Source of the DNA: Candidatus Aenigmatarchaeota archaeon
Lineage (GTDB): Archaea; Aenigmatarchaeota; Aenigmatarchaeia; CG10238-14; SCSR01
DNA: 64,000 nucleotides
Direction: 5' to 3'
NCBI GenBank assembly: GCA_039090665.1
Contig: JAWCSL010000001.1
Span: 1-64,000 of the forward strand
In this document: one piece after another, positions 1 to 64,000 of the stretch
Layout: each line of letters starts with the position of its first letter
Numbering within the stretch: the first letter of the stretch is position 1
The notes under the pieces: model-generated
Databases searched by the model: none
What the model was told of the DNA's origin: nothing
The model's input: the letters and a program-made list of their open reading frames with translations, nothing else
Position numbers and translations under genes: made by a program

Positions 1-143
1 CAAGAGCTTATTCACCAGTTAACGTTTTCGGAAAGATAACAAGTAAAAATTTTGTGGAAATTTTGAAAAAAGTTAAAAGTGGTGAAAAAATAAGAGTTGA
101 AAAAGCTTAAAAACTATTAATTCAAAATTAAGAGAGTGATAAA

Positions 144-506
144 ATGAAGCCAACAGGCCCAACAAACCCTTACTTAAAGCAGCTAATAGAAGAGTTAAAA
201 CAAAAATCTAAAGAGCTGAAAGCTCCTATTTGGAAAGCTTTAGCCGAAAAGCTAGCAAGGCCTAGAAGGAGAAAGGTTGAAGTGAATGTTTATGAGATAG
301 AGAGGCATGCTAAAGAGAATGAAACAGTGGTAATACCTGGTGTGGTTTTGGGAAATGGTGATATAACAAAGCCTGTTAAAGTTGCTGCTTGGAGATTCTC
401 ACAAAAAGCAGAAGAAAAGATAAAAAAGGCTGGTGGCAAAGTGATGAAAATAGAAGAGCTTCTGAAAGAAAATCCAAAAGGAAGTGGGGTTAAGATTTTG
501 GTGTAA
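144..506 (+). CDS. rpl18e: 50S ribosomal protein L18e
   Basis: MKPTGPTNP...LARPRRRKVEVN...PGVVLGNG motifs; lies upstream of L13. Confidence 0.95.
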   Translation: MKPTGPTNPYLKQLIEELKQKSKELKAPIWKALAEKLARPRRRKVEVNVYEIERHAKENETVVIPGVVLGNGDITKPVKVAAWRFSQKAEEKIKKAGGKVMKIEELLKENPKGSGVKILV

Positions 507-509
507 GCT

Positions 510-932
510 ATGATAGTTTACGATGCTGAAAACCAAATCTTAGGAAGACTTTGCTCAAGGATAGCAAAAGATTTGTTGAATGGTGAAAAGGTATTTGTTG
601 TGAATTGTGAGAAAGCTGTGGTTTCAGGAAACCCACAGTACATTCAAAAAAGATATTTGGAGAAAATTTGGCGTGGTGATGTGAAGCATGGGCCTTTTTT
701 CCCAAAGACCCCAGATGGAATTTTCAGAAGAACTGTTCGCGGCATGCTTCCATGGCACAAAGCTAAAGGAAGAAAAGCTTACAAGAACCTAAAAGTTTTT
801 ATTGGTTTACCAGAAGAATTTAAGGGCAAAGAATTAAAGAAAGTGAAAGAAGCTGACGCTTCCAAGCTAAAAACAAAATTCATGAGTTTGGAAGAAATTT
901 CCCTTGCGATCGGAGCAAAGAAAAGATGGTAG
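510..932 (+). CDS. rpl13: 50S ribosomal protein L13
   Basis: DAENQILGRL, RRTVRGMLP motifs. Confidence 0.96.
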   Translation: MIVYDAENQILGRLCSRIAKDLLNGEKVFVVNCEKAVVSGNPQYIQKRYLEKIWRGDVKHGPFFPKTPDGIFRRTVRGMLPWHKAKGRKAYKNLKVFIGLPEEFKGKELKKVKEADASKLKTKFMSLEEISLAIGAKKRW

Positions 933-1321
933 AAGAAATTGAACTAGAAAAATATTTTGTAATAACATTTTATTCTCCAGATTTCGATTTACGCACACAA
1001 AGAGTTTTTTACAAAAGGAATGGAAAGATCTTTAGACTGCATTATGTGTTGAATGAAGATGCTAAAAGAGAAAATTTTCTTGATATATTGGGAGAGTTTT
1101 TTATGCAACTAGGTATTCTAGGTGAAGAGCATTATTCCCCACGAATAATCAAAGGTGTAATTTGTGAAAGAAGTGGGAAAGAAATAAGCGTGAAAAGTGG
1201 AAGAAAAGTATACCACTTTGAAGAAAGCTGTAAAGAAGAAATTGAAGAGAATAAAAAATTTTCGGAAAAGTTTCCAGAAATTATGAGAAGTTTAAAAACA
1301 TCTTATTTTTTCTTGCGCTAA
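926..1321 (+). CDS. hypothetical protein
   Basis: 131-aa ORF overlapping the L13 stop; genome-typical composition. Confidence 0.55.
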   Translation: MVEEIELEKYFVITFYSPDFDLRTQRVFYKRNGKIFRLHYVLNEDAKRENFLDILGEFFMQLGILGEEHYSPRIIKGVICERSGKEISVKSGRKVYHFEESCKEEIEENKKFSEKFPEIMRSLKTSYFFLR

Positions 1322-1330
1322 AATAGAATT

Positions 1331-2011
1331 ATGGAGTTACCTTTAATTTTAGTCAATTTCAAGTGTTATGTTGCTGGAAAAAAAGCTTTTGAGCTTGCAA
1401 AAAAATGCGAAAAAATAGCAAGAAAATACAAGATTAGAATAGCAGTTGCCCCTCAGTTTGTTGACATCAAGGAAATAGCTAATCTCAAAATACAAACTTT
1501 TGCTCAACATATGGATGCAATAGAAGAAGGAGCTTTCACTGGTCACATAAGTGCAAAAGCTTTGAAAGAAGCAGGCGCAAAAGGCGTCATCATAAACCAT
1601 TCTGAAAGAAAGCTCAGCTTGAAAGAAATTGAAAGTTGCGTAAAAATTGCTAAGAAATTTAAGCTTATAACAGTTTGCTGTGCTGAAAGTTTGGAAGAAG
1701 GGAAAAGAATAGCAAAGCTTGAGCCAGATTTCTTGGCTTATGAAGATCCTTTCTTGATTGGAAGCGGGAGAGCAATTTCCAGAGTTAAGCCAGAAAGCGT
1801 GAAAAAATTTGTTGAAGATATAGGAAAACTAGAGCCGAAAGTTAAAGTTTTGTGTGGAGCAGGAATTTCTTCTGGTTTGGATGTGAAAAAAGCTTTAGAG
1901 CTTGGAACTGTGGGTGTGCTAGTTTCTTCAAGTGTTGTGAAAGCAAAAGATCCAAAGAAAATATTGGAAGAATTTGCTAAAGCTATTGAAATAGAAACAA
2001 AATTTATATAG
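1331..2011 (+). CDS. tpiA: triosephosphate isomerase (archaeal type)
   Basis: VNFKCY, NHSER, AYEDPFLIG, LCGAGI motifs. Confidence 0.95.
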   Translation: MELPLILVNFKCYVAGKKAFELAKKCEKIARKYKIRIAVAPQFVDIKEIANLKIQTFAQHMDAIEEGAFTGHISAKALKEAGAKGVIINHSERKLSLKEIESCVKIAKKFKLITVCCAESLEEGKRIAKLEPDFLAYEDPFLIGSGRAISRVKPESVKKFVEDIGKLEPKVKVLCGAGISSGLDVKKALELGTVGVLVSSSVVKAKDPKKILEEFAKAIEIETKFI

Positions 2012-2034
2012 GATAGAAATTTCAATTTAATTGT

Positions 2035-2778
2035 ATGAAGCTTGAAGGAAAAGTTGCCATAGTTACTGGAGCAGGTCAGGGTATAGGAAGAGAAATTGCT
2101 TTGGCTTTTGCAAAAGAAGGAGCAAAAGTTGTAGTCACAGACATAACAGGAAAAGAGAAAGAAGTGGCAAAAGAAATAGAAAGCTTAGGAGGAGAAGCTC
2201 TAGCTTTGAAAGTTGATGTTTCTAGCAATAAAGATGCTAAGAAGATGGCACAAGAAGTTTTGAAGAAATTTGGAAGGATTGACATTCTAGTTAACAATGC
2301 TGGGATATTTCCTTTTAAGCCCTTTGCTGAAATGGAAGAAAAAGATTGGGACAAGGTTTTGAATGTCAACTTGAAAGGAACTTACAATTGCACGAAAGCT
2401 GTTGTAGGGACTATGATTCAACAGAGGTACGGAAAAATAATAAACATCTCTTCAATCGCAGGAAGTGTAGTCGGCTTTCAACAACTTGTTCACTATTCAG
2501 CAAGCAAAGCTGGTATAGTAGGTTTCACACGTGCTTTAGCTTTAGAGCTTGCCCCTTTTGGAATAAATGTCAATGCCATAGCTCCTGGGCCGATAGAGAC
2601 TCCTGGAACACAAGCTATAGGAACAGAAATGTATGAACAATTGAAGAAAGCAATCCCAATAGGAAGATGGGGTAAGCCAATAGACATAGCAAACATAGCA
2701 GTTTTTCTTGCTAGCGATGATTCAAGCTTGATAACTGGCCAATGCATAGTTGCAGATGGTGGCTACACTTTACAGTAA
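2035..2778 (+). CDS. SDR-family (FabG-like) oxidoreductase
   Basis: TGAGQGIG, NNAG and YSASK motifs. Confidence 0.92.
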   Translation: MKLEGKVAIVTGAGQGIGREIALAFAKEGAKVVVTDITGKEKEVAKEIESLGGEALALKVDVSSNKDAKKMAQEVLKKFGRIDILVNNAGIFPFKPFAEMEEKDWDKVLNVNLKGTYNCTKAVVGTMIQQRYGKIINISSIAGSVVGFQQLVHYSASKAGIVGFTRALALELAPFGINVNAIAPGPIETPGTQAIGTEMYEQLKKAIPIGRWGKPIDIANIAVFLASDDSSLITGQCIVADGGYTLQ

Positions 2779-2823
2779 AAATTTATGCTAAAAAGAAAAA
2801 CAAATTTAATTAGCTGTGATAGC

Positions 2824-3861
2824 ATGGCAATAAGAGTTGTTGTTAATGGTGTAGGTACAATTGGAAAAAGAGTTGCTCATGCTATCAAGCTTCAAGATGA
2901 TATGAAGCTTGTTGGTATAGCAGATGTTGCACCAACAAGCTGGTTAAGAACTGTGCTTGAACCAAAAGGACCTTTGTACAAAACCGATTTGTACGCTTCT
3001 AATCAAGATGGGATGAAAGCTTTGACTGAAGGAGGAATGTATGTTAAAGGTTTGTTGGAAGATCTTCTAGCTTCTGGGGAAGTGGATGTGGTTTGCGATT
3101 GCACGCCAGCAAAAATTGGAGAAAAGAATAAGCCTTTGTATCAAAAGTATAAAGTGAAGATGGTCTTCCAAGGTGGAGAAAAGGCTGAAGTTGCTGATGT
3201 GAGTTTTGTGGCAATAGCAAATTATGAAAAAGCTTTGAACAAAAATTCTGTTAGAGTCGTAAGCTGTAACACCACTTCTTTGGCAAGAACGATTTTCACG
3301 GTTGACCAAAAATTTGGGGTAGAGGAAGTTTTTGCAGCTTTAGTAAGAAGGGCAACAGATCCTTGGGATGAAAAGTCTGGACCAATAAATGCCGTTGTTC
3401 CTGAGACTCACGTTCCTTCCCATCAGGGCCCCGACTTGCAAACTGTTTTGCCACATATAAACATAAAAACAATGGCAGTGAAAGTTCCTTCCACTTTAGC
3501 TCACTTGCACATGATAACTGGAAAGATCAAAAAACAAGCTAGCAGTGAAGAATTCAAGAAAGCTTTTGAAGAAGGTTCAAGGATGATTTTGCTGAAAGCT
3601 TCTCACGGCTATGCTGCAACTTCTGAGATAATAGAAAGATTCAGAGATCTTTGCAGGCCAAGGTATGACATGTATGAAGTTGCAATCTGGGACGAATCTA
3701 TAACAGTGGAAAAAAATAGGTTTTATTGGATACATGCTGTACATTCAGAAGCAATTGTGATTCCTGAAACAATAGACGCAATAAGAGCAATAACCGGAAT
3801 TGAAAGCGATAAATTCAAATCAATAGAAAAAACTAATAAGGCTTTAGGAATCGAAAAGTGA
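2824..3861 (+). CDS. gap: type II (archaeal) glyceraldehyde-3-phosphate dehydrogenase
   Basis: NGVGTIGKRVA, FQGGEK, VVSCNTT; start taken at ATG 2824. Confidence 0.95.
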   Translation: MAIRVVVNGVGTIGKRVAHAIKLQDDMKLVGIADVAPTSWLRTVLEPKGPLYKTDLYASNQDGMKALTEGGMYVKGLLEDLLASGEVDVVCDCTPAKIGEKNKPLYQKYKVKMVFQGGEKAEVADVSFVAIANYEKALNKNSVRVVSCNTTSLARTIFTVDQKFGVEEVFAALVRRATDPWDEKSGPINAVVPETHVPSHQGPDLQTVLPHINIKTMAVKVPSTLAHLHMITGKIKKQASSEEFKKAFEEGSRMILLKASHGYAATSEIIERFRDLCRPRYDMYEVAIWDESITVEKNRFYWIHAVHSEAIVIPETIDAIRAITGIESDKFKSIEKTNKALGIEK

Positions 3862-3865
3862 ATTC

Positions 3866-5098
3866 ATGAAAGAGTATTTTACTCTGGAAGATTTTGAACT
3901 TGAAGGAAAAACTGTTATTTTGAGAGCTGACTTGAATGCCCCTTACAACAAAGAAGAAAAAAGGATAGAAGATTGTGAAAGAATAAGAGAGCATGCAAAA
4001 ACAATTCAATTTCTTCTTGAGAAAAAAGCAAGAGTTGTTGTTCTGGCTCATCAAGGAAGGAAAGGAGACGAAGATTTCACGAGCTTAGAGCAACATGCAA
4101 AGTTTTTGAGTAAGCATTTGGTTAAAGAAGTGAAATTTGTTGGTGATGTTATTGGTGAAAGAGCTTTGAATGAAATAAAAAATTTGAAAGAAGGAGAAGT
4201 TTTGCTTTTGGATAATGTAAGGATTTTAGATGAAGAGACTCAAGAGAAGAGCATAGAAGAACATGCAAAAAGCAAGCTTGTTCAAACTTTAGCACCGCTT
4301 GCTGATTTTTTTGTTCAAGATGCTTTTTCTGCTTCTCATCGTTCTCATGCTTCAATTGTGGGTTTTGCACCAGTTTTACCAACATTAGCAGGAAAGGTTA
4401 TGGAAAAAGAATTAAGCTCAATAGAGAAGGCTATGCAATCTTTAGGAATAAATGTGTTCATCTTTGGTGGAGCAAAACCTGATGATTGTTTGAATATAAT
4501 GGAGTATTTTCTCGAAAATAAACCAGAATGTATAGAAAAAGTTTTAACTTGTGGTACAGTTGGTGAAATTTTCTTGATGGCAAAAGGTTATAAACTTGGT
4601 CAACCAACGCTCAAATTCTTTGAACAAAAAGGATTTTTGAGTTTAATATCACAAGCAAGAAAGCTTTTGGAAAAATATGAAATGGAAATTGAAGTTCCAA
4701 TTGATGTGGCTGTGGAAGAAAATGGAGAAAGAAAAGAAATCAATGTGAAAGAACTTCCTTTTGATTCTTTAATTCTTGACATAGGATGTGAAACTATCAG
4801 GAATTATGTGGAAATAATAAGAAATGCTAGAACCATAGTGATGAAAGGGCCAGCTGGAGTTTATGAGAAGAAAGGATTCGAAATTGGAACAAAAGAAATT
4901 CTTGAAGCTGTAGCTGACTCAAAAGCTTTCAGTTTAATTGGTGGTGGAGACACAGGCTTGGCAATAGAAAAGCTTGGAATTGAAAAAGAGAAATTTTCTT
5001 ACATAAGCTTGGGTGGTGGAGCTCTGATAACTTATCTTTCTGGAAAACCGATGCCAGGGATAGAAGCTTTAAAACTCTCTTACCAAAAATTCAAATGA
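3866..5098 (+). CDS. pgk: phosphoglycerate kinase
   Basis: RADLNAP, AHQGR, DAFSASHR, SLGGGA. Confidence 0.96.
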   Translation: MKEYFTLEDFELEGKTVILRADLNAPYNKEEKRIEDCERIREHAKTIQFLLEKKARVVVLAHQGRKGDEDFTSLEQHAKFLSKHLVKEVKFVGDVIGERALNEIKNLKEGEVLLLDNVRILDEETQEKSIEEHAKSKLVQTLAPLADFFVQDAFSASHRSHASIVGFAPVLPTLAGKVMEKELSSIEKAMQSLGINVFIFGGAKPDDCLNIMEYFLENKPECIEKVLTCGTVGEIFLMAKGYKLGQPTLKFFEQKGFLSLISQARKLLEKYEMEIEVPIDVAVEENGERKEINVKELPFDSLILDIGCETIRNYVEIIRNARTIVMKGPAGVYEKKGFEIGTKEILEAVADSKAFSLIGGGDTGLAIEKLGIEKEKFSYISLGGGALITYLSGKPMPGIEALKLSYQKFK

Positions 5099-5130
5099 AA
5101 AATAAAAAGGAAAAATTTCAAATAATTATT

Positions 5131-6075
5131 ATGTTTGATGCTGTTTGCATTGGTCATATTCTCTACGACACAAGGTCTTTCGTGGAAGAATTTCCAAAAC
5201 CAGACAAGATGACTTTTGTTAAAGGCACAATAACTCACAGCATAGGCGGCTCAGCCACAAATGTTGCTTGCAATTTATCCAAGCTTGGAATGAAAACTGC
5301 TTTGATAGGAAAAATAGGGTTTGATGATCATGGTCAATACTTGTTGGACCAATTGAAATTCTATGGTGTTGAATCAAAGTATGTGAAAATAACAACTGAA
5401 AAACCTACTGGAGTTTCAATGATAGTTATAGATAAAAGCGGTGAGCCTTTGCTGTTTGAAATGGTTGGTGCGAATGAACCTTTGTATAAAAACGATATTT
5501 CTAAAGAAGCTATAGAAAATTCTTCTCATTTGCACATGAGTGGAACTACACTCGAAACTCTAGCTTATGCCGCCAAGCTTGCCAAAAAGATGAAGAAAAG
5601 TGTTTCTTTTGATCCAGGAAGAAGCAAATCTCAAGCTGGCTTTAAGAAGCTTTATCCAATCTTAAAAAATGTTGATGTCTTGATAACCACAAAAGTTGAA
5701 GTTGTGAGGATTGTGGGCCATCCGGAATATGATTTCCAAAAAGCTTTGGAATTTTTAAGAAAGAAGATGAAAGGGAAAATGATTATAGTCAAAAGCGGGA
5801 AAGACAAGACTTTAGCTTACTTGGACAATAAGGCTTTTTCTGTTTCTACAGTTCCAGTGAAAATTGTTGACACGATAGGAGCAGGAGATGCTTTTGCTGC
5901 AGGCTTTTTGCACAAGTTTTTGCAAAAAGAAAAAATTGAAGAGTGTGTGAAGTTTGCAAATGCTTGTGGTGCTTTGAAAGTTACAAGAGAAGGAGCAGCT
6001 GGATTGCCTTTCAAAGATGAAGTTTATGCTTTTTACAAAAAGGTTGAGAAAAAAATGAAAGTAGAGGTAATTTGA
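5131..6075 (+). CDS. PfkB/ribokinase-family carbohydrate kinase
   Basis: GGSATNVA, DTIGAGDAF signatures; start at ATG 5131. Confidence 0.92.
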   Translation: MFDAVCIGHILYDTRSFVEEFPKPDKMTFVKGTITHSIGGSATNVACNLSKLGMKTALIGKIGFDDHGQYLLDQLKFYGVESKYVKITTEKPTGVSMIVIDKSGEPLLFEMVGANEPLYKNDISKEAIENSSHLHMSGTTLETLAYAAKLAKKMKKSVSFDPGRSKSQAGFKKLYPILKNVDVLITTKVEVVRIVGHPEYDFQKALEFLRKKMKGKMIIVKSGKDKTLAYLDNKAFSVSTVPVKIVDTIGAGDAFAAGFLHKFLQKEKIEECVKFANACGALKVTREGAAGLPFKDEVYAFYKKVEKKMKVEVI

Positions 6076-6900
6076 TTGAGCTTGGAGAAAATTTCTTCCA
6101 AAGGCTTTTTCCACATAGTTGCTTTAGATCACAGACAATCTCTCAAGAAGATGATAAATCCAGGAAATCCTGAAAAAGTTTCGAAAAAAACTTTAGAACA
6201 AATAAAGTTAAAATTCTCAAAAGTTTTTTCATCTCAAGCTTCAGGGATTTTGCTCGATCCTATATATGGAAGACCTGTCATGAATGCGATAAAAAATAAG
6301 TGTGGTCTGTTGATTTCTCTTGAAGAATCTGGCTATCAAGAAACAAAGGAAGGAAGAATAACTTCTTTGATAAAAAATTTTGGTCCAGAAAATGTGAAGA
6401 AGATGGGAGGAGATGCTGCAAAACTTTTGATTTACTTCAATCCAAAAGCAAAAACAGCGAAGCAACAAAAAAAGCTTGTGAAAGAAGTTGCAGAAAGATG
6501 TAGAGAAATAGATTTGCCTTTTGTTTGTGAATTTCTGGTCTATCCTTACAAAGAAAAAAATTTTGAAAAAGAAAAAAGTAAGCTGATAATTCAATCAGCA
6601 AAAGAAATTTCAAGGCTTGGAATAGATCTTTTGAAAACAGAATTTCCTGGCGAGCTTGAGTGTAAAAAGCTTGCGAAAGTGGGCAAAGTGCCTTGGGTCT
6701 TGTTGAGCAGAGGAATAGATTTTGAAAAGTTTAAAGAGCAATTAAAAATTTCTATGAAATTTGGATGCTCAGGTTTTATGGTTGGAAGAGCACTCTGGCA
6801 AGATTACTTTCAAGTAAAAAATAAAGAAGAATTTTTGAAGAAAATTTGTCTGAATAGACTGAAAGAATTGAAAGAAATAGCCAGCAAAAAATTCATTTAA
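6076..6900 (+). CDS. class I aldolase, LacD/tagatose-bisphosphate aldolase-like
   Basis: ALDHRQSL, LLDPIYG, LKTEFP, WVLLSRG, GRALWQ; TTG start. Confidence 0.85.
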   Translation: MSLEKISSKGFFHIVALDHRQSLKKMINPGNPEKVSKKTLEQIKLKFSKVFSSQASGILLDPIYGRPVMNAIKNKCGLLISLEESGYQETKEGRITSLIKNFGPENVKKMGGDAAKLLIYFNPKAKTAKQQKKLVKEVAERCREIDLPFVCEFLVYPYKEKNFEKEKSKLIIQSAKEISRLGIDLLKTEFPGELECKKLAKVGKVPWVLLSRGIDFEKFKEQLKISMKFGCSGFMVGRALWQDYFQVKNKEEFLKKICLNRLKELKEIASKKFI

Positions 6901-8146
6901 TTTCTTTTTCCCCCGAGGACAAAGTGTTAATGAAAATCTTTGTTTTCAAATCAGCAACAATCTTCATGAAATTTGCAAAACTTTCTTCTGGACTTGAAAA
7001 GCAGCTAAAGTATTTATGCACATCACCATCTGCCCACATCTTGTTGCACATGTAGTAATAATGATCGCTTGTTAGTAAATATTTCCAAACTTTTTTAAGT
7101 TCATCATTTTTCACTTCTTTCAAAATCTTTCCCAAGTTCTTCACTTCTTCAAAGCAAATTTGTTGCATCTTGTTTCCAAGCCAAGCAGAAACATCTCTTT
7201 CCATGTCAGCCCAAGAAACCGTGGAAAATTCAAAAACATCTATTTCACCTACTGGCTTAAGCTTTTCTACAACTTCACTTGGTGTAGCAAATTCCAAATT
7301 TTCATACTTCAAAATTTCAAAAGGCAAAGCTCTCAAGAACCAAAAAATTCCAGATTCTGCCCATTGATGCTCGCCAAAAGTTTCGAAGTCCATGAATAGA
7401 TTTATGCATTCACCATGAGTAACACTGAGCCAAGCCGCAAACTTATCAGCAGTTAAAGGCCATTGATCCCAATTCATTGCTGAAAACCTGTAACCAATAT
7501 CATCACTAAGCCTGTAATTTCTTAAGAGAATTCTTATTCTTTCCTCCCAACTCCTATCATCAGGAAAGCAAAATTTCCTCACATAAACATAATTTGGTGA
7601 TCTCCAGCCAAGAATTCTTTCAGCACCTTCTGTGAAGATTGCTTTAAAGCCCAAATCTTCAACTATTCTCCCTATAACATTATTGTATATCATTTCCGTG
7701 TTCACGAAAACTTTCGGCCTAACACCAAAGAAATCTTTCATGGCTTGAGAATGAAGATTTATCTCTTCTATGAATTCTTCTTTTGTGTCAAAAAGGCTTG
7801 CAAGAGAATGATGGTAAGTTTCTCCTATTATTTCTACTTGCTTAGTCTTAACAAGCTGTTTGAAATTCTCAAGAACATCTTTACCATATTTTTCACAAAG
7901 TTCGAGAAAAACTCCAGTAATCGCGAAATTTACTTTAAATTTCTTTTTTTCATGTTTGAACTTATCTATTAGCTCGAGCAAGATGCTTGTGGTGGGTAAA
8001 TAGCATCTATCCCTAACTTTTTCGAAAATCATTTTGTTCAAACCAGAATTGAAATAACAGCTTACATCTCTAGAAATCCCATCTGGTTGAAAATTAGCCA
8101 GTCTTATGGGCTGATGGACCTGGAAATTCAGGGTAATCAGAGGCAT
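6893..8146 (-). CDS. GH57 alpha-amylase
   Basis: FQVHQP, ETYHHSLA, NTEMIY, DFETFGEHQW. Confidence 0.92.
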   Translation of the reverse strand: MPLITLNFQVHQPIRLANFQPDGISRDVSCYFNSGLNKMIFEKVRDRCYLPTTSILLELIDKFKHEKKKFKVNFAITGVFLELCEKYGKDVLENFKQLVKTKQVEIIGETYHHSLASLFDTKEEFIEEINLHSQAMKDFFGVRPKVFVNTEMIYNNVIGRIVEDLGFKAIFTEGAERILGWRSPNYVYVRKFCFPDDRSWEERIRILLRNYRLSDDIGYRFSAMNWDQWPLTADKFAAWLSVTHGECINLFMDFETFGEHQWAESGIFWFLRALPFEILKYENLEFATPSEVVEKLKPVGEIDVFEFSTVSWADMERDVSAWLGNKMQQICFEEVKNLGKILKEVKNDELKKVWKYLLTSDHYYYMCNKMWADGDVHKYFSCFSSPEESFANFMKIVADLKTKIFINTLSSGEKEIK

Positions 8147-8188
8147 ATATTATTTTTATACCACATATAAATTTAATACTGATTAGGT

Positions 8189-10162
8189 ATGAAAACTGAA
8201 AATTTAGCTAATAAATGCTATTTTTTAACAGGTAGGAAAGCTTTTTTCCATAGATTTTGTGATTCAGGTTTCAGGACAAAATGGACTGGCTTTTGGTCCG
8301 GGTCAAAAAAGTTTCTAGATTACTTTGCTTTCAGGATTAATGATGAATGGCTTTCTCCAAAAAATTGTGTTGAAGTTGATCTAGACGATTTCAGCTTCAC
8401 CCATGTTTATTCTCTGAATGGAATTAAGGTCAGTGAAAAATTATCTATTCCTGAAAAAGCGAAAGCTCTTGTTTGCAAACTTTCAATTGAAAATCAAGGA
8501 AAAACAAAAGAACTCGAGATTTTTCCAGAAATTGGAATCAATATAAGAGATAGAGAGGAAAACTGGCATGACAGGAAATACTGGAGCAAAAAACACGAGA
8601 ATATGCTTTTAATTAATTCTGAAAAAGGTTCTCTTGTAATTTGGATATCAATACCATTCGAAATTTCTGGTCAAGAAATTTACAGAGATCATTTTCCAGG
8701 TGAGCTGGAAAGATGCTATATTCCAGGAAAAATATCAATCAAAATGAAATTAGAACCAAATTCAACAGAAAAATTTTTAATAATTTTTGCATGTGGAAAG
8801 AATGAAGCAGAAGCTGTTTTAAACCTTACTCTAGCATGGGATTCTATGAAAGAAGAAAGTGAGAAAAAAGAAAATTTTCAGATTGGTGCTTATCTTAAAA
8901 CTGGAATTAAGGAGATAGATGAAATTTTCAGGAAAAGTGTGAGTGGATTAGAAAAACTTAAATTTGAGACAGAAGCTGGTTTTGGTTTTGTTGCTGGACT
9001 TCCTTGGTTTACTCAGTTCTGGGGAAGAGATTTGGGATGGATGATACCGGCTATTGTGGATTATGGAAATTTTGAAGATGCCAAGAGGAGTTTAGAAACT
9101 TTGATGAAGTTTCAGTCTGAAGAAGGCGAAATTCCAAATTTAATTTCTTTGGACGGAAAGCCAATTTATGGCTCGATAGATGCAACTCCACTCTGGATAA
9201 TAGCTCTGACTCACTACATTCAAAATTCTGGAGACTTAGAATTCTTGAAAGAAAGTAGAAAAAACATTTTAAAAGCATTGGCTTGGTGTATGACCAAGAC
9301 TGATGATAATTTACTTGAAGCTGAAAAGAGATCAACATGGATGGATACTTTAGATAGAGATGGAAAACCAATTGAGGTGCAAGCTATTTGGTATGAAGCT
9401 TTACTATCCCTTAAAAAACTTTCAGAAATCTTAGGAGAGAACTTGATAGACTTTTCCTATCTAGATGAAATGAGAGAAAAAATTGAAGAGTTTTGGAATC
9501 CTTCTACTAATCTTTACTTTGATAGAATTAAATGGAAATTCAAAGATGAGAAAAAAACTGTAAACTCAATTTTTCCGGTGTTTTTCAATATTTCAAAAAA
9601 CCCATTGAAAGTTTTGGAAAAAATCGAAAGTGAAGAATTCACTTCAGAATTTGGTGTAAGAAGCATTTCAAACAAAGATCCTTCTTTCAATCCGGTAGGC
9701 TATCATACAGGCAGTGTTTGGAGCTGGATCACAGGTTTAGTAGCTTCTGCAGAGTTTTCTCAAGGCAGACCAGAAAAAGGTTTTGAATATTTGAAAATAT
9801 TGTGGAAGATGTTTGATAAAAATTGTTTAGGCTCTTTGGATGAAGCTTGGAATTCAGAAAATGGTGATCCTGTGCTTTTGAAAGAAATTGGTTATGAGCC
9901 TTCTGGCTTCTTCCAGGGTTGGGGATTTGCTTCTGTGATAAGATGTATAGATGAACATATGCTAGGTCTTAGGGTTAATGCCTTCAGCAAGACAATATTT
10001 GTTTCACCTTGCTTGTTAGATGGAATGAAAGTTTTTAGAAAAAAGAGAATTGGAAACGATTTAGTCGAAATTTTTATGGAAAGAAAGGAAAATGAATTGA
10101 AAATAAACTTGAGAAGTGGAAAAGGAAAAGGTTACAAACTGATTAAAGTACCAAAAATTTGA
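8189..10162 (+). CDS. amylo-alpha-1,6-glucosidase (glycogen debranching, GH133-like)
   Basis: AGLPWFTQFWGRD, DATPLW, TWMD, YHTGSVW. Confidence 0.88.
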   Translation: MKTENLANKCYFLTGRKAFFHRFCDSGFRTKWTGFWSGSKKFLDYFAFRINDEWLSPKNCVEVDLDDFSFTHVYSLNGIKVSEKLSIPEKAKALVCKLSIENQGKTKELEIFPEIGINIRDREENWHDRKYWSKKHENMLLINSEKGSLVIWISIPFEISGQEIYRDHFPGELERCYIPGKISIKMKLEPNSTEKFLIIFACGKNEAEAVLNLTLAWDSMKEESEKKENFQIGAYLKTGIKEIDEIFRKSVSGLEKLKFETEAGFGFVAGLPWFTQFWGRDLGWMIPAIVDYGNFEDAKRSLETLMKFQSEEGEIPNLISLDGKPIYGSIDATPLWIIALTHYIQNSGDLEFLKESRKNILKALAWCMTKTDDNLLEAEKRSTWMDTLDRDGKPIEVQAIWYEALLSLKKLSEILGENLIDFSYLDEMREKIEEFWNPSTNLYFDRIKWKFKDEKKTVNSIFPVFFNISKNPLKVLEKIESEEFTSEFGVRSISNKDPSFNPVGYHTGSVWSWITGLVASAEFSQGRPEKGFEYLKILWKMFDKNCLGSLDEAWNSENGDPVLLKEIGYEPSGFFQGWGFASVIRCIDEHMLGLRVNAFSKTIFVSPCLLDGMKVFRKKRIGNDLVEIFMERKENELKINLRSGKGKGYKLIKVPKI

Positions 10163-10199
10163 TCACATGAGGAGTAAACTACTGCTCTACTTCTTTTTT

Positions 10200-10940
10200 T
10201 CACAACATTTGAACTTTAGAAATATATTTCGGTTTGTTCAATATTTCTTTCAATTTCTTTGGGTTTTCTTCAGCGAGTTTTAAAACATTCAATTTCTTGA
10301 GTTTTTTTATTAAAACAAGACCAGCTTCAGGATATTTTTTGTTTTCTTTGAATTCAAGGTTTTTATTTTTATCATAGAAGATGTGGAAAGGAAATCCCCT
10401 GTTTTTTACCACATCATAATCATGGCCTGCCTTTTCTGGAACAAAGTTCACGACCACACAATCTTTTTTTCCTGATATCAATCTATGCATGAAGGATGGA
10501 TGAATGAAGAAAGAAAACCCTTCTTTAATTTTAACTAAATAACTGTTGAAAGTCTTCATGTGAGAAAGAAGCACATAACATTCATTCTTCAAAACAATGT
10601 AAACTTCGCCAAAATTTTTTTTATGAGCATGACCATAAGTACAAAAGGCTTCACCACTTCTTCCCAAAGAAAAAACTCCTTGTTTCAGCAAAGTTACATC
10701 AATCCTTAAGCCAAATTTTTTTAGAAAATCTTTTGAAGGATCATAAAACTTCCATAAGTTAAAAACTTCATAAACAGTTAAATCTCCTCTCTTCTGCATA
10801 AGCTCTTTAGCATTTTCCAAGTCAATTATTACTCTATCTCTCAAAAGCTCAGAAATCTTTCTTTCTTTATGGTCAACTTTTTTTCCAAAATCTAAACTCA
10901 ATTCTTTTCCAAACTTTTTTATCGAAAATCCAAAATTCAT
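10200..10940 (-). CDS. cupin-type glucose-6-phosphate isomerase family protein
   Basis: TYGHAH...EVY...H metal ligands; AGHDYDVVKNRG. Confidence 0.75.
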   Translation of the reverse strand: MNFGFSIKKFGKELSLDFGKKVDHKERKISELLRDRVIIDLENAKELMQKRGDLTVYEVFNLWKFYDPSKDFLKKFGLRIDVTLLKQGVFSLGRSGEAFCTYGHAHKKNFGEVYIVLKNECYVLLSHMKTFNSYLVKIKEGFSFFIHPSFMHRLISGKKDCVVVNFVPEKAGHDYDVVKNRGFPFHIFYDKNKNLEFKENKKYPEAGLVLIKKLKKLNVLKLAEENPKKLKEILNKPKYISKVQML

Positions 10941-10971
10941 CTAAATAAATTTACTTTCTCAAATTAAAATT

Positions 10972-12195
10972 ATGGTTGTTTACTATGTTCCTTGGCTTCA
11001 TATGCACCAACCTCTAGTTTGGTTTGACAGCAAAATAGTTTCAAATTTAGAAAAAATGATGAATTCAAAAGATGCACGAGAGAGTTGGGATGCTAAACTA
11101 ATGCTTAGGGCTTACAAAAACCCAGCCAAGTATATTACAATGCTTTGCGAAAAAGGTTTCAAACCAAAACTCATGTTAGATTTTTCTGCAATTCTTTTAG
11201 AATCTCTTTTAGATCTCGATGAGAGAAAAATTTCTGAGAAAATTGAAATTAATGGAGAAAAAATTGGTCCGGTTATAAGCGCTTACCAAAAAGTTTTAAA
11301 AGAATTTCCAGGAAGCATTGAGTTTGTTGGCACTGCTTATTCTCATTGCTACTTTCCCGCAACTCCAGAAGAAGATTGGAAATTGCAAATAGAAGAATGG
11401 AGAGAAACTTTCAAGAAAATTTTTGGGGCAACTGAGCTTAAAAAAGTCAAGGGATTTTGGCTTCCTGAAATGGGTGTGCCTGGAAATGAAGAAGCGTTAA
11501 GCAAACTTATAAAATGTTTGAAAGAATATTACGAGTGGGTGATTTTACCAGTGCAAAGTATACAAAAATACGAGAGCTTAGATTACGAAAAAATTATAGA
11601 AATTGTTTGTAAGCCACATTTGCTTCAAGCAAAAAATGAAGAAATGGTGGCAATTTTCAGAGTTCCTTCTTACTTTATTGATCAACAAGCTGGTTGTTCT
11701 CCAGACCTTTTATATTCGAAATGCTTGGAAGCAGAAAAAATTTTTTCTAAATTTAGCGAAAAGCCTGCCTTGCTTGTTACTGCCAGTGATGGTGAAAATG
11801 GAAATGTGATGATGAATGAGTTTTTCCCCCAAACTTTCATTCCATTTTTCAAGGAGAAAATTGGAAAAAAAGTTTTTTCTTTGACTGTGAGTGAATTCTT
11901 AGAAAAATTCTATAATGGAGAAATAAAGGATAAGATAAAACTGAAAGATACAGGTGCTTCTTGGATAAATGGTCATGAAGCTTGGATGGGAGGGGGAAAA
12001 AGATTGGAAGCAATTAAAAGAATTTTCTCCTTAAGCAAAAAATTTCATGAGCTTAAGCCCGAACAAAAATCAAAAGTGAAAAAATGGCTTCTGATTGCAG
12101 AAACAAGTTGCTATGTTTACTGGGGAATTGACTATTGGTTTGAGCAAGGGAGAAAGTTTGCTGAGTATTTTGAGGATATGATTAGGGAAAAATAA
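10972..12195 (+). CDS. GH57 family glycoside hydrolase
   Basis: LHMHQP, GFWLPEM, SDGENG, AETSCY. Confidence 0.88.
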   Translation: MVVYYVPWLHMHQPLVWFDSKIVSNLEKMMNSKDARESWDAKLMLRAYKNPAKYITMLCEKGFKPKLMLDFSAILLESLLDLDERKISEKIEINGEKIGPVISAYQKVLKEFPGSIEFVGTAYSHCYFPATPEEDWKLQIEEWRETFKKIFGATELKKVKGFWLPEMGVPGNEEALSKLIKCLKEYYEWVILPVQSIQKYESLDYEKIIEIVCKPHLLQAKNEEMVAIFRVPSYFIDQQAGCSPDLLYSKCLEAEKIFSKFSEKPALLVTASDGENGNVMMNEFFPQTFIPFFKEKIGKKVFSLTVSEFLEKFYNGEIKDKIKLKDTGASWINGHEAWMGGGKRLEAIKRIFSLSKKFHELKPEQKSKVKKWLLIAETSCYVYWGIDYWFEQGRKFAEYFEDMIREK

Positions 12196-12277
12196 TTTTC
12201 TATAGAAAAATTTTTTCTAGCAAATGATAAATTTATAAGTCAGCAGTACAAAATCTTAAATAGTTATCGGTGTTGGG

Positions 12278-13450
12278 ATGAGGATAGGTTTTTTTTGCTG
12301 GGAGTCTTTACATTCTATTCCAGTAGGAGGTATGGCTGTAGCTGTAACTGAGCTTGCAGCTGCTCTTGAAAGAAAAGGAAACGAAGTCCATGTTTTCACA
12401 AGAATAGCTCCAAATCAAAAGGTTTATGAAGTTATTGATGGTGTTCATTATCATCGATGTCCTTTTAACTTTTCTCCAAATTTTTTTTATGAAATGACAA
12501 ATAACATGTGCAAATCAATGGCTTACCATTTCTTTGAAACAGAAAATGTTTCTGGAACTTTTGATATAATTCATGGCCATGATTGGCAAGTTGTTAATGC
12601 TTTGGATGAAATAAAGAAAGCAAGAAACAAAAAAATTGTCTTCACACTTCACTCTACTCAATTTGGAAGAGACGGTAACCACTTCCATGATGGTGTAGCA
12701 AAAGACATAACAAATCTTGAATGGTATGGAACTTATATAGCAGAAAGGGTTATAGTTTGTTCCAATGTGATGAAAGAGGAAGTCAAAAGGCTTTACAGGG
12801 TTCCAGAAGACAAGATTAGGGTTATACCAAATGGAATTTGGGCTAGAAATTTCGATGGTTTTGTTGATGCGTGGAAAGATGTTAAATCACATCTTGGCAT
12901 AGGAGTTTATGATCCTATGATAACATTTGTTGGAAGAATGACAATCCAAAAAGGACCTGACTTGTTAGTGGAGGCAATTCCTGATGTCTTAAAAGATTTC
13001 CCTAATGCTAAATTCGTTTTTGTTGGAGATGGTTATATGAAGCCACAAGTGGAAAATAGGGCAAGAGAGCTAGGTGTTTGGCATGCTGTTCGCTTCACAG
13101 GCTATGTACCTGATGAGTGGAAAACTAAAATAATGAAAGCTTCTGAATGTATAGTAGTGCCGAGTAGAAATGAACCTTTTGGAATTGTTGTTCTAGAAGC
13201 ATGGTCTTGCTTTAAGCCAGTCATAGCAACACATGGAACAGGAGCAGGTGAGCTAGTTTGGCATGATGTTACAGGCTATAGAGTTTACCAAGCTCCCAAC
13301 TCAATAGCTTGGGGAATAAAAGAAATTTTGAGAAATCCGGAACATGCAAAATGGATGGGAAAAAACGGAAGGTATGCTGCTGAAACTGCTTTTACTTGGG
13401 ATAAGGCAGCTGAACAACTTTTGAATGTTTACAATGAAATTGTGAGGTGA
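12278..13450 (+). CDS. GT4 glycosyltransferase (glycogen synthase-like)
   Basis: HGHDW, GRMTIQKG, EPFGIVVLEA. Confidence 0.92.
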   Translation: MRIGFFCWESLHSIPVGGMAVAVTELAAALERKGNEVHVFTRIAPNQKVYEVIDGVHYHRCPFNFSPNFFYEMTNNMCKSMAYHFFETENVSGTFDIIHGHDWQVVNALDEIKKARNKKIVFTLHSTQFGRDGNHFHDGVAKDITNLEWYGTYIAERVIVCSNVMKEEVKRLYRVPEDKIRVIPNGIWARNFDGFVDAWKDVKSHLGIGVYDPMITFVGRMTIQKGPDLLVEAIPDVLKDFPNAKFVFVGDGYMKPQVENRARELGVWHAVRFTGYVPDEWKTKIMKASECIVVPSRNEPFGIVVLEAWSCFKPVIATHGTGAGELVWHDVTGYRVYQAPNSIAWGIKEILRNPEHAKWMGKNGRYAAETAFTWDKAAEQLLNVYNEIVR

Positions 13451-13454
13451 GAAA

Positions 13455-13676
13455 ATGAAATGCTGGTTTTGTGAAAAAGATGCACGTGGAGTATGTATAG
13501 TTTGTGGGAGGGCTGTTTGTCACGAGCATGCTGACAAGCTTGACCAATTCACTCATGCAAAATCAGACACTTGCACAGGCTTTGCGAGCTATGAAAAAGG
13601 ATTCAATGTTTTGAAATGTAGGGAATGTAGGCTTGAGTGGGAAAGTTGGGAACAAGGCAAAAGAATAATCAAATAG
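13455..13676 (+). CDS. small Cys/His zinc-finger protein
   Basis: CxxC-CxxC-CxxH-CxxC pattern; SD GAGGTGA upstream. Confidence 0.7.
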   Translation: MKCWFCEKDARGVCIVCGRAVCHEHADKLDQFTHAKSDTCTGFASYEKGFNVLKCRECRLEWESWEQGKRIIK

Positions 13677-13683
13677 TTGATCT

Positions 13684-14847
13684 TCAAAACAAATTCAAGA
13701 ATTTTCCTGCAATGACAAACATAGCATGGCTCCAGGTCAGTGGAATTATTGATGAAGGTTTATTATTTTTGATTTGTTCTGGTATTTTTTCTTCCACTCT
13801 TTCAATTACCCAGTTGAAATATTTCAATGCTTTTTCTTTTTCTCCCTTTAATGAAAAATAGATTGAAGCCCAGAAATTAAGAATAGGCCAACTTCCCCCA
13901 CCACTTAATTTTAAATCACCAAACTCAATTTTTCCACAGTATTTATCACCTTTATATCGGTAGATACCACCATTTACTTCATTCTCACTCAAAATTTTAT
14001 TGACAGTACTCACAATTCTTTCATCATTTGGCGAAAATTGTTGTGTGGGCCAAACTAAACCAAACAAAGAGCTATCAACAGTTTTATCTATTTCTGTTCC
14101 ACTAATCCTGACAAAATGTCCCAAATCTCTTAAGAAAGATTTCTCCAACACATCTTTCATCTCTTTGATAGTTTTTTGCCACCCCTCTCTTTTTCCTAAC
14201 AATGAGGATGCACATTCTAAGCCTTTTATACAAGTAGCTAGAGTGAAAATGTGAACTTGTCTTAAATTAGGGTAAGCAACTCTTTCTTCCCATAAATCAT
14301 GGCTTGGAAGTTTAAAACAATATTTTTTCCAATGATCGCATATACCATTTGCAATTTTTTTTATCATTTCTTTAAATCCACTTACATCTTCAAAATTTGA
14401 GTGTTCATATATAGCCCACAAGACTAAACCTGAATGATCGTATTGAGTTTGAATATAGAACCACTTTAACTTTCTATACTTTTCACTTAATTTTCTGATT
14501 TCAGTTGTCCGTGTTCTTATTTCATTATCTGAATCACCAGCAACTCTTCCGTTTGGGTAATATTTCTGTGCCAGAAATATACCATTTTCCTTTAGACCTT
14601 CAGCATATTCCCAACACCACTTAAAAAATTTCTCTGGAATTTCATGCAAGCCAATCAAATCGCAAGCATAACAAACAAAGCTGGCATCTCTAGGCCAAAC
14701 GTATCCATACCACTTCACATCTTTAGGATAATCTTTATCAAAAACATCAGCAGCAATTATTGCACCATTTTCCAATGAACATTTCTTGAAAATTTCTCTG
14801 CTTTTTTTATAAATTCTTCTGATTTTTGGTTTGTCTATGCATGACAT
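13684..14847 (-). CDS. GH15 glucoamylase-family hydrolase
   Basis: YVWPRDA, DLWEE, PLTWSHA. Confidence 0.9.
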   Translation of the reverse strand: MSCIDKPKIRRIYKKSREIFKKCSLENGAIIAADVFDKDYPKDVKWYGYVWPRDASFVCYACDLIGLHEIPEKFFKWCWEYAEGLKENGIFLAQKYYPNGRVAGDSDNEIRTRTTEIRKLSEKYRKLKWFYIQTQYDHSGLVLWAIYEHSNFEDVSGFKEMIKKIANGICDHWKKYCFKLPSHDLWEERVAYPNLRQVHIFTLATCIKGLECASSLLGKREGWQKTIKEMKDVLEKSFLRDLGHFVRISGTEIDKTVDSSLFGLVWPTQQFSPNDERIVSTVNKILSENEVNGGIYRYKGDKYCGKIEFGDLKLSGGGSWPILNFWASIYFSLKGEKEKALKYFNWVIERVEEKIPEQIKNNKPSSIIPLTWSHAMFVIAGKFLNLF

Positions 14848-15776
14848 TTCGATCCCAATTTTTGAAAGATTTTTATTATCTTATTTTCGCTTGGAAATCT
14901 TTCTATTCCAAATCCCATCGTGTAAAAAGCTCCACATACATTTGCAAACTCAGCACATTCTTTCAAGTTCAGTCCGGACAAAAAAGCTTTGATGAAGCCT
15001 GCATCAAAGGCATCTCCTGCTCCTGTTGTCTGAACAGATTTAACCTTTAAACCCTTAACATAAAATATTTCATCTTTGCTTCCGACAAAACATCCTCTTC
15101 TTCCACATTTGAGAGCAACAACTTTTGATCCCAGCTCGAGAAGCTTTTCAACAATTTTCTTCGGTTCTTCAATTTTTGTTATGGCTTTACCTTCTTCGTA
15201 ATCTGGAAAGAAAAAGTCTGTTGTTTTCAAAATTTTGATTAAATCTTTAATCCTTCCTTTTTTCCATCCTTTTGGATCCCAATTAGGGTCTAGGCTCGTT
15301 TTCATTCCTTTTTCCCTAGCAAAACTGAAAATTTCATAAACATCTTTCCTCAAAGAATCAAGCAAGTTAAAACCACCTATGTGCAAAATTTTACCGTCTA
15401 TATCTTTCAAAGAAAAATCTTTCCTAGACAAGTTAGAATTGCTTCCCCTGAAAGTTATCATAGCCCTTTTCATGTCTTCAAAAGTGAGAGAAATTGTTAT
15501 ACCAGCATTTTCTCCTTTAACTCTCTTTATTTTTGTTTTTACTCCAGTTTTTTGCATTTCTCTTATCAAAAACTTAGAAATTAAATCAAATCCCAAGCGC
15601 CCGATAAACTTTGTTTTAAGCCCAAGTTTTGAGCAAGCACAAGCAAATATGGCAGAAGATCCACCAAGTTGAACCATAAATTTTGGCAATGTTACTTGCC
15701 TATCTTTTTCAGGATAGCTCTTCAATGGTGATGAGATCAAATCAAGATTTATATCTCCAATCACAGTTAAGTCCAT
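14835..15776 (-). CDS. PfkB-family carbohydrate kinase
   Basis: LGGSSAI, TTGAGDAFD; start at MDLTVIG. Confidence 0.9.
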   Translation of the reverse strand: MDLTVIGDINLDLISSPLKSYPEKDRQVTLPKFMVQLGGSSAIFACACSKLGLKTKFIGRLGFDLISKFLIREMQKTGVKTKIKRVKGENAGITISLTFEDMKRAMITFRGSNSNLSRKDFSLKDIDGKILHIGGFNLLDSLRKDVYEIFSFAREKGMKTSLDPNWDPKGWKKGRIKDLIKILKTTDFFFPDYEEGKAITKIEEPKKIVEKLLELGSKVVALKCGRRGCFVGSKDEIFYVKGLKVKSVQTTGAGDAFDAGFIKAFLSGLNLKECAEFANVCGAFYTMGFGIERFPSENKIIKIFQKLGSKCHA

Positions 15777-15810
15777 ATAATTTATTTGGCTTGAAACCAA
15801 AATTAGTTTT

Positions 15811-17313
15811 ATGAACGAAGTTTTAAAACCAAGTGTTTTGCTAGTTTCTGCTGAACTCAAGACTTTCAAATCAAGGGCAGGTGGTCTTGGCCCAGCTGTG
15901 GAAGAGCTTGCTTACTCTTTAGCGAAATTGGGTTGTAAAGTAAGTGTGGTGAGCTTGCTCTATAAATACAGAAGAAACGACAGAGATGAAATTGAAGAAA
16001 TAGATTACAGCGACATCAAGCTGGAAGATTTGGCAACCATAAGCTTTTGGGTCAACAATGAAAAAGTTAGTGCACAAATCAAAAAAGTTGAAAAGAATGG
16101 TGTGACATTCTATTTCTTAGAGAATGAAAGATTTGCGAATATTTTGTATGAAGGAGATGCTCTCCAAAGAGCAATTTTCTTGGCTAGAGGAACTTTAGAT
16201 CTTTTAAAAATTTTGGGTGGAGTAGATATAATCCATCTGAACGATGCTCACACCGGTTTGATACCTCTTTTTTTCAAAGCCGAATACAGATATCATGGTG
16301 ATGCAAATCTCACAAACTTAAAATTTGCTTACACTATTCACAATGCAGGCAAGGCTTATCAACAAATATTTGATAAAGAGAGGTTTAGAGAATTGGGGAT
16401 AGGTGAAGAATGGAGAGAAAAAGTAATTTGGGAAGATAAGATAAACTTAACTTACACTGCTACAATTCTCTCCGACATTTGTAATACAGTTAGTCCCGAT
16501 TATGCTGAAACTTTGTTGAAAAATGGAGAAGGAATGGCTGAAATTTTTAAGATGAAAAAGCTTTTTGGAATAACAAATGGTATTGATGTGGATTATTGGA
16601 GAATGCCTGAATTAAAAGATGTGAAGTCAATAAAAGAATTGAAAGAAAAAAAGAAAAAGGCGAAGATTGAATTGCTAAAGGAAATAGAGAAGATAAAAGG
16701 TGATAAACTTTCTGAAGAAAAACTAACAATAGTTATACCAAGAAGGTTTGCAGACCAAAAAGGATTTGAAATTTTCTTGCCCCATGTTGATGTAATAGTT
16801 AAGGATAGGAAAGAAGGTGGAATAGGAGCACAAATCATAATGCTTGGAAGAGCTGCTTTAGGGGATCCTATAGGAAGAAAATGGATAGAAACGTGTAAAA
16901 GACTTGACGAAGAATTTGGTAGTAATTTTGTTTTCATTTGTGGTTTTAATGAAGAACTTGCTAAAAAAATGTATTGGGGAGGAGATTTATTGCTCTATCC
17001 ATCTTTACCAGGAAAAGAGCCTTGTGGTACTGGCTACATGATGGCTGCTGTCAACGGAACAGTAACTCTCGGAACTGATACTGGTGGAATGGTTGATAAA
17101 ATAGTAGACTTTAAAAATGGTTTTAAAGTTAAGAAAGAAGAGTACAGCTGGGAAGCTTTTTTCGAAAAATTGAAAATAGTATCAACTTTGTTTTATGAGA
17201 ACAAGAAAGAATGGGATAAAATAGTTTGGAACGCTTTTAAAATGAATGTTAGTATGGATGAAACAGCTAAAGAATACTTAACAAAATTATATCTACCAAT
17301 CCTAAAAAATTAA
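15811..17313 (+). CDS. glgA: glycogen/starch synthase (GT5)
   Basis: RAGGLG, HLNDAHT, TIHN, GITNGID, EPCGTG. Confidence 0.88.
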   Translation: MNEVLKPSVLLVSAELKTFKSRAGGLGPAVEELAYSLAKLGCKVSVVSLLYKYRRNDRDEIEEIDYSDIKLEDLATISFWVNNEKVSAQIKKVEKNGVTFYFLENERFANILYEGDALQRAIFLARGTLDLLKILGGVDIIHLNDAHTGLIPLFFKAEYRYHGDANLTNLKFAYTIHNAGKAYQQIFDKERFRELGIGEEWREKVIWEDKINLTYTATILSDICNTVSPDYAETLLKNGEGMAEIFKMKKLFGITNGIDVDYWRMPELKDVKSIKELKEKKKKAKIELLKEIEKIKGDKLSEEKLTIVIPRRFADQKGFEIFLPHVDVIVKDRKEGGIGAQIIMLGRAALGDPIGRKWIETCKRLDEEFGSNFVFICGFNEELAKKMYWGGDLLLYPSLPGKEPCGTGYMMAAVNGTVTLGTDTGGMVDKIVDFKNGFKVKKEEYSWEAFFEKLKIVSTLFYENKKEWDKIVWNAFKMNVSMDETAKEYLTKLYLPILKN

Positions 17314-17314
17314 T

Positions 17315-18532
17315 ATGAAGATTGCCTTCTTTTCTTGGGAGTATCCGCCTTTTTTGGTCGGTGGCCTTGGTATTTATTCTTTGAGCATAGTTAAAAAATT
17401 TGTTGAGAAAGGAAACGAAGTATCAATTTTCACTTTAGGCTTCAAAAATTCAAAAGAATTTGAGAAAAAAGATGGAATAAAAATATACAGATTTACTTCT
17501 TTTGACATTTCAAAAGCAATTTCAATTTTTGCAAACAATGACATACTTGGCTGGGGTGAGGGCTTAAAGCTTTTTTCGGACATCTTCAATTACAATATTT
17601 TTTCAGTCAAAAAATTTCTTGAGGTTCAAAAGAAAGAAAAATTTGATGTGATAGCAATACACGATTGGATTTCTTCTTTTTCTGGCCTAATCCTCAAGCA
17701 AACTAAAATTCCAATAGTTTTTCATTTACATTCTGTTGAAGAAGTTAGGAGCAATCCAGGCTCGGAAACTCTGAAGAGATTGGAGAGAGAAATGGCGAGA
17801 GAAGCTAATAAAATAATCACTGTTTCTGAGGAAATGAAGAATTTTGTTAGTTTGTTGGGATATGAAAAGGAAAAAATTTCTGTCTGTTGGAATGGAACTG
17901 ATCCTGAAGTTCTTAATCCGAAAAAAGTTGATTTAAGGCTAGTGGAGAAATTGAGAGAAAAATACAAGATAAAAAATGAGAAAATAATTTTCTTTATCGG
18001 GAGGCTCGTGTGGTTTAAGGGAATTTACAATTTACTCAAAGCTATGTTGATTGTACAAAAAGAATTTCCTCACACTAAATTGATTATGGTTGGGATTGGT
18101 GAAGATCAAAATGTAAAAGAACAAATCAAATCTCTTGGTCTAGAAAAAAGTGTTATTTTAGTGAATAAATGGCTCAACGATGAAGAAAAGCTTGCACACT
18201 TTGCTTTAGCTGATGTTTGTGTTTTTCCAAGTTTGAATGAACCTTTTGGAATAGTTGCTTCTGAAGCCATGGCTATGGAAAAACCTGTGGTTGTTGGTGC
18301 TTCTGGAGTTTCTGGTTTTAAAGAACAAGTTATTCCTTCCGGTGAAAATAGAACAGGTGTGCATGTGGATGGTAAAAGCCCAGAAGACATAGCTTGGGGC
18401 ATAAAAGAAGTTTTAAAAAACCCTGAAGCTGAAAAATGGGGCAAAAATGGCAGGAAATTAGTTCTAGAAAAATTCAATTTTGACTTAACAGCAAACAAAA
18501 CCTTATCAATTTATGAGAGCTTGATAAAATAA
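17315..18532 (+). CDS. GT4 glycosyltransferase
   Basis: WEYPP..VGGLG, HDW, EPFGIVASEA. Confidence 0.92.
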   Translation: MKIAFFSWEYPPFLVGGLGIYSLSIVKKFVEKGNEVSIFTLGFKNSKEFEKKDGIKIYRFTSFDISKAISIFANNDILGWGEGLKLFSDIFNYNIFSVKKFLEVQKKEKFDVIAIHDWISSFSGLILKQTKIPIVFHLHSVEEVRSNPGSETLKRLEREMAREANKIITVSEEMKNFVSLLGYEKEKISVCWNGTDPEVLNPKKVDLRLVEKLREKYKIKNEKIIFFIGRLVWFKGIYNLLKAMLIVQKEFPHTKLIMVGIGEDQNVKEQIKSLGLEKSVILVNKWLNDEEKLAHFALADVCVFPSLNEPFGIVASEAMAMEKPVVVGASGVSGFKEQVIPSGENRTGVHVDGKSPEDIAWGIKEVLKNPEAEKWGKNGRKLVLEKFNFDLTANKTLSIYESLIK

Positions 18533-18538
18533 TAATTG

Positions 18539-19348
18539 ATGGCAAGGATAATTGGAATTGTTTCTGGAAAAGGTGGCGTTGGTAAAACCACATTAGTAGC
18601 AAATCTTGCCCTTGCTTTAAGCAAGCTTGGTAAAAAAGTAACTGTAGTTGATTGTAACATAACAACCTCCCATTTAGGCTTCTTATTTGATTTTCATTTT
18701 TATCCAAAAAGCTTGAATGATGTGCTTGCAGGAAGAAGCTCAATAGAAGAAGCAACTTTTTTCAAAGAAGGGATAAATATAATTCCAGCTAGCTTGAAAG
18801 TTGAAGATTTGGTTGGGGTTGAAATTGAAAATTTGAAAGAAGTGATTAGAAGAATAGATGCCGATTTCATCTTACTTGATTCTGCTCCTGGTCTTGGTAA
18901 AGAGGCTGTTAGCGTGTTAACAGCTGCCCAAGAAATAATTTTTGTAGCTACGCCTTACTTGAATTCAGTAATAGATGTTGCTAAATGTGAAAAAGTTGCA
19001 AGAAGTTTTGGTTTAAAACCTTTAGGTATGGTCTTGAATATGGTCAAGGGTTATTCTCATGAACTTAAAAAGGATGAAATAGAAGAAATAGTTAACCTGC
19101 CTGTGATTGCCGAAATACCTTACGATGAAGAAGTTGGTATAGCTTTGTCTTTTGGTAAACCAGTTTTATATTTTAATCCTTATTCACCTTCTAGTATTCA
19201 ATTCATGAAACTTGCCGGAAAGCTAGTTGGAGAAGAAATAGAGGAGAAAAAACCAAACTTATTTTCAAAACTGCTCTTAAGTTTAAGAAATATATTTTTG
19301 TTGAAGAGACCAAAACCCAAAGTAGAGCTTTATATAGGAAAGATTTAA
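18539..19348 (+). CDS. minD: MinD/ParA-family ATPase (archaeal MinD)
   Basis: deviant Walker A SGKGGVGKTT; DSAPG. Confidence 0.85.
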   Translation: MARIIGIVSGKGGVGKTTLVANLALALSKLGKKVTVVDCNITTSHLGFLFDFHFYPKSLNDVLAGRSSIEEATFFKEGINIIPASLKVEDLVGVEIENLKEVIRRIDADFILLDSAPGLGKEAVSVLTAAQEIIFVATPYLNSVIDVAKCEKVARSFGLKPLGMVLNMVKGYSHELKKDEIEEIVNLPVIAEIPYDEEVGIALSFGKPVLYFNPYSPSSIQFMKLAGKLVGEEIEEKKPNLFSKLLLSLRNIFLLKRPKPKVELYIGKI

Positions 19349-19380
19349 AAAGTGTGAAGACAAATTGAGATTCTGAGAAA

Positions 19381-19809
19381 ATGAAGAAAGAAAAAGCAAA
19401 AGTTATTTTAACAGTAGGAAAAAGGAAGAAGGCAATAGCTAGGGCAAAAGTTGTACCTGGTACAGGTAAAGTTATAATCAATTCAAAGCCCCTTGAGATT
19501 TGGGGAAATGAATTTTTAAGACTCAGGATAAAAGAGCCTTTGATTTTGGCTGAAGATTTGGGCGCTAAGCTTGATTTTTATGTTAATGTTAAAGGTGGAG
19601 GCACAACAGGCCAGACAGAAGCTGTGAGGATGGCTATAGCAAGAGGTTTGGTAGAATTTTCAAAAGATAAGAAGCTTGTTGAAAAATTTTTGAATTACGA
19701 TAGGAATTTGCTCGTTTTTGATTTCAGGAGAACTGAGCCTCATCATGGTAGTGGTAGGGGAGCAAGCAAGCGTGGAAGTCGTCGCCACAAACAGCGCAGC
19801 AAGCGATGA
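19381..19809 (+). CDS. rps9: 30S ribosomal protein S9
   Basis: GKRKKAIARA, GGGTTGQ, C-terminal QRSKR. Confidence 0.96.
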   Translation: MKKEKAKVILTVGKRKKAIARAKVVPGTGKVIINSKPLEIWGNEFLRLRIKEPLILAEDLGAKLDFYVNVKGGGTTGQTEAVRMAIARGLVEFSKDKKLVEKFLNYDRNLLVFDFRRTEPHHGSGRGASKRGSRRHKQRSKR

Positions 19810-19879
19810 ATTTTTCATAAAAATTTACTGAAAAAGTGGTTAGAAAATTTTATATAAGTTTGAAATTGTAAGAATTGAC

Positions 19880-20803
19880 ATGAACATAGACGTGTTTGAA
19901 ATTATAGAAGGAAGCTTACTTGGAGACGGAAGCATAAATATTGATAATTATAAATATGGAAGATATTTTTGCTATAAACTAACAGCCAAAGATAGAAAGT
20001 TTGTAGAATGGGTTAAATTAATTTTCCAAAAATTTGGAATTACCAATTGTTGGATAACATGTGATAACAAAATTTTAAATACAAGCTCATTGTACTTCTA
20101 TATTAACAATTCTCCATATTCTGAAAAACTAATTTCTTTCAGAGAAAAATGGTATAAAAAGATTAACGATAAAACAATTAAAATCATTCCAAGAGACTTG
20201 AAATTGACCCCAACAACTTTACTTTTTTGGTATTTAGGAGATGGAAGTCTAATTAGGAGAAAAAGCGACAAAAATAGAGTTCCATTCATAGTCCTAGCAA
20301 CTAATTCATTTTCAAAAGAAGATGTTGAACTCTTAATCAAAAAATTAAAACAACTGAATCTCAATTTCTATCCAGTTAGATGCAAAAGTGGTTTTACTGG
20401 TAAAGAATGTGGTTATTGTTTATACCCCAATACACAAGATGGTACACCTTTTAGATTTTTCAAATTGATTGGCTTTGAATGTCCAAAAGAAATTGCAAAT
20501 TGTTCAACAGGAAGAAAAGGAAGATATGGAAAAGAAAAATTTTTTAAAGACAAGTGGCCAGCTGAGGAAGATTGGATAAAAATTTTATCGAATGTAAAAG
20601 AAATAGGACCAATCTTAAGGAGAAGAAGATTAAAGCTTGGTTTATCTCAAAATCAATTGGCTAAGAAAATTGGAATTAGAAGGGAAAATATAAGAGATGT
20701 AGAGTTAAGCAAAAGATGCTTTAGTGTCAAAAATTTCATAAAAGTTTTAAAATCTTTAAATTTAAGTGTAGTTGAATTACTTAAAGGATTAAATACAATT
20801 TAA
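19880..20803 (+). CDS. free-standing LAGLIDADG endonuclease-like protein with C-terminal XRE HTH
   Basis: IIEGSLLGDGSI and LLFWYLGDGSL motifs; C-terminal LRRRRLKLGLSQNQLAKKIGIRRENIRDVE. Confidence 0.8.
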   Translation: MNIDVFEIIEGSLLGDGSINIDNYKYGRYFCYKLTAKDRKFVEWVKLIFQKFGITNCWITCDNKILNTSSLYFYINNSPYSEKLISFREKWYKKINDKTIKIIPRDLKLTPTTLLFWYLGDGSLIRRKSDKNRVPFIVLATNSFSKEDVELLIKKLKQLNLNFYPVRCKSGFTGKECGYCLYPNTQDGTPFRFFKLIGFECPKEIANCSTGRKGRYGKEKFFKDKWPAEEDWIKILSNVKEIGPILRRRRLKLGLSQNQLAKKIGIRRENIRDVELSKRCFSVKNFIKVLKSLNLSVVELLKGLNTI

Positions 20804-22002
20804 TATTGCAACCTGAATTGAATAAAAACAAAAATCACAATAGCAGCCACTTGCACAAAAACAACAAAAGCTACTAGCCAGCAAAAAACATGCTCATATA
20901 AAAACCCAACAATTGAGCTACCTAAAAAAGCTGAAAATCCATAAGCAGCGTTGAAAATTCCGTAAGCAGTTCCTCTCTTGTTACCAGGAGTTATATCGGC
21001 TATAACAGCCCTCATTACAGTTTCATGAGCCCCTAAAACTGCCCCCCATGTTAACACTCCAATTAAAACTGAATAAAAATTTGGCAAAAACACAAGCAAA
21101 GGAATTGCTAAGCTCAATAAAGGAATTGTTGCCAACATCAACAAACCAGCCTTTTTGTCCCCCCTTTTAGTTTTCAAAACATCATACATTTTCCCAACAA
21201 ACAAAGCAAAAAATGCATCGACAATCATAGCTCCTGCATAAAACAATGGTATTTGTGAATCTGGAAGAATGTTAGCAACCTTAAAATGATAGCCTAAAAA
21301 CACAAAGTTTAGGAAGCCCAAAGTCGTTAAGAAAGTAAAAAGCAAATAATACCAGAAAATGGCAGGAAGTTTACCTTTCTCTTTTCTTGTCTTCTTCTCA
21401 AATTTTTGATTTCTATTCAAAAAGTAAGCTGCAAACAAGAAAACCATGAGAAAAATGAAAGGTAGCCAAAGCACAGAATAGGCATGCTGGTATTCTGCAG
21501 TAGTTTTTGAACTAACGCTTAAACCAAGAATGAATGCAATCAAAACTGGTCCTAAAAGAGCTCCTATTTGATCAAGAAATTCGTGAACAGCAAATCCCCA
21601 ACCCGTGCCAACTTTCTTTGCAGCTTGAGACATCAAAGTATCTCTTGCAGGATTTCTTATGGCCTTGCCTATTCTTTCAACGATAATTAAAAGCGTTGCT
21701 AACTGCCAAAATTTCGATAAAGCTAAGAGTGGCACGCTTGCAAGTAGAGCATAGCCTAAAATCGTGAAAAGCCAATAGGCTTTTGTTTTATCAGAAAAGT
21801 ATCCTGAAAGCAGCCTTAAACCATAACCAAAAAATTCCCCCAAGCCAGCTATCAAACCAACAATAAAAGCACTTGCCCCAAGCATTTGCAAATATTGGCC
21901 GTTAATGCTTCTTGCAGCCTCATAAATCATGTCTCCAAAAAAACTAACAATTCCAAATAGAATTATAAGCTTCAACGCTTTTAACTTCAAGCTTTTAGAC
22001 AT
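20800..22002 (-). CDS. MFS transporter
   Basis: ~12 hydrophobic segments; GYFSDKT, ERIGKAIRNPARD. Confidence 0.9.
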   Translation of the reverse strand: MSKSLKLKALKLIILFGIVSFFGDMIYEAARSINGQYLQMLGASAFIVGLIAGLGEFFGYGLRLLSGYFSDKTKAYWLFTILGYALLASVPLLALSKFWQLATLLIIVERIGKAIRNPARDTLMSQAAKKVGTGWGFAVHEFLDQIGALLGPVLIAFILGLSVSSKTTAEYQHAYSVLWLPFIFLMVFLFAAYFLNRNQKFEKKTRKEKGKLPAIFWYYLLFTFLTTLGFLNFVFLGYHFKVANILPDSQIPLFYAGAMIVDAFFALFVGKMYDVLKTKRGDKKAGLLMLATIPLLSLAIPLLVFLPNFYSVLIGVLTWGAVLGAHETVMRAVIADITPGNKRGTAYGIFNAAYGFSAFLGSSIVGFLYEHVFCWLVAFVVFVQVAAIVIFVFIQFRLQY

Positions 22003-22070
22003 TGGCTCTTATGTTAAATTATTCTCTTTTATCATTTTAATAAAAAACTTCAAATAATTTATTGAAGAAG

Positions 22071-23447
22071 ATGGCAAAGCTCAATGAGAACATTTTCAGG
22101 CCAAATGACATTAGAGGCATTTACGGTAAAGACCTTACAGAAGAAATAGCAGAAAAAATCGGCAAAGCTTTCGGAACTATGTTAGGAGAAAGAAAGAGAG
22201 TTGTTGTTGGAAGAGATGTAAGGCTGAGCAGCAAAAGCTTGAGAGATTCTTTGGTCAAAGGTCTGGTTTCTACTGGTTGCAATGTTGTGGATATAGGTGT
22301 AGTAACCACACCTGCTTTCTATTTTGCTCTCTATTTTCACAAATTTGATGGTGGTATAATGATAACAGCTTCTCATAACCCTCCTGAGTGGAACGGCTTT
22401 CACATTTATAAAGGAATGAAATCTTTAATTGCTGAAGAAAAAATCGAAAAATTGAAAAGAATCATAGAAAAAGAAAAATTCAGAGAGGCTAAAGTCAAGG
22501 GAAAAGTCAAGAAGTATGGTAAAATCTTACACGAGTATATGGACTTCCTTTTTTCAAAAGTGAAAATCAAGAGAAAACTTAAAATAGTTGTTGATTGTTC
22601 AAATGGTTGTGCTGCTTTGATTGTACCAAAACTTCTCAAAAAACTTGGTCAAGAAGTTGTTGTACTTAATGATAAAATCGACGGGAATTTTCCTGCTCAT
22701 GGTCCTGGAGTTGAGGAAGAAAACTTAAAAGAATTGATAAGAGAAGTGAAAAGGAGTGAAGCAGATTTTGGTGTTGCTTATGATGGAGATGCTGACAGGG
22801 CTGTTTTCGTTGATGATAAAGGTAGGGTTGTTTTGGGTGACAAAACGGCTTTAGTTATTTTAGAAGAAATATTTAAGAAGAAAAAATCACCGAAAATTTT
22901 GAATGAAGTTAGCTGTTCTTCTGCAGTGGAAGAATACATAAGAAGTAAATCTGCCGTTCTAATAACAAATAAAAGAGGTCATGCTTTCATTCAAGAGAAG
23001 ATGAGGGAGAAAAAGATTGATTTTGGATTCGAAAAAAGCTCTCACTTTTACTTTTCAGAGATCAAAGGTTTTGATGATGCCGCTTTAGCAACTCTGAAAG
23101 TAGCAGAAACTCTCTCAAGAAGTGGAAGAAAATTTTCCCAGATAGTTGATTCTATTGTTTGGTATCCAAGCAAAGAAGAAGCCTTTCCTTGTAAGGATGA
23201 AATTAAGCTTAAAGTTGTGGAAAATATAAAAAAAGAAATTCTCAAGCTTGGTTTGAAGACAAGCGAGCTAGATGGAATAAAAGCTTACACAGATCAAGGT
23301 TGGTTTTTGATAAGAGCTTCGATAACAGAACCTGTGGTAAGAATTACGGCAGAAGCAAAAGATGAAAAAAGCTTGGAAAAAATTTTAAATCTTGCCAGAA
23401 ATCTTTTAAAGAAAGAAATAAATATATGTTCAGCTAAGGTAAAATGA
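22071..23447 (+). CDS. phosphomannomutase/phosphoglucomutase
   Basis: [20 protein letters not shown]. Confidence 0.93.
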
Positions 23448-23457
23448 AGGGAAGCTT

Positions 23458-23652
23458 ATGATAATCCCAGTTCGGTGTTTCACTTGTGGCAAGCCAATTG
23501 GTCACTTGTGGGAAGAATTCAAAAAAAGGAGAGAAGCAGGAGAAGATTGTGGCAAAATCTTGGATGAACTTGGAGTGAAAAGATATTGTTGCAGACAAGT
23601 GTTTTTAGGTACTGTAGAGCTTTTAGGAGAAGTTGATAAGTTCAAACCATAA
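23458..23652 (+). CDS. rpoN: RNA polymerase subunit N (Rpo10)
   Basis: [11 protein letters not shown]...RYCCR. Confidence 0.97.
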
Positions 23653-23721
23653 TGTTTTTAACAGTGAAGTGTTAAAAAATATTTACATATAGGTGGTGAA
23701 ACAATTCTAAAAGATGAGAGG

Positions 23722-23979
23722 ATGATATGGCCAGTTGACAGATTGACAAGATTTGAATTCGCAAGAATACTTGGTGCAAGAGCCTTGCAAATTTCTTTAG
23801 GCGCGCCTATCTTGGTGAAGACAGAGGCTACAGAACCTATAGAAATTGCAAAAGCAGAATTCAGGGAGAAAATGGTTCCTATTACGGTAAAAAGGAGGTT
23901 GCCGAGTGGGGATGAAATGGTAATTGACATTAAAAAAGCAATAGAAAATTGGATTGAAGAGCATGGTGGGAAGATCTAA
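23722..23979 (+). CDS. rpoK: RNA polymerase subunit K (Rpo6)
   Basis: LTRFEFARILGARALQI. Confidence 0.96.
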   Translation: MIWPVDRLTRFEFARILGARALQISLGAPILVKTEATEPIEIAKAEFREKMVPITVKRRLPSGDEMVIDIKKAIENWIEEHGGKI

Positions 23980-24062
23980 AAAGTAAGTTTTTGGTTGAAG
24001 TTATAATTTTTTCATTCTAACATTAACCTACTCTTGAAAACCCTTCTTGATTTCAAATCTTT

Positions 24063-26396
24063 CTATTTCATATAGTAGGTCAATCTATTGTTTTTTTCTG
24101 AAATTTCTGTTTTGAAAAATGGTAGCAAAGGCTTTAGCCTTTCTCTTAAATATTCTCCATAAAACCTTCCCTCGATTTTGGTTCCAGAATTCTCTGAAAA
24201 ATCTATCTTTTCACCTTCAATCACATAAAAGTCAATAAAACCTGCCGGATATTTCTGATAAATTTTTCTATATTCCTCGTAGGCCTTTTTAATTATCTCT
24301 AGTTTAAAGATTTTTTTCCTGTATTCTTCTGGCTTCTTGCTTAACTTGCCACTAATTTTGTAATGTTCTCTTGGATATTCCAAGTTTTCTATTTTCTTCA
24401 ATTCCTCTTTAAATGTCAAAAAGGCTTTATTCAAACCATACTTTACAAAATCTTCAATTATTTTTTCTTCAGCTTTTCTCACAACTATTGGATCTGACTT
24501 ACTTGCTCCCCTCCAACCTATTTTTATTATTCTTCCACTTTCTGTAGCCAACGCATGTTTTTTATCCAGGGGAATAAAAACATCTGTATGCTTATTATAG
24601 CCGGCCAATAAAGTCTTGTATTTTTCATTTAAATCTTTTGAAAAATTTCCTTGAATTTCAGAAATGAACATTCTTGACTTAAAAGGCGAAGAATAAATTA
24701 CTTTGCAGCCATCAAATTCTCTATTCAAATTTTTGTAAATTTCAGAAAAAATTTTTAAAAGTTTATCAGAAATATTTTCATCCGTATAAGTTTTTTTTCC
24801 AAAATAAAGACAAGCGCTCACACAGTTTATAGAAAAAGAATATGGATCGAATATAATATTTTTTCCATCTTCGTCCACACCGTAAACTTCTATTTCTTCT
24901 TTAAATTTAATCATTTTTTCGAAAACAGAAGAAATATATGGCCCAAAGAATTCTTGATTTTCTAAGATTACTTTGGGTGCAAAACCAACAAATGGATAAA
25001 CCCACTTTCCTTCTATTCTTTCTCCATAATTTTTTGTGAAAATTTTTTCATACGCTCTTATAATCCTTTCCTTTTCTTTTTTTAAACTAGTGTAAGATTT
25101 AGTTATTTTGGGAAAGATTTTGTTCTGAACAAACTCAGAATTGAGAATAGCTTCACCTATATCTTCCATGACTTTTGAAAAAACGTTTTTAATGTCAATT
25201 GAATACAAAATTGGTAGAGCCAAAAAACCCAAATCAAACAATAAAAATTTACTAAGCTTCAAGTGAGCTTCGGCATCTTGAGAATTGTGAATTATTGTTT
25301 CAACAATTTCTTCTTTAAAATTATGCACATCTAAAGAATCTCTTATTTTATTGTAAATCTCGAAGTTTTTATAATCAGTTTTTTTAAGGGTTTTTTTATC
25401 TCCTAAGAAAAATTCTAACATATCCTCAAGGCTTCTTATTTCTGGATGCAAAAACTTGCAAGTGTAAAGAGAATCTTCAGAAGGAATTATACCTTCAGAT
25501 GTCACAATTTGTATCGTTGGTATAAATCTGTAATAAACTCTAATATCAAACTTATCTGTTGGTCTTTCTTTTATTGATGGAAATGCTTCGCGATCTTTAT
25601 GTTTTTCGAGAATTGAAGAACCATGAATAATTTCTATATCTGCTTTCTTTCTGTATTCATAAATTTTTCTAATCAATGTCTTTTCATCAGGAACTATTTC
25701 GATATCAATTCCATAAGGTTTTAAAACTTTCTTGAAATCATCCAAGAGTTTTTGATTCTCATTTACTACAAGTGTTTTTGAAAAACCGTCACTACTTTTG
25801 ACAGTAGCAATTACTATCTTTCCATTGGAAGTTTCATAATCGACTGTGAATAAAACCAACTCCTTTTCCAATTCTTTAAGTTGTTTAATTACATCTTTCC
25901 TATTTTCTGGAAAATCTTGAGAAAATTTAATTAGCTTTCTATCTTTTCCACATTCCTCATAACATAAGCGTGTTTTTAGATAATAACCAATTTTTTTAGA
26001 AAAAACTTCTTTTTCTAATTTTGAAAGGAAATGTTCTTGTTTTCTTGAATCCGAGACCCTATCTTCTATCCCAATTATTCCTTGAATCGAGTTAAGTTTA
26101 AGTTTCAACTCTTCCATTTCTCTTCTTTTCCCTTCAAAATAAAAAGATATCAGAGAAGCTTTCTTTGGGTTCATCATGTTGTAAATTACATCATCAATAA
26201 CTAGCAAATCCTCAAAATCTCCTAACTTTCTTATTTTTTCCAAAATTTCCTCCTTTTTTTCAGGATCAACAAAAACTCTAATTCTTTTCTTAAATTCTTC
26301 TTTGACCAAAAGAGGTTCTTTGTTTTTGAAATAAAAACAAACTTCATTTTTTCTTATGGCTATGCCTATCGGCCCATAAACATCAATTTCTTTCAT
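24063..26396 (-). CDS. divergent family-B DNA polymerase-like protein, polymerase motifs degenerate
   Basis: ExoI-like VDYET, ExoIII-like HNSQDA, thumb-like KLSKKPEEY; no DxxSLYP or YGDTDS; start taken at MKEIDV. Confidence 0.55.
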   Translation of the reverse strand: MKEIDVYGPIGIAIRKNEVCFYFKNKEPLLVKEEFKKRIRVFVDPEKKEEILEKIRKLGDFEDLLVIDDVIYNMMNPKKASLISFYFEGKRREMEELKLKLNSIQGIIGIEDRVSDSRKQEHFLSKLEKEVFSKKIGYYLKTRLCYEECGKDRKLIKFSQDFPENRKDVIKQLKELEKELVLFTVDYETSNGKIVIATVKSSDGFSKTLVVNENQKLLDDFKKVLKPYGIDIEIVPDEKTLIRKIYEYRKKADIEIIHGSSILEKHKDREAFPSIKERPTDKFDIRVYYRFIPTIQIVTSEGIIPSEDSLYTCKFLHPEIRSLEDMLEFFLGDKKTLKKTDYKNFEIYNKIRDSLDVHNFKEEIVETIIHNSQDAEAHLKLSKFLLFDLGFLALPILYSIDIKNVFSKVMEDIGEAILNSEFVQNKIFPKITKSYTSLKKEKERIIRAYEKIFTKNYGERIEGKWVYPFVGFAPKVILENQEFFGPYISSVFEKMIKFKEEIEVYGVDEDGKNIIFDPYSFSINCVSACLYFGKKTYTDENISDKLLKIFSEIYKNLNREFDGCKVIYSSPFKSRMFISEIQGNFSKDLNEKYKTLLAGYNKHTDVFIPLDKKHALATESGRIIKIGWRGASKSDPIVVRKAEEKIIEDFVKYGLNKAFLTFKEELKKIENLEYPREHYKISGKLSKKPEEYRKKIFKLEIIKKAYEEYRKIYQKYPAGFIDFYVIEGEKIDFSENSGTKIEGRFYGEYLRERLKPLLPFFKTEISEKNNRLTYYMK

Positions 26397-26442
26397 AAAA
26401 TCTACAAAATGACTTAAATATTTAAATTCTATTTGAATTTTT

Positions 26443-28533
26443 ATGCTGAAAATTAGTTTTACTTCGAGCAAAAGAGTGATAAGAAATCTTTTGGAAGTCG
26501 AAGGTCCACGCTTATATTGTCTTGCAGTTGACACTTTCAAAGGAGAATATGATAAAAATCTTGCTTTATCTACGTTGGAATTCTTAGAAAAAGAGTTATA
26601 CTCGAGAAAAGAAAAAGTTGAATTCTTGAGAAATTTGAATGAAGAAATAAAAAAATTTGAACTTAAATCACCAATTGTCTTATACACTGAAAATTCTTAT
26701 CCTTATTCATATTACTTTAGAAGAGAAAAAGAAAGAATAGTTCCAATAAAAAACATAAGAGGTGTTCCACTTGAAAATACAGAATGGATACCCAAGACTT
26801 ATGAAGACTTGAGCTCTAGAATTAATCCTTCTCTAGACATTCTTTACAAAATAATAAACTCTTACAGAAAGGGCAATAAGCCACTGAATTCGATCATGAC
26901 TATAGTCCTAGTTACACCTATAGGTCTAATTCCATTCAGTTGCAAAAATTTTGAACCATTGATAAAAATTCAACCGTTTTCAATTATTGATGTAACTAAT
27001 TACGAGGCTGTAGAAAAATGGAGCAGAAAAATAAGATTAAGATCAGAATTAATGGGTGAAATTCCTCCTAAAGATTCTAATTTAGAGGCCACAGCATTTG
27101 AGTTATATTATAACGGAAAAACCAAACCAATAACCTGGGGAAAAATTGAAAAAATTTGTAGCAAGATTCTACTTCGATATTTTATAAATCAGGCAGAAGA
27201 TTTTATACAAAAAAATACACAACAAACAGCAATTCTATTTTTCACAGGCAAAAAATATTTGAATGAGTTTAGAAGAGTTCTTGAGGAGTACAGACTTTAT
27301 AATCCGAAATTGGACATAACAAAAGAGTTTTTAAAAAAGCATGCTGGAGATAAAGAATATATGTCATGGGGATTAGGCAGTTCAAATTTAATTGGATATT
27401 ATTCTACAGATGTATGTGGTGTGAGAAAATTTTATCCAGGAAAACTAGAAAGAACTATCAGGGATATTGAAGGAATAGAAAGGGGTGAAATTGTTTACAA
27501 TTCTTCATTGCTAGGTACTCCACCAAGAGATAGAAAATTGCTAAGGTTTTTCGAAATTTGGTTTGATGAAGATTTCAACAAAGAAGAAGTTTATGCCAAG
27601 CCTGTGGAATGTAAAAGAGGCAGTATTTTTTTTGATTTCAATGATAAAAATCTTTGCAGTTCTGAAAAATATTTAGAATGGAAAAAAAGACAAAAAGAAG
27701 AAGATGTGCAAGAATTAGAAAGATTCGTAAGAATTACAAATCCTCTGCAGCAATGGACAGGAATTGTCCAATTAATTCAAGAAAAAATAAAAAAAGAAAT
27801 TTATCCTCTTGATTTAAATAGTAAAGTAAGAGAAGATGGATCTTATGATTACTCTTTCAGTAAATTTAACAAAACTCCTCTGGAGAATGCTTTAGAAGAT
27901 TTGGGTTTAACAAGAGAGAAAGAAACGGAAGAAGTGGTAACAGCCTTAGGAATAAAATCCACACTACAAAAACTCGCCAAAATTGGAAAACTAATCCACG
28001 ATGCCAGAAGATTTTGTACGATAAGTAAACAAAACTTAATTAACTCCACAGAAGTACCACTCCTCTTAAGCATTGGAAATTATACCTATGGTGATTTCAA
28101 AATATTTGGGATTGTGGATTTTTTAGGAAGAACAGAAGATGGTAAATGTCATATTTGTGATACAAAATTGGAAGCGTCTTTTTCACCTACTAGAGGTCAA
28201 AGATACCAAGTATTAGCAGCAGGTATGGCAATCGAACAGAATTACAATATACGCTTCGATAGCGGAAGCAATTATTATCATACTAGTGTTTTTAGAGAAG
28301 GCATTCTTTTTACTTATTCCTATTTCCCACAAAAAATTCCGGATATTGTGAATGATATGATAGAACAAGTTTACGACTATCATAGAATCATGGATTGTAT
28401 AAATTCAAACAATCTAAATCGTATACCGGAATACTTTAAAAAATATTTTATGAGCAAAAAGAGGATGGTAAAGACAGAAAGGTTAGAAAATGTGAGAAAA
28501 ATTATAGAAGAGAAACTTTGTGTCCAAGTTTAA
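26443..28533 (+). CDS. large protein with C-terminal PD-(D/E)XK (Cas4/RecB-like) nuclease domain
   Basis: EVPL...GIVDFL...ICDTK...YQVLAA motif spacing. Confidence 0.65.
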   Translation: MLKISFTSSKRVIRNLLEVEGPRLYCLAVDTFKGEYDKNLALSTLEFLEKELYSRKEKVEFLRNLNEEIKKFELKSPIVLYTENSYPYSYYFRREKERIVPIKNIRGVPLENTEWIPKTYEDLSSRINPSLDILYKIINSYRKGNKPLNSIMTIVLVTPIGLIPFSCKNFEPLIKIQPFSIIDVTNYEAVEKWSRKIRLRSELMGEIPPKDSNLEATAFELYYNGKTKPITWGKIEKICSKILLRYFINQAEDFIQKNTQQTAILFFTGKKYLNEFRRVLEEYRLYNPKLDITKEFLKKHAGDKEYMSWGLGSSNLIGYYSTDVCGVRKFYPGKLERTIRDIEGIERGEIVYNSSLLGTPPRDRKLLRFFEIWFDEDFNKEEVYAKPVECKRGSIFFDFNDKNLCSSEKYLEWKKRQKEEDVQELERFVRITNPLQQWTGIVQLIQEKIKKEIYPLDLNSKVREDGSYDYSFSKFNKTPLENALEDLGLTREKETEEVVTALGIKSTLQKLAKIGKLIHDARRFCTISKQNLINSTEVPLLLSIGNYTYGDFKIFGIVDFLGRTEDGKCHICDTKLEASFSPTRGQRYQVLAAGMAIEQNYNIRFDSGSNYYHTSVFREGILFTYSYFPQKIPDIVNDMIEQVYDYHRIMDCINSNNLNRIPEYFKKYFMSKKRMVKTERLENVRKIIEEKLCVQV

Positions 28534-28537
28534 AAAT

Positions 28538-30214
28538 TCACATTTTTTCCAAAGGCTTAATTCCAAGCAATTCAAGAGCTTGACCCAAAACAATTTTTGT
28601 TGCTTTCACTAGAGTGAGCCTGAAATTTCTCTTCTCTTCACTTTCAGCTTTAAGCACAGGATTTGTTTCATAAAACCTGTCAAAAACATTGGCAAGTTCA
28701 TAAACATAATTGCAAATATAATGTGGTTTTAAATCTCTTCCAGCATCTCCCACTACTTTTTCAAATTTCATCAAAGTTTTTATTAACTCTTTTTCACTTT
28801 CACTAAATTCCCTTACTTTGAACTTCAGTTTGAATTTCCCAGCTTTCCTCAATATTCCAGCACACCTTGTGTGAGCATATTGTAAGTAGGGGCCAGTGTC
28901 TCCTTCAAGCTTGAGCATTTGTTCCCAATCAAAAGTTATTGTTTTTTCTGGTTCAATTCTCACAATAGCATATTTCAAAGCCCCAATTCCTATAGCTTCA
29001 GCAATTTCTCTCTTTTCCTTTTCCGAAAACTTTCCTTTTCTTTTTTCAATTTCCATGTAAGCCATTTCTACAAGCTTATTGACAACTTCATCCAGCATCA
29101 CAGCTCTACCTTCTCTAGAAGACATTTTTCCTTCAGGCAAGCGAACAAGATCAAAAGAGAAGTGTTTGCAGTTTTTTACCCACTTATAACCGAGTAATTC
29201 CAAAATCTTGAAGAGCTGTTTGAAGTGCAATGTTTGTTCATTTGAAACAACCCACACATGCTTGTCAAGTTTATACTTTTCAAATCTATGAACAGTCATA
29301 CCTAAATCGCTTGTTATATATAGGCCAGTGCCGTCAGATCTCAACAAAATTGTGTCGGGCAATCCAAATTTTTCTAGTCTTGAAACAACAGCACCATCTT
29401 CTGTTTTTCTCATGATCTCTTTCTTTAAACCTTCTTGAATTATTTTCTTTCCTAGATCTCTGAAATCGCTCTCATAAAAGTAAACATCAAAATTTATCCC
29501 AAGTCTACGATAAGTTTCTTCAAAACCTTTGACACACCAATTCACAATCTCCTTCCATATCTTTTTCAATTTTTTGTCTTTTTCTATTTCAAATTTTCTC
29601 AAGTTTTCCCTTGCTTTTTCTTCTAGGCTTGGATCATTTTTTGCTTCTTCATGGAACTTGACATAAAGATTCCATAACCAAACATCAGGCTTTCCGTTTG
29701 GTTTTTCTCCTTTTGCCCAAGTTAAGTAAGCCGTGACAAGCTTTGCAACTTGAAGACCAACATCATTCATCAAATTAGCTCTTATCACATCATAACCCAA
29801 AAATTCTAGAATTCTTGCAAGCGAATCTCCAAGAAAAGTTCCTCTTGCGTGTCCTATATGCATCGAGTGCACAGGATTGGGTTGTGAAAACTCTATCATT
29901 ACCCTTTCTTTTTTCTTTGCTAACTTCTTCTTCTTCATCACTTTCTTCAAAACAAGCTCGGAAATTTTTTGATAATCAAAAAAGAAATTAAGGTATCCAG
30001 CTTTAGCCTCAACTTTTTCAATAAATGAACCTTTCGGGATTTTTATTCTTTTAGCAAGCTCTTCTGCAATTTCGTTTGGATTTCTCCTTTCTTTCTTAGC
30101 CAAATCAAAACAAGGAAAAGCTATGTCACCAAATTCTTTTACTTTTGGTACCTCAAGTCTTATTTCTTTGATTCCTACTTTTTTCAAAATTCTTTCTATC
30201 TCTTTTTCAATCAT
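28538..30214 (-). CDS. argS: arginine--tRNA ligase
   Basis: SQPNPVHSMHIGH, KMSSREG, GPYLQYAHTR. Confidence 0.97.
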   Translation of the reverse strand: MIEKEIERILKKVGIKEIRLEVPKVKEFGDIAFPCFDLAKKERRNPNEIAEELAKRIKIPKGSFIEKVEAKAGYLNFFFDYQKISELVLKKVMKKKKLAKKKERVMIEFSQPNPVHSMHIGHARGTFLGDSLARILEFLGYDVIRANLMNDVGLQVAKLVTAYLTWAKGEKPNGKPDVWLWNLYVKFHEEAKNDPSLEEKARENLRKFEIEKDKKLKKIWKEIVNWCVKGFEETYRRLGINFDVYFYESDFRDLGKKIIQEGLKKEIMRKTEDGAVVSRLEKFGLPDTILLRSDGTGLYITSDLGMTVHRFEKYKLDKHVWVVSNEQTLHFKQLFKILELLGYKWVKNCKHFSFDLVRLPEGKMSSREGRAVMLDEVVNKLVEMAYMEIEKRKGKFSEKEKREIAEAIGIGALKYAIVRIEPEKTITFDWEQMLKLEGDTGPYLQYAHTRCAGILRKAGKFKLKFKVREFSESEKELIKTLMKFEKVVGDAGRDLKPHYICNYVYELANVFDRFYETNPVLKAESEEKRNFRLTLVKATKIVLGQALELLGIKPLEKM

Positions 30215-30243
30215 ATAATCAAATTGTTCAAACAAAAATAAAA

Positions 30244-31158
30244 TCATTCCAGAAATTCAACATCATCAATTATACCGTCAGCATCTCTATCTATGCCTTT
30301 AACAACTCTAGCAAAGCCACCATTAAGCTTGTTACCTTCAGCAACTTTTTTTGAATATTTGACCATGGCAACTATTGCTGCTCTCGTTCCTTTGAACCTT
30401 CTTCCTGACAAGACCAATACTTTCTTTCCTTTTGCAAAAGGACTTTCAGTTTTGACTATTATGCCAACATCATCTTCAGTGTAAATGTTTTTTGAAAAAG
30501 ATGAAACTATGTTAAAATCGTGTTTTGTGTCAAAATATATTGGCAACTTATCGTTAATTCTATCTATCAAAATGTTAGCTTTTGGTCCACCAATCAAGAT
30601 TAAATTTTTTTGAAGATCTTCTTCCCTGACTTGAGTATCTATCTTGTAATTTAGAGTTGAAGATTCCAAAAAAGTACCCAAGAAAAGAGCCAAGTCTATA
30701 GCAGCACTACCATCAGAAGCTTGAGCTCCATATTTTCCATGTGGGTCTGGCGAACCAACAACAATAAGAGCATTTAACTTGCCTTTTTGAAGGAAAGGAG
30801 TCAAGAATTCCAACTCTTTTACCCTTGTTTTCATCTCCAGAGCTTCTGAATCAAACAACTTTACTGCAACATAAGGACAAGGAACAGAATAAATTTTTGC
30901 CACTGCTCCTACCCTTTCAACTCTTTTTTCCAATTTCACTATCCCGGCTTTCTCCAACTTTCTCAAATGATAGTATATTTTTTGCTCATGCTGCTTAAGC
31001 TTCCTTGCTATATCCATCGCACAACTAGGCTTTTTTGAAAGTTCTTGTAAAATCTTCATGGAAAGCTCATTGCTCAAAACTTTCAAATTTTTTGGCTCTA
31101 CAACTAAGCTCTTAAAAACCTTTTCTCCCTCTTTTCCTTCCTCCACAAAGTAAGGCAT
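30244..31158 (-). CDS. ArsR-type wHTH regulator with C-terminal extra domain
   Basis: N-terminal HTH (QKIYYHLRKLEKAGIV); C-terminal NLILIGGPKAN domain; divergent from glmS. Confidence 0.7.
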   Translation of the reverse strand: MPYFVEEGKEGEKVFKSLVVEPKNLKVLSNELSMKILQELSKKPSCAMDIARKLKQHEQKIYYHLRKLEKAGIVKLEKRVERVGAVAKIYSVPCPYVAVKLFDSEALEMKTRVKELEFLTPFLQKGKLNALIVVGSPDPHGKYGAQASDGSAAIDLALFLGTFLESSTLNYKIDTQVREEDLQKNLILIGGPKANILIDRINDKLPIYFDTKHDFNIVSSFSKNIYTEDDVGIIVKTESPFAKGKKVLVLSGRRFKGTRAAIVAMVKYSKKVAEGNKLNGGFARVVKGIDRDADGIIDDVEFLE

Positions 31159-31321
31159 ATTTTTTAATAATTTTTTAATGTTATAAAGTTTTTTATAATG
31201 GTTTAAAGTTTTTAAACCCTTTTTTTCTTCTCGAATTCAAACCATTCAACAAAAAATTTTAGGTTTGTTTTTTATGCTATGCTCTCAATTTATTTTATTG
31301 GTTTTTGAGAGGAGCGAGAAG

Positions 31322-31651
31322 ATGAGAATTCAAGAAATTTTCAAGAAGTACGACATAAGGGGCTTATTTCCAGAAGAAATCAATTCAAGAGTTGCTTTCA
31401 AGCTTGGAAGAGCTTTTGGAAGTTTTCTTGGCAAAGGTAAAAAAATTGTGGTTGGAAGAGACAACAGGAAAAGCAGCGCGCTACTGAAAAATTCTCTTGT
31501 TGATGGTTTGATTTTAAGTGGTTGTGATGTTATTGACATAGGTCTTTCAACACCAGATATGGTCGATTGGGGTACAAAGAGCTTGAAAGCTGACGAGAGA
31601 GCTGATTTTGAAATCAATAAATTCGACGAGATTATTACATTACTTTTTTGA
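31322..31651 (+). pseudogene. truncated phosphomannomutase N-terminal fragment
   Basis: IFKKYDIRG, VVGRDNR, DIGLSTP, then diverges before TASHNP. Confidence 0.75.
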
Positions 31652-31662
31652 TGGTAGATTTT

Positions 31663-33432
31663 ATGTGTGGAATTATTGGATACTTTGGTAAAAAAGAGGC
31701 CTCACCCATTTTATTCAAGGGGCTAAAAATGCTTGAGTATAGAGGCTATGATTCTGCTGGTATGGCCATTTTGGGTCCTAGTGGAATAAAAATAAAAAAA
31801 GGTGTTGGAAAAGTAGATGAAGTGTTTTTTAATTTTAACTTCAAAGATTTTCCTGGAAATATAGGCATAGCTCATACTAGATGGGCAACACACGGAAAAG
31901 TTACAATAGAGAATGCACATCCACACTTATCAAATAACAGAAAAATTGCTGTAGTTCACAATGGTATAATTGAGAATTATCAAGAACTTAAAAAATTCCT
32001 TGAAATAAATGGTTTTACTTTTTACAGTGAAACTGATACAGAAGTTATCCCAAACCTCATAGAATATGAAATGAGAAAAAATAAAAATTTTGAAGAAGCA
32101 TGTAAAGATGCTTTCAAAGTTTTGGAAGGGAATTATGCAATTATTGCCATTCATGAAGACGAAAATAAAATCATAGCAGCAAGAAGCGGCTCCCCTTTAG
32201 TTATAGGCGTGGGAAATAATGAATACTTTGTTGCAAGCGATATTCCATCTTTTTTAGAATTCACACCAAATGTTATCTATTTGCATGATAAAGATTTTGT
32301 TGTAATTGGTGAAGAACTCAAATTCTTTAATCTTGTTGAAGGAAAAGAGGTAAAGAGAGAGATCAAAAGTGTTGAATGGAGTATAGAAGAAGTAAAAAAA
32401 GGAAATTTTGAACATTACATGCTTAAGGAAATTTCAGAACAAGTTGAAACTATCCAAAGAGCCATAAATCAAGATGAAAAAATTTTAAGAGAAGTTGCTA
32501 AGAAAATTAAAGAAGCTGACAGAGTTTTTTTAATTGGGTGTGGAACTTCTTACCATGCATGCCTTACAGGAAGTTACCTTTTTTCTAAGATAGCAAAAAT
32601 GCATATAAATCCTGTTTTAGCTTCAGAATTCCCAAATTATGAAAACTTCCTAACAGAAAAAACCCTTGTTATAGCGATTTCACAAAGCGGTGAAACAGCA
32701 GATGTTTTGGAAGCTGTAAAAACTGCGAAGAAGAGGGGAAGCAAAATAATTTCAATTGTCAATGTTATTAATTCTTCATTGCATAGAGATTCGGATCAAG
32801 CTCTGTTGATGAATGCAGGCCCAGAAATTTGTGTTTTATCAACGAAAACTTATACATCTCAACTAGCCATTCTAACACTTCTAGCTTATACCTTAGCCGA
32901 AAAATATGAAGAAGGTAAGAAAAAACTAAGGTATTTATGGAATTTGATTTATAATCTAACTTCCGAAAGCACAAGAGAACATATAAAGAAGCTTGCTGAA
33001 AAATTAAAAGACAAAGAACATTTGTTTTTGATAGGAAGAGGCTTGCAATATCCCACTGCCTTGGAAGCTGCCTTAAAAATAAAGGAAGTTTCTTACATTC
33101 ATGCAGAAGCTTTTTCTGGTGGTGAACTCAAGCATGGAAACATTGCTTTGATAGAAGAAAACACTCCTTGCATAGTTTTTGTTTCAGAAGAAAATGAGAA
33201 AGAAATTCTTTTAAATGCTCACGAAATTAAAGCAAGAGGAGGATATATAATTGGTGTTTCCCCTAAAAACAATGAAATTTTTGATTTTTGGATAAAAGTT
33301 CCTGAGGTAGGAGAAACCAATCCCATATGTCAAATAATACCGATTCAAATCCTTGCTTATCAGTTGGCTGTTTTAAGAGGTTACGATCCTGACCATCCTC
33401 GCAACTTGGCAAAATCTGTGACTGTAAAATGA
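31663..33432 (+). CDS. glmS: glutamine--fructose-6-phosphate aminotransferase
   Basis: MCGIIG, HTRWATHG, PRNLAKSVTV. Confidence 0.97.
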   Translation: MCGIIGYFGKKEASPILFKGLKMLEYRGYDSAGMAILGPSGIKIKKGVGKVDEVFFNFNFKDFPGNIGIAHTRWATHGKVTIENAHPHLSNNRKIAVVHNGIIENYQELKKFLEINGFTFYSETDTEVIPNLIEYEMRKNKNFEEACKDAFKVLEGNYAIIAIHEDENKIIAARSGSPLVIGVGNNEYFVASDIPSFLEFTPNVIYLHDKDFVVIGEELKFFNLVEGKEVKREIKSVEWSIEEVKKGNFEHYMLKEISEQVETIQRAINQDEKILREVAKKIKEADRVFLIGCGTSYHACLTGSYLFSKIAKMHINPVLASEFPNYENFLTEKTLVIAISQSGETADVLEAVKTAKKRGSKIISIVNVINSSLHRDSDQALLMNAGPEICVLSTKTYTSQLAILTLLAYTLAEKYEEGKKKLRYLWNLIYNLTSESTREHIKKLAEKLKDKEHLFLIGRGLQYPTALEAALKIKEVSYIHAEAFSGGELKHGNIALIEENTPCIVFVSEENEKEILLNAHEIKARGGYIIGVSPKNNEIFDFWIKVPEVGETNPICQIIPIQILAYQLAVLRGYDPDHPRNLAKSVTVK

Positions 33433-33501
33433 GCCAATTTTAAAAGAACAGCAAAACATTCCATTATTTAAACATAAATCAAAAATAATTAAGTGGTTAG
33501 T

Positions 33502-34428
33502 ATGAGGCCTGTGAAAGATTTTTCAATTGATAGAAAAACTTCTCTGAATGAATTATTCAAACAAATGAAAAGCTCAGGAGGCTTTAGTGCCAAAAATCTT
33601 TCAATTTCAGTAGAAATATTGGAAAGAATGATTAAAGATGAGAAATGTTTAAAATTTCTTTCTTTTCCTGCATGTATAATTGCAACAGGCACAAGAGGAA
33701 TAATAAAAGATTTTGTTAAGAGAAAATGGTTTGATGTTGTTATAACAACTTGTGGAACTTTAGATCATGATTTGGCAAGAAGCTACAAAGACTATTACCA
33801 TGGAACTTTTTTTGTTGACGACTCTGAGCTACACAAAAAAGGAATTCACAGGCTAGGAAATGTTTTCGTACCAAAAGAATCTTACGGCATGATAATTGAA
33901 GAGAAGATGAGAGAATTCTTGAAAGAAATCTATTCTCAAAAAAAAGAATTCTCAACACATGAGCTTATTTGGGAATTGGGCAAAAGAATAAACAACAAAA
34001 ATTCAATACTTTTCTGGGCCTGGAAAAACAAAATTCCTGTCATCGTGCCTGGAATAACAGATGGTGCGGTTGGATACCAGCTTTGGCAATTTTGGCAAGA
34101 TCACAAAGATTTTAAGATAAATGAATTGTTTGATGAACAGCTTTTAAGCGATATTGTGTGGAAAGCAAAGAAAACAGGAGCTTTGGTTATAGGAGGAGGA
34201 ATTTCTAAGCATCATGTAATTTGGTGGAATCAATTCAAAGAAGGTTTGGATTATGCAGTTTACATCACAACAGCAGTTGAGTGGGACGGAAGCTTAAGTG
34301 GAGCAAGAACAAGAGAAGCAATATCTTGGGGGAAAATTAAAGAGAGAGCAAAACATGTTACTGTAGAAGGAGATGCAACTGTTTACTTGCCTTTAATTTA
34401 TTCAGCTCTATTAGAAAGAATTAAATGA
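33502..34428 (+). CDS. dys: deoxyhypusine synthase
   Basis: GGGISKH, DGSLSGA..EAISWGK. Confidence 0.95.
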   Translation: MRPVKDFSIDRKTSLNELFKQMKSSGGFSAKNLSISVEILERMIKDEKCLKFLSFPACIIATGTRGIIKDFVKRKWFDVVITTCGTLDHDLARSYKDYYHGTFFVDDSELHKKGIHRLGNVFVPKESYGMIIEEKMREFLKEIYSQKKEFSTHELIWELGKRINNKNSILFWAWKNKIPVIVPGITDGAVGYQLWQFWQDHKDFKINELFDEQLLSDIVWKAKKTGALVIGGGISKHHVIWWNQFKEGLDYAVYITTAVEWDGSLSGARTREAISWGKIKERAKHVTVEGDATVYLPLIYSALLERIK

Positions 34429-35104
34429 GGCCAAGATTTTTTAGCTTGTTAACAATTTCTTCAACAATTTCATCAACTGCCTTGTTCATCCAAACTTCTA
34501 TGAAAGGAATTTTCTCTTTCTTGTAATATTCTATCAGTGGGAAAGTTTGTTGGTTGTAAATTTTGAGCCTCTCTCTCACAATTTCCGGCTTATCATCATC
34601 TCTTTGAACAAGAGGAGAGCCACACTTATCGCAAACCATATCATTCTTCGGCAAAAGTGGTGGTAATTTGTATTCTATACCACCTATAACTTTTTGAATG
34701 TTTGCTATGTTGTAATTTCCATCACATTTAGGGTTTGAACAGATTCTCCTAGCACAAATTTTTTCTACAAGAATTTCTTCATGACAATTGATTAAAATTA
34801 TGGCATCTATTTTTACCATTTCTTTCAAGGCTTCAGCTTGTTTTATTGTTCTAGGAAAGCCATCTAAAATGAAATTTTCCTTACCTTCAATTTCTTTTTT
34901 AACCACTTCTATCACAATTTCATCCGGAACTATTTCACCTTTTTTCACATAATTTTCAACCATTTTCCCAAGCAAGCTGCCTTCTTTCATGGCAGCCCTG
35001 AAAATTTCTCCTGTAGAAATTCTTTCTATACCATACCTTTCTTTCAGTCTTGAAGAGTAAGTTCCTTTACCAGAGCCCGGTGGTCCAAAAATTATAAGCT
35101 TCAT
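34421..35104 (-). CDS. adk: adenylate kinase, bacterial/long type with Zn lid
   Basis: GPPGSGKGT, LDGFPRT, Cys-rich lid, QRDDD. Confidence 0.92.
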   Translation of the reverse strand: MKLIIFGPPGSGKGTYSSRLKERYGIERISTGEIFRAAMKEGSLLGKMVENYVKKGEIVPDEIVIEVVKKEIEGKENFILDGFPRTIKQAEALKEMVKIDAIILINCHEEILVEKICARRICSNPKCDGNYNIANIQKVIGGIEYKLPPLLPKNDMVCDKCGSPLVQRDDDKPEIVRERLKIYNQQTFPLIEYYKKEKIPFIEVWMNKAVDEIVEEIVNKLKNLGLI

Positions 35105-35685
35105 TTCATCAATCCCACTAACTTAACTATTTCTTCAGCTCCTTTAATTGCTTGTTCAAATGGTTTTTTCTCTTTAAACCTTAAATCAATTATCTTTACA
35201 GGACATTCAAAAACACTGGCAACATCAAGAGCAACAGTTCTGTTCACAGTTTGATGCTCTTCTATTTCTTGCAAAGTTTCTATGTCTCTTTTTCTGTTTT
35301 TATCTTTTATTCTCCTTTTCAAAACATCTTTTGGATCAAATTCTAACAATATTATCATGTCGGGCTTCATGAGCTTCATAGTCTTTTCAGACAAAGCATG
35401 AAAATAACCATAAGGAGTTTTAATTGTGACATGTGTGTTTATGAACAAAACCTTATCTTTCATCTTACCAATTTTCTTAGCAACTTTTTCTTGAATTTCT
35501 CTTTGTTGCTCCAAGGTCAATTTTTTTCTAAGCTCGTCTCTATCCCTTATTCCATATTTTTTAGAAGCGATTTCAAGATATAAATCACCAGCCGTTACAA
35601 TTTTTGCTTTTGGTAACATTTTCTTAACATATTCTAAAACAGTACTTTTTCCACCACCAGGCACTGCAGTTACAAGTATCTTCAT
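35101..35685 (-). CDS. adkA: adenylate kinase, archaeal type
   Basis: VPGGGKST, RDELRK, TH..IKTP.GY. Confidence 0.85.
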   Translation of the reverse strand: MKILVTAVPGGGKSTVLEYVKKMLPKAKIVTAGDLYLEIASKKYGIRDRDELRKKLTLEQQREIQEKVAKKIGKMKDKVLFINTHVTIKTPYGYFHALSEKTMKLMKPDMIILLEFDPKDVLKRRIKDKNRKRDIETLQEIEEHQTVNRTVALDVASVFECPVKIIDLRFKEKKPFEQAIKGAEEIVKLVGLMK

Positions 35686-35744
35686 TAAAATCTTAAAAAT
35701 TATTTTTGTTTTCATTTAGATATAATATAACAGGCTAGTAACAA

Positions 35745-35851
35745 GCTGGCGTGGATTAGCCTGGCTAAATCGCGGCGCTCATAGCATCTATGAGCTTTGA
35801 TAAAGGATGAAAGAAACGCCGAGATCGCGGGTTCAAATCCCGCCGCCAGCA
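35745..35851 (+). tRNA. tRNA-Met(CAT), probably elongator, with 32-nt intron at 37/38 (35784-35815)
   Basis: acceptor GCTGGCG/CGCCAGC; anticodon arm CGGCG-CTCATA^A-CGCCG; GGTTCAAATCC T-arm. Confidence 0.9.
35784..35815 (+). ncRNA. tRNA-Met intron carrying a box D'/C' guide for C34
   Basis: CTATGAGC pairs with GCTCATAG (35777-84); TTGA and ATGAAAG boxes; N+5 = C34. Confidence 0.75.
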
Positions 35852-35920
35852 TTAGTTTTCTAAGTATCTCCCTAGTTTAGTTTAGGAACATATATAATCT
35901 TTCTCAACCAACAGAAAATT

Positions 35921-37066
35921 GTGAAAGAACCTAAAACTAGAATAGGAATATGTGAATACCATTTGTGTAAAAAGAAAACAAAAGTTTTCTTGTGTAAGTA
36001 TTGTGGAAAGTATTTTTGCAAAAAACACATACAACCGAAACCTGTTTTAAGTTTGAGACAAGTTTCCACTGCTAAAGAACCTTTAAGAAGTAAGTTGGAA
36101 AAAATATGGAGAAGTGAAAAAGGACACCCTGATTCTAATTTTACACCAATATTCTGGAGAAGGTTTGAAAAAGAAGAGAAACTCAAACTAGAAATAATGT
36201 GGGACACATTAAACAAGTTAAAAGAATTGAAAAAATTGGAAAGAGTTGATCTTATGGAAACCAAATCAGTCAAAGAAACTCGTACACAAACAAACAGTGA
36301 TATTAAAATCAAAAATACTTTGACAGTCCTAACTTTAATAATTGTTTTCATTATTTTGGCTTTGTTTGTCATAAATTTACCCACAGGAAACCTTTCTGAA
36401 AATCATACGTTCATCTCAGAAAATATAATACAAACTACTTCCACCACATTAAAGATCACATTAGAAAAGGAAGAAAGTAAAAAGTACTTTGTAGATTTAA
36501 ATTTTTCTACCCCTTTCCCCAGGCTTAATAAAACTTTTTTAATCAATAACTTTTATTCCGTTTATATTAACGATTCTCTTTTGAAAATAATAGATCCAAA
36601 TTGTACCGACTTTTGTAACAAGAGCATAGAAGCTGTCAAAAAAGCATTTAAAATATGGGAAGAAGAAATCAAATTAATCGATTTCGAGTTTGTAGGAGTT
36701 GAAAAAAATCATACAATCTATGTCGAGATAACAGCAGAAATGCCTATTGATGTAGTAGAAAAAGAATTTGTTTCTTATGCTGTAGGTTATACTATACCTT
36801 ACGGCTACGAATGTGGAAACTATGTGTTTGTAAAGGGAGGGAAGATTTACCTTTCACCTAAGAAAGAACAACACTTACTCAAAATTGCCATGCACGAGAT
36901 AGGTCATATTTTGAATCTGGCTGATGTTGGGAACAAAGATTCTATAATGTGTAAGTGGAGTGAAGAAGAAATAGTCTCTGAAGAAGAGTTGAGAAAAAGT
37001 ATAAACCAGGAAATAAAAGAAACTTTGAAAATGATTGTCAAACCAGAGTATGATTGTGGAGTTTAA
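35921..37066 (+). CDS. AN1-like zinc finger + TM helix + matrixin-like metallopeptidase
   Basis: CKYCGKYFCKKH; hydrophobic span; HEIGHILNL and SIM Met-turn. Confidence 0.75.
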   Translation: MKEPKTRIGICEYHLCKKKTKVFLCKYCGKYFCKKHIQPKPVLSLRQVSTAKEPLRSKLEKIWRSEKGHPDSNFTPIFWRRFEKEEKLKLEIMWDTLNKLKELKKLERVDLMETKSVKETRTQTNSDIKIKNTLTVLTLIIVFIILALFVINLPTGNLSENHTFISENIIQTTSTTLKITLEKEESKKYFVDLNFSTPFPRLNKTFLINNFYSVYINDSLLKIIDPNCTDFCNKSIEAVKKAFKIWEEEIKLIDFEFVGVEKNHTIYVEITAEMPIDVVEKEFVSYAVGYTIPYGYECGNYVFVKGGKIYLSPKKEQHLLKIAMHEIGHILNLADVGNKDSIMCKWSEEEIVSEEELRKSINQEIKETLKMIVKPEYDCGV

Positions 37067-37136
37067 GGAGTGGATCTTAAAAAACAGTTGATTTTTAAAA
37101 CTTTCAAAATAAAAATAAATTAAACCGGTGTTGAGT

Positions 37137-37355
37137 ATGGTAGAGTTAACACCAGAAGAAACAAAAGTAGTTGAGGCGATGAAATCTTTGAAAGCGATAG
37201 CAGAAGACAAGATAAAAGATGCAGATCAAATAGCAAAAGCCGCGATGATGCCAAAAGGTAAAGTTGCGAACATTCTTTTGAGTTTGGTCAACAAGAAGGT
37301 CGTCAAAAGAGTTGCAAGAGAAAAGGCAGCAGGCTACTATTTACTTCAATCTTGA
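37137..37355 (+). CDS. small winged-helix protein
   Basis: ADQIAKAAMMPKGKVANILLSLVNKKVVKR...YYL. Confidence 0.75.
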   Translation: MVELTPEETKVVEAMKSLKAIAEDKIKDADQIAKAAMMPKGKVANILLSLVNKKVVKRVAREKAAGYYLLQS

Positions 37356-37400
37356 CAAAACTTGATTTTTCAATTGAATTTTGTTTAGTGGTATTTCTAG

Positions 37401-37473
37401 GGCCAAGGTCGGGATTCGAACCCGAACAAAGGGCTCCACAGGCCCTTGTGCTAACCGTTACACCACCTTGGCC
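37401..37473 (-). tRNA. tRNA-His(GTG), genomically encoded G-1
   Basis: minus strand GGCCAAGG...AGGGC-CTGTGGA-GCCCT...GGTTCGAATCC...CCTTGGCC. Confidence 0.95.
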
Positions 37474-37474
37474 A

Positions 37475-38614
37475 TTAATAAAATTCTATCTCAACTTCTT
37501 TTAATGCTTTTTCTATCATTTCCTTAATATTTAACTTTTCTTCAAATTTTTTCACAAGCTTAAAATTTCCGGCAGCGCTGGCATGTTTTGGTGTGAATAA
37601 GGTGCAACAATCTTCTTGCGGTTTAATTGAAATATCATAAGTTCCAATTTTTTTCGCCAAATTAATTATTTCTTCTTTATCCATTCCAATCAAAGGTCTC
37701 AAAATTGGCAAGCTCGTAACCTCTTCTATTATTTTCAAATTTTTCAAAGTTTGTGAACTAACTTGAGCTAGACTCTCACCAGTTACTATTCCTTCACAAT
37801 TTTCTTTTTCTGCAATCCTTTCTGCAATTCTTAACATCATCCTTCGATAAAGTAAAATTCTGTAGTTTGGTTCAGTGCAAGCCTTAATTTTCATTTGGAT
37901 TTCATGAAAAGGAATGAAATAAACTTTAAGTCTAGGTTGATAATTCAAGAAAATTTTTGCCAGCTCTTTAACTTTTTGGATGCTTGAATTTGAAACTAGT
38001 GGAAAGCTGTGGAAATGTAGCCAAATGTTTTCAGAACCACGCTTTGCAATCAAATAGCTTGCTACAGGCGAATCAATTCCACCAGAAATTAAAGCTAGAG
38101 CTTTCCCGCCTGTACCAACAGGCAAACCCCCCTTACCTTTTTTCTTTTTAAAGTAAATAAACCATCCTGTTTTCCTTGCTTCTAAGAACAATTCAACATC
38201 CGGCTTTTCCAAATCAACTTTTCTTTCAATCTTGCTTGCAACTTTTCTGATTATTTCTTCACTACTTTCTTTCAAATTCCCTTTCTTTAGCCTTATTGCA
38301 AAAGTTTGTTTTTTCTCTATCCATTTTTCATAATTTTCTTTAACAAATTCCAAAACCTCTTGTAAATTGCCTTCTAAAAAAATTGCCTTAGCAAACCAAG
38401 AAATCCCAAAAACATTTTTAATGATTTTCTCCGCTTTTTTTGTTTCGCTTGTTTCAACAAAAATTCTCTCTCTTGAAGGAAAAATCTTAAACTTCAATTT
38501 TGCTACTTTAAGTGAAAGGGAAATGTTTTGAATAAGCTTTTGCAGAAAAATGCTCCTAACTCTTTCAGATTTCAAGAAAAGCTCACCAAATGCTATTAGA
38601 ATTCCTTCTTTCAT
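37475..38614 (-). CDS. thiI: tRNA 4-thiouridine synthase
   Basis: GELFLKS THUMP domain; SGGIDS PP-loop; GESLAQVSSQT; EDCC. Confidence 0.95.
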   Translation of the reverse strand: MKEGILIAFGELFLKSERVRSIFLQKLIQNISLSLKVAKLKFKIFPSRERIFVETSETKKAEKIIKNVFGISWFAKAIFLEGNLQEVLEFVKENYEKWIEKKQTFAIRLKKGNLKESSEEIIRKVASKIERKVDLEKPDVELFLEARKTGWFIYFKKKKGKGGLPVGTGGKALALISGGIDSPVASYLIAKRGSENIWLHFHSFPLVSNSSIQKVKELAKIFLNYQPRLKVYFIPFHEIQMKIKACTEPNYRILLYRRMMLRIAERIAEKENCEGIVTGESLAQVSSQTLKNLKIIEEVTSLPILRPLIGMDKEEIINLAKKIGTYDISIKPQEDCCTLFTPKHASAAGNFKLVKKFEEKLNIKEMIEKALKEVEIEFY

Positions 38615-38687
38615 TTTCCCAATTTAGATTAGTTTTTCTTAAATTTTAAGGTAAAGAAACCAGAAAATGAAAATTTCATTTACAAAA

Positions 38688-38703
38688 CAAAAACACTTAA
38701 ATA
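38688..38703 (+). promoter_or_regulatory. BRE/TATA promoter of the 16S unit
   Basis: A-rich BRE followed by CTTAAATA ~170 nt upstream of the 16S. Confidence 0.55.
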
Positions 38704-39603
38704 TACTGAGTTATATTATTTATTTGCTCATGGGTCTTGGCGTTGGGCTTTTGATCAAGTCAAACAAGACATGAGATGAAATAGCCTATTCTGACTCATG
38801 AGATATTGGCCTGAAGTGAAAGAGCTTCAGGTAGGTTGATTGGTGAAACCTAGAGGTAGGGCCCGCCAATTCTGGTTGATCCCGCCAGAGGCCACTGCTA
38901 TCCGGCTTCGACTAAGCCATGCGAGTCGAGAGGGGAAAGCCCTCGGCGCACTGCTCCGTAATACACAGTCAACCTACCCTTAGCTGGGGGATAATCCCGG
39001 GAAACTGGGGCTAATACCCCATAGGTGCTAGGTACTGGAAGGTCCTAGCGCCGAAAGCTCCGGCGGCTAAGGATGGGACTGTGGCCTATCAGCTTGTTGT
39101 GGAGGTAAAGGCTCCACAAGGCGATAACGGGTACGGGCTATGGAAGTAGGAGCCCGGAGATGGACTCTGAGACATGAGTCCAGGTACTACGGTACGCAGC
39201 AGGCGCGAAAACTTCTCAATGCTCGCAAGAGCGAAGAGGGAAGCCGGAGTGCCCTTGCTCTGCAAGGGCTTTTGCGGTCTGAAAACGGGACCGCGAATAA
39301 GGGGTGGGTAAGACGGGTGCCAGCCGCCGCGGTAATACCCGCGCCCCGAGTGGTGGCCACGATTATTGGGCCTAAAGCGTCCGTAGCCGGTCTGGTAAGT
39401 CCTCAGTGAAATCCTCTAGCAAACTAGAGGGCTTGCTGGGGATACTGCCAGACTTGAGACTGGGAGGGGGCAGGGGTACTCCCAGGGTAGGGGTGAAATC
39501 CTGTAATCCTGGGGGGACCACCTGTGGCGAAGGCGCCTGCCTGGAACAGGTCTGACGGTGAGGGACGAAAGCTAGGGGAGCGATCGGGATTAGATACCCC
39601 GGT

Positions 39604-39682
39604 ACACGAGGTTGGGTATCTTCTGATTTAAAGATGAAGAAAAATCCCAACTCAAGCTAGGATTTCCTAACTCGTGCGGGAA
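39604..39682 (+). ncRNA. 16S BHB intron 1 (after Ec U801) with K-loop and antisense elements
   Basis: CCCG/CGGG helix, GTA and AAA bulges; removal restores GATACCCCGGTAGTCC. Confidence 0.9.
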
Positions 39683-40082
39683 AGTCCTAGCCGTAAACGA
39701 TGCCCGCTTGGTGTTGCAAGCTTCTCGGGAGCTTGCAGTGCCGAAGCGTAGGTGTTAAGCGGGCCGCCTGGGGAGTACGCCCGCAAGGGTGAAACTTAAG
39801 GGAATTGGCGGGGGAGCACACAAGGGGTGGGCGTTGCGGTTCAATTGGATTCAACGCCGGAAATCTTACCAGGGCCGACGGCAGGATGAAGGTCAGTCTG
39901 AAGGGCTTACCAGACGAGCCGAGAGGTGGTGCATGGCCATCGTCAGCTCGTACCGTGAGGCGTGCGCTTAAGTGCGTTAACGAGCGAGACCCACACCCCA
40001 TGTTGCTAACTGCTTCTCCGGAAGCAGTGCACTCATGGGGGACCGCTGGCGATAAGCCAGAGGAAGGAGTGGGCGACGGTAG

Positions 40083-40170
40083 ACAGGTAAAAGGCTCAAG
40101 ACCGATTCATGTGAAAAAAAGATGAGCATGAATATCGCCCAGAGCCGTACATGTCTTTTACCTGACCGAA
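40083..40170 (+). ncRNA. 16S BHB intron 2 (after Ec 1197), H/ACA-like hairpin
   Basis: CGGT/ACCG helix, AGA and AAG bulges; removal restores GACGGTAGGTCCGTATG. Confidence 0.9.
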
Positions 40171-40451
40171 GTCCGTATGCCCCGAATGCCCTGGGCCACA
40201 CGCGACGCACAATGCGCGCCACAATGGGATGCGACCCCGAAAGGGGAAGCAAAGCCCCTAAAAGCGCGCTCAGTTCGGATCGAGGGCTGTAACTCGTCCT
40301 CGTGAAGCTGGAATCCCTAGTAAGCGAACGTCATCATCGTTCGCTGAATACGTCCCTGCTCCTTGCACACACTGCCCGTCAAGCCAATCGAGCGGAACTC
40401 CATCGAGGCTTGCGATGAGCAAGTCGAGTTGGAGTTCTGTGAGAGGGGCTA

Positions 40452-40557
40452 ATCTTGGGGGTCCAGAAAAAAATAATATGAAAGAATTGGCTTGACTCTG
40501 ATGTGATGATGAGATGGAGGTGAGTTGATTGCTTGTATGGACCTCCCAAGAGCCTAA
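40452..40557 (+). ncRNA. 16S intron 3 (between Ec A1492/A1493) containing a full box C/D sRNA
   Basis: GGGC/GCCT helix, TAA and AAA bulges; removal restores GGGGCTAAGTCG; C, D', C' and D boxes present. Confidence 0.9.
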
Positions 40558-40832
40558 AGTCGCCACAAGGTAGCCGTACGGGAACGTGCGGCTGGATCAC
40601 CTCCTTACGTGCAACCCTACCTCAGGCACCATAAACAACCCTACCTGAAAGAATTTTCCTTTTTATCAGTACCAAAGTAAAAAAAATTAAGCTCGAATCT
40701 TTACCATTATCCTCAAATTTTTCAATTCTTTTCTTAAACTGTTTTCAAAAAGCTTGTGTTAACTAAAAACTAAAATAAATGAGAGAAAAATAGCTACCGA
40801 GCTTATAAAATAATAAAAATTGGGAAACCATT

Positions 40833-42851
40833 TCAAGCAAGAATAGCATATCTAGCGATCAAAGAAGCAAAGACAGAAGCTGTTAAAGACATGACTGTTA
40901 TCATTGTGTTCAAACTTGGTCCTGCTGTGTCCTTGAAAGGATCACCAACAGTATCACCAACAACAGCAGCCTTATGAGCTTCTGAACCTTTTCCACCAAA
41001 AGCCCCTTCTTCTATCAGCTTCTTAGCATTGTCCCAAGCTCCACCAGAATTTGCCATGAAAAGAGCAAAAATTATTCCTGTGATTATACTTCCTGCTAAA
41101 AAGCCCGCTAAAGCCTCTTTTCCCAAAATGAAGCCAACAAGCAAAGGTGCAGCTATAGCAAGCAAACAAGGAAGCATAAGCTCTCTTAAAGCACCTTTAG
41201 TTGCTATGTCCACGCATTTGGCATAATCAGGTTTAGCTTTTCCTTTCATCAATCCAGGAATTTCTTTAAATTGCCTTCTCACTTCTTCTATCATACGAAA
41301 AGCATTTCTCCCTACTGCCAAAATCAATAAAGCCGAAATCACAGGAGGCATCATGCTACCAATAAAAGTCCCAACTATAACCTTAGGCTCCATCAAGTTT
41401 ATTGAAAACAAACCAGTAGTCAAATCTTTCCTTATTTCAACAACTTCAGCGTAAGCCCCAAGCAAAGCCAAAACTGTTAAAGCTGCAGCACCAATCGCGA
41501 AACCTTTTGTTATTGCTTTTGTTGTATTTCCCAAAGCATCAAGTCTGTCTGTAATTTCCAAGACTTTGCCTTTCAAACCAGCTTGTTCCGCTATTCCTTT
41601 TGCATTATCGACAATTGGACCATAAGCATCAGAAGAAATTATCATTCCAACTATTGCTAACATACCCACTGCTGCTATAGCCACACCATAAAGATTACTT
41701 ACACCGAAAGCCCCTGCAAGATGCCAAGCTGCAAGCATTGCTACACAAATTCCGATGATTGAAGGTACAATGCTCAAGATTCCATAAGAAAAGCCTGAGA
41801 GGATGTTGATAGCAGCTCCTGTTTTTGCAGCTTCTGCTGTTTTTTTCACAGGAGCTTTATCGATTGATGTATAGTAGTTTGTTGTTATTCCTATAATCAT
41901 GCCAGATATAAGTCCAGCTAAAGTTGGTAAGAGAACACCAAAAGTTTGGTTTCCAAGTTCAAGAGCTTGAATCACAAAAAATGTTAAAATTGCAAAAATA
42001 AAACAAGTGGAAAAGGTTCCAACATTCAACGCAAGATTAGGGTTCTTTTTCTTGGCCAAATTGACGAAAATTAAACCAAGAAGAGAGGAAAAAATCCCAG
42101 CAGCTGCTATCAACAAAGGCAAGAAGATAAAGCTTGGAGCAATTGCTTTCCCAATTATCATGGCAGCTATGATGCTTGCTATGTAAGAATCTATCAAGTC
42201 AGCACCCATTCCTGCAACATCACCCACATTATCACCCACATTATCAGCAATAACAGCAGGATTTCTTGGGTCATCTTCAGGAATTTCCATTTCCACTTTT
42301 CCCACCAAATCAGCTCCAATATCTGCTGTTTTAGTGTAAATGCCACCACCAGCTTTTGCAAACAAAGCCAAAGCACTTGCACCAAAGCTGAAACCCAAAA
42401 CAATCTCAGGATCTTGGTAAATTTGGTATAAAATGCTTATGCCAAGCAAAGCTATGCCAACTATCATTAAACCCATGATGGCCCCACCATAAAAACCAAC
42501 AGAAAAAGCTTTTGCTAATCCTTTTCTTGCTGCATTTGTAACCCTAACATTTGTTTTAACTGCTGCCAGCATTCCAAAGTAGCTTGCTATAGCAGTGGAA
42601 AAAGAGCCAAGCAAGTAGGCTAGAGCTATGTCTGGGCTTAAGAAGAGAAAAATAAGAGTTGTCATGATGACAACGAAAATTGCCAAATAAAGATTTTGCC
42701 TCTTCAAGTAAGCTTTTGCTCCCACTTTTATCGCTTCAGAAATTTCTTCCATTTTTTTGGTTCCCGGGCTTTGTTTGCTCACATGGAAATACAAGTAACA
42801 AGCTGTGAAGATCGAAGCTAAGCCTGCGATTGTTGGGATTGAAGCAAACAT
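40833..42851 (-). CDS. hppA: membrane-integral pyrophosphatase (GNTTKA, K+-independent type)
   Basis: [39 protein letters not shown]. Confidence 0.96.
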
Positions 42852-42908
42852 GAAATCACGATATATAAAAATTTTGTTCGATGATAACTTAAATTTTAAA
42901 CCATAAGA

Positions 42909-43320
42909 TTAAGTTAAGTAGTGCCTACATATTTCTAAAACTTTCCTACATTTTTCACACAAAAAATTCTCTATCCTTAAGTTAGAAGGATTGATTGACC
43001 AAAGATATTCGACCAACTCTTCGACCTTACTATAAGGATACATTAAACACTTGTATTTGTAATCTGGCTCATAATGATGAGTCAATCCGAATTTATTTTC
43101 AGCTATTTCATGTAAAAACCCGCAACTCAAAAATCTCTTCTTGATTTCTAAATATTGATTTGAAATAAAGAAAGTAGATAAATAAATTGACAAATAACTT
43201 TCTTTATCGATTTCTAATATGTTAGAAGCTGCCCAGCTCTTAAGGCCTCTCTCAAGAAAGTGATACGGAACTTCAGATCCTTCTGTGTAAAAGAATGGGC
43301 CGTAAAGTAATAATTTTCAT
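42909..43320 (-). pseudogene. hypothetical gene with apparent +1 frameshift just after the ATG
   Basis: ATGAAAATTATTA: removing one A opens a frame (MKLLLYGPFFY...) continuous with ORF 42909-43193. Confidence 0.5.
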
Positions 43321-43347
43321 TCCACACTATTAAGTTATTCTTTTTAT

Positions 43348-43696
43348 TTATGAAAGGTAAAACCAAGTCGAAAATCTCATTAAATTACAGGAGTGTTGAT
43401 CTTCATAAGTTTCTTTTGCCAATTTCAGTATTTTTTCTTTTGAATCTAATCCATATTTTCTAAGGATTTTCCAATTTTCTTCAGTTAGATTTCCAATTGA
43501 ACTTTCTGTAAGCTGAAGAAAAATTTTCTTTCCTTCTTCAGTTTCTTTGCAATTATCGGAAATTCTAATTTCCAATTGGAAAATTATTTTCAAGAAGAGT
43601 TTTCTTCAAAATATCTTCTAGTTCTCCATTTCTTTTTTCCACTAATATATCAAACCTTCTCATATTTTATCTGTAATATTTCTTCTGTCAAATCAT
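43348..43696 (-). pseudogene. hypothetical gene interrupted by single-base insertions
   Basis: frames join as ...YEKV-DILVEKRNGELEDILKK...FPI-EIRISDNCK... after removing single duplicated bases. Confidence 0.45.
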
Positions 43697-43786
43697 TTTT
43701 TTCAAAAAATCTATTTAGAGTAAGAAATTTTAAAAAATATAAAGAATTTAGTTTAAGTTCACAATTATTTAATACCAGCTCAAAAC

Positions 43787-43858
43787 GGGCCGGTAGATCA
43801 ATGGTAGATCGCCTCGCTTGCAACGAGGAGGCTCCGGGTTCAAATCCCGGCCGGTCCA
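43787..43858 (+). tRNA. tRNA-Ala(TGC)
   Basis: GGGCCGG/CCGGTCC acceptor with G3:U70; CCTCG-CTTGCAA-CGAGG. Confidence 0.96.
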
Positions 43859-43885
43859 TCAATGAAATTTTATTAAATTTAAATT

Positions 43886-43900
43886 CGAAATCTTTATAAA
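43886..43900 (+). promoter_or_regulatory. BRE/TATA promoter of the 23S unit
   Basis: CGAAA-TC-TTTATAAA ~25 nt before a GCCGGTG...CATCGGC hairpin. Confidence 0.6.
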
Positions 43901-43973
43901 TACAAAATACAACTTATTTATTTGCCGGTGTCAGTATGTCTGCTTAATTCGAGCATCGGCTTTCTTTATTTTA

Positions 43974-44033
43974 GCGATGAGCTTTGTCTTTCTCTGCTGA
44001 CAAAAAAGATGAAGATGTGGACACCTTGTGAGC
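43974..44033 (+). ncRNA. candidate box C/D sRNA in the 23S leader (A)
   Basis: C ATGAGCT 43977, D' CTGA 43997, C' ATGAAGA 44009, D GTGA 44028; 12-13 nt spacers. Confidence 0.65.
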
Positions 44034-44080
44034 AAGCTGCATGCAACTCCTTATTGAAAGAATAAGGGGTGAAGAGTGGA

Positions 44081-44141
44081 GGTTGATGATAACATTTATT
44101 CGCCTGAAAAAAGATGAAGAGCGAACTGTCTATTTGAAACC
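44081..44141 (+). ncRNA. box C/D sRNA in the 23S leader (B)
   Basis: GGTT/AACC terminal stem; C ATGATAA, D' CTGA, C' ATGAAGA, D TTGA; guides match 16S 39293-301 and 23S 47193-202. Confidence 0.82.
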
Positions 44142-46181
44142 ATAAGATGACACTACCACAGGATCAAGGAGGTCACTAAGGCCTAACAAGCTGACCCCAC
44201 TTGGTGGATAGCTTGGCTTCGGAGCCGAAGAAGTACGTGGCAAGCTGCGATAAGCCTGGGGTAGCCGCATGCAGGCGTAGATCCCAGGATCTATGAATGC
44301 GAATCGCTGGCTTCGGCCAACTCCGAAAGGAGGGGGAACGCGCTGAATTGAAGCATCTTAGTAGGCGCAGGAAAAGAAATCAAATTGAGATGCCGTTAGT
44401 AGGGGCGACCGAAAGCGGCAGAGGGCAAACCGAACTGGTTGGCGAAGAGCCAAACAGGATGTGGAGTTGTAGGACCTGTGTCCTTCCTATCCTAGCCGAC
44501 CTGAAGTCTGCTGGAAAGCAGCGCCAAAGAGGGTGATAGCCCCGTAAGGGAAGGCTAGGAGGAAGATGGCAGGTATCCTGAGTACCATTTCCTGGATGGG
44601 AAGTGGGAAGCTGGGTGAATTAACATCCAACCCTAAATACTCCCGAAGTCCGATAGCGAACTAGTATGGTGACAGAAAGCTGAAAAGCACCGCGAAAGCG
44701 GGGTGAAAAGAGCTTGAAACCAAGTGGGGATAGTCAGACACGGCCCGGAAGGTGCTCCTTCGAATGAAATCCGAAAGGAGAGTAAGAGAAGGAGCTTACA
44801 GGGTCGTGTCGTCCGTGCGGAAACACGGGGCAGGGAGTTTGTCTCAGTGGTGAGGTTAACTTGCTTTCACAAGGTAGCCGGAGCGAAAGCGATTAGCCCG
44901 CAACTGTTCTTTATGGACAGTGAGGGGCAGGGTATGAAAGTGCCTGAAATCACTGGGACAAGACCCGAAGCCAGGCGATCTAACCCTGGGTAAGGCGAAG
45001 TCCCTCGAAAGGGGGATGGAAGCCTGCTACCGGTGCTGAGTTACAAATCGCTCGGGTGACCTGGGGTTAGTGGTGAAAAGCCTAACGAGCCTGGCGATAG
45101 CTGGTTCCTCCCCAAATGCACGTCAGTGCAGCCTGGTCGGAGGTAGGCAATGGGGTAGAGCTACTGATTGGAAGGTCAAGGACCGAAAGGTTCAGCCTTC
45201 CTGTCAAACTCCGAATCCATTGCCACCTGAGAAGACCGGAGTGAGGGTGCTGGGGTAAGCTCGGCACTCGAAAGGGGAACAACCCAGCCTAGGGTTAAGG
45301 TCCCTAAATGCTAGCTAAACGCTGAAGGGTGTCTGAACCCTCAGACAGTAGGGCTGTAGGCTTAGAAGCAGCCATCAGATAATAAGTGCGTAACAGCTTA
45401 CCTACCGAGGGTTCGGGCCCCGAAAATGGAAGGGACTAAGCTAGCTACCGATACCCTAGACCGCGAAAGCGGGGGTAGGGAGGCGTCCTGCATGGGCAGA
45501 AGCCTCTGCGTGAGCAGGGGTGGACCGTGCAGGATTGAAGATCCTGCCGAAAGTAACAGCAAAGTTAGGTGAGAATCCTAACCACCTGAAGCCTAAGGGT
45601 TTGCCAGCAATGTTGGTCAGCTGGCAGTTAGCCGGTCCTAAGGGTGCTCTTAACCGAAGCACTCGAAAGGGAAAGCCGTTAATATTCGGCTGCCATGGGG
45701 ATACGTGCGGCGACGCAAGCCAGTTTTCCGACGCTTCGGGATAGGCAGACGCAAGCTAACTGCCGAAGTGAGCGGAGTCTCTTAATGAGGAGAAGCTCAT
45801 GAAGGCAGGAATGGCTCCTCGTATGAGGAGTTCTGCTGATTCCTGGAGCCCGTGAAAAGGAAAACTGGAAGGATTCCCCATGACCGTACCGAGAACCGAC
45901 ACAGGTAGGCTTGCCGAGAAGGCAAAGGTGTGTTGGGAGAACCCAGCCTAGGGAAATCGGCAAGTTGGCCCCGTATCTTCGGTAGAAGGGGTGCCTGTTC
46001 TCTCGCAAGGGAGAGCAGGTCGCAGTGACAAGGGGGAAGCGACTGTTTAACAAAAACGCTGGAGACCGCAAGTCCGAAAGGATGTGTACGGTCTCTGATG
46101 CCTGCCCAGTGCCGGTGTGTGAAAGCCCGGTTCAACGGGAAGAAGCCCCGGCAAACGGCGGCGGTAACTCTGACCGTCGTA

Positions 46182-46231
46182 ACTCAAGGCGGTCATTTGA
46201 TTTAATGATATTCCGCTGCCTTGGGCGGCAT
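46182..46231 (+). ncRNA. 23S intron (after Ec A1927) with D'/C' guide for H69
   Basis: GTCG/CGGC helix, TAA and ATA bulges; GGCGGTCA antisense to 46171-78. Confidence 0.85.
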
Positions 46232-46360
46232 AAGTAGCGTAATCCCTTGCCGTTTAAATGACGGCCCGTCTGAACGGCTTAACGACTTCCCCACTGTCCT
46301 GGGCTGGGACCCAGTGAACTCGCCTTTCCGGTGAATAGGCCGGAGACCTCCTGTGGGAAA

Positions 46361-46391
<31 letters not shown>

Positions 46392-46545
46392 GTGTTGTGG
46401 TAAGGTTGTGACTGCATAGAGTAGGTAGGACTCGCTATTAGGCTGAGGCTTCGGCCGAAAGCTGAGAGGAAAGTGTAACACTACCCTTTCGCAACCTTAC
46501 CGCTAACTCGAAAGAGGACAGCACCAGATGGGCAGTTCGGCTGGG

Positions 46546-46631
46546 AGTCTAGAAGTCTAAATGAGGAGTCCCTTAAGTTATGATTTTTTATGATTAAGGG
46601 CATACGAACCGAAAGGCTTCTAGACCAGCAA
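46546..46631 (+). ncRNA. 23S P-loop intron (Ec G2252/G2253) containing a full box C/D sRNA targeting 16S
   Basis: GCTG/CAGC helix, GGA and AAG bulges; removal restores GGCTGGGGCGG. Confidence 0.93.
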
Positions 46632-46686
46632 GCGGTACGCCCTCGGTAAAGGATCGAGGGCGCCCAAAGGTCAGCTCATCCGGGTC

Positions 46687-46775
46687 ATGGTAGAGTCTAG
46701 TAAATGATTGGACCGTTCCAGAATGATCTTAATGATTTCTGAGGTAGCTGATGAGAATAGGCTCTACCACCCGCA
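46687..46775 (+). ncRNA. 23S H84 intron (after Ec ~C2306) containing a box C/D sRNA
   Basis: CGGG/CCCG helix, TCA and CAA bulges; removal restores CCGGGTCAGAAATCCGG. Confidence 0.9.
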
Positions 46776-46919
46776 AGAAATCCGGAGTAGAGTGTAAGCG
46801 CAAAAGCTGGCCTGACTGGATTCCGCAAAGCGAGGAATCCAGCCGCGAAAGCGTGGGCTAGCGATACTTCGGTTCCTCTTAATGGGGGCCGGAGGTATCA
46901 GAAAAGCTACCTCGGGGAT

Positions 46920-46973
46920 AAACTAGCTAGGGCTGATTAAATTATTTTTCTTCATATCTAGCTAGTTCCCTAA
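46920..46973 (+). other. 23S hairpin intron after Ec U2449
   Basis: GGGG/CCCT helix, ATA and AAA bulges, 10-bp AACTAGCTAG stem; removal restores GGGGATAA. Confidence 0.88.
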
Positions 46974-47001
46974 AATGGGCCCGTGGCCGGCGAAAGCCCA
47001 C

Positions 47002-47072
47002 TGCTCGAAGGGGTTTTTCGTCCCAAAGATAGCGAGCCTCGGGTTCTGAACTCGAGCCCTTCGCGCGGGTAA
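47002..47072 (+). ncRNA. 23S H89 intron (after Ec ~2477) with antisense elements to the PTC
   Basis: GCCC/GGGT helix, ACT and AAA bulges; removal restores GCCCACATTGACCC. Confidence 0.88.
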
Positions 47073-47628
47073 ATTGACCCGGCGCGTTGGTGCGTCGATG
47101 TTGGCTCCCCCTCTCCTGGCCGTGCAGCAGCGGCCAAGGGTACAGGTGCCCACTGGTTAAAAGGGGACGCTAGCTGAGTTCAGAACGTCGTGAGACAGTT
47201 CGGTCGCTATCTACAGGAGGTGCTGGTCGTCTGACCGGAAGGAAGGGTTAGTACGAAAGGAACACCCTTCCGTGGCCTCTGGTCTACCGGTTGTCCATTT
47301 GGCATCGCCGGGCAGCCAAGCCATACGTGGATAAGAGCTGAATGCATCTAAGCTCGAAACCACCCGGAAAAATAGACGACCACTCTTGCTACTGGTGCGC
47401 AAGCATCGGTGGCAAGACGAAGGCCCCTGTAGACTACAGGTTTGATAGGGGAGAGGTGTAAGCCTCAAGCTTTCGAGCGAGAGGCGAGCCTGCTCCTACT
47501 AAAAGCCTGAGTTGTTAGGCCTTGATAAGCTCCTTGATCCTGTGGTAGTGTGAAAAAATTCTGATTCTCCCAAAAATATATACTAGAGTAGAGAAAACTT
47601 ATTTAATTGTCACTACATAGTAGTTATT

Positions 47629-48350
47629 ATGGAAATGGAAGAAGAATTCAATAAAAAACTTCGGGAAATAGGAAGGGCTTGTGGTAAGATAGCTTATGAT
47701 ATAAAAAACTTATACAAGGGTGAGGTGGAAAAAATTCTTTTTGTTGTTCCTTTGAGAGGAGGCTGGCCAATCTGGGAAGGTGTTTCTTACGGCTTGTATA
47801 AACAGTTAGGCAGTTTTGAAGCAGATGTTGTTTTTCTTCCTGCCACTTCAATAGTGGAAGAAAGAGACAAATTTATAGAAAATAGTTTGACACACTTGTT
47901 CAAAAAATTGTATCCTTGAAAGAAATTATAAGGCAGTAATAATTGTTGATGAAGCTGTAAGTGGATCTTCTTCAAAAATGGTTTTTGATAATGTGAAAAA
48001 TTGTGTGAAAAATTATAAGCCAGAGTGGAAAAGGTTTTTATTGGAAAGATTTGAGTATTGAGCTTTATTTGGTTGCAGCAAATAAAGGAGAAAAACTAAA
48101 TCCAAGAATTCGGAAGATGAGAAATGTTTTGATATACCCAATTGAAGATAAAATCATAACAACAGACAATTCTGAAATTTATCCTATGGAGTATGTAACA
48201 GAAGTTGGAAGAAGGGGTAGTGAAGATGATAAAATTTATAGAGTTGTAAAGCCAGATGTTGTTTTTGAGAAAAATGAAGTTTGGAAGGAGATTGTTAAAG
48301 AAATAGAAAGAGGTGTTGATGAATTTTTTGAAGCTCAAAACAAGAGTTAA
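47629..48350 (+). pseudogene. type I phosphoribosyltransferase-like gene with two +1 frameshifts
   Basis: VPLRGG loop; after a shift at ~47917, AVIIVDEAVSGSS PRPP motif; a second shift at ~48030 joins ORF 48051-48350. Confidence 0.65.
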
Positions 48351-48399
48351 ACAAAAATTCTTCAAAATTTTTATTCTTGGTCATTGAAAGCTATCTCCC

Positions 48400-49113
48400 C
48401 TAAAAAATCGCAACAAAGCAGAATCCAGAAAGGACAAGCAAATCAATGTGAAAAGGAATAAAAGAAGTTTTTATCAAGATTTGTCTTAAAGCATCGACAC
48501 CATAAGTTAGCGGATCTAAAATAGAAGCAGTTTTCAACCAGTTTGGAGCTTGGTCCAAAGGATAGAAAGTAGCACTCAACAACATCAAAGGCATGATCAA
48601 AAAGTTCATTATCAAGCCAAATACTTCCATTGTTTTGAGAAAAGAAGCTATTATCAGGCCTATGCTCACGAGACCAAGGGAAATTAAAACCATGATAAAA
48701 ATTGATGAAAAGAATGTGGGAAAATCAAGATTTATGCCGAAAAAGAAAGACGAACACAAAATCAAAATTCCTTGAATCAAAGCTATTGTACAACCGCCTA
48801 AAGCCTTGCCCAAGAAGATCGAAATCCTGCTCACAGGCGCTACCAAAATTTCTTTCAAAAATCCAAATTCTCTGTCCCAAATCACAGAAATCCCTGTTGC
48901 TATAGAAATCCCAACTAGCGAGATTGCAACTATCCCAGGAAAAAGAAAAGTTTGGTAGTTTAGATTGCTAATTTTCACAAAGCCAAAACCACTTCCAAGA
49001 ACTATGAGAAAAAGAATTGGTTGAAGAAAAGAACTTACCACTCTAACTTTATCTCTTGTATACTTTTTAAGTTCTCTCCACCAAATCCAATAAATCGCTT
49101 CAAGCTCTCTCAT
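48400..49113 (-). CDS. ABC-2 type permease (DrrB-like)
   Basis: WDREFGFLKEILVAPVSR, DPLTYGVDALR; C-terminus possibly clipped by an indel in a T-run. Confidence 0.9.
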   Translation of the reverse strand: MRELEAIYWIWWRELKKYTRDKVRVVSSFLQPILFLIVLGSGFGFVKISNLNYQTFLFPGIVAISLVGISIATGISVIWDREFGFLKEILVAPVSRISIFLGKALGGCTIALIQGILILCSSFFFGINLDFPTFFSSIFIMVLISLGLVSIGLIIASFLKTMEVFGLIMNFLIMPLMLLSATFYPLDQAPNWLKTASILDPLTYGVDALRQILIKTSFIPFHIDLLVLSGFCFVAIF

Positions 49114-50047
49114 AATTTCTTTCCCTGATTTCTTTACCAGTGTAATGCAAGAAAACATCTTCCAATCTTGGTTTTCTTATGTTTATTGAACTGACTTTTA
49201 TTCCTTCCTTTTCGGCAAAGCTGAGAAGTTTGGGAACAAACTTGTCAGCATCTTTAACTGTTATGTGGATTTTTTTCTCGAGAATGTGAAAATTTTTCAC
49301 TTCTTTCAACTCTCTTAATTTTCCCAAATTTTCAGTATTTTCGACTTCAAGAGTTATGACATCACCTTCCAAACTTTTCTTTAAATTTTCAGGAGTATCC
49401 AAAACTTTTATTTCTCCTTTGTCGATTATGGCAACCCTGTTGCAAAGGAAGTCAGCTTCTTCCATGTAATGAGTTGTTAAGAAAATTGTTATGTTTTCCT
49501 TTTCTACAAGCTTCTTTATGTATTCCCAAATATGTTCTCTTGTTTGTGGGTCTAAGCCTAGAGTTGGCTCATCCAAAAATAAAACTTTTGGGTAGTGAAT
49601 CAAACCTCTTGCTATCTCAAGCCTTCTCTTCATTCCTCCTGAAAATTTTTTCACGATTTCATTTTGCTTTTCAGCAAGACCAACAAGCTCTAAGACTTCA
49701 TCTATCCTTTTCTTTCTCTCAGCTTTAGGTACTCCATACAAGCCCGCGTGCATTTCCAGATTTTCTCTTGCAGTAAGTCTATCTTCCAAGCTAGGATCTT
49801 GAAATACTATTCCTATTGATTTTCTAACTTGATCTTTTTCCTTAATGATATCAAAACCATTAACTTTTGCTGTCCCGCTTGTTGGCTTCAATATCGTGCA
49901 AAGCATGGAGATGAAAGTTGTCTTGCCTGCACCATTCGGTCCAAGCAAGCCGAAAATTTCACCTTGATTGATTTGTATGCTCACATTGTTTACAGCTCTC
50001 AAGCCATTGAAATCTTTTGTTAAGTTGAAAGTTTCTATTGCAAACAT
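49100..50047 (-). CDS. ABC transporter ATP-binding protein (DrrA-like)
   Basis: GPNGAGKT, FSGGM, LDEPT. Confidence 0.95.
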   Translation of the reverse strand: MFAIETFNLTKDFNGLRAVNNVSIQINQGEIFGLLGPNGAGKTTFISMLCTILKPTSGTAKVNGFDIIKEKDQVRKSIGIVFQDPSLEDRLTARENLEMHAGLYGVPKAERKKRIDEVLELVGLAEKQNEIVKKFSGGMKRRLEIARGLIHYPKVLFLDEPTLGLDPQTREHIWEYIKKLVEKENITIFLTTHYMEEADFLCNRVAIIDKGEIKVLDTPENLKKSLEGDVITLEVENTENLGKLRELKEVKNFHILEKKIHITVKDADKFVPKLLSFAEKEGIKVSSINIRKPRLEDVFLHYTGKEIRERNYERA

Positions 50048-50117
50048 CTTTCTCACTTTCAATAGGAATGAATTTTTATTTTATTTAAGTTTAAAAATTG
50101 CTTCCCAAATTTATTTT

Positions 50118-50954
50118 ATGAAAATCATTTTCTCTGAAAAATGTTTAGAATATTCTGACTTTCATATAGAAAGCCCTGAAAGGGTGAGAAAAGCTTACGA
50201 AATTTTAAGAGAAGCGGGATATGAATTTCTTGAACCAGAGCCTGCATCTGAAGAAGACATTTTAAGAGTTCATACTAAGGAACATTTGGAAAGAATTAAA
50301 ACTGGAAATTTTTTTGATCCAGACACTCCTGCTTACAATAACATTTATGAGTATGCGAGATTAGCGGCAGGAGGAGCGATTCTTGCTGCAAAAGTAAAAG
50401 GCTTTTCTTTAATGCGTCCTCCAGGACATCATGCTGGCAAGAATGGAAAAGCCCTGGGTGCTTCAACTTTAGGTTTTTGCTATTTCAACAACATTGCAAT
50501 TGCTGTAAGAGCTTTGGGCAAATCAACGCTTATAATTGATATAGATGGCCATCACGGCAATGGTACTCAAGAAATTTTCTTCAAAGACCCAAAAGTTACT
50601 TACATTTCTTTACATTGTTCTCCCCTTTATCCAGGTACAGGTAAATATTCTGAAGAAAATTGCTTTAACTTTCCTTTGTCTGCAGATGTGGGAGAAAAGA
50701 AATATTTACAAACTCTTAAACTGGCTTTATCCAAAGTTGAAAAAAGAAATTTTGAGGTTATAGCAATCTCTGCGGGTTTTGATTGTCATGCTGGAGACAT
50801 AGCTTCTTTGGGTTTGACTTCTAAATCTTTCAGGAAAATTGGAGAAATGATAAAGAAATTGGAGAGACCAGTTTTTGGTGTTTTAGAGGGTGGTTACATA
50901 GGAGAAAATGTGGGAAAAGATTTAAATGAACTTTTAAAGGGATTGGAAGCTTGA
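50118..50954 (+). CDS. histone deacetylase / acetylpolyamine amidohydrolase family
   Basis: RPPGHHA, GFCYFNN, DIDGHHGNG, SAGFD, LEGGY. Confidence 0.93.
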   Translation: MKIIFSEKCLEYSDFHIESPERVRKAYEILREAGYEFLEPEPASEEDILRVHTKEHLERIKTGNFFDPDTPAYNNIYEYARLAAGGAILAAKVKGFSLMRPPGHHAGKNGKALGASTLGFCYFNNIAIAVRALGKSTLIIDIDGHHGNGTQEIFFKDPKVTYISLHCSPLYPGTGKYSEENCFNFPLSADVGEKKYLQTLKLALSKVEKRNFEVIAISAGFDCHAGDIASLGLTSKSFRKIGEMIKKLERPVFGVLEGGYIGENVGKDLNELLKGLEA

Positions 50955-50956
50955 AT

Positions 50957-51346
50957 TCATTTCAATTCCTTTAAAGTTCTTATTCCAACAATTTCAAAAT
51001 AATCCACTTCTTCCCCTTGTTTTATTTTTTCTTTTCTTTCTTCAGGAATCTCGAGCTCAAAAACTTCAAAAGTTGTTAAATCCATGAGCTGAGCCTTTTC
51101 ACCAAGAATTGCAACAACCTGAGCTTTCTTCTTCTCCAGAATTGGAACTTCCACTGTTTCGTCAGCTGGTTTTACTATGCTTCTTCTCTTGTTGTCCAAA
51201 AGACCGATTGCTTCCACTCTAGCTTTGGCTGCCCCATGCTTGCCAGATTTGCTAACATCAACTCTCTCCACTCTACAAGGAACATCATCTATCAAAATGA
51301 AGCCATTTGGTTTAAGATCTTTTATCACGGCTGTGGTTTTTGCCAT
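50957..51346 (-). CDS. eif5a: translation factor aIF5A/eIF5A
   Basis: SKSGKHGAAK hypusine loop. Confidence 0.96.
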   Translation of the reverse strand: MAKTTAVIKDLKPNGFILIDDVPCRVERVDVSKSGKHGAAKARVEAIGLLDNKRRSIVKPADETVEVPILEKKKAQVVAILGEKAQLMDLTTFEVFELEIPEERKEKIKQGEEVDYFEIVGIRTLKELK

Positions 51347-51479
51347 CAAACTTCACCTTCATAATAATTTGAGCAAAGGAATATAAATTTCTAAGGTCTT
51401 AAAAGTTTAATTCATGATTGGAAAATTTATTGTCGCCTGTTGATAAAAGCATAAATATTTTAATGTTTCACAAATTTTT

Positions 51480-51911
51480 ATGTCAAATGAAGATTTGATT
51501 GTTATACCTATTGAGATCAATTTCCCAGATTTTTATAATAAATATTTTAGCAGTGTGCCAGATCCTAAAAAGAATGTAAAAAGAGGCCAACCATATATTG
51601 CTTATCGCGATGAAGAGAGAAATTCTTGCGAAATATCATTTACTTACATCATAAAAAAGGAAATGCGCGTGATCTTTACACTTCAGTTTGAAAAAGAAGA
51701 CAATTCATATAAAGGAAGAATTTCTCAAACAGATGTTGCTCTACTTAAAGTAGAAAGAAATAGCTTGGAAAATAAATGGAGAGGAAGCCTGGAAAAAGCA
51801 AAAAATAATCAAGAGACCAAGGATGCTGTAGAGTCTTTTCTTCATGACATCAATAAAATTAGAGAAGAGTTACAGCGACAATATTCACCTTCAACCAAAC
51901 ATTTATTCTAA
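51480..51911 (+). CDS. hypothetical protein
   Basis: 143-aa ORF with upstream TATA-like CATAAATA. Confidence 0.55.
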   Translation: MSNEDLIVIPIEINFPDFYNKYFSSVPDPKKNVKRGQPYIAYRDEERNSCEISFTYIIKKEMRVIFTLQFEKEDNSYKGRISQTDVALLKVERNSLENKWRGSLEKAKNNQETKDAVESFLHDINKIREELQRQYSPSTKHLF

Positions 51912-51940
51912 AAATTTTTTGTTAAAAGAAGGATTGCCCT

Positions 51941-52153
51941 CTATCTGATAGCCATTTGCACATCTTCTCTCCTTACAGTAACACGCTTGGCATGTCTTGC
52001 TGCAACCAAAGCATCTAAAGCAATTTTTTCAGCCATCTCAAGCATGATGTTCTTGAGCTCTATCACGGCTGACTCAGAGACCCTATCAGCCCCTACCTCT
52101 TTCCCTGCCTTTTTCAAAATCTTCTCTAATGGGAAGAGTGGAAAATCTTTCAT
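51941..52153 (-). CDS. archaeal histone
   Basis: RVSESA...ARHAKRVTVRREDV histone fold. Confidence 0.92.
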   Translation of the reverse strand: MKDFPLFPLEKILKKAGKEVGADRVSESAVIELKNIMLEMAEKIALDALVAARHAKRVTVRREDVQMAIR

Positions 52154-52197
52154 ATTAATTCTGTTTATTTTATTTTGCATTTTTATTATTTATTGTT

Positions 52198-52665
52198 ATG
52201 AGAGCAGTGCTAGATACTTCTGCAATAATTTATCTTCAAGATTTTCGAAAGTTTGATGAAATTTTCATCCCCCCTTCAGTGATAGAAGAAGTTAAAGACA
52301 AGCTTTCCACCATGAAACTTGAAGCTATGGAATCAAAAATAGTCGAGCCTGAAGAAAGTTTTGTTGAAGAAGTAAAAAGAGTAGCCAATAAGACAGGGGA
52401 TTTGGAAAAGCTTTCTAAAACAGACATTCAAGTTTTGGCTTTGGCCAAGCAAGTTGAAGCTGTTTTAGTTTCTGATGACTACAACATTCAAAATGTGGCA
52501 AAAAAGCTTGGAATAAAATACATCACACTCTTCGGCAAAGGAATCAAAAAACTCTATTTTTGGAAAAAATATTGCCCTGCTTGCAAAAAATATTTCAAAA
52601 AAGATTTGAAAGAGTGTCTTGTTTGTGGAACCAAGCTGAAAAGAGTGCCAAAAAAATCAAACTAA
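52198..52665 (+). CDS. nob1: Nob1 PIN + Zn-ribbon rRNA endonuclease
   Basis: VLDTSAII, LSKTD, SDDYNIQN, CPAC...CLVCG. Confidence 0.9.
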   Translation: MRAVLDTSAIIYLQDFRKFDEIFIPPSVIEEVKDKLSTMKLEAMESKIVEPEESFVEEVKRVANKTGDLEKLSKTDIQVLALAKQVEAVLVSDDYNIQNVAKKLGIKYITLFGKGIKKLYFWKKYCPACKKYFKKDLKECLVCGTKLKRVPKKSN

Positions 52666-53114
52666 ATCAACCAAAAAATCAAACCAATCAAACCCAAAAT
52701 TATTAGCAAAATTCCAATAAATTTTGCGAGTTTTGCTACCAGAACCAAAATAATCCCAAAGATTAAAAGCAAAATAGGATTTGGAGCAATGATGCTGAAG
52801 AACACGCTTTTTATTTTATTTATTTTGGGTTGTTCTGCAAAAGCTGTCTTGTTTGAATAACCCCATTGACATTTGTTGTTTATACACTGGCAAGTTAAGT
52901 TGTAGTTCTTTGCTATGTAGCATTCTCTAAATTCACAAGTTGTTATAGTCCCTTCATTTACCCTTTCACAAACTTGTCCGCTACATCCACCCACTTGACA
53001 ATCAGAATCTTTTGAGCAAGAGCTGTAAGTGGACCAGCCGCAAAAAGGTTGAAGAGCTGTGGTTGCTTGAGTTAAAAAAAGTAATGCAATTGTAAGCATT
53101 ATCAACCTTTCCAT
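52662..53114 (-). CDS. secreted eight-cysteine-cluster domain membrane protein
   Basis: signal peptide; FCGWST...GGCSGQVC...TTCE...CQCINNKCQW; two C-terminal TM helices. Confidence 0.8.
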   Translation of the reverse strand: MERLIMLTIALLFLTQATTALQPFCGWSTYSSCSKDSDCQVGGCSGQVCERVNEGTITTCEFRECYIAKNYNLTCQCINNKCQWGYSNKTAFAEQPKINKIKSVFFSIIAPNPILLLIFGIILVLVAKLAKFIGILLIILGLIGLIFWLI

Positions 53115-53217
53115 AATATTGAATTTAATTTTTTTGGATATAAAGATGGGGTAGAAAAGCTTTAAAAATATAACGCCTAGATTTACTCTAAGCACAAAAA
53201 ATAAATAGGTGAAAAGT

Positions 53218-54420
53218 ATGAATGTTCTGGTCTTAGGATGTGGTGCTGTAGGTTCTTCAATAATAAGGCTTTTACTTAAAGAGAAATTTATAGATGAAAT
53301 TTTATGTGTAGCAAAAGACAAAAAAACAGCAAAAGATTTCTTACTTCAAAACTTCAAGGATATAGAGTTTAAAGTCGCTGATGCTCTTGATTTCAGCGAA
53401 ATTAAAAACCTGTTACAAAAGTCAGATTTTGTGATAAATGCTTTACCAAGCTACTTGGAAGTTGCAGGTAAGAACATACTAGTTAACTTGAAAATTTTGG
53501 AATTTTGTTTGAAAGTTGGTGTCAATTACCTTGATTTTGCTTGCTATGGTGATGAAAAGAGAAAAATTGCAGAGCAACTCTTGATGGCCAAGAAATTTGA
53601 AAAAGAGAAGCTTTTTGCTTTGATAAATGCTGGAATATGCCCGGGCTTGTCCAACCTTCTTGCAAAAGAGAGTAGCGAGGAATTTGAGTACTTGGAAAGT
53701 ATAAAGATAAGGACTTTAGAAGATCAGAGAGGACTAGAATTTGTTTTGCCTTGGTCTAAAGAAGGTCTGTTTGATGTGGCTTCCAAAGTTTTGGTCTACA
53801 GAAACTACAAGTTCTTCTTTAAAGAACCTTTCACAGAAAGGGAGAATTATGATTATCCTTCTTTCGGAAAAATTTCTTGCTATTTACTTTCGCATGACGA
53901 GGTTTACACTTTACCACACTTCATCAAAGTGAGAAATGTGGATGTGAAAGGCGGAGGAAGCGATATAGAAATTTTATTTGCTCTCTACAAGCTTGGAATT
54001 TTGGAAGATGAGAAAGTTAGAGTTGGAAAGTTCAGGATTTCACCAAAGAAATTCGTTTATTCCATAGTCAAGGGCACACCAACAACAAAAGAGTTTGTGA
54101 AGATAATTGAAAGTGGAATAATAGAAGATGCTTTTTTTGGTCTATTTGTGGATTGTAAAGGATATAGAAAGAACAACAGAATTTTAGTCAGGAATTATGT
54201 CACTTTTTCTCAAAAGATGATAAACAAAAAGCTTTACGGCACAAACTACATTTCTTATCCTACAGCTCTTTCTTCCGTGATTTTCTTGAAGTCTGTCCAC
54301 AAAAGAAGGCTGTATGGAGTTTTGCCACCAGAAGCTTTGCCAAAAGCAGCGAGAAAGAAATTTTTGAATGAATTGGAGAGAAAAGACATAATACTGAATG
54401 AAGAATACAAGAAATTGTAA
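53218..54420 (+). CDS. saccharopine dehydrogenase family (carboxy(nor)spermidine/homospermidine synthase-like)
   Basis: LGCGAVG Rossmann fold; NYLD; GICPGLSN; HDEV; GVLPPE. Confidence 0.8.
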   Translation: MNVLVLGCGAVGSSIIRLLLKEKFIDEILCVAKDKKTAKDFLLQNFKDIEFKVADALDFSEIKNLLQKSDFVINALPSYLEVAGKNILVNLKILEFCLKVGVNYLDFACYGDEKRKIAEQLLMAKKFEKEKLFALINAGICPGLSNLLAKESSEEFEYLESIKIRTLEDQRGLEFVLPWSKEGLFDVASKVLVYRNYKFFFKEPFTERENYDYPSFGKISCYLLSHDEVYTLPHFIKVRNVDVKGGGSDIEILFALYKLGILEDEKVRVGKFRISPKKFVYSIVKGTPTTKEFVKIIESGIIEDAFFGLFVDCKGYRKNNRILVRNYVTFSQKMINKKLYGTNYISYPTALSSVIFLKSVHKRRLYGVLPPEALPKAARKKFLNELERKDIILNEEYKKL

Positions 54421-54424
54421 AAGA

Positions 54425-54835
54425 TTAAAAGAAGATCTTTGATGATGTTGTTATATCTTTTATTATAGTTGCCGGTTCTCCTTCTTTAATTTTATGTTCT
54501 TCAAATACAGAATAGCTAAGAAATATCGCGTTTTTTTCTTCTTTTAGTAGATCTCGGTAATACTTGATGATCCGTATGTTCATCCCCACAAGCAGACCTT
54601 CAAGCTTAACTTTGTTTTTATGTGTCAATAATTTACAATTGATAACTGGATGTAAGGATTCTGAAGTAGCTAATTTTTTGAAGAAGTAACTATTAGTTAA
54701 CATCAATTTTTCTCCAAATTCTTCATAAAGTTGTTGAATATTTTCATCTTTGAAAGTTTGGATTATTTTTTCTGTCGATTGGAACACGGAAGCAAGATAT
54801 ATTTGTGAATTTATCTTGGTCAAATCAAGTCTCAT
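54425..54835 (-). CDS. hypothetical protein
   Basis: ORF filling the gap between convergent/divergent genes; no motif recognised. Confidence 0.45.
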   Translation of the reverse strand: MRLDLTKINSQIYLASVFQSTEKIIQTFKDENIQQLYEEFGEKLMLTNSYFFKKLATSESLHPVINCKLLTHKNKVKLEGLLVGMNIRIIKYYRDLLKEEKNAIFLSYSVFEEHKIKEGEPATIIKDITTSSKIFF

Positions 54836-54979
54836 CAACAAAAAATTTGTTATTAAAAATTTTATCAATTTATGTTCTTTCCACTTTTAGGCTAATTTCA
54901 AAAACGATAACTTTAAATACTTATTGGTACAACATTTTTATAAGTTTTGAATTAAAGTTTCACCAAAGAGTGATAAAAA

Positions 54980-55912
54980 ATGGTAAAAAAAGCAAGAACA
55001 GGCTCAAGATGTCCTGAATGTGGTAGCCCTAACCTTATAGAAGATCCTAATCGTGGAGAAATGATTTGCAAGGATTGTGGACTTGTTTTGAAAGAAGAGC
55101 TCATAGACACTGGACAAGAATGGAGAGCTTTTGATTCAGAGCAGATGAGCAGGAGAGCAAGAGGTGGGGCTCCTTTAACTTTCACAAAGCATGATAAAGG
55201 AATGACTACAGAAATAGGAAAAGGTGTTGGTGAGCTTTACAAAGTTCCTTCCAAGAAAAGAGCCCAATATTACAGGCTAACAAAGTGGCATAAGCGCTTG
55301 ATAAAATCAAAAGACAGAAACTTGAGCTTTGCTTTGAGCGAATTGCAAAGAATTGTTTCTTTCTTGAATTTGTCCAAAAGCATTCATGAAAGGATAGCAA
55401 GGTATTATGAAGAAGCTGTTAATAAAGGGCTTGTAAGAGGAAGAAGCATAGAATCGGTCATAGCAGCTTTAACTTATGCTGTTTCAAGAGAATTTGGATC
55501 TCCCCGCACGCTTGATGAAATTTCAGAAGCTTCTGGTGTTGAAAAAAGGGAAATTGGAAGAACTTACCGCTACATAGCTAGAGAACTTGATCTCAGGATC
55601 TTACCTGCAGATCCGATAACTTTTGTTCCTCGTTTCTGCTCAATGCTTGGGTTAAGCGATAAAGTGCAAGCAAAAGCAATTGAAATTTTGAAGAAAGCAA
55701 AGAAATCAGAAATAACTTCTGGTAAAGGACCAACTGGAGTGGCAGCAGCTGCGATTTACATTGCTTCTGTTCTTGTTGGGGAAAAGAGGACACAAAGAGA
55801 AGTTGCTGACATTGTGGGTGTGACAGAAGTGACCATAAGAAACAGACAAAAAGAGCTTGTAGAGAAGCTTGGGATTGAAGAGGAAGTGGAAAAGAAAGCT
55901 AGGGAAGAGTAG
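54980..55912 (+). CDS. tfb: transcription initiation factor IIB
   Basis: CPECG...CKDCG Zn ribbon; GQEWRAF; GRSIE; VTEVTIRNR. Confidence 0.97.
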   Translation: MVKKARTGSRCPECGSPNLIEDPNRGEMICKDCGLVLKEELIDTGQEWRAFDSEQMSRRARGGAPLTFTKHDKGMTTEIGKGVGELYKVPSKKRAQYYRLTKWHKRLIKSKDRNLSFALSELQRIVSFLNLSKSIHERIARYYEEAVNKGLVRGRSIESVIAALTYAVSREFGSPRTLDEISEASGVEKREIGRTYRYIARELDLRILPADPITFVPRFCSMLGLSDKVQAKAIEILKKAKKSEITSGKGPTGVAAAAIYIASVLVGEKRTQREVADIVGVTEVTIRNRQKELVEKLGIEEEVEKKAREE

Positions 55913-57014
55913 GCGATTTTGATCTTAGCTTTTCAAGGACATTTTCACCTTTAAGCAAATTCAATCCCTTTTCCGTGATTTTCCATAGTCTTGTTTTGCT
56001 AGTAATTTCTCCCCTTTCTACCAAGCCTTGTTTTTCTAAAATATAAAGAGCTTCTGTTTTTACTGTATCTGGAGATCTATTCAACAATTTGCCCAATTCT
56101 TGCCTTGTTCTAGGCTTTTCAGAGAGAAGTTGCAAAACTTTTAATCTCAATTCACCTTTTCTTGATTGCACAACTTTAAAATTTGAAATACCTTTTTTGA
56201 AATCATTTTGTTTTTCGGGTTGCAAAACACACAAATTCCATTTTTCAATAAGTTTAAAGTTGGACAAGCCTGTGATTAAGACGCATTCTTGTCCAGGTAT
56301 TTCTTTATCTTTATCTGGAATGATTTTTAATTTGAATAATAGTTGTCGAATAAAATCTCTTTTCGATTTTTCTTTTCCAGCTATGGTTATTTCTCTTAGT
56401 TTATTTTGGACTGGTAAAAGACTTACGTTTGCTTCAGAAGCAATTATACCTCTTAATATGCCAGCACAAAAAAGTTCATTTGAAAATAACAGTGGTTGCA
56501 AATTATCAAATAACAAATTCAAAATTAAACCAAGCAACGTGGAATTTATTTTAATATCTATTATCGGTTTATTCCTTCTTTCTAAAATTCTAGTTTTATA
56601 GAAATTTTTCCTAGGAATACTCAATTCTCTTGAGATGTTAGATTCAATTTCTTCCAATTTGCTGGATAAGCTTGGTGGCATTGTTATGGCGACTCTAAAT
56701 TCTTTTGGCTCAATCCCAAAACTTTCTTTAGTAAATTTCAGAAAATACTTTATAAGCTCTAAGTTGGTATTGGAGAATCCATATACTTTGGGTAACCCAG
56801 CTTGCAATTTTATTCCATCCCCAAATCTTAGTCCCAAACCCTCGAAAAGCAATTCATTTATTTCAATAAATCTCTTGATCACAATCGGCTCAGCATTACC
56901 ACCTCTTGCTGAATTTTTGTCCACATAAACTTCAATTCTCTCAGGATCGACTTGCTTCCAAAGAATTTTCTTCCCACTAGGTAAAGCAGGAGGAAGCAAT
57001 TTAACAACATCCAC
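55899..57014 (-). CDS. LAGLIDADG-like protein with C-terminal winged HTH
   Basis: GLGLRFGDG and GILRGIIASEANV motifs; C-terminal TRQELGKLLNRSPDTV...WKITEKG. Confidence 0.7.
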   Translation of the reverse strand: MDVVKLLPPALPSGKKILWKQVDPERIEVYVDKNSARGGNAEPIVIKRFIEINELLFEGLGLRFGDGIKLQAGLPKVYGFSNTNLELIKYFLKFTKESFGIEPKEFRVAITMPPSLSSKLEEIESNISRELSIPRKNFYKTRILERRNKPIIDIKINSTLLGLILNLLFDNLQPLLFSNELFCAGILRGIIASEANVSLLPVQNKLREITIAGKEKSKRDFIRQLLFKLKIIPDKDKEIPGQECVLITGLSNFKLIEKWNLCVLQPEKQNDFKKGISNFKVVQSRKGELRLKVLQLLSEKPRTRQELGKLLNRSPDTVKTEALYILEKQGLVERGEITSKTRLWKITEKGLNLLKGENVLEKLRSKSPTLP

Positions 57015-57153
57015 AAATTTCTTCCCATCTCGAATGAACTATCACACCTTTCACATTTTTTAGAATTGCAAGAAATGTATATGTAGATTTAGAACTCACT
57101 CAGTGAGTGAAAAAATCAAAAAGTTTTTATCTTATCTTTTGTTAAACTTTTTT

Positions 57154-57444
57154 ATGGGATTGTTTGATGTTGTGTCAGCAAATTTCAAATGTCCTTATTG
57201 TGAATACAAAGAAAAAGAGCACGATTGGCAAACAAAATCTTTGCAGCGCGCTCTCAAAACTTATAGGGTTGGTGAAGTTCTTTCTCTTGAAGATTTTGAA
57301 AGCAAGCTGTTGATAAAAGAAGGTTATTTTGAAATTCACACTGTTTGCAAAAATTGTAAAAAGCCCGTAAGCGCAATGATAGAAGTTAAAGATTCTAGAA
57401 TAACTGGAAAGATAAAATATGAAAAGTTAAAACACAAAAGCTAA
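57154..57444 (+). CDS. small zinc-ribbon protein
   Basis: MGLFD...CPYC...QTK...CKNC. Confidence 0.65.
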   Translation: MGLFDVVSANFKCPYCEYKEKEHDWQTKSLQRALKTYRVGEVLSLEDFESKLLIKEGYFEIHTVCKNCKKPVSAMIEVKDSRITGKIKYEKLKHKS

Positions 57445-58158
57445 AGAATAAATTAGCAAAATTCCAAGCAAGAAAACACCAAACTCCACTAAAGATCTTT
57501 TAATACTGGCTTCCTTTCTTATCTCTGGTATCAAATCGCTAGCTGCTATGTAAATGAAGTTGCCAGCAGCAAAGGGAAGCAAAATCTTCAAAAAATATTC
57601 AGAAGGGATGAAATAGCTTATCAAGCCACCAAAAATAGCAATCAAGGCTGAAAGGAAATTGAAAAATAAAGCTTTTCTTTTGCTGAAGCCTGAATAGACT
57701 AAAACACCAAAATCACCAATTTCTTGAGGAATCTCATGCAGAATTACAGCCAAGCTTGTGGTCAAGCCTAGCTTGAAACTTGATATAAAACTTGCAGCTA
57801 TTATTAAACCGTCAATAAAGTTGTGGATTCCATCTCCAATTAAATTGATATAGCCAAAACTGTGAAATTTGCATTTTGCTTCATGACAGTGACGCCAATG
57901 GATTATTTTTTCCAAAAAGAACAAAATTATGAATCCCAACAAAGTGAAAAAAGAAATTTCTCCATAAGATAAAAATTCTGAAGCTTCTGGAAGCAAATGG
58001 AAGAAAGAATTTCCCATCAAAACTCCTGCTGAAAGTGCGATAAGAACCAAAAGAACCTTTTTCACTAATTGCTTTTCCATCAAAAAAGTTAAGATGCCAA
58101 TGAAAGCTATTAAGCTTACAAAAAAAGTTGAAAGCAAGATTAAGAACAAAGTAAACAT
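57427..58158 (-). CDS. ZIP-family metal transporter
   Basis: HLLPEA, HNFIDG, HEIPQEIGD. Confidence 0.93.
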   Translation of the reverse strand: MFTLFLILLSTFFVSLIAFIGILTFLMEKQLVKKVLLVLIALSAGVLMGNSFFHLLPEASEFLSYGEISFFTLLGFIILFFLEKIIHWRHCHEAKCKFHSFGYINLIGDGIHNFIDGLIIAASFISSFKLGLTTSLAVILHEIPQEIGDFGVLVYSGFSKRKALFFNFLSALIAIFGGLISYFIPSEYFLKILLPFAAGNFIYIAASDLIPEIRKEASIKRSLVEFGVFLLGILLIYSLAFVF

Positions 58159-58169
58159 GTTAATATTTT

Positions 58170-58679
58170 TCACTCGTGAGATATATTTTCTTTTAGCTTT
58201 TTTGCCTTTTTATCACACCAAAGCTTGAGTTTCATCTTTTTCTCAATTTCTTCATCTTTAAGTTTGTGGTGTTGAATTCTTTCTTTGTCAAAAATGTGAA
58301 ACACTTCAAAATCATTCTCTGCTAAAACATTTGCTATGTATCTTCTATGACAACGCCACCACAAGAGTTCAGCGCAAAGTATTGCTACTGTCTTTTCTTT
58401 TGCAATTTCTACCAACTTTTCTATTGCTTCAGAAAATTCTTTGCTCTTGCTGAAATTTTCATAACCTTCTTTTCTATATCCACCAAGCTCAGGAAAATGA
58501 ATATATTCTATTTCATTTTTTTCTAATTCTCTTTCCAAATTTTCTTTGTTGAAATGAGGAAATTTTTTACTAGAAGGAAATTTGCGCACATCAACTACAC
58601 ACTTGATCTTGAAGCTCAAGAGGATTTCCAAAAATTCTTCCAAGCTTCTGGTGCTATGACCCAAAGTGAAAATTTTCAT
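58170..58679 (-). CDS. DUF488 family protein
   Basis: FTLGHS, DVRKFP, LCAE..WWRCHR. Confidence 0.88.
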   Translation of the reverse strand: MKIFTLGHSTRSLEEFLEILLSFKIKCVVDVRKFPSSKKFPHFNKENLERELEKNEIEYIHFPELGGYRKEGYENFSKSKEFSEAIEKLVEIAKEKTVAILCAELLWWRCHRRYIANVLAENDFEVFHIFDKERIQHHKLKDEEIEKKMKLKLWCDKKAKKLKENISHE

Positions 58680-58689
58680 GAATAATTTT

Positions 58690-59199
58690 TTAGTTTAGTC
58701 CATAAAATGTGTTGATTATTTCATTTCTATAACTTGGGTCAAAAACTTTATTCCCGAGTTTATGGTAAACACCTTCAAATCTTGCCCTTAAATTGCCGTA
58801 AGCATCTTTAGCATACCCGGTTAATTTTTTTGTTAACCAAGAAACATAACCCTCTTCCACATCTTTTGGAAGATTAAATCTTTCTAAGAATTTGTGCACT
58901 AATTCGTGATAAATAAGCGGAATTCTTTCGCTTCTTTCTCTTATTTTGTCTATGTTTAAGTAAATTCTGTTTTTCAATTTATCAAATGCTCCGCCTATTT
59001 CAGCAACAACTTTATATACAATTCCTCTCAAAGGATCAATGATATAGCTTAAAATTTTTGGAAACTTTGTTAGCTTTATTTCAGGCATGTTTGGAGAATA
59101 TTTGAAAATTTTTGAAAGATTCTCGTGAGCTTCATTCAATTCTTTATTCAAATCAAAAGGGCTTGTATCATAAAGCCTTGATAGCAAACTTTCAAACAT
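58690..59199 (-). CDS. zincin-like putative metallopeptidase
   Basis: HELVH...EEG motif. Confidence 0.55.
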   Translation of the reverse strand: MFESLLSRLYDTSPFDLNKELNEAHENLSKIFKYSPNMPEIKLTKFPKILSYIIDPLRGIVYKVVAEIGGAFDKLKNRIYLNIDKIRERSERIPLIYHELVHKFLERFNLPKDVEEGYVSWLTKKLTGYAKDAYGNLRARFEGVYHKLGNKVFDPSYRNEIINTFYGLN

Positions 59200-59246
59200 T
59201 TGATTGAATTTGAGTTTTTTATAGATTTAAGCTTTATTAAATCAAT

Positions 59247-59807
59247 ATGGAGCTTTCAGCTTGTCCTGTTTGCAAAAACCAAAGTTTAGTGTTTTCAAGC
59301 ACAACAACAGAAATCCCTTACTTTGGAAAGATTTTGATTTTAAGTTTAAAATGCGAAAGTTGTGGTTTCAAGCACAACGATGTTTTAAATTTGGAGATAA
59401 AAGATCCTTTGAGCTATAGAATCGAGATTGAAGAAGAGAAAGATTTAACTGCAAAAGTCGTGAGGGCTTCTTCAGGCACAATCATAATTCCTGAGCTTGG
59501 TGTTAAAATCGAGCCAGGATCCCAAGCAGAGGGCTTTATAACCAATGTTGAAGGAGTTTTGGAAAGAATTGAAAGAGTTTTGAAATCACAAATAGAAGTA
59601 CAAAAAGACAAGAAATTGGAAAAAGTGAAAGAACTTTTAGAGAAAATTGGAAAGATGAGAGAAGGAAAAGAAAAGTTCACTTTGATCTTGAAAGACCCTT
59701 TTGGAAATTCAGCAATAATTTCTCCAAAAGCTAAGAAGAGAAAATTGAGCGAAAAAGAGTTGAAAAAACTTAAAACAGGAATGGTAATTCTCGAGTTGAA
59801 AAAATAG
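59247..59807 (+). CDS. ZPR1 zinc-finger protein
   Basis: CPVC, IPYFG, CESCGF, GFITNVEG, DPFGNS. Confidence 0.93.
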   Translation: MELSACPVCKNQSLVFSSTTTEIPYFGKILILSLKCESCGFKHNDVLNLEIKDPLSYRIEIEEEKDLTAKVVRASSGTIIIPELGVKIEPGSQAEGFITNVEGVLERIERVLKSQIEVQKDKKLEKVKELLEKIGKMREGKEKFTLILKDPFGNSAIISPKAKKRKLSEKELKKLKTGMVILELKK

Positions 59808-59838
59808 CCTTTATTTTTTATTTTTATGAATTTAAATT

Positions 59839-60417
59839 ATGTTGAGCTTAGTTCAAGGAGAAAAACTCGTAAGACTTGCAAGGAAAGCTGTTGAAAAGAG
59901 AAAAGTTGAAAAGGAGTTTGATGAAGATCTAAAAGTCAAGAAAGGAGTTTTTGTGACAATAGAAACTTATCCTGATAAAGAGTTGAGAGGATGTATAGGC
60001 TTTCCTTATCCAATTTATCCTTTAGGCGAAGCAGTGCAAAAAGCTGCAATAGCGGCAGCTTTTGAAGACCCCAGATTTTCACCTCTAGAAAAAGAAGAAT
60101 TGAGCAAAATTGTTTTTGAAGTTTCAATTTTAACTGAACCTGAGCTCATTCAAGTTAAAGAACCGAAAGAATATTTCAAAAAGATTGAAGCTGGTAAAGA
60201 TGGTTTGATTTTGAAGAATGGGCCTTTTTCTGGTTTATTCTTGCCACAAGTTTGGAATTACTTCAAGACAAAACAAGAATTTTTGGAAAACCTTTGCTTT
60301 AAAGCTGGACTTACCCCCGATTATATTTATGATAAGAATACAAAAATTTTCAAGTTTAGAGCGCAAATTTTTGCTGAAGAGAAGCCGAATGGAAAAATTG
60401 TTGAAGTTAAGCTTTAG
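59839..60417 (+). CDS. AMMECR1-family protein
   Basis: GVFVT, LRGCIG, DPRF, LFLPQV. Confidence 0.93.
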   Translation: MLSLVQGEKLVRLARKAVEKRKVEKEFDEDLKVKKGVFVTIETYPDKELRGCIGFPYPIYPLGEAVQKAAIAAAFEDPRFSPLEKEELSKIVFEVSILTEPELIQVKEPKEYFKKIEAGKDGLILKNGPFSGLFLPQVWNYFKTKQEFLENLCFKAGLTPDYIYDKNTKIFKFRAQIFAEEKPNGKIVEVKL

Positions 60418-60438
60418 CTTTCTCTTCTTATCATCAAG

Positions 60439-60918
60439 TTTAAACACTTAATTTCAATCTGTATCTTTTTTCTATTTCTTGAAATCCAAAAGATTCTAGC
60501 ATCTTTTTAGAAATTTCATTAAAAGGTGAGATTACTGTTTCTATGATTTCCACTTTGTTTTTCTTTACCCCATGCAATAAATTTGTTTAGCAACTTCTTA
60601 CCAATTCCTCTATTTCTGTAAGATTCTTCCACGTGGATGAGCCAAATAAAGCCATATTTTTTCTGAGCATAAATTGGGGGATATTTTTCAATTTTTCCGT
60701 TTATAAATCCAACTAATTTACCATCACTCTCTGCACATAATACTTCCATCTCTTACTTCTAAAAGTTCTATCTACAAATCGCCTTCCCCATTCTCTTGCT
60801 TTCTCACTCTTTTCATCAAGTCATCAAATTTGTTTTTTAAATAAAAATTGAAGAACTTCCAATTCATCTCTTTTATTTAGTTTAAGTCTTTTTTAGTAGC
60901 TTCTCTTATTTTGAGCAT
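60439..60918 (-). pseudogene. decayed GNAT acetyltransferase
   Basis: MLKIREATKKDLN* nonsense codon plus several frameshifts; motif A YRNRGIGKKLL retained. Confidence 0.8.
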
Positions 60919-60969
60919 AATTTATTTATTTTCCTATAAATTTTTATTAAAAAGGAAGTGGAACAATTT

Positions 60970-62097
60970 TTATTTTTCTTCTTCCACTCCTTTTTCCTTC
61001 AAAACTCTAGCCAAATCATGAATAAGCCTTCTCACATGCTCCCTCATCTCATAAACATCCTTATCAGGAATTTCCGTTATTTTCTTCTCGTCAGCAAGCT
61101 TCTTCATGTTCACGATTTTAGACCACACTTCAGCATAGTAGGGATCTATTAACTTAGAATCAATAAACTCTCTCTTAAAAGCTAAAGCAACTTCTTCCTC
61201 TTTTTCAGGCATTTTATTCAAACTCTTTAATGCAGTTATTGCAGCTTTGTGCATGACTTCATAAGTTCTTTCCAAAATCTTTTCTCTCTTTCTTATCTCC
61301 AAAGCATTTAATAAGCTAAACATTTTGTTGACAAATTTTTCCGCTTTTTCAATCCACTCGTCCACAAACTTTCCTTCAACATCCATAAGTTCTTTGTGCT
61401 CTATTTTCTTCCTTATTTCAATTATTTCTTTCAGCCATTCAGCATATTCCGGTTCAAGAATCCCAGGTTCAACCAAAAACTTTTTCACATCATCATAAGC
61501 TTTACTTGGTACAGGAGGAGCCAAGCCCATGAACATCAAAACAGCTTGAGCTGTGTTGAGCATAGCATAATAACAATCTTCTGCAAGCATTAGCAACTTT
61601 ACAGTTTTTGCTCTCATTAGCTTCTTGGGGGCACCTTCCATATAACTTTCTATTGCTTCTCTTGTTGCAGGTATTTTTCCCATTTCAAGAAGTCTTTTGA
61701 TTGGCAAGAAGAAACCTGTATCATAAATAGCTATACCTTCTTTAATGAAGTTGTATATTATTGGGTGACAAACTCTTGCATAGTCCCAGAATTCAGTTAA
61801 AGTGTAGCTTGGTTGGATCGAAAGCTTGTCAGAAATCTTTTCAGCAATTTTTTCTAAATCCTCATCAATTTTTTCTTGAAGTTCTGTAGTGATTTCATGA
61901 GTTGTGTCGTCCAAAACAACAAAAATATCAATATCACTTTTTGGCTTGAATTCGTCCCTTGCTACAGAGCCCATCATGACTATGCATTTTATGTATTTTC
62001 CATATTTTTCCAAAACCTGCTTTGCAAATTCTTCCACTTCTTTAAGCCTTTGCTCCCTAGTTTCTGGCTTTTCTTCTTTTTTTGCTTCATCTTCCAT
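60970..62097 (-). CDS. MNT nucleotidyltransferase-HEPN fusion (intact Rx4H)
   Basis: GSVAR...SDID; HEPN RKKIEH. Confidence 0.85.
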   Translation of the reverse strand: MEDEAKKEEKPETREQRLKEVEEFAKQVLEKYGKYIKCIVMMGSVARDEFKPKSDIDIFVVLDDTTHEITTELQEKIDEDLEKIAEKISDKLSIQPSYTLTEFWDYARVCHPIIYNFIKEGIAIYDTGFFLPIKRLLEMGKIPATREAIESYMEGAPKKLMRAKTVKLLMLAEDCYYAMLNTAQAVLMFMGLAPPVPSKAYDDVKKFLVEPGILEPEYAEWLKEIIEIRKKIEHKELMDVEGKFVDEWIEKAEKFVNKMFSLLNALEIRKREKILERTYEVMHKAAITALKSLNKMPEKEEEVALAFKREFIDSKLIDPYYAEVWSKIVNMKKLADEKKITEIPDKDVYEMREHVRRLIHDLARVLKEKGVEEEK

Positions 62098-62572
62098 TTT
62101 TCCCACCATTCTTTTTCTCTTCAACAACTTTAGCAATTTCTTTCTTTATATAATAAAGTGATTCAATGGGTAAGTTGGAAACCAGGGAAGAATAAGATGA
62201 GCTTATTTCGATAAAAATGGCATCGGGATCACGAATACCTCTTTTATAAATTTTTTCTATTTCACTCCTTAAATCCAATGGTTTGTAAGAATCTTTTTTT
62301 TTTGGAGTTTGTAAAAACAACTCAACTAACTTACTTGAATTGTTTGAAGTTGGCAAAGCTTCATACTCTGAAATTTTTTCCAAAAAAATTTCTCTAGCTC
62401 TTTTTTCTTCTTCAGCCAGTTTTTCAACAATTTCTTCCAAATTTAAGTTCTTTGCTTTTTCATTTTCCAACTCTTCTCGTAATTTATTATATCGCTTTTT
62501 TGTATCTTCCAAATCTTTTTGAAATTTTTCAGCAGCTTCAACTTTCTTTAAAAATTCTTCTACTAAACTCAT
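62087..62572 (-). CDS. hypothetical coiled-coil protein
   Basis: sits between the two MNT-HEPN genes with tight spacing/overlap. Confidence 0.55.
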   Translation of the reverse strand: MSLVEEFLKKVEAAEKFQKDLEDTKKRYNKLREELENEKAKNLNLEEIVEKLAEEEKRAREIFLEKISEYEALPTSNNSSKLVELFLQTPKKKDSYKPLDLRSEIEKIYKRGIRDPDAIFIEISSSYSSLVSNLPIESLYYIKKEIAKVVEEKKNGGKNGR

Positions 62573-62573
62573 T

Positions 62574-63428
62574 TCACTCAACCTCTGGCAATTCCTCACT
62601 CTTTAATTCTTCTGGAAGCAACTGCTTAAATCTATCTATTATTTCTTTTGTCAACTTGAGAGCCCTCTCAAGATAAGCAGCATCCACTTCTTTCACAATC
62701 TTGTGATCAATATCTTTCCAAAGCTTGTCAAGCTCTTTGAATTTCTCTATGTATTCTTTCTCCAGTTTTTTCTCTTCCACCAGCTTTTCCAAAAATTCTG
62801 GTATTGCCTTTTGGTCTGGTTGGGCTTTGTAGTAGTGCATGACAACAGCTTGAATGATATCAGTGGCAGCATATCTCAGCTCGAAGATCATGCTCTTCAA
62901 GTCAGCTTTTATTTTTCTATACCTCACTTCTCCTGCTTTTGCTTTCAGTTTTATGGTTTCTTCGCTTGGTGGCAGCAATCCCATTTGAAGCATTCTCTGA
63001 ACAGGTTTGATGAAACCAGTATCGTAAATCGGCAAACCATACCTCAAGAAGTTAACAAGCTCAGGCGAGCCAGCCCTAACCCATTGCCAGAATTCCGTCA
63101 ACAAAGTGATTTGAATGTGAAGATCCTTGAGCTCATGAGCTATCAAATAAAGCTGAGAGCTTACTTTGTCCAAATCTTCTGAGCTTTTTGTTGCTGTGTC
63201 GTCAAGTATAACCCAAACATCAGCATCACTACCCTTTTTCATAGTTCCTTTCACAACAGACCCGAAAATTAGCACTGATTTAATCAAATTACCATACTGT
63301 TTCCTAGCTTCATTAGTGAATTTCACAACTTTTTCTATAACTTTTCTTTGTAATTCTGCCTGTTCTTGGTCTTCTTTCTTTGCTAACTCAACATCTTCCA
63401 ATTCATCTTCCAAATTTTTTATGTCCAT
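62574..63428 (-). CDS. MNT nucleotidyltransferase-HEPN fusion (degenerate HEPN, WKDIDH)
   Basis: FGSVVK...SDAD; paralogous to 60970-62097 (LTEFW, IYDTGF). Confidence 0.85.
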   Translation of the reverse strand: MDIKNLEDELEDVELAKKEDQEQAELQRKVIEKVVKFTNEARKQYGNLIKSVLIFGSVVKGTMKKGSDADVWVILDDTATKSSEDLDKVSSQLYLIAHELKDLHIQITLLTEFWQWVRAGSPELVNFLRYGLPIYDTGFIKPVQRMLQMGLLPPSEETIKLKAKAGEVRYRKIKADLKSMIFELRYAATDIIQAVVMHYYKAQPDQKAIPEFLEKLVEEKKLEKEYIEKFKELDKLWKDIDHKIVKEVDAAYLERALKLTKEIIDRFKQLLPEELKSEELPEVE

Positions 63429-63473
63429 ACTTATTTATCTCCTTACTATAATACTTATATTGTAGTATTCTTT

Positions 63474-63998
63474 CTACCTAAACTTTTCTCTTTTCCACTC
63501 TTCTATTTTTCCCTTCTCCACTGCAGCTCTTCCAAGGAAGCCATGTGTTTCTTCTGGAACCATTAACAATCCTCTTAAAGGATCGTAAGCGTGTTCTTTT
63601 ATCACAGTTCTCTGTCTTTCTTCTGATGCTACTTCCTTTACATCTATACCGAAAAATTCAGGGTATTCAATTAGTTTTTCTGGAGGTATATCTTTTTCCA
63701 AAAACTTGATAATCAATTGCAATGAAATCACTGATTGTTGAAAACTTTCTGGTCCACCTCTTTCAAAAATTATGTAACAATCTTTATCTTTACCAAAACC
63801 TTTTTGCCTTAGTTTGTAGTACATTTCATACAAGTATTTTTGTTGGTCTGAACCAACTTCTATTGGTAAGTGGGCTGGGGCTAAAGTTGAAGGCCAACCT
63901 GCGTGTATTACTCTAACATATTTGCCTCCGTCTTCCGGAAGCAATTCTATAACTTTTCCCGGATCTATTCTTAAGCTAAGCATGTGTTCAAAATCCAT
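63474..63998 (-). CDS. hypothetical protein (5' end probably outside window)
   Basis: open frame running to the window edge. Confidence 0.5.
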   Translation of the reverse strand: MDFEHMLSLRIDPGKVIELLPEDGGKYVRVIHAGWPSTLAPAHLPIEVGSDQQKYLYEMYYKLRQKGFGKDKDCYIIFERGGPESFQQSVISLQLIIKFLEKDIPPEKLIEYPEFFGIDVKEVASEERQRTVIKEHAYDPLRGLLMVPEETHGFLGRAAVEKGKIEEWKREKFR

Positions 63999-64000
63999 AG

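Follow-up and report, generated by a model that had tools for sequence, protein, structure and literature searches.

An intron-containing elongator tRNA-Met gene

Can an intron of 32 nucleotides direct a methylation enzyme to the wobble base of the very tRNA that it interrupts? This question is posed by a gene for elongator tRNA-Met(CAU) with one intron, located at positions 35745-35851 on the plus strand of the window, by which we mean the whole 64,000-nucleotide stretch of DNA that was analysed. The window is archaeal, carrying archaeal SSU and LSU rRNA genes, and lies on contig C1 of a host genome of 620,606 bases in 15 contigs (approximately 34% G+C, 90.6% complete). Matching DNA is present in hot-spring metagenome runs, the runs listed being DNA throughout. 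The tRNA gene was recognised by the Rfam tRNA model (RF00005, 53.1 bits), which placed a 34-position insertion in the anticodon loop after CUCAU, and was missed by ARAGORN in its default mode. With introns allowed, ARAGORN called Ser(cga) i(37,32), which we ruled out on account of a variable loop of just 5 nt. In the cloverleaf parse, the 5' strand of the acceptor stem occupies 35745-51, the anticodon stem 35773-77 and 35817-21, and the anticodon loop nucleotides C32, U33, C34, A35, U36 and A37 lie at 35778-83 (C32 at 35778, A37 at 35783), with A38 following at 35816. The anticodon CAT is found at 35780-35782, so that C34, the predicted target of 2'-O-methylation, is position 35780. The sole sensible splice yields the anticodon loop CUCAUAA and, by sequence parse and Rfam match, defines a 32-nt intron at the canonical 37/38 site (35784-35815). 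An intron boundary one base further left is possible and gives the same mature tRNA.

On one side of the tRNA-Met gene, an ORF on the minus strand ends at 35715, and on the other side an ORF on the plus strand begins at 35921; a 46-codon ORF antisense to the tRNA is mechanical. An A/T-rich, TATA-like stretch read by eye 14-29 nt upstream of the tRNA (35716-35731, plus strand) may be an archaeal promoter.

Given that a CAU anticodon by itself does not separate Met from Ile2, we considered whether the gene encodes tRNA-Ile2(CAU), in which C34 would be converted to agmatidine and a guide reading would be misplaced. An A1:U72 pair together with G29-31:C39-41 marks an initiator tRNA. The gene in the window has G1-C72, the anticodon stem CGGCG with no G29-31:C39-41 run, and a short variable loop, and is thus not initiator-like. 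Both initiator marks are found in the genome's other CAU tRNA (contig C11, about 1083-1200, minus strand), which looks like the initiator, and a tRNA-Ile gene with the anticodon UAU is present at C8:29712-29804. The TiaS_FLD domain (PF08489), which gave a positive result in 4/4 archaeal control genomes, had no match in this genome, an absence that at 90.6% completeness is not proof. As neither initiator-like nor Ile2-like features were found, we assign the tRNA body to elongator tRNA-Met and regard the Ile2 reading as extremely improbable; the assignment of the gene to tRNA-Met in an earlier note on this DNA thus very probably holds.

The intron carries a short putative guide in register with C34

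The eight nucleotides at 35777-35784 (GCTCATAG, plus strand), comprising G31, C32 to A37 and the first intron base, constitute the target strand, and the eight at 35788-35795 (CTATGAGC, plus strand), which are their exact reverse complement, constitute the guide; the two strands are paired in the minimum free energy (MFE) fold. Between them lies a CAT hairpin loop (35785-35787), whose length and sequence differ among relatives (an unaligned connector of 0-13 nt in 100 rows). On its 3' side, the guide is followed by T, TTGA, TAAAG, GATGA and then AAGAA. We read these as an unpaired spacer base (T, 35796), a D'-like box (TTGA, 35797-35800), the loop of a K-loop (TAAAG, 35801-35805, variable in sequence and length among relatives) and a C'-like box (GATGA, 35806-35810, or AGGATGA at 35804-10 in a 7-nt reading), all on the plus strand. 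The splice-site tail at 35810-35816 completes the arrangement, with AAAG facing nucleotides 32-35, of which only C32 and U33 pair here (C32-G, U33-A), and with A, A and A38 forming the 3' bulge. Counting five bases upstream from TTGA leads to G35792, the pairing partner of C35780, so that C34 stands at the N+5 position of the guide.

Several statements of the earlier note bear directly on this layout. That an 8-mer pairs with the anticodon loop plus the first intron base, and that its register falls on C34, were both confirmed to the base (G35792 opposite C35780), and the description of a small guide with a single K-loop agrees with the one D'/C' motif that we found in the 32-nt intron. A second box pair of the terminal RUGAUGA/CUGA type is absent from the intron, exons and flanks, which contain a single NNGA...GAUGA motif. 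The boxes had been called as TTGA and ATGAAAG; the first call stands and the second does not, since the conserved C'-like box in relatives is GAUNA, represented here by GATGA at 35806-10, and the AUGAAAG form alone occurs in just 2/26 Met rows of the alignment described below (A1). The further claim that the rRNA-intron guides use the same TTGA/ATGAAAG variant is loose, the SSU-intron K-loop inspected being CTGA...GATGAAG.

The boxes deviate from consensus in having UUGA in place of CUGA and G, A or U as the base preceding GAUGA, a position held by a conserved U in the consensus box. The duplex is 8 bp long here and 6-8 bp in relatives; usual C/D guides measure 10-12 nt.

The MFE fold of the whole precursor contains the guide helix (-44.7 kcal/mol, z = -3.71), as does that of the anticodon arm alone (-15.9 kcal/mol, z = -2.96), and 0/200 shuffles folded as well in either case. 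As a chance control, 200,000 mononucleotide shuffles of the intron were scored: at least 7 Watson-Crick pairs covering C34 arose in 2,209 of them, 161 of the 200,000 also had GA in the N+5 register, and a single one had the full NNGA-loop-GATGA motif in addition. The guide-box layout in the tRNA-Met intron is not a product of chance.

Introns of other tRNAs in the same genome follow the same plan

All 38 tRNA-model matches of the genome were read for K-loop introns. Four introns share the spacer, box, loop, box and tail plan of tRNA-Met, each with a guide recast to fit its own anticodon loop: those of tRNA-Lys(UUU) (C9:45746-45857; guide CUAAAAGC, followed by U-UUGA-UUAAAAA-GAUGA), tRNA-Leu(CAA) (C12:17153-17268; guide UUGAGC, U-UUGA-UUUCAA-GAUGA), tRNA-Trp(CCA) (C12:31978-32080; guide UGGAGC, U-CGGA-UAAAA-GAUGA) and tRNA-Gln(UUG) (C12:7759-7871; guide CUAAAGC, U-CAGA-UAAAAA-GAUGA). 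Nucleotide 34 stands at N+5 in all four of these paralogous introns. The intron of tRNA-Cys(GCA) is a sixth K-loop intron, in which the pairing partners of the guide are instead nucleotides 38-42 and the 3' splice junction, with C39 at N+5. The introns of tRNA-Ile(UAU) and tRNA-Tyr(GUA) of this genome contained no K-loop motif.

A loose K-loop pattern applied to the whole genome gave 237 matches as against 107-145 in shuffles and was set aside as unspecific, GATGAA being common in coding sequence. A strict pattern for canonical full-length C/D sRNAs gave 2 raw matches in the whole genome, coding sequence included, which is a weak hint that free-standing guides are rare in this genome.

Conservation and covariation among relatives

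BLAST with the tRNA-Met gene returned matches in 54/60 related genomes, and 29 loci were extracted from relatives. A first alignment (A1) consists of 26 Met rows, two rows each for Lys and Gln, and one each for Leu and Trp; locus L011, identical to L010, was left out of it, and L022 fell outside it through the E-value filter and was included in the later alignment A2. A survey of DPANN tRNA-Met introns had been suggested as a check on the guide; within the order, the layout is kept in 26 tRNA-Met introns (A1), with a connecting loop that varies. Within A1, GA is invariant in both boxes, and the loop of the K-loop is variable like the connecting loop. Of the cells in the guide helix 91.7% are paired, with 6/8 pairs changing on both sides, and D' position 1 forms a standard pair with C' position 6 in every row. 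The observed pairing values were reached by 0/500 shuffles, and sliding the partners by 1-3 columns lowered pairing to 26-44%.

A covariance model (R1) was built mostly on CAU introns. In its own genome it detected five introns at 46.9-65.4 bits, two further weak matches at E ~0.002 and a third at E 0.4. Across the order, 59/60 genomes had matches at E<=0.01, with 2-8 matches in each, and 103/151 genomes sampled from the phylum had matches at E<=1e-4. At the latter threshold all genomes of the own family (31/31) were positive; in other families matches were fewer, usually one per genome.

A second alignment (A2) of 100 rows combines 67 newly fetched loci with 33 earlier ones; its source was the best 150 of 256 R1 matches in the order, of which 80 were fetched and 13 of these left out. 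The anticodons represented are CAU (38 rows), CAA (25), UUG (15), UUU (10), UAA (7) and CCA (5). In A2, 95.5% of cells are paired as against 69.8% in shuffles, the covariation score is 0.669 as against 0.211, and pairing falls to 28-49% when the 3' partners are slid by 1-3 columns. Two other whole-structure measures did not rise above shuffles in A2, namely pairs with a change on both sides (reached by 18/500) and further pair types (reached by 398/500). For the guide helix the share of paired cells is 92.7%, 6/8 of its pairs change on both sides (100 sequences), and its length counted from position 31 is 6 bp in 33 rows, 7 bp in 12 and 8 bp in 55. The spacer measures one base in 100/100 rows (T in 95, A in 3, C in 1 and G in 1). 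Among these rows, the D'-like box reads TTGA in 74, CTGA in 11, TCGA in 5, ATGA in 4, CGGA in 4 and CAGA in 2, and its first position forms a standard pair with position 6 of the C'-like box (UG 69, CG 16, UA 10, AU 4).

Nucleotide 34 is paired with N+5 in 100/100 rows of A2, a count that is partly circular; the perfect A2 counts overstate the case because a model that rewards structure picked the cases, and good matches only. Not circular is the finding that R1, built mostly on CAU introns, retrieved five non-CAU anticodons with matched guides. Guide and anticodon change together in six tRNA species. A change from G31 to A31 is matched by a change from C to U in the guide in 5/99 distinct rows, and the first intron base covaries with the 5' end of the guide, which identifies the unspliced precursor as the substrate. 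The comparative evidence is in keeping with what would be predicted for a functional guide and thus supports this interpretation.

A pattern scan for the Met layout in contigs of many genomes gave at least 120 matches, mostly chance ones in bacteria; among the matches listed, a single one of the five archaeal rows, from a Micrarchaeota MAG, proved to be a genuine tRNA-Met intron showing this layout, and the scan gives no measure of its distribution.

These comparisons also bear on a reading in which the intron is a decayed full C/D intron, or a copy of a spreading intron family, that has no function and whose complementarity is inherited or accidental. Spread by copying would fit the fact that K-loop and tail are common to introns of different tRNAs, and BLAST matches to query positions 49-101 do lie in other tRNA genes. 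Copying or decay would not lead us to expect, however, that the guide is re-matched to the host anticodon across six anticodons, that the 1:6 box pair covaries and that the layout persists over an order and much of a phylum, and the full arrangement arose in only 1/200,000 shuffles. The functionless-remnant reading is already disfavoured on these grounds, and we hold it to be very improbable.

Box C/D proteins encoded in the genome

Fibrillarin (232 aa, 289.8 bits) and Nop5 (358 aa, 215.3 bits) are encoded by adjoining genes on contig C3. No protein of this 90.6%-complete assembly scored over the cut-off for L7Ae (TIGR03677). The same model found one gene over the cut-off in 39/39 relatives, including all 7 of the same genus, and an assembly gap is the likeliest explanation for the missing gene. 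A match to PF01248 was rejected as a candidate for L7Ae. The small protein concerned (86 aa from the first ATG, 94 aa from an upstream TTG) is encoded with an RNA-polymerase subunit gene immediately before it and a putative KH/NusA-like gene after it, and by its size and gene neighbours looks like an L30e-type protein.

The guide helix is distinct from the splicing structure

A canonical bulge-helix-bulge (BHB) has two 3-nt bulges around a 4-bp helix, in which nucleotides 32-35 pair with the four intron bases preceding the 3' bulge. In A2 the tail bases at this place pair with nucleotide 32 in 100/100 rows, with nucleotide 33 in 89, with nucleotide 34 in 44 and with nucleotide 35 in 73. The tail mostly reads UAAG in introns with the anticodons CAU, CAA and UAA, AAAG or GAAG with UUU and UUG, and GAAG with CCA; since it varies with the anticodon, the BHB strand is an intron element of its own, and one under selection. 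In tRNA-Met a relaxed BHB can be drawn, with U36, A37 and G(i1) as one bulge and A(i31), A(i32) and A38 as the other, a central helix with 2/4 pairs (C32-G, U33-A) and an outer helix formed by CAUC (i2-5) and GAUG (i23-26), in which the C' box itself is used.

The guide helix encloses the 5' splice site and is not the splicing structure. The BHB-like fold is calculated at -7.4 to -10.2 kcal/mol as against -12.7 to -13.7 kcal/mol for the guide fold and -15.9 kcal/mol for the full MFE, and the two structures are mutually exclusive. We infer a switch in which the guide fold and its RNP would come first and the splice fold later.

The same competition would be expected if the intron served to mask the anticodon without any methylation, that is, if an L7Ae-binding K-loop and the helix folded, protected or timed the precursor, for example by hiding the anticodon loop from other enzymes or by delaying splicing until the protein departs. 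The advantage of the guide helix over the BHB (-12.7 to -15.9 versus -7.4 to -10.2 kcal/mol) speaks for such a role. Helix and K-loop are conserved, catalysis being a prediction, and single-motif complexes lacked specificity in vitro according to the available text of PMC1635284. Masking has no need, however, for an exact one-base spacer (100/100) that places nucleotide 34 at N+5, and would leave unexplained why the layout is restricted to tRNAs for which C/D guidance of position 34 is known or predicted in other archaea (available text of PMC7994747 and PMC7668247). Nor would it account for the retention of fibrillarin and Nop5 in a 0.62-Mb genome in which a simple pattern scan found just 2 canonical full-length C/D candidates. 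We consider masking alone to be unlikely.

A model for intron-directed methylation of C34

The best explanation of these data, drawn from comparison of sequences and predicted folds, is that the elongator tRNA-Met precursor contains, as its intron, a pared-down relative of archaeal box C/D guides that has one motif, and that this intron probably directs the 2'-O-methylation of C34. In the unspliced transcript, CUAUGAGC would pair with G31 to A37 and the first intron base, and UUGA and GAUGA, 5 nt apart, would form a K-loop with tandem sheared G-A pairs, a U-U pair and a closing U-G pair. L7Ae would bind to the K-loop, Nop5-fibrillarin would then dock, and C34, opposite the fifth guide nucleotide, would receive the 2'-O-methyl group. 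The guide helix would subsequently open, allowing nucleotides 32-35 to pair with the tail (AAAG, bulge AA|A) and CAUC to pair with GAUG, which would create the relaxed BHB for the splicing endonuclease. Protein binding, methylation and the order of events are proposals; methylation would precede splicing because the guide helix buries the 5' splice site and must open first. Site specificity of a single motif might be achieved if two K-loops of two precursors shared one Nop5 dimer.

A guide that works only in trans, with the excised and perhaps circularised intron or another precursor acting on a second pre-tRNA-Met, is a variant of this explanation and not an alternative function. For the tRNA-Trp intron of Haloferax, results obtained in vitro speak for guidance in trans (as given in PMC2584109 and PMC11408192), half-RNA complexes assemble on Nop5 dimers (available text of PMC6239191), and the 3-nt connecting loop may be sterically tight within an RNP. 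The intramolecular hairpin is nevertheless the MFE fold and would prevail over an identical sequence offered in trans, and we think it quite unlikely that the guide acts exclusively in trans.

With regard to classification, the intron has an internal D'/C' motif of the K-loop type and a guide directly upstream of it, with the target opposite the fifth nucleotide, as in box C/D RNAs. It lacks the terminal C/D pair as well as a 10-12 nt guide with bipartite, pseudo-symmetric architecture. Because the terminal pair and the bipartite architecture are missing, we class it as a variant, and not as a member, of box C/D.

The layout in the other tRNAs allows a broader proposal, to which we give slightly less than an even chance. 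In this lineage, 30-60-nt introns of six tRNAs (Met, Leu-CAA, Leu-UAA, Lys-UUU, Gln-UUG and Trp) would constitute a natural single-K-loop box C/D enzyme, each intron carrying a single D'/C' motif plus a guide of 6-8 nt that is physically linked to the target it addresses, and together they would largely replace free guide RNAs; an anticodon loop that toggles between guide helix (methylation) and BHB (splicing) would hard-wire the order of steps. If true, site-specific methylation in vivo would not require the two-motif architecture that is regarded as obligatory for it, and specificity would perhaps come from tethering or from two precursors on one Nop5 dimer. The introns would also have a selective purpose as address labels for modification of the wobble base of their own tRNA, and such intron-borne labels would suit genomes too small for many separate guide genes. 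The motif would be the smallest natural RNA aiming fibrillarin and would bear on the question of why box C/D RNPs need two motifs. A 107-nt transcript and three proteins offer a simple system for the study of cis versus trans guidance and of the order of modification and splicing. Recognition of the motif would moreover improve the annotation of tRNAs and guides in DPANN, tRNA finders having missed or mis-called the tRNA-Met gene.

Comparison with known guide systems

Guidance of position 34 by C/D RNAs has precedents. Four Pyrococcus sRNAs are predicted to target position 34 of tRNA-Leu(CAA) and tRNA-Leu(UAA) as well as tRNA-Met and tRNA-Trp, sR50 being the tRNA-Trp intron (available text of PMC7994747), and position 34 of tRNA-Gln(UUG) is a C/D target in Sulfolobus (PMC7668247, available text), so that five of the six anticodons found here are precedented in print as C/D targets at position 34. 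The claim of the earlier note that Cm34 of intron-containing tRNA-Met is guided by a separate RNA in other archaea agrees with the accessible text of the sources: a stand-alone sRNA does so in Haloferax (PMC2584109, PMC4033218), and sR49 is predicted to do so in Pyrococcus (PMC7994747). According to PMC2584109 and PMC4033218, as far as their available text goes, these RNAs, sR49 and sR-tMet, have the same target nucleotide in the same intron-containing precursor as the guide described here, but they are separate trans-acting genes, whereas here the guide lies inside its substrate. The identification of sR-tMet as the Haloferax guide for Cm34 of tRNA-Met is reportedly due to Joardar in 2011.

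In two reviews, tRNA-Trp is presented as the sole case of an intron encoding its own guide (PMC4090602, which calls it 'a unique example', and PMC11408192, in the text available of each). In the literature searched, which took in few subscription journals, single-motif self-guides in tRNA introns were not found beyond tRNA-Trp and the Nanoarchaeum equitans tRNA-Met; no earlier description of the single-motif, multi-tRNA self-guide design was found there.

In N. equitans, a stable RNA that has a single box D and a single box C is contained in the 66-nt intron of elongator tRNA-Met (Randau 2012, PMC3491384, available text). It shares with the intron described here the tRNA, the intron position, a DPANN host and the presence of one box pair. 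Its box C has a T-to-G change, and AGGAUGA in the intron described here has a G in place of the U that stands second in RUGAUGA. The N. equitans intron is, however, double the length and includes a GC hairpin of 6 bp, and the available text of that report names no target.

Artificial and eukaryotic RNAs of small size provide a further comparison. Hemi- or half-mer box C/D RNPs likewise have one K-turn-type motif and a guide, and crystal structures show two separate half RNAs assembled on a Nop5 dimer, with L7Ae, Nop5 and fibrillarin as the proteins of the complex (PMC6239191, available text). An engineered single-motif hemi-complex was weakly active and not site-specific, specificity needing both motifs (PMC1635284, available text), and a single-motif guide conflicts with these in-vitro results; the hemi-complexes are artificial, whereas the motif described here occurs naturally, is conserved and is joined to its target. 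In the mouse, a box C/D-like RNA of 36 nt, or tiSNORD, similarly guides methylation (bioRxiv 10.64898/2026.07.28.740266, available text), but tiSNORDs are eukaryotic, poorly conserved and trans-acting.

The pre-tRNA-Trp intron guide of Haloferax volcanii, known in Pyrococcus as sR50, resembles the tRNA-Met intron in that a 37/38 intron is antisense to its own anticodon region, C34 is placed at N+5 and guidance takes place ahead of splicing (available text of PMC7994747, PMC2584109, PMC4090602 and PMC11408192). By these accounts, however, the tRNA-Trp intron comprises an sRNA equipped with all four boxes (C, D', C', D) and carrying two guides, one for C34 and one for U39, whereas the tRNA-Met intron has one motif and one guide. 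Trp introns have a median length of 65 nt, that of H. volcanii measuring 103 nt, as against 32 nt here, with an 8-nt guide and a 3-nt loop to the target. Unlike the pre-tRNA-Trp guide, the motif described here is hosted by tRNA-Met and, in this lineage, by five more tRNA species.

Candidate tRNA-intron guides beyond the phylum and other interrupted tRNA genes

The intron of a tRNA-Met gene in a Micrarchaeota MAG record (locus L124), that is, from another DPANN phylum, reads UAUGAGU-U-AUGA, followed by a small stem-loop and GAUGA, with a guide U that matches A31. Since this intron has the same layout, the design of the putative tRNA-intron guide extends past the Aenigmatarchaeota. In several relatives, the D arm of the orthologous tRNA-Met gene seems to be separated from the anticodon stem by a second short insertion (L008 in G004, L010 in G003, L026 in G021 and L033 in G033); here BLAST coverage was confined to query positions 28-107 (31-100 for L026), with extra bases before the stem.

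Further interrupted tRNA genes were found in the source genome, G000. The initiator-like tRNA-Met (L042; G000:C11:1083-1200, minus strand), with A1:U72 and G29-31:C39-41, is interrupted 5' of the D arm, and two copies of AGCGGGG lie upstream. The 42-nt intron of tRNA-Tyr(GUA) (L040; G000:C11:20207-20320) opens with CUGA, and GGUGA and CAGA follow farther along. No part of it is antisense to the anticodon loop of this tRNA, and a different box arrangement is possible. The tRNA-Ile gene with anticodon UAU (G000:C8:29712-29804) has a 23-nt intron that lacks a K-loop. A second interruption of this gene is likely, because no acceptor stem forms from the 5' portion of the Rfam match. Across the whole of G000 there was no match to TiaS, the enzyme tied to agmatidine at C34 of tRNA-Ile2(CAU), and AUA may be read in this genome without agmatidine.

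Box C/D proteins and candidate free guides

L7Ae, the K-loop-binding protein of box C/D RNPs, was found with model TIGR03677 in all 39 of the 39 relatives searched and nowhere in the G000 assembly. A second, weak match to the fibrillarin family (26.8 bits; L002, G000:C12:32384-32518, minus strand) falls in an open frame of 224 codons about 300 bases from the tRNA-Trp gene. Only two full-length C/D sRNA candidates, which may lie in coding sequence, were retrieved from G000 by a strict pattern match.

K-loop-like motifs in the SSU rRNA gene, the rRNA spacer and the tRNA-Cys intron

The SSU rRNA gene (window 38869-40605) contains an insertion (39606-39690), located after GGATTAGATACCCCGGTA, with CTGA-TTTAAA-GATGAAG at 39623. 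The 12 bases 5' of this motif show complementarity to the exon sequence AGATACCC (39591-98) immediately before the insertion, a pairing for which chance 8-mer matches are numerous when G-U pairs are permitted. The insertion is also weakly matched (E 0.002) by the covariance model built from the tRNA introns, with which it shares a common plan, a guide adjoining its own target. Two further K-loop-like motifs of the form CTGA-loop-GATGAAG lie in the spacer between tRNA-Ala and LSU rRNA (window 43997-44013 and 44104-44118); their candidate targets are ambiguous.

The intron of tRNA-Cys(GCA) (L039; G000:C13:23315-23418) carries TTGA-TAAAA-GATGAG, and UUGGUCUU, upstream of it, pairs with the final three bases of the intron plus A38-A42. 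Such pairing places C39 at N+5, opposite the guide base fifth upstream of the D'-like box, and 39 is the position that is methylated in Haloferax tRNA-Trp. At E<=1e-8, 6 of 30 genomes conserve this arrangement, with few changes; one G-U to G-C change is consistent with the pairing.

Follow-up and report, generated by a model that had tools for sequence, protein, structure and literature searches.

Eukaryotic intron-encoded snoRNAs reside in spliceosomal introns of Pol II genes and are released by debranching and exonucleases. In archaea, the intron of the euryarchaeal pre-tRNA-Trp holds a box C/D guide (Clouet d'Orval et al., 2001; Singh et al., 2004; both cited in PMC7994747). The rRNA introns described for Desulfurococcus, Staphylothermus, Pyrobaculum, and Thermoproteales are homing-endonuclease carriers or non-coding (PMC3608112, PMC4496867). 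No earlier description of guide RNAs in archaeal rRNA introns was found in the literature. Here, a window of 64,000 nucleotides (the whole stretch of DNA that was analysed) from a tiny hot-spring archaeon was explored. It is very likely that six of its eight rRNA introns host guide RNAs, judging from sequence, statistics, and comparative genomics. The observations consist of sequence motifs, covariation, complementarity statistics, homology, and gene content.

Introns of the 16S and 23S rRNA genes

All features described here lie on the + strand. The 16S rRNA gene, with three introns, is found at 38869..40605 (Rfam SSU_rRNA_archaea, 1297 bits) and spans 1737 nt compared with the 1478 positions of the model. 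The 23S rRNA gene, with five introns, is found at 44179..47522 (Rfam LSU_rRNA_archaea, 2578 bits) and spans 3344 nt compared with 2987 positions. Introns were called from breakpoints against relatives together with a scan for bulge-helix-bulge (BHB) motifs, and the spliced genes were aligned to E. coli K-12 rrsH and rrlH for E. coli (Ec) numbering. The introns are 50-106 nt long and all lack ORFs. The 16S gene contains S1 (39604..39682, 79 nt, Ec 801/802), S2 (40083..40170, 88 nt, Ec 1197/1198), and S3 (40452..40557, 106 nt, A1492/A1493). The 23S gene contains A (46182..46231, 50 nt, Ec 1927/1928), B (46546..46631, 86 nt, G2252/G2253), C (46687..46775, 89 nt, Ec 2306/2307), D (46920..46973, 54 nt, U2449/A2450), and E (47002..47072, 71 nt, Ec 2477/2478). 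These sites agree exactly with those given by the first-pass annotation.

Each of the eight introns has a 3-4-3 BHB, a 4-bp central helix between two 3-nt bulges. It had been proposed that the conserved exon is recovered when the cut falls after the second nucleotide of the bulge, and the relatives' breakpoints and the BHB scan bear this out for all eight. Individual insertions are absent in some relatives, precisely at the predicted junctions. The inner helix is 6-12 bp long in seven introns and just 2 bp in intron E. The outer exon-exon helix adjoining the bulge has 0-3 bp (0 in S3, A, and D), and several introns are thus relaxed BHB forms. Contigs from RNA libraries (the only RNA-library material used was assembled contigs) have exons joined at the predicted junctions and may derive from intron-less relatives. 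Two of the exon-joined forms also occur in a DNA run.

The genome encodes fibrillarin, Nop5, EndA, RtcB, Cbf5, and Nop10. L7Ae was not found in the source assembly, which is 90.6% complete, and is present in all 29 relatives (29/29); a candidate match was rejected as an L30e-like protein. Gar1 was also not found. We infer excision, RNP assembly, methylation, and circularisation of the introns. EndA would cut each BHB, and RtcB would join the exons and probably circularise the intron. In the released intron, the inner helix of 9-12 bp would stay as a terminal stem adjoining the box C/D K-turn, with the C'/D' K-loop inside. L7Ae, Nop5, and fibrillarin would assemble on both. Once the 12-nt guides are paired to rRNA, 2'-O-methylation would fall on the nucleotide that faces guide position five (N+5).

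Probable guide units within the introns

The inventory of boxes proposed earlier was confirmed. S3, B, and C carry complete C-D'-C'-D units, S1 and A have K-loop units of the form D'-loop-C', and the hairpin of S2 is H/ACA-like. The spacers are 13/12 nt in S3 and 12/12 nt in both B and C. The non-consensus boxes said to co-vary, ATGAGGA/CCGA, ATGAAAG/TTGA, and ATGATTA/ATGA, were found as well, and they pair at K-turn positions C6:D1 and C5:D2. Each guide of S3, B, and C was compared with 300 shuffles for complementarity to rRNA.

The S3 unit consists of C (40478-40484), the D' guide (40485-40497), D' (40498-40501), C' (40506-40512), the D guide (40513-40524), and D (40525-40528). Its D' guide pairs with 40378..40388 through 11 Watson-Crick bp, matched by 1/300 shuffles, and its D guide with 40597..40604 at the 16S 3' end (TCACCTCC) through a mere 8 bp, which alone is not significant (192/300 shuffles as good). 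The predicted N+5 positions in 16S are A1408 and C1535, respectively.

The B unit consists of C (46561-46567), a guide (46568-46579), D' (46580-46583), C' (46590-46596), a second guide (46597-46608), and D (46609-46612). Both of its guides match 16S rRNA. The D' guide pairs with 39793..39803 through 11 Watson-Crick bp (4/300 shuffles; predicted N+5 at Ec 912) and the D guide with 40174..40182 through 9 Watson-Crick bp (28/300; predicted N+5 at Ec 1203). Intron B would have to work in trans, since 16S and 23S do not belong to one unit.

The C unit consists of C (46704-46710), a guide (46711-46722), D' (46723-46726), C' (46732-46738), a second guide (46739-46750), and D (46751-46754). Its D' guide target, the P-loop CUGGG^GCGGU within 46541..46636 (46541-46545 plus 46632-46636), spans the spliced junction of intron B. 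The pairing has 10 bp including 2 G-U (38/300 shuffles), and the predicted N+5 is exactly G2251, which we take to be the universal Gm2251. The D guide pairs with 46905..46915 through 11 bp, of which 10 are Watson-Crick (9/300 shuffles; predicted N+5 at U2438). In an unbiased scan, the longest rRNA complements of S3, B, and C fall in the guide slots.

Some features count against guide function. The boxes of the intron units are non-consensus, and in the window the C D' guide forms two G-U pairs side by side that adjoin the target. The B D' guide could be sequestered, as it can form 7 bp with the C'/D-guide region of its own unit. The intron units also score below Rfam gathering scores (S3, 24 bits versus 45; B and C at E > 2).

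Intron C is the best-supported guide host, its unit being homologous to a family of free-standing C/D sRNAs with canonical boxes. Records titled Micrarchaeota and Aenigmatarchaeota contain the same dual-guide unit in free-standing form, and its boxes there are the canonical GATGATGA/CTGA. One of these homologues matches Rfam sR1 end to end (E = 6.9e-6). Covariation was examined in 14 intron-C orthologs, as the first-pass annotation had suggested. In the terminal stem, 11 of 12 pairs were changed on both sides and 97% were paired. C6:D1 is UA in 11, AU in one, and GC in one, and D'1:C'6 is AU in nine and UA in four. None of 500 shuffles reached any of the five measures. Guide and target also compensate: in one case (L016) the P-loop GGGGTGG faces the guide CCACTCC, and in the others GGGGCGG faces CCGCTCC. 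Both the 12-nt spacing and the register that places N+5 on G2251 are conserved. For three archaea, Dennis et al. (2015, PMC4644070) predict guide-directed methylation at the position equivalent to G2251.

The S1 half unit has a guide at 39614-39622 (GGGTATCTT), D' CTGA at 39623-39626, and C' ATGAAGA at 39634-39640. This guide forms 8 bp with 39592-39599 in the 5' exon of S1 itself, predicting N+5 at U793. The half unit of intron A has a guide at 46186-46196, D' TTGA at 46197-46200, and C' ATGATAT at 46205-46211. Its guide matches 46171-46178 in the intron's own 5' exon over 8 bp, one of which is G-U, predicting N+5 at C1920. A similar half unit is present in the ~32-nt intron of tRNA-Met(CAT) (35745..35851), where the guide pairs with the anticodon loop and N+5 is predicted at C34. 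The pairings of intron A and tRNA-Met were read off the sequences by hand. All three may direct methylation of their own transcripts, S1 and A that of the upstream exons. The exon targets of S1 and A lie partly within the exon strand of the BHB central helix, so that a paired guide precludes the BHB and vice versa. Manual reading of seven orthologs of intron A found the C'6:D'1 pair in just three, which counts against this unit.

Intron S2 contains an H/ACA-like hairpin that could serve Cbf5 and Nop10. The pocket strands are at 40098-40105 and 40133-40141, ACA is at 40149-40151, and the upper stem is capped by a K-loop (GTGA 40111-40114, ATGAGCA 40122-40128). Compensatory pairs were found at 13 of 22. 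Pocket fit was scored as 1 for a Watson-Crick pair and 0.5 for G-U. The window's own pocket-target fit is not significant (70/200 shuffles as good). In same-genus relatives, the scores of 13, 11.5, and 11 were reached by 0/200, 2/200, and 1/200 shuffles, with a significant target at U950 of 16S, the site to which the relatives' hairpins may be directed.

Intron D is a plain AT-rich hairpin with no guide features. Intron E has no boxes and no guide, and it has a conserved antisense core (47027-47035) complementary to LSU 47204-47212. The rRNA introns had been read as guide hosts, and this is retained for S1, S2, S3, A, B, and C, the same number as claimed, with D and E lacking a guide. Outside the eight introns, the architecture scan found two C/D units in the 23S leader (43977..44031 and 44086..44137). 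The D guide of the second has 10 bp with LSU 47193-47202.

Origin of the cassettes and alternative explanations

A covariance model of the intron-C unit, R1, was positive in 51 of 151 class genomes, with exactly one copy each. Of 29 places inspected, eight are intronic and 21 are elsewhere; neither tRNA nor rRNA was found at the non-intronic loci tested (8/8). Five genomes without intron C were searched with R1, and four have a copy elsewhere. The unit is free-standing in most families of the class and intronic in the source organism's family. Of 121 class genomes, 15 carry the S3 cassette, which occupies several 16S intron sites, including other sites in other genera. Outside 16S introns it lies within a tRNA gene at four of five tested loci, and it occurs in tRNA introns of a sister family. 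The first-pass annotation proposed that introns were domesticated as guides. The presence of guides in BHB introns is upheld, and the direction looks like the reverse, in which pre-existing cassettes were captured by or relocated into BHB introns, because the free-standing form is widespread and the S3 cassette is also in tRNA introns. The cassettes would be older guide RNA genes that can move among tRNA and rRNA introns. Guides may be made 1:1 with pre-rRNA, and they could explain why introns are retained at critical sites.

It is possible, if rather doubtful, that the guides are real and that their location is a neutral accident of cassette mobility, with no link to stoichiometry or retention. 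The same cassettes do occur as free-standing genes, inside tRNA introns, and at several rRNA intron sites, the guide-less introns D and E persist, and intron B is present in just 4 of 301 class genomes. However, a scan of the whole genome for C/D architecture gave 16 matches on 1.24 Mb of strands versus 0-5 in five shuffles, and the five with the best rRNA complementarity all lie inside rRNA transcription units. R1 is also single-copy in every positive genome, and intron loss would thus lose the Gm2251 guide. It is extremely improbable that the box-like words and antisense matches arose by chance in AT-rich hairpin introns. Three full architectures were seen in 633 nt of intron versus ~0.006 expected. 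Single 11-nt complements do appear in ~3% of whole-intron shuffles, and exact rRNA complements of at least 10 nt are common genome-wide (3014). Yet boxes and guides are conserved across genera, the K-turn covaries, and the free-standing canonical homologues and the intron-C covariation contradict chance.

An unlikely reading is that the K-turns and antisense elements serve mainly as cis-acting assembly devices, offering L7Ae a place to land and transiently clamping the decoding centre, 16S 3' end, 790 loop, H69, and P-loop region until excision, with methylation absent or incidental. S3, S1, and A do pair with rRNA adjoining their own insertion sites, the exclusion between pairing and BHB in S1 and A fits, as does the box-less antisense core of intron E, and chaperone roles for dual guides are proposed by Dennis et al. 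(2015, PMC4644070). However, the B guides, in a 23S intron with 16S targets, cannot act in cis, the intron-C unit is a gene of its own in most of the class, and a pure clamp would need neither 12-nt spacers nor the G2251 register. Splicing in the source organism is predicted from sequence, and the alternative is that the insertions stay in mature rRNA as expansion segments. This is very unlikely, as every intron has a BHB, EndA and RtcB are encoded, A1492/A1493, G2252/G2253, and U2449/A2450 would be split, and relatives lack individual insertions at the exact junctions. Guide RNAs hosted by excised introns are thus the preferred reading.

Comparison with known guide RNA systems

Pre-tRNA-Trp likewise has a C/D guide within a BHB intron; the tRNA splicing endonuclease frees this guide, whose targets lie in the host exons (PMC7994747). 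The half units of S1, A, and tRNA-Met are built in the same way. Unlike that system, the hosts here are rRNA genes with several introns each, the B guides would act on another rRNA, a C guide spans the splice junction of another intron, and relatives carry the same cassettes free-standing or in tRNA introns.

The free-standing DPANN dual-guide C/D sRNA for the 23S P-loop is homologous to intron C and shares its two guides, its N+5 at G2251, its 12-nt spacers, and its single copy per genome. It differs in being a gene in its own right, with AT-rich sequence upstream and a terminal stem that is short, whereas the unit of intron C is flanked by the two arms of a BHB intron at 23S 2306/2307.

Known archaeal rRNA introns are also BHB introns in conserved rRNA regions, some short and non-coding, but no guide RNA content is assigned to them in the portions of the two reports cited here (PMC3608112, PMC4496867). 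If RtcB ligated a BHB intron, the product would be a C/D RNA circle, similar to the circular C/D box sRNAs of Pyrococcus and Thermococcus (PMC7994747, PMC9014305). The latter depend on an ATP-dependent RNA ligase (Rnl) and not on BHB splicing (PMC9014305).

Intron-hosted guides have so far been known only from an archaeal tRNA intron and from introns of eukaryotic protein genes, and rRNA introns appear to be a new host. As with eukaryotic intronic snoRNAs, guides come from introns of genes for ribosome production, with host and guide co-transcribed. The relation is one of analogy and not of membership, as here the rRNA itself provides the host, a BHB intron that EndA would release.

Introns in the 16S and 23S rRNA genes

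The assembly, from a DPANN archaeon with a small genome, consists of 620,606 bases in 15 contigs, is 90.6% complete, and includes the window on contig C1. Rfam models identified an archaeal 16S rRNA gene (38869-40605) and an archaeal 23S rRNA gene (44179-47522), each about 260-360 nt longer than its model. A 672-aa ORF lies on the minus strand between them (40833-42851); thus, the two rRNA genes are separate, unlinked units. The 23S gene is preceded by a tRNA-Ala gene and a promoter-like AT-rich stretch. Matches to this stretch of DNA were also found in hot-spring metagenome runs.

Introns were called by blastn against the 23S loci of 29 relatives, by flank-anchored extraction, and by a scan for the bulge-helix-bulge (BHB) motif. 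The scan model had an outer helix, a 4-bp helix, 3-nt bulges, and a cut after the second bulge nucleotide. Positions are numbered as in Escherichia coli (Ec), based on a MAFFT alignment of the spliced genes to K-12 rrsH and rrlH. Three introns were found in the 16S gene, S1 (39604-39682, 79 nt, Ec 801/802), S2 (40083-40170, 88 nt, Ec 1197/1198), and S3 (40452-40557, 106 nt, Ec 1492/1493). The 23S gene contains five, A (46182-46231, 50 nt, Ec 1927/1928), B (46546-46631, 86 nt, Ec 2252/2253), C (46687-46775, 89 nt, Ec 2306/2307), D (46920-46973, 54 nt, Ec 2449/2450), and E (47002-47072, 71 nt, Ec 2477/2478). The first-pass annotation had described eight introns, each with a 4-bp helix, two 3-nt bulges, and a cut that restores the exon. 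The BHB scan and the relatives' loci bear this out for all eight, and alignment to the E. coli K-12 rRNAs places every insertion site, from Ec 801 to Ec 2477, where it had been reported.

The inner helix is 6-12 bp long in all introns except E (2 bp). Outer helices measure 0-3 bp; S3, A, and D have no adjacent outer helix, and E is flanked by only 2+2 bp. The introns are therefore relaxed BHBs. Breakpoints in relatives, the BHB scan, and the E. coli alignment agree that removal of the introns restores conserved rRNA sequence. The central helix also follows a change in the exon, with GAGG opposite CTTC in two relatives' loci (L012 and L099). Both EndA and RtcB are encoded in the genome.

From three RNA libraries and one DNA run, contigs were placed on the genes at 92% likeness; coverage holes over the introns and the spacer in this placement carry no evidential weight. 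The RNA-library contigs join 40082/40171, 46545/46632 (in three runs), 46919/46974, and 47001/47073 exactly, and may derive from intron-less relatives. The S2 and D joints (40082/40171 and 46919/46974) are present in the DNA run too. Intron B is absent from most relatives, and intron-less relatives are common. Since two of the joints occur in DNA and intron-less relatives are common, the contigs confirm the junctions, not splicing. One RNA-library contig, X17, runs from the 3' end of the 23S gene (47522) through six letters back into its 5' end (44178), as a circular pre-23S intermediate would; it may come from a relative.

The exons have some unusual features of their own. The 16S exon at 40558-40571 reads AAGTCGCCACAAGG, with C C in place of Ec U1498 A1499, and the 23S exon at 46914-46979 reads GGGGATAATGGG, with U G in place of Ec C2452 A2453. 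Both are universally conserved sites with unusual residues. The unusual 23S wording is also found in relatives, at the D site. In the 16S genes of relatives (L040-L068), more introns are present elsewhere, for example with breakpoints near window positions 39863 and 39935-39945, as are long inserts of several hundred bases.

Putative guide units in introns S3, B, and C

Introns S3, B, and C each carry a putative C/D guide unit. It consists of a C box, a 12-13-nt spacer, a D' box, a 4-6-nt loop, a C' box, a 12-nt spacer, and a D box, and the two arms of the inner BHB helix flank it. The three complete units with spacers of about 12 nt proposed earlier were recovered, with spacers of 13/12 in S3 and 12/12 in both B and C. 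The boxes depart from the consensus: ATGAAAG/TTGA and ATGATGA/CTGA in S3, ATGAGGA/CCGA and ATGATTA/ATGA in B, and ATGATTG/ATGA and ATGATTT/ATGA in C. In every one of these box pairs, the sixth nucleotide of C pairs with the first of D and the fifth lies opposite the second, as a K-turn requires.

A genome scan that starts from guides was dropped in favor of one for architecture, because exact rRNA complements of at least 10 nt (3014 in number) are far too common. The architecture scan of the whole genome gave 16 matches on both strands, compared with 0, 0, 2, 3, and 5 in five shuffles. In the 633 nt of intron, three units were observed and about 0.006 expected, and the five best C/D candidates of the 0.62-Mb genome are all within rRNA transcription units. 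None of the three units reaches an Rfam gathering score; the interior of S3 scores 24 bits against 45 for sR18 (E = 7.5e-4), and B and C have E > 2. Rfam C/D families are species-specific sets, which makes the gathering threshold a weak criterion.

The guides were each scored against the spliced rRNAs and 300 shuffles. The D' guide of S3 forms 11 Watson-Crick bp with 16S 1405-1415 (1/300 shuffles reach this), the D' guide of B 11 bp with 16S 908-918 (4/300), and the D guide of C 11 bp with 23S 2435-2445 (9/300). The D guide of B forms 9 bp with 16S about 1201-1209 (28/300). The D' guide of C forms 10 bp, two of them G-U, with the P-loop (CUGGG^GCGGU) across the spliced intron-B junction (38/300). 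Thus, the antisense match to the organism's own rRNA claimed in the first-pass annotation holds at 9-11 bp for five of the six guides (1-38 of 300 shuffles). For the sixth, the D guide of S3, the best match is not significant (192/300). This guide includes GGAGGTGA, which complements the 3' end of the 16S over 8 bp that are conserved.

A single 11-mer rRNA complement occurs in about 3% of whole-intron shuffles, so the weight rests on position and conservation. As to position, in an unbiased scan of all intron words, S3, B, and C had their longest complements within the guide slots.

By the fifth-nucleotide rule, in which the rRNA nucleotide opposite the fifth guide position upstream of D or D' is methylated (N+5), the predicted 2'-O-methylation sites are A1408, C1535, 912, 1203, G2251, and U2438. 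G2251 is the P-loop guanosine, which is ribose-methylated in bacteria and eukaryotes. Guided methylation of G2251 is predicted in three archaea by Dennis et al., 2015 (PMC4644070).

Fibrillarin and Nop5 are encoded next to each other on contig C3, and Cbf5 and Nop10 are also encoded. Gar1 was not detected in this assembly, nor was a gene for L7Ae (eL8). The sole PF01248 match (C11:28733-29011) was rejected as L7Ae; its translation is an L30e-like protein. L7Ae is present in 29/29 relatives, the seven members of the genus among them, and a gap in the assembly is thus the likely reason for its absence.

Two further complete C/D units were observed in the 23S leader, at 43977-44031 and 44086-44137, between the promoter-like AT-rich stretch that follows tRNA-Ala and the 23S processing stem. 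The D guide of the second matches LSU 47193-47202 (about Ec 2598-2607) over 10 bp. Both units are conserved in the leaders of relatives from the same genus and from other genera.

Half units, intron S2, and introns D and E

Introns S1 and A form hairpins with D'-loop-C' at the tip (CTGA-7 nt-ATGAAGA in S1, TTGA-4 nt-ATGATAT in A), which agrees with the two K-loop half units noted earlier. In both, the conserved stretch before D' pairs over 8 bp with exon sequence immediately 5' of the intron (the pairing of A was read by hand). The predicted N+5 sites are U793 for S1 and C1920 for A. In two relatives, S1 has a second guide and a D box in addition. The K-loop covaries well among S1 orthologs and poorly among those of A (3/7). 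The same design appears in a tRNA-Met(CAT) gene (35745-35851), which was identified with Rfam and missed by ARAGORN. Its intron of about 32 nt contains a K-loop half unit, …CTATGAGCT-TTGA-TAAAGG-ATGAAAG, whose guide pairs with the anticodon loop, and the predicted N+5 site is C34. The equivalent of C34 is listed as a guided site in Pyrococcus tRNA-Met in a review (PMC7994747).

The fold of intron S2 has an outer stem, a lower stem of 6 bp, a pocket of 7/8 nt, and an upper stem of 8 bp with a K-loop at its tip. An RNAalifold consensus has 22 pairs, 13 of them compensatory. The K-loop, GTGA-A7-ATGAGCA, covaries in the relative's locus L055 (ACGA with ATGAGTA). In H/ACA sRNAs, the ACA follows the lower stem on its 3' side, at about 14-16 nt from the pocket's top. 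The ACA of S2 lies two bases after the lower stem, at a distance of about 16-17 nt from the upper stem, and another helix comes after it. The motif is ACA in the window and in relatives' loci L040 and L041, ATA in L044, and AAA in L055. The pockets of three relatives pair with the sequence around 16S U950 over 7+6, 7+5, and 5+6 bp, a fit attained in 0/200, 2/200, and 1/200 shuffles. The fit is not significant in L044 (158/200) or in the window itself (70/200), where there is one mismatch too many. The H/ACA architecture first reported for one intron is upheld in S2 by the fold, the K-loop, and the 13 compensatory pairs of 22, and not by the pocket in the window. S2 is probably an H/ACA guide hosted in an rRNA BHB intron.

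Introns D and E carry no guides. D is an AT-rich hairpin found only in the window, and two relatives have unrelated inserts at its site. A C/D reading of D was ruled out, since its transcribed strand has one CTGA and lacks a C box. E has no boxes, and its site is occupied by an insert in 14 of 20 readable relatives' loci. Its core, AGATAGCGA (47027-47035), is exact in the window and in 8 of those 14 inserts. It is single-stranded and complements LSU 47204-47212 (23S 2609-2617), which adjoins the central loop of the peptidyl-transferase center. An H/ACA reading of E was also rejected; E lacks both an ACA and a K-turn, and its complementary stretch is followed by a nucleotide other than U.

Conservation and apparent movement of the guide cassettes

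The whole intron-C unit is present in 14 of the 22 relatives' loci with a readable site. Two of the remaining loci have longer inserts that also contain this unit, and six have no insert. Among the 14 orthologs, 11 of the 12 pairs of the terminal stem have changed on both sides, with 97% of cells paired. The non-consensus boxes had been said to co-vary, and they do so in these orthologs: C6:D1 is UA in 11, AU in 1, and GC in 1, and D'1:C'6 is AU in 9 and UA in 4. Five measures of this covariation were reached by 0/500 shuffles. When the partner was slid by 1-3 columns in the alignment, pairing was about halved, from 88% to 40-49%. In locus L016, a P-loop of GGGGTGG is found with a guide of CCACTCC, which is a compensatory change of guide and target. 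Intron B is less widespread, with 2/16 readable relatives' loci and 4/301 class genomes, all of the same family. Its guides are invariant in the orthologs, and C5:D2 is GC, GU, or AU. No free-standing homologs of the B unit were found by exact pattern in the 301 class genomes. The S3 unit is at the same site in 5/12 readable loci, and five further genomes have it in an intron nine bases downstream.

The intron-C unit is not confined to rRNA. A GTDB-wide pattern scan was made with one genome per species. Most of its 80 listed matches are chance matches in bacteria, and the 14 archaeal-titled loci among them were used. Thirteen of these 14 contain the intron-C unit, 5 inside 23S and 8 outside rRNA; the other, L100 (Nitrososphaerota), is a chance match. 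Among the matches listed, the boxes are canonical (GATGATGA ... CTGA ... ATGATGA ... CTGA) in the units outside rRNA, whose records bear the titles Micrarchaeota, Aenigmatarchaeota, or plain archaeon. One free-standing homolog, L106, matches Rfam sR1 from end to end (E = 6.9e-6, 33 bits against a gathering score of 45). A covariance model of the unit (R1) has exactly one match per genome in 51 of 151 class genomes. Of 29 matches inspected, 8 are at the 23S site (the window's family and one sister-family genome) and 21 are elsewhere. No tRNA or rRNA was found around the latter at the 8 loci tested. Their boxes have changed and still pair, as in GGGA/ATGACCG, CCGA/ATGAGGA, GTGA/ATGAGCG, and TTGA/ATGAAAA. 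When relatives that lack intron C were also searched with R1, a copy was found elsewhere in 4/5. The cargo of intron C is therefore, by sequence comparison, a genuine guide RNA family, which this lineage has as a single, intronic copy.

The S3 cassette was found in 15/121 class genomes, all from two families of one order. In five genomes, four of the sister family and one of the window's family, it is far from 16S, and according to Rfam, four of these five copies lie within tRNA genes 148-159 nt long, which places them in tRNA introns. Other genera have it close to the 3' end of 16S, at two positions besides those above. ARAGORN found no tRNA in 26 loci, including the four intron-bearing tRNAs recognized by Rfam, and its negatives are uninformative for such genes. 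Comparison thus places one guide family in three settings, a free-standing gene, a tRNA intron, and an rRNA intron, and since it does so, the cassettes appear to be mobile between hosts.

To our knowledge, ORF-less archaeal rRNA introns have been assigned no function so far, and we know of no clear reason for their persistence at the decoding center, the P-loop, and the peptidyl-transferase center. The earlier interpretation, guide RNAs in rRNA introns, is supported as far as sequence analysis reaches. It gives these introns a testable cargo, methylation guides and possibly pseudouridylation guides that would be transcribed together with their target rRNA. An order of splicing and modification also follows from it and is open to testing. 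It serves as a warning, too, that in DPANN archaea, introns and guides alike are overlooked by annotation and by 16S surveys. A further proposal is possible, and in our judgment rather less than probable: that in this DPANN order, BHB introns are the normal vehicles of hopping guide cassettes, which lock the introns in place and order assembly. The cassettes would hop among free-standing loci, tRNA-gene introns, and several positions in rRNA. An intron with an essential guide, such as the Gm2251 guide, could not then be lost, because each genome keeps one copy. Intron B would be spliced first, after which the guide of intron C would pair with the P-loop, and the guide-exon pairing in S1 and A would yield before their BHBs form. 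The excised circular introns would be working snoRNP-like particles. If this is true, introns are locked into the functional centers of the ribosome, ribosome assembly has a fixed order, and archaea have an endonuclease-based counterpart of the eukaryotic intronic snoRNA economy.

No statement of a guide RNA inside an archaeal rRNA intron was found in the literature that was covered, openly accessible main texts. There was none in the available parts of PMC7994747, PMC3608112, PMC4644070, PMC6009581, PMC4496867, PMC12918454, and PMC11270868. The contexts of guide RNAs named in the accessible part of the 2021 review (PMC7994747) are tRNA introns, tRNA-adjacent, intergenic, and gene-overlapping positions only. 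What appears to be new, and is supported by the sequence features described here, is that C/D guides are hosted in BHB introns of rRNA genes. A further finding is that free-standing genes and tRNA introns of relatives contain the same cassettes. The precedent that comes closest is the tRNA-Trp intron of euryarchaea, which contains a C/D guide and is the only case known in archaea; here, the putative hosts are rRNA genes, which would extend that case to rRNA and provide a prokaryotic parallel to eukaryotic intronic snoRNAs. Eukaryotic intronic snoRNAs lie in spliceosomal introns and are released by debranching and exonucleases, whereas the hosts here are BHB introns, and the likeness is therefore a functional analogy only.

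Follow-up and report, generated by a model that had tools for sequence, protein, structure and literature searches.

A BHB intron in an Aenigmatarchaeota 16S rRNA gene carries a predicted single-hairpin box H/ACA guide for its own host rRNA

The second of three insertions in the 16S rRNA gene of an Aenigmatarchaeota genome, an 88-nt BHB intron, probably constitutes a complete single-hairpin H/ACA guide, the pocket of which would bind positions Ec 943-957 of the same rRNA and direct conversion of U39835 to pseudouridine (Ψ). Coordinates refer to the window, i.e., the whole 64,000-nt stretch of DNA that was analyzed; G000 denotes the genome carrying the window, and Ec marks E. coli numbering. 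The host is a hot-spring archaeon with a small genome.

Rfam located an archaeal small-subunit (SSU) rRNA at 38869-40605 and a large-subunit (LSU) rRNA at 44179-47522 of the window. The SSU match (RF01959) was 1737 nt long, compared to 1478 positions in the model, and comparison with relatives revealed three insertions in the 16S sequence, at ~39605-39682, 40083-40170, and 40453-40556. In a MAFFT alignment of the spliced 16S sequence with E. coli rrsB, the second insertion was placed between Ec1197 and Ec1198, and U40080 corresponded to Ec1195, in agreement with the first-pass annotation. Intron-less relatives read GACGGTAG|GTCCG across this junction, with GTCCGTATG as the longer 3' reading, and excision of the 88 nt yielded GACGGUAG-GUCCGUAUG, which equals both the sequence of intron-less relatives and the Rfam consensus. 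The central BHB helix comprises 4 bp (CGGU/ACCG) between two 3-nt bulges, with the predicted cut sites past the second base of each bulge, and the exons pair with each other in only a weak outer helix of 2 bp. This geometry was kept in all variants of the intron family described below, in which the 3' strand read ACCG, GCCG, or GCUG, each pairing with exon CGGU. The 9-bp closing helix h' exhibited compensatory changes at five of its nine pairs, with 96.5% of the cells paired in the family alignment, and genes for EndA and RtcB are present in G000. Judged from these sequence features, 40083-40170 is a BHB intron, and we infer that it is spliced. DNA sequencing runs that matched the stretch were hot-spring metagenomes. 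Six RNA runs, originating from groundwater, wetland, and peat, each contained 0.18-0.23 of the words of the stretch; these matches are probably conserved exon parts of relatives.

The 88-nt intron folded with a minimum free energy (MFE) of -24.1 kcal/mol (z = -3.95), and none of 200 shuffled sequences was as good. The stem, pocket, K-loop, and ACA listed in the first-pass annotation were all recovered at the same positions in sequence and fold (Table 1). In the upper stem, the strands ATTCATGT (40105-40112) and GCATGAAT (40126-40133) form 7 bp and a U.G pair, to which tandem G.A/A.G layers are added. The K-loop (40113-40125) consists of GA at 40113-40114, a loop at 40115-40123, and a second GA at 40124-40125. 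Two features depart from the common form of such guides: the lower stem has 5 Watson-Crick pairs, compared to 7-9 in classical guides, and the ACA box is internal, being followed by UGUC and then by the 3' strand of the 9-bp helix h', an arrangement unusual for H/ACA guides. Furthermore, RNAalifold favored a competing fold, in which h' is lengthened by three pairs at the cost of the lower stem. An H/ACA descriptor matched the real 0.62-Mb G000 genome 47 times (both strands), compared to 14, 20, and 14 times in three shuffled copies, so that a match inside a given 88-nt stretch is expected ~1-3 times in 1000. The 47 descriptor matches, which fell mostly in A+T-rich coding sequence, included no other convincing H/ACA RNA in G000. 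In an Rfam search at E values up to 10, the intron matched no family on the + strand, and the sole match was a chance minus-strand hit to MIR950 (E 6.2).

Table 1. Positions in the window of the intron, its splice sites, the elements of the candidate guide, and the predicted target segment
Feature	Position	Strand	Basis
88-nt BHB intron with predicted H/ACA module, 16S rRNA gene, Ec1197/Ec1198	40083..40170	+	Rfam SSU alignment; intron-less relatives
Putative 5' splice site: exon CGGU 40077-40080 (5' strand of central BHB helix) and 3-nt bulge AG|A 40081-40083	40077..40083	+	Sequence; geometry kept family-wide
Putative 3' splice site: intron ACCG 40165-40168 (3' strand of central BHB helix) and 3-nt bulge AA|G 40169-40171	40165..40171	+	Sequence
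Intron closing helix h', 5' strand CAGGUAAAA, partner 40156-40164	40084..40092	+	MFE fold; covariation
Lower stem, 5' strand GGCTC (GGCUC), partner 40142-40146	40093..40097	+	MFE fold
Pocket, candidate 5' guide strand AAGACCG (family core (R)AACCG)	40098..40104	+	ACCG invariant in alignment; complements 16S CGGUU(C) 39837-39842
Upper ("GA") stem with K-loop, 10 stacked layers	40105..40133	+	7/8 pairs compensatory; 98.4% paired
Pocket, candidate 3' guide strand ATCGCCCA / AUCGCCCA (family core A-N-CGCC)	40134..40141	+	Core conserved, second base variable; CGCCCA complements 16S UGGGCG 39828-39833
Lower stem, 3' strand GAGCC	40142..40146	+	MFE fold
ACA (ANA) box, 15 nt downstream of the pocket-closing pair	40149..40151	+	Sequence; family parse
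Intron closing helix h', 3' strand UUUUACCUG	40156..40164	+	MFE fold; covariation
Predicted target segment UGGGCGU-[U39835 G39836]-CGGUUC, same 16S, Ec 943-957	39828..39842	+	Sole relaxed-scan site in 16S and 23S

Homologous introns at the same 16S site came from 6 related genomes and from 17 metagenome loci retrieved by a junction pattern; 16 of these loci were used, and the 17th, which contained an unrelated 80-nt intron, was left out. The resulting set comprised 16 distinct variants, and a 17th variant came from one more genome of the order (G075). Of 11 loci returned by a pattern scan of the genome contigs, 7 belonged to the family, and the other 4, located outside rRNA, were chance matches. 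The quality of the metagenome-assembled genomes was uneven; one of them (G005, 4% contamination) carried two different intron copies on two contigs. In the model-based alignment, 91.9% of the cells of the named structure were paired, compared to 78.7% in column shuffles, none of 500 of which reached the observed value, and slid-partner controls gave 24-46%. Seven of the eight pairs of the upper stem had changed on both sides, with 98.4% of cells paired. When the variants were parsed one by one, the K-loop stem had exactly 10 layers (8 plus tandem G.A) in 16 of 16. The first-pass annotation had made its reading depend on conservation of the ACA and the K-loop; GA...UGA of the K-loop was invariant across the family, and an ANA box was found in all 16 variants, as ACA in 11, AAA in 3, and AUA and AGA in 1 each. 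Its distance from the pocket was 15 nt in 12 variants, 14 nt in 3, and 16 nt in 1. The lower stems, 5-9 bp long and often abutting the ANA box, differed in sequence among the 16 variants. The pocket strands were kept as (R)AACCG and A-N-CGCC(C)A while the stems varied, a pattern expected for guide sequences. According to Toffano-Nioche 2015 (PMC4652768), productive archaeal H/ACA motifs need a 10-layer "GA stem" and an ANA at 14-15 nt. The 10-layer stem and the ANA spacing of the family are the determinants named in that text.

Among the protein partners, Cbf5 of G000 (0.62 Mb, 90.6% complete) contains TruB_N, TruB_C_2, and PUA domains, and genes for Nop10 and L7Ae are also present. Gar1 was not found in G000 either with Pfam or with the Gar1 of one relative as a query, and a search of 40 genomes, among them G000, yielded only one with a Gar1 match. 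In vitro, the P. abyssi enzyme lacking Gar1 modifies its substrate in a single turnover, whereas its turnover is poor, and Cbf5 also has guide-independent substrates (PMC6138745). P. furiosus proteins are described as accepting guides from other species (PMC11077068).

When the genome was scanned for targets under strict canonical H/ACA rules, no rRNA or tRNA match was returned, only G.U-rich coding sites. In a relaxed scan, which tolerated up to two unpaired guide bases at the top of the 3' strand plus one additional substrate base, the segment around U39834/U39835, located 248 nt upstream of the intron, was the only place in 16S and 23S rRNA that passed. Here, CGCCCA can pair with 39828-39833 and GACCG with 39837-39841, the latter including a U.G wobble, as the 5' guide of the window has a G where its relatives have an A. 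The target segment was identical in every intron-bearing 16S sequence with the region available; 16S 5' parts were unassembled in several relatives, among them G014, G036, G045, and G076, which limits the comparison with relatives. Across the whole genome, at least 14 other sites scored equally high in the relaxed scan, and the target score alone is therefore weak. A looser pattern scan, which with 136 matches was too permissive, exposed the site at Ec 944-955. A weak site in tRNA-His (37400-37472, minus strand; UGGUG-UAA-CGGUU around U13), which emerged from the same looser scan, was set aside, as it has one G.U pair and three unpaired bases and concerns one tRNA only.

In the lineage of the window, pairing with the 16S segment departs in part from the canonical register: the 3' guide bulges out its variable second base, or else U39834, U39835, and G39836 are all left unpaired. 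If the second base bulges, the conserved top A of the 3' guide can pair with U39834. In the CGCCA variants, the 3' duplex has only 4-5 bp. U39834 would be an alternative target, with two unpaired bases after it; by analogy, this geometry might be accepted, since Pab19 tolerates an extra unpaired substrate base (PMC2377435).

Evidence on the choice of the target, and on the guide itself, came from copies that lie outside introns. A covariance model built from introns only (R1) matched a 66-nt hairpin in a related genome, G014, the 16S gene of which has no intron at the site (G014:C17:15973-16038, 37 bits). This hairpin combines a 9-bp lower stem, the 5' guide AACCG, a 10-layer K-loop stem, the 3' guide AACGC, and an ACA at 15 nt. 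A second model (R2), used for order- and class-level searches, added stand-alone copies in G078 (C18) and G076 (C62) with GAACCG / AGCGCU pockets, whose lower stems differ from each other by one compensatory pair. All three copies have an AACCG / A-N-CGC pocket, covarying lower stems of 8-9 bp, and an ACA at 15 nt, and the 10-layer K-loop stem is present in them as well as in the stand-alone copies of G036 and G045. The G078 copy is part of an sRNA cluster: in its intergenic region of 260 nt, it is preceded by a TATA-like box and followed by C/D-box-like sRNAs. In the 16S gene of G078, the target sequence is unchanged and the family intron is lacking; its congener G075 has the intron form. Among 117 genomes of the order searched with R2 under stricter filters, 7 had the intron form, 6 the stand-alone form, and none both.

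A class-level search of 151 genomes with R2, again under stricter filters, returned only three already-known relatives and G000 at E ≤ 0.01. Neither R1 nor R2 found another member of the guide family in G000, and no guide was detected with the models in several relatives that have the same target sequence. Weak model matches in four genomes (G020:C54, G002:C13, G035:C35, and G093:C25) were discarded because inspection revealed no K-loop hairpin. One contig of a sister-family genome (G042:C30) holds a genuine-looking H/ACA hairpin with a different pocket.

In this sister-family genome, the 16S target reads GGGUGG-U-G-CGGUUC. The 3' guide of its stand-alone copy, CCACC, can pair with GGUGG up to U950 in the canonical register, leaving U950 and G951 unpaired, and the 3' guide of G036, a member of the same family, reads CCACCG. 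As read from these sequences, 16S site and guide have changed in step in the sister family, and this covariation, together with the G at position 949 in G042, favors U950 as the common target. The copy G045:C33, with the same 5' guide and the 3' guide AUCACG, counts neither way because the target region of the G045 16S gene is unassembled. Most likely, then, the guide directs pseudouridylation of U39835 (Ec U950) in its own host 16S rRNA, a modification we predict from guide-target pairing and its covariation.

The same position is linked to a known modification. CMCT-RT revealed Ψ922 in P. abyssi 16S rRNA, and the RNP of Pab160, which equals Pf9, formed this Ψ in vitro (PMC2377435); in P. furiosus, the Pf9 pocket is complementary to nts 905-917 of 16S rRNA, which surround U910 (PMC2094053). 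S. islandicus U930 corresponds to the m1acp3Ψ site of yeast 18S rRNA, and S. islandicus U1009 to P. abyssi U1017 (PMC11077068). The offset between U1009 and U1017 puts the m1acp3Ψ equivalent of P. abyssi at ~938, so that Ψ922 precedes it by 16 nt. In the E. coli alignment, Ec 966, which we take to be the m1acp3Ψ site, is U39851 of the window, and 16 nt upstream of it is U39835. By this position arithmetic, which assumes no indel between the cited positions, U39835 maps to P. abyssi Ψ922, the Pf9/Pab160 site. Like the intron guide, Pf9/Pab160 is a single hairpin with a lower stem, a pocket, an upper stem with K-turn or K-loop, and an ACA, and by the same arithmetic both would address Ec U950; the 6-nt 3'-side target stretch of Pf9 (nts 912-917 in P. 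furiosus) corresponds in position to CGGUUC in the window. Pf9 is encoded by a gene of its own, has a K-turn and a longer lower stem, and guides Ψ910 in P. furiosus and Ψ922 in P. abyssi (PMC2377435, PMC2094053), whereas the intron guide resides inside a BHB intron of its target rRNA and has a K-loop, a lower stem of 5-9 bp, and a helix beyond the ACA.

The H/ACA-like guide that the first-pass annotation had seen in 16S intron 2 is hence backed by covariation, the constant 10-layer stem, ANA spacing, the protein genes, and stand-alone orthologs. All testable features of an H/ACA guide were observed except a fully canonical target register and Gar1. From sequence comparison, it is strongly supported that the intron carries a single-hairpin box H/ACA guide module. 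We conclude that this is a real H/ACA guide, which probably functions like Pf9/Pab160; its location is new. In the mechanism we propose, L7Ae would bind the K-loop and Cbf5-Nop10 the lower stem and ACA. The pocket would pair with both flanks of the 16S site (CGCCCA with 39828-39833, GACCG with 39837-39841) and leave U39835 and G39836 unpaired in the Cbf5 active site, where U39835 would be isomerized to pseudouridine. EndA would cut both bulges, and RtcB would join the exons, thereby restoring helix 34, and probably circularize the intron. The guide may act within the precursor, in which it is 248 nt away from its target, or as excised RNA.

The main rival to this explanation regards the hairpin as an L7Ae-binding folding or assembly module that presents the BHB or chaperones helix 34 and, similar to snR30, pairs its pocket with the adjacent exon in cis without any Ψ being made. 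The conserved pocket cores can indeed pair with the exon sequence immediately 5' of the splice site, UGGGCG-A-CGGU, and as this pairing leaves only an A unpaired, no U is presented there. K-loop hairpins also occur in the other small rRNA introns of the operon, the lengthened h' favored by RNAalifold competes with the guide fold, and exon CGGU can pair with ACCG of either the pocket or the BHB, which could constitute a switch. However, the same pocket is found in the stand-alone genes of G014, G076, and G078, where there is no adjacent exon; a plain L7Ae site needs neither an ANA at 14-16 nt nor a fixed 10-layer stem; and the G042 guide covaries with the Ec 944-949 site. Since it fails on these three points, we consider a purely structural role unlikely.

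It is quite unlikely, too, that the hairpin is a relic, i.e., a former guide gene that was captured in the intron, is non-functional in G000, and was kept because splicing needs its fold. The short 5-bp lower stem of the window, the wobble-giving G in its 5' guide, and the failure to find Gar1 in G000 would fit such a decay. However, the ANA, the pocket cores, and the 10-layer spacing were kept in 16 variants while neighboring bases changed, which points to purifying selection on the guide features, and no other guide-family member was found in G000 although Cbf5 and Nop10 are retained (although Cbf5 also has guide-independent substrates; PMC6138745).

The target originally suggested for the guide in the first-pass annotation, U40080 (Ec U1195) of the ligated exons, is very improbable: the proposed complementarities of TCGCCCA to exon TGGGCGA (40070-40076; UCGCCCA/UGGGCGA in the RNA) and of GACC to GGUC, which forms only after ligation, are both present in the window, but GACC occurs only in the G000 variant (1 of 16) and AACC of the others would mismatch, five substrate bases instead of two would be unpaired, the site failed the strict as well as the relaxed target scan, and the stand-alone orthologs and the G042 covariation indicate Ec U950.

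Archaeal rRNA introns have been known since 1985. In a tRNA gene, the Haloferax tRNA-Trp intron reportedly contains a C/D guide that acts on its own host RNA. A C/D guide in a BHB intron is also described for N. equitans tRNA-Met (PMC3491384). Like the predicted intron guide reported here, these tRNA-intron C/D guides are housed in a BHB intron and freed by the tRNA splicing endonuclease; in contrast, they are C/D methylation guides, and the window has a predicted H/ACA pseudouridylation guide in an rRNA intron. Eukaryotic intronic H/ACA snoRNAs resemble the predicted intron guide in being freed from an intron, with their output tied to host transcription (PMC7991803). Their hosts are spliceosomal introns of coding or non-coding genes, and the guides have two hairpins and use Nhp2 without a K-turn, whereas the host in the window is the rRNA gene itself, with a protein-spliced BHB intron. 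BHB introns in conserved 16S parts, as in the window, are also present in Thermoproteales. According to a 2013 review, known archaeal rRNA introns either contain homing-endonuclease open reading frames or have no known function, and the search for functional non-coding RNAs derived from them is left to future work (PMC3608112). Among papers outside subscription-only journals, our full-text literature search retrieved none that describes an archaeal rRNA intron with an H/ACA guide.

The intron thus appears to be a gene for a Ψ guide to its own host rRNA, at a site that, by position arithmetic, is proven to be modified in Pyrococcus. The occurrence of the same guide as an intron or as a free gene in close relatives represents a natural experiment on guide genes entering and leaving introns, and such switching bears on the origin of intron-encoded snoRNAs. 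For genome annotation, it means that the only detectable H/ACA guide of these reduced genomes is invisible to gene finders and Rfam; in addition, introns of this kind disturb 16S-based surveys.

The third 16S intron (40453-40556) is a conserved C/D-type RNA with two candidate guides: the first can form 11 contiguous Watson-Crick pairs with the decoding region of 16S rRNA, and the second is complementary to the 16S 3' end. A 93-nt insertion in the 23S rRNA gene (~46695-46787) is likewise laid out as a C/D RNA, and its candidate guide matches 23S rRNA at 11 of 12 pairs. For these two introns, 2'-O-methylation is predicted near A40381, Ec C1535, and U46908. By their sequence, these two further rRNA introns of the locus look like C/D box guides, and their presence beside the H/ACA intron makes a general pattern of guides in rRNA introns plausible. 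As a tentative and still rather doubtful extension, rRNA introns of Aenigmatarchaeota could be a regular home of guides (one H/ACA and at least two C/D-type, each complementary to its host rRNA), an archaeal parallel to the snoRNAs housed in eukaryotic introns. If true, the H/ACA guide would be made 1:1 with its substrate and could act in cis on its own precursor RNA in a single turnover; such cis action would couple formation of Ψ950 to intron removal and explain life without the turnover factor Gar1. Guide pairing may even have brought the intron to its place next to the similar sequence UGGGCG-A-CGGU.

The BHB of the third 16S rRNA intron consisted of exon GGCU and intron AGCC with bulges AA|U and UA|A, and the boxes and guides within the intron followed one another as listed in the table. 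The D' guide matched 16S positions 40378-40388, in the decoding region (~Ec 1405-1415, E. coli numbering), with 11 contiguous Watson-Crick pairs, while the core of the D guide, GGAGGUGA, was complementary to the 16S 3' end, UCACCUCC. Both guide cores, as well as the boxes, were kept in 7 other distinct homologs from relatives.

Features of the rRNA region (window positions)
Feature	Position	Length	Description
16S intron 1	39605-39683	about 78 nt	near Ec 799
16S intron 3	40453-40556	104 nt	C/D box sRNA layout
Intron 3 C-like box	40478		AUGAAAG
Intron 3 D' guide	40485-40497		
Intron 3 D' box	40498		CUGA
Intron 3 C' box	40506		AUGAUGA
Intron 3 D guide	40513-40524		
Intron 3 D box	40525		UUGA
ORF	40833-42851	672 aa	between 16S and 23S, strand opposite to rRNA genes
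tRNA-Ala	43787-43858		between 16S and 23S
Further 23S insertion	near 46546-46633	88 nt	
23S insertion	~46695-46787	93 nt	BHB-like structure, exon CGGG / intron CCCG

A C/D layout was also found in the 93-nt insertion of the 23S rRNA gene, where a loop separated two 12-nt guides, the first lying between AAUGAUU and AUGA and the second between AUGAUUU and AUGA. Its second guide paired with 23S 46905-46915 (within 46904-46915) at 11 of 12 positions, including one G.U. 16S intron 1 contained a K-loop hairpin (CUGA-UUUAAAG-AUGAAGA), and GGGUAUCU, located just 5' of this hairpin, was complementary over 8 bp to AGAUACCC, the 790-loop sequence of the adjoining exon. Intron 1 had neither a pocket nor a clear C or D box.

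In relatives, stand-alone H/ACA orthologs of the intron 2 guide were directly followed on their 3' side by 1-2 C/D-box-like sRNAs (AUGAUGA, 12 nt, CUGA etc.), with which they formed small sRNA gene clusters with a TATA-like box in front. This tandem was seen in L082 1501-1650 (G078:C18), L065 1501-1600 (G014:C17), L066, and L068. Around Ec1197, the 16S rRNA gene of the relative G078 (L093, G078:C10) has GGTAG followed by GTACCGACGAGC rather than GTCCGTATG, which points to another insertion, different from the H/ACA intron and only a few bases off its site. The sister-family genome G042 contained an additional H/ACA-type hairpin (L071, G042:C30:36629-36716), whose pocket differed (UUGCCAC / AUCGCGG); its upper stem was identical to that of one intron subgroup, with AUA at 15 nt.

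The 16S and 23S rRNA genes were 3.5 kb apart (40606-44178), and this gap held an opposite-strand ORF and a tRNA gene; the two genes therefore do not form a compact rRNA operon. At 35745-35851, Rfam called a 107-nt tRNA and ARAGORN made no call; this is probably an intron-containing tRNA.

Follow-up and report, generated by a model that had tools for sequence, protein, structure and literature searches.

The window, that is, the whole stretch of 64,000 nucleotides that was analysed, belongs to an assembly of 620 kb in 15 contigs, and the public runs holding the stretch are mainly hot-spring metagenomes. It carries a ribosomal RNA operon whose 16S gene was located on the plus strand at 38869-40605 by its match to the archaeal small-subunit model of Rfam (RF01959, 1297.3 bits, model positions 1-1478). 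Being 1737 nt long against the 1478 positions of the model, this gene shows three large insertions in the alignment, the third of them in a region where 137 nt stand in place of the 34 of the model. The 23S gene lies at 44179-47522 (Rfam) and, with 3344 nt against 2987 model positions, it probably contains insertions too. The gap of approximately 3.5 kb between both genes (40606-44178) includes a tRNA at 43787-43858, and a match to a loose C/D-like pattern was seen immediately 5′ of the 23S gene (44069-44137). Another tRNA match, at 35745-35851, spans 107 nt against a 71-position model, so that an intron is probable there.

The exon junction of the third insertion was taken from intron-less relatives, and canonical BHB geometry was then tested around it under a strict definition (a 4-bp central helix, a 3-nt bulge on each strand with the cut after base 2, and an inner helix). 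Of 212800 position pairs taken arbitrarily in this 16S, only 29 satisfy it. The earlier note had placed an intron at 40452..40557, between the adenines A1492 and A1493, and a canonical BHB was indeed found exactly at the homology-defined junction GGGGCTA/AGTCG, with the following parts:

38869..40605, plus strand: host 16S rRNA gene with three BHB introns (Rfam RF01959 and alignment)
40452..40557, plus strand: BHB intron of 106 nt between A1492 and A1493; its removal joins AGAGGGGCTA to AGTCGCCACA, a junction identical in intron-less relatives
40446..40449, plus strand: 5′ strand of the BHB central helix, GGGC, exon positions 1487-1490, 4/4 pairs with 40552-55
40450..40452, plus strand: 5′ three-base bulge TAA, cut after base 2, identical in 9/9 distinct introns of this junction (site A below)
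40453..40465, plus strand: 5′ strand of the inner intron helix, 9 consecutive pairs from the bulge (13 pairs and one bulged base in the MFE fold)
40538..40551, plus strand: 3′ strand of the inner intron helix (fold, BHB test and compensatory changes in relatives)
40552..40555, plus strand: 3′ strand of the BHB central helix, GCCT, at the intron 3′ end, pairing with 40446-49
40556..40558, plus strand: 3′ three-base bulge AAA, cut after base 2 (BHB geometry test)
Intron termini: 5′ ATCTTGG..., 3′ ...GAGCCTAA

The inner intron helix is given by the MFE fold of the naked RNA, and in relatives its positions show CG/TA and AT/GC exchanges at the insertion sites named A, B and C below. The naked-RNA MFE of 40366-40610 shows the pairs of mature helix 44 together with an internal guide hairpin, and neither a guide-target duplex nor the 4-bp BHB helix; as predictions for naked RNA, these folds neither support nor exclude cis pairing inside an RNP. 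The splicing endonuclease EndA (94.8 bits, 188 aa) and RtcB (547.2 bits) are encoded in the same genome, and copies of the third intron, 87-91% identical, exist in three further assemblies from its genus.

The other two 16S introns, at 39604-39682 (79 nt) and 40083-40170 (88 nt), fit the canonical BHB as well as the third. The first of them reads GGGTATCTT-CTGA followed by a 6-nt loop and GATGAAG, which resembles a D′/C′ K-loop; its 8-nt guide is complementary to AGATACCC in the 5′ exon next to it, relatives keep this intron, and its versions in the f5 lineage have an extra second guide, GTATCTAATCC against GGATTAGATAC. The second is built on a 12-bp inner helix and has a hairpin with GTGA and GATGAG motifs. 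Given the guide-like halves of the first intron against its own flanks, more than one rRNA intron here may be a guide of this kind.

Among the public reads, six RNA runs hold 11-20% of the words of the stretch and one DNA run holds 87%. The bins covering 40394-40511 had almost no cover in three RNA runs and in the DNA run alike, so they are uninformative on the third intron. Read joints 39603>39683 and 40082>40171 match the boundaries of the first two introns and, because they also occur in the DNA run, were ascribed to intron-less relatives; the joint 40386>40557 is present in DNA as well. In two RNA runs (X16 and X17), contigs join the 16S 3′ end (40605) to the 5′ end (38867), as expected for circular pre-16S intermediates, which possibly belong to relatives at 90% likeness or more.

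Inside the third intron, the earlier note had read a box C/D guide RNA with box C, D′ CTGA, C′ ATGATGA and D TTGA and two guides directed at A1408 and C1535. All coordinates of this layout check, both complementarities are exact, and the fifth base upstream of D′ lies opposite 40381 and that upstream of D opposite 40600. The elements and their predicted targets are:

40478..40484, plus strand: box C, ATGAAAG, degenerate (family consensus RTGA-n-A-R; aligned to box C of Rfam C/D families)
40485..40497, plus strand: D′ guide spacer, 13 nt, of which 40486-96 pairs with 16S 1405-1415 (11/11) and covaries with its target
40498..40501, plus strand: box D′, CTGA, demanded by every retrieval pattern
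40502..40505, plus strand: D′-C′ loop, 4 nt
40506..40512, plus strand: box C′, ATGATGA (the family-conserved form TGATGAG is 40507-13)
40513..40524, plus strand: D guide spacer, 12 nt, of which 40516-23 pairs with the anti-Shine-Dalgarno (8/8)
40525..40528, plus strand: box D, TTGA, as in most relatives (CTGA in N. equitans and in loci L017 and L041, TTAA/TAAA in the f5 lineage)
40378..40388, plus strand: target 1, helix 44 5′ strand, with 40381 = A1408 as the predicted 2′-O-methylation site
40597..40604, plus strand: target 2, anti-Shine-Dalgarno, with 40600 = C1535 as the predicted site

The E. coli numbering was anchored on RNase fragments given in PMC5389701 (UCAAG at 1406-1410, AGC at 1507-1509, UGGAU at 1528-1532 and AC at 1534-1535), which yields 40381 = A1408, 40600 = C1535, 40451 = A1492 and 40558 = A1493. 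The first guide, ATTGGCTTGAC (40486-96), is the reverse complement of 40378-88, and the second, GGAGGTGA (40516-23), that of TCACCTCC (40597-604), each being the sole match of at least 8 nt in the spliced 16S and 23S. When guides were shuffled, 34 out of 20000 reached an 11-mer against these two spliced rRNAs and 3993 out of 20000 reached an 8-mer, so that the D guide is not significant alone and draws its support from conservation, GGAGGTGA being present in 25 of 28 real cassettes found with a pattern that leaves it free.

Spacers of 13 and 12 nt, matches of 11 and 8 bp and a target at the fifth base fit what is required of an archaeal box C/D sRNA, as does, for the internal motif, a D′ CTGA separated from C′ by 4 nt and aligned to the boxes of Rfam sR18. 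The terminal boxes ATGAAAG and TTGA are both degenerate and keep the UGA and GA cores needed for sheared pairs, and in this copy they are not directly bordered by a short stem. Position 6 of box C is A and position 1 of box D is U here, against G and C in N. equitans, a single event that could represent a compensated pair. The intron gives no Rfam match at gathering score, the best sub-threshold one being sR18 with 24 bits (E 6.6e-4) against 45; the further sub-threshold matches (sR20, sR33, snoPyro_CD, sR11 and sR2) all belong to C/D families, and no sR13 family is among the Rfam matches to the intron. Fibrillarin (289.8 bits), Nop5 (215.3) and L7Ae (62.4) are encoded in the same genome; the L7Ae match, at C11:28733-29011 in this genome, was reported with one in-match TGA. 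The cassette is present here in one copy, and in a genome-wide scan with a regular expression for other dual-guide C/D RNAs it was the only convincing one among 6 matches.

The strict patterns used for the retrieval of relatives contain guide and box motifs themselves (CTGA at D′ and GGAGGTGA), so the uniformity of the retrieved cassettes is partly built in. A looser pattern, made of the D′ half and the C′ box and leaving GGAGGTGA unconstrained, was run on all 117 genomes of the order and matched 55 of them, against 1 for the reversed control; 28 of the 30 loci returned are real cassettes. The three real cassettes without an intact GGAGGTGA differ from it by one change each, with 7 pairs or more left, and the loop and linker bases next to it vary freely. 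The cassette is single-copy in 53 of the 55 positive genomes, the exceptions being one with two 16S genes and one whose count includes a chance match. Moreover, changes in guide and target go together: where the 16S reads GTCAAACC, with A at 1410, a T stands opposite that A in 5/5 distinct cassettes, a G-U intermediate occurs in 3 cassettes, and A opposite C in none. A relative found by BLAST (G008) has CCGA at D′ and a deviant C′, yet a paired change brings the match of its guide with the 16S of that genome to 12 nt. On the grounds of this conservation and covariation, the guide-target pairing is judged to be under selection.

A counterpart of the cassette exists in sR13 of N. equitans, a 54-nt C/D sRNA with 45100 RNA-seq reads and a predicted Am at CGTCAmAGCC, as given in PMC3491384; a guide for the A1408 equivalent was predicted in N. 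equitans and S. acidocaldarius according to Dennis 2015 (PMC4644070). In the 16S rRNA of N. equitans, Am1408, Am1409 and Am1534 were measured by MALDI-MS and RiboMeth-seq (Seistrup 2017, PMC5389701), and the same source holds the two guides of sR13 responsible for 1408 and 1534 and proposes that this sRNA retards the folding of helices 44/45, replacing the RsmA/Dim1 checkpoint, which is absent in N. equitans.

With regard to this checkpoint, the matches to RrnaAD (PF00398) in the genome of the window are partial only, one falling on a GCD14-type tRNA methyltransferase and a second on a protein judged by eye to be of PCMT type, and the best match in 60 relatives reached 36.8 bits over the SAM-binding part only. 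With a threshold of E <= 1e-15 for a full-length RrnaAD, 89 of 201 sampled genomes of the phylum have one, near-universally in several other families (e.g., 17/17, 8/8 and 7/7), and none of the 66 genomes sampled from the window's order does, this genome included. Within the order, 117 distinct genomes were searched in all and no full-length RsmA/Dim1 was found; for MAGs, such an absence means no more than not found. The looser cassette pattern matches 37 of these 66 order genomes and 5 of the 135 others, counts in which relatives are not independent. Most other families of the class have full-length RsmA/Dim1. A strict link between the cassette and the loss of RsmA was rejected, as a genome of another family (G175) has both a full-length RrnaAD (E 6.8e-45) and a cassette intron at site C.

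Altogether, the geometry of boxes and spacers, the homology with sR13, the covariation, the BHB geometry, the encoded machinery and the copy number make it highly probable that the 106-nt BHB intron of this 16S encodes a dual-guide box C/D sRNA like sR13 of N. equitans. What would happen in vivo (transcription, splicing, methylation, action in cis or in trans, circularisation) we infer from sequence. The intron would be transcribed as part of the pre-16S rRNA, and L7Ae, Nop5 and fibrillarin would assemble on its C/D and C′/D′ motifs. The D′ guide, paired with 16S 1405-1415, would place A1408 for 2′-O-methylation, while the D guide, an exact Shine-Dalgarno look-alike, would pair with the 3′-terminal CACCUCC, placing C1535 (or A1534) and occluding the anti-Shine-Dalgarno meanwhile. 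EndA would cut both 3-nt bulges and RtcB would join the exons into ...GGGGCUA-AGUCG..., thus restoring A1492-A1493, and RtcB would probably also circularise the intron into a stable sRNA. In the mature rRNA, the exon bases of the BHB central helix (1487-1490) pair with 1410-1413, which lie inside the D′ target; the guide duplex and the BHB can therefore coexist, and each of them would take the place of mature helix 44. Such compatibility, which follows from the sequence, fits a cis-ordered pathway and is not evidence that it occurs. That the D guide may mask the anti-Shine-Dalgarno until maturation is essentially the hypothesis published for sR13 in PMC5389701, and it is favoured by the lineages keeping GGAGGTGA without a D box.

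The places where the cassette lives bear on whether its position matters. A scan of species-representative genomes (one per species) gave 49 loci, most of them in records of Aenigmatarchaeota and one in N. equitans, two loci labelled as Hadarchaeum and as a bacterium being probably binning errors. A metagenome scan gave 118 loci, 105 of them distinct: 75 at 16S sites (45 at C, 15 at A and 15 at B), 15 in tRNA-Ser genes, 10 in partial or variant 16S contexts and 5 unclassified ones that, by eye, resemble tRNA-Ser genes with extra introns; no free-standing cassette was found among the metagenome loci. When the copies embedded in 16S were aligned to an intron-less relative, four sites were defined:

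Site A: GGGGCTA/AGTCG, E. coli 1492/1493, strict BHB test passed by 9/9
Site B: GTCGCC/ACAAGG, E. coli 1499/1500, strict BHB test passed by 10/10
Site C: GCCGTA/CGGGAAC, E. coli 1513/1514, strict BHB test passed by 7/18
Site D: GGGAAC/GTGCGG, E. coli 1520/1521, strict BHB test passed by 1/1

The strict test is thus passed by 27 of 38 distinct cassette introns of relatives, and among the 11 failures, all at site C, the inspected ones either mispair once in the 4-bp helix or have a short inner helix. The four sites fall within 1492-1521, between both targets, and the 75 classified metagenome 16S loci and the genome loci include no cassette at any other place in 16S or 23S. Sites vary within genera, genus g6 having B, C and D, g11 having A and B, and g21 having C and tRNA-Ser, bearing in mind that 16S contigs of MAGs are often mis-binned. 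Where Aenigmatarchaeota copies have no 16S flank, their host is a tRNA-Ser(UGA)-like gene with the cassette in its anticodon-loop intron, as recognised by eye and by a regular expression; ARAGORN called no tRNA around the cassette in 10 loci lacking a 16S flank. Within Aenigmatarchaeota, a genome with the cassette nearly always has just one copy of it, and every classified locus is intronic.

Several observations were made beside these loci. In one genome (G024, locus L021), a site-B intron of 619 nt, a length that could code for a protein, occurs in the same 16S as a site-C cassette intron. Directly 5′ of cassette-bearing tRNA-Ser genes (L047, L051, L052, L060, L072 and L075), a C/D-like half of the form GACTCAAGGTCTGA...GATGA(T)GA was seen, whose guide complements the anticodon loop and intron start of the tRNA itself (CCTTGAGTC). 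In three metagenome tRNA-Ser-like genes (L179, L204 and L215), the T-arm is apparently split by an extra insertion within GGTTCAAA...ATCCC.

The tRNA-Ser introns and the N. equitans gene show that placement in cis is not required for the guide to function, and they raise the possibility that the 16S intron is a pure delivery vehicle, which would supply promoter, stoichiometry and EndA/RtcB processing to a guide acting only in trans after excision, its position in the decoding site having no functional meaning. In N. equitans this cassette functions as a gene of its own (PMC3491384), trans action is obligatory for the copies in tRNA-Ser(UGA) introns of other Aenigmatarchaeota, and the guide in the Haloferax tRNA-Trp intron is reported as trans-acting or intramolecular in PMC7994747. 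However, a position-neutral vehicle would not be expected to use four 16S sites that are all confined between the two targets, and the BHB exon bases 1487-1490 would be free only while the guide holds 1405-1415. We regard the vehicle as a serious contender, if one that we lean against.

Another proposal, which we put forward only tentatively, is a rather unlikely extension of the sR13-type reading: the intron would be an obligatory, self-timed licensing device of the small subunit that moves by means of its own guides. Under this proposal, the sRNP would hold 1405-1415 and the anti-Shine-Dalgarno, and the freed 1487-1490 would pair with the intron 3′ end to form the BHB; only then would EndA and RtcB remove the intron, letting A1492/A1493 and helix 44 form. 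Methylation, unmasking of the anti-Shine-Dalgarno and completion of the decoding site would be coupled, and an RNA step would stand in for the RsmA/Dim1 checkpoint. As for mobility, guide pairing would tether the excised intron to the 3′ minor domain, which would explain reinsertion at four sites within 30 nt that vary even inside single genera.

A different account, which we consider improbable, dispenses with methylation, at least for the D guide, and sees in the cassette an antisense chaperone or mask whose arms hold the helix-44 5′ strand and the anti-Shine-Dalgarno during assembly, fibrillarin-dependent methylation at the anti-Shine-Dalgarno being secondary or lost. It is in line with the f5/g36 lineage, where box D is TTAA or TAAA, without GA, and yet GGAGGTGA is kept in 6 distinct cassettes, with the G008 cassette, whose guides remain perfect and even extended beside its aberrant D′ and C′, with the degenerate terminal C box of the present copy, and with the retarded folding already proposed for sR13 (PMC5389701). 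Nevertheless, both arms direct measured methylations in N. equitans according to that same report, the C′/D′ motif serving the A1408 guide is canonical here (the uniformity of CTGA in relatives being by construction), and the N+5 register onto A1408 is constant in all pattern-retrieved cassettes.

An insertion between A1492 and A1493 is expected to disable decoding. That it is simply unspliced, a pseudogene or an assembly artefact with accidental 16S complementarity, as the MAG origin might suggest, is extremely improbable in view of this expected effect, its recurrence in three further assemblies of the genus, the 49 loci of species-representative genomes and 118 of metagenomes, a remaining 16S that scores as intact, and an 11-mer match so seldom reached by shuffled guides.

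The reading as an sR13-type guide gene, if true, makes this the first case found of an rRNA intron encoding a methylation guide for its own host rRNA, linking archaeal BHB rRNA introns, tRNA-intron guides and eukaryotic intronic snoRNAs, and giving an rRNA intron a function beyond selfish persistence. With an intron at the most sensitive spot of the ribosome, splicing would become the compulsory last step towards a decoding-competent subunit. This would also be a second lineage where an sR13-type guide coincides with the loss of RsmA/Dim1, by which the hypothesis of an RNA checkpoint becomes comparative and testable. Moreover, a single-copy cassette hopping among four 16S sites and a tRNA intron offers a natural data set on the movement of BHB introns and guides, and introns inside or beside universal 16S primer and probe sites are a practical concern.

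The closest known system is sR13 itself, with the same architecture and both guides in the same order. The D′ guide core GGCTTGAC before CTGA, in the A1408 register, the D core GGAGGTGA and the C′ TGATGAG are shared, and RsmA/Dim1 is undetected in both organisms. On the other hand, sR13 has a gene of its own between NEQ365 and NEQ366, whereas here the RNA is an rRNA intron; its terminal boxes are ATGATGT and CTGA instead of ATGAAAG and TTGA, and the D box is one base nearer to the guide here, so that C1535 is predicted in contrast to the A1534 measured in N. equitans (PMC5389701). The RsmA/Dim1 checkpoint acts on the same 3′ minor domain of helices 44/45, but by means of a protein base-methyltransferase without sequence relation to the cassette.

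Guides are also known inside tRNA introns: in Haloferax and Pyrococcus, the intron of pre-tRNA-Trp contains a box C/D sRNA (Clouet d'Orval 2001, cited in PMC7994747), and N. equitans has a C/D-like intron in tRNA-Met (PMC3491384). As in those cases, the BHB intron would be a methylation guide for its own host RNA, released by EndA; the difference lies in that their host and targets are tRNAs, while here the host is the 16S, whose decoding site the intron splits, with one target about 70 nt before the intron and the other about 40 nt after it in the same rRNA. In the open-access literature and bioRxiv, we found no description of an rRNA intron with a guide RNA in it, nor of any rRNA intron from Aenigmatarchaeota. 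The archaeal rRNA introns of Thermoproteales and Desulfurococcales (PMC4496867, PMC3608112) resemble the present one in being bounded by a BHB and lying in conserved rRNA regions, but in the available parts of these papers they are described as empty or as carriers of homing endonucleases, and none as a guide RNA. A wider likeness is found with eukaryotic intron-encoded snoRNAs, where a methylation guide also rides in an intron and is made by splicing, the hosts there being spliceosomal introns of pre-mRNAs or lncRNAs, whereas here the host is the target rRNA and the processing falls to a protein endonuclease and a ligase. The guide and both targets were thus already known from N. equitans sR13, and it is their housing in an rRNA intron that looks new.
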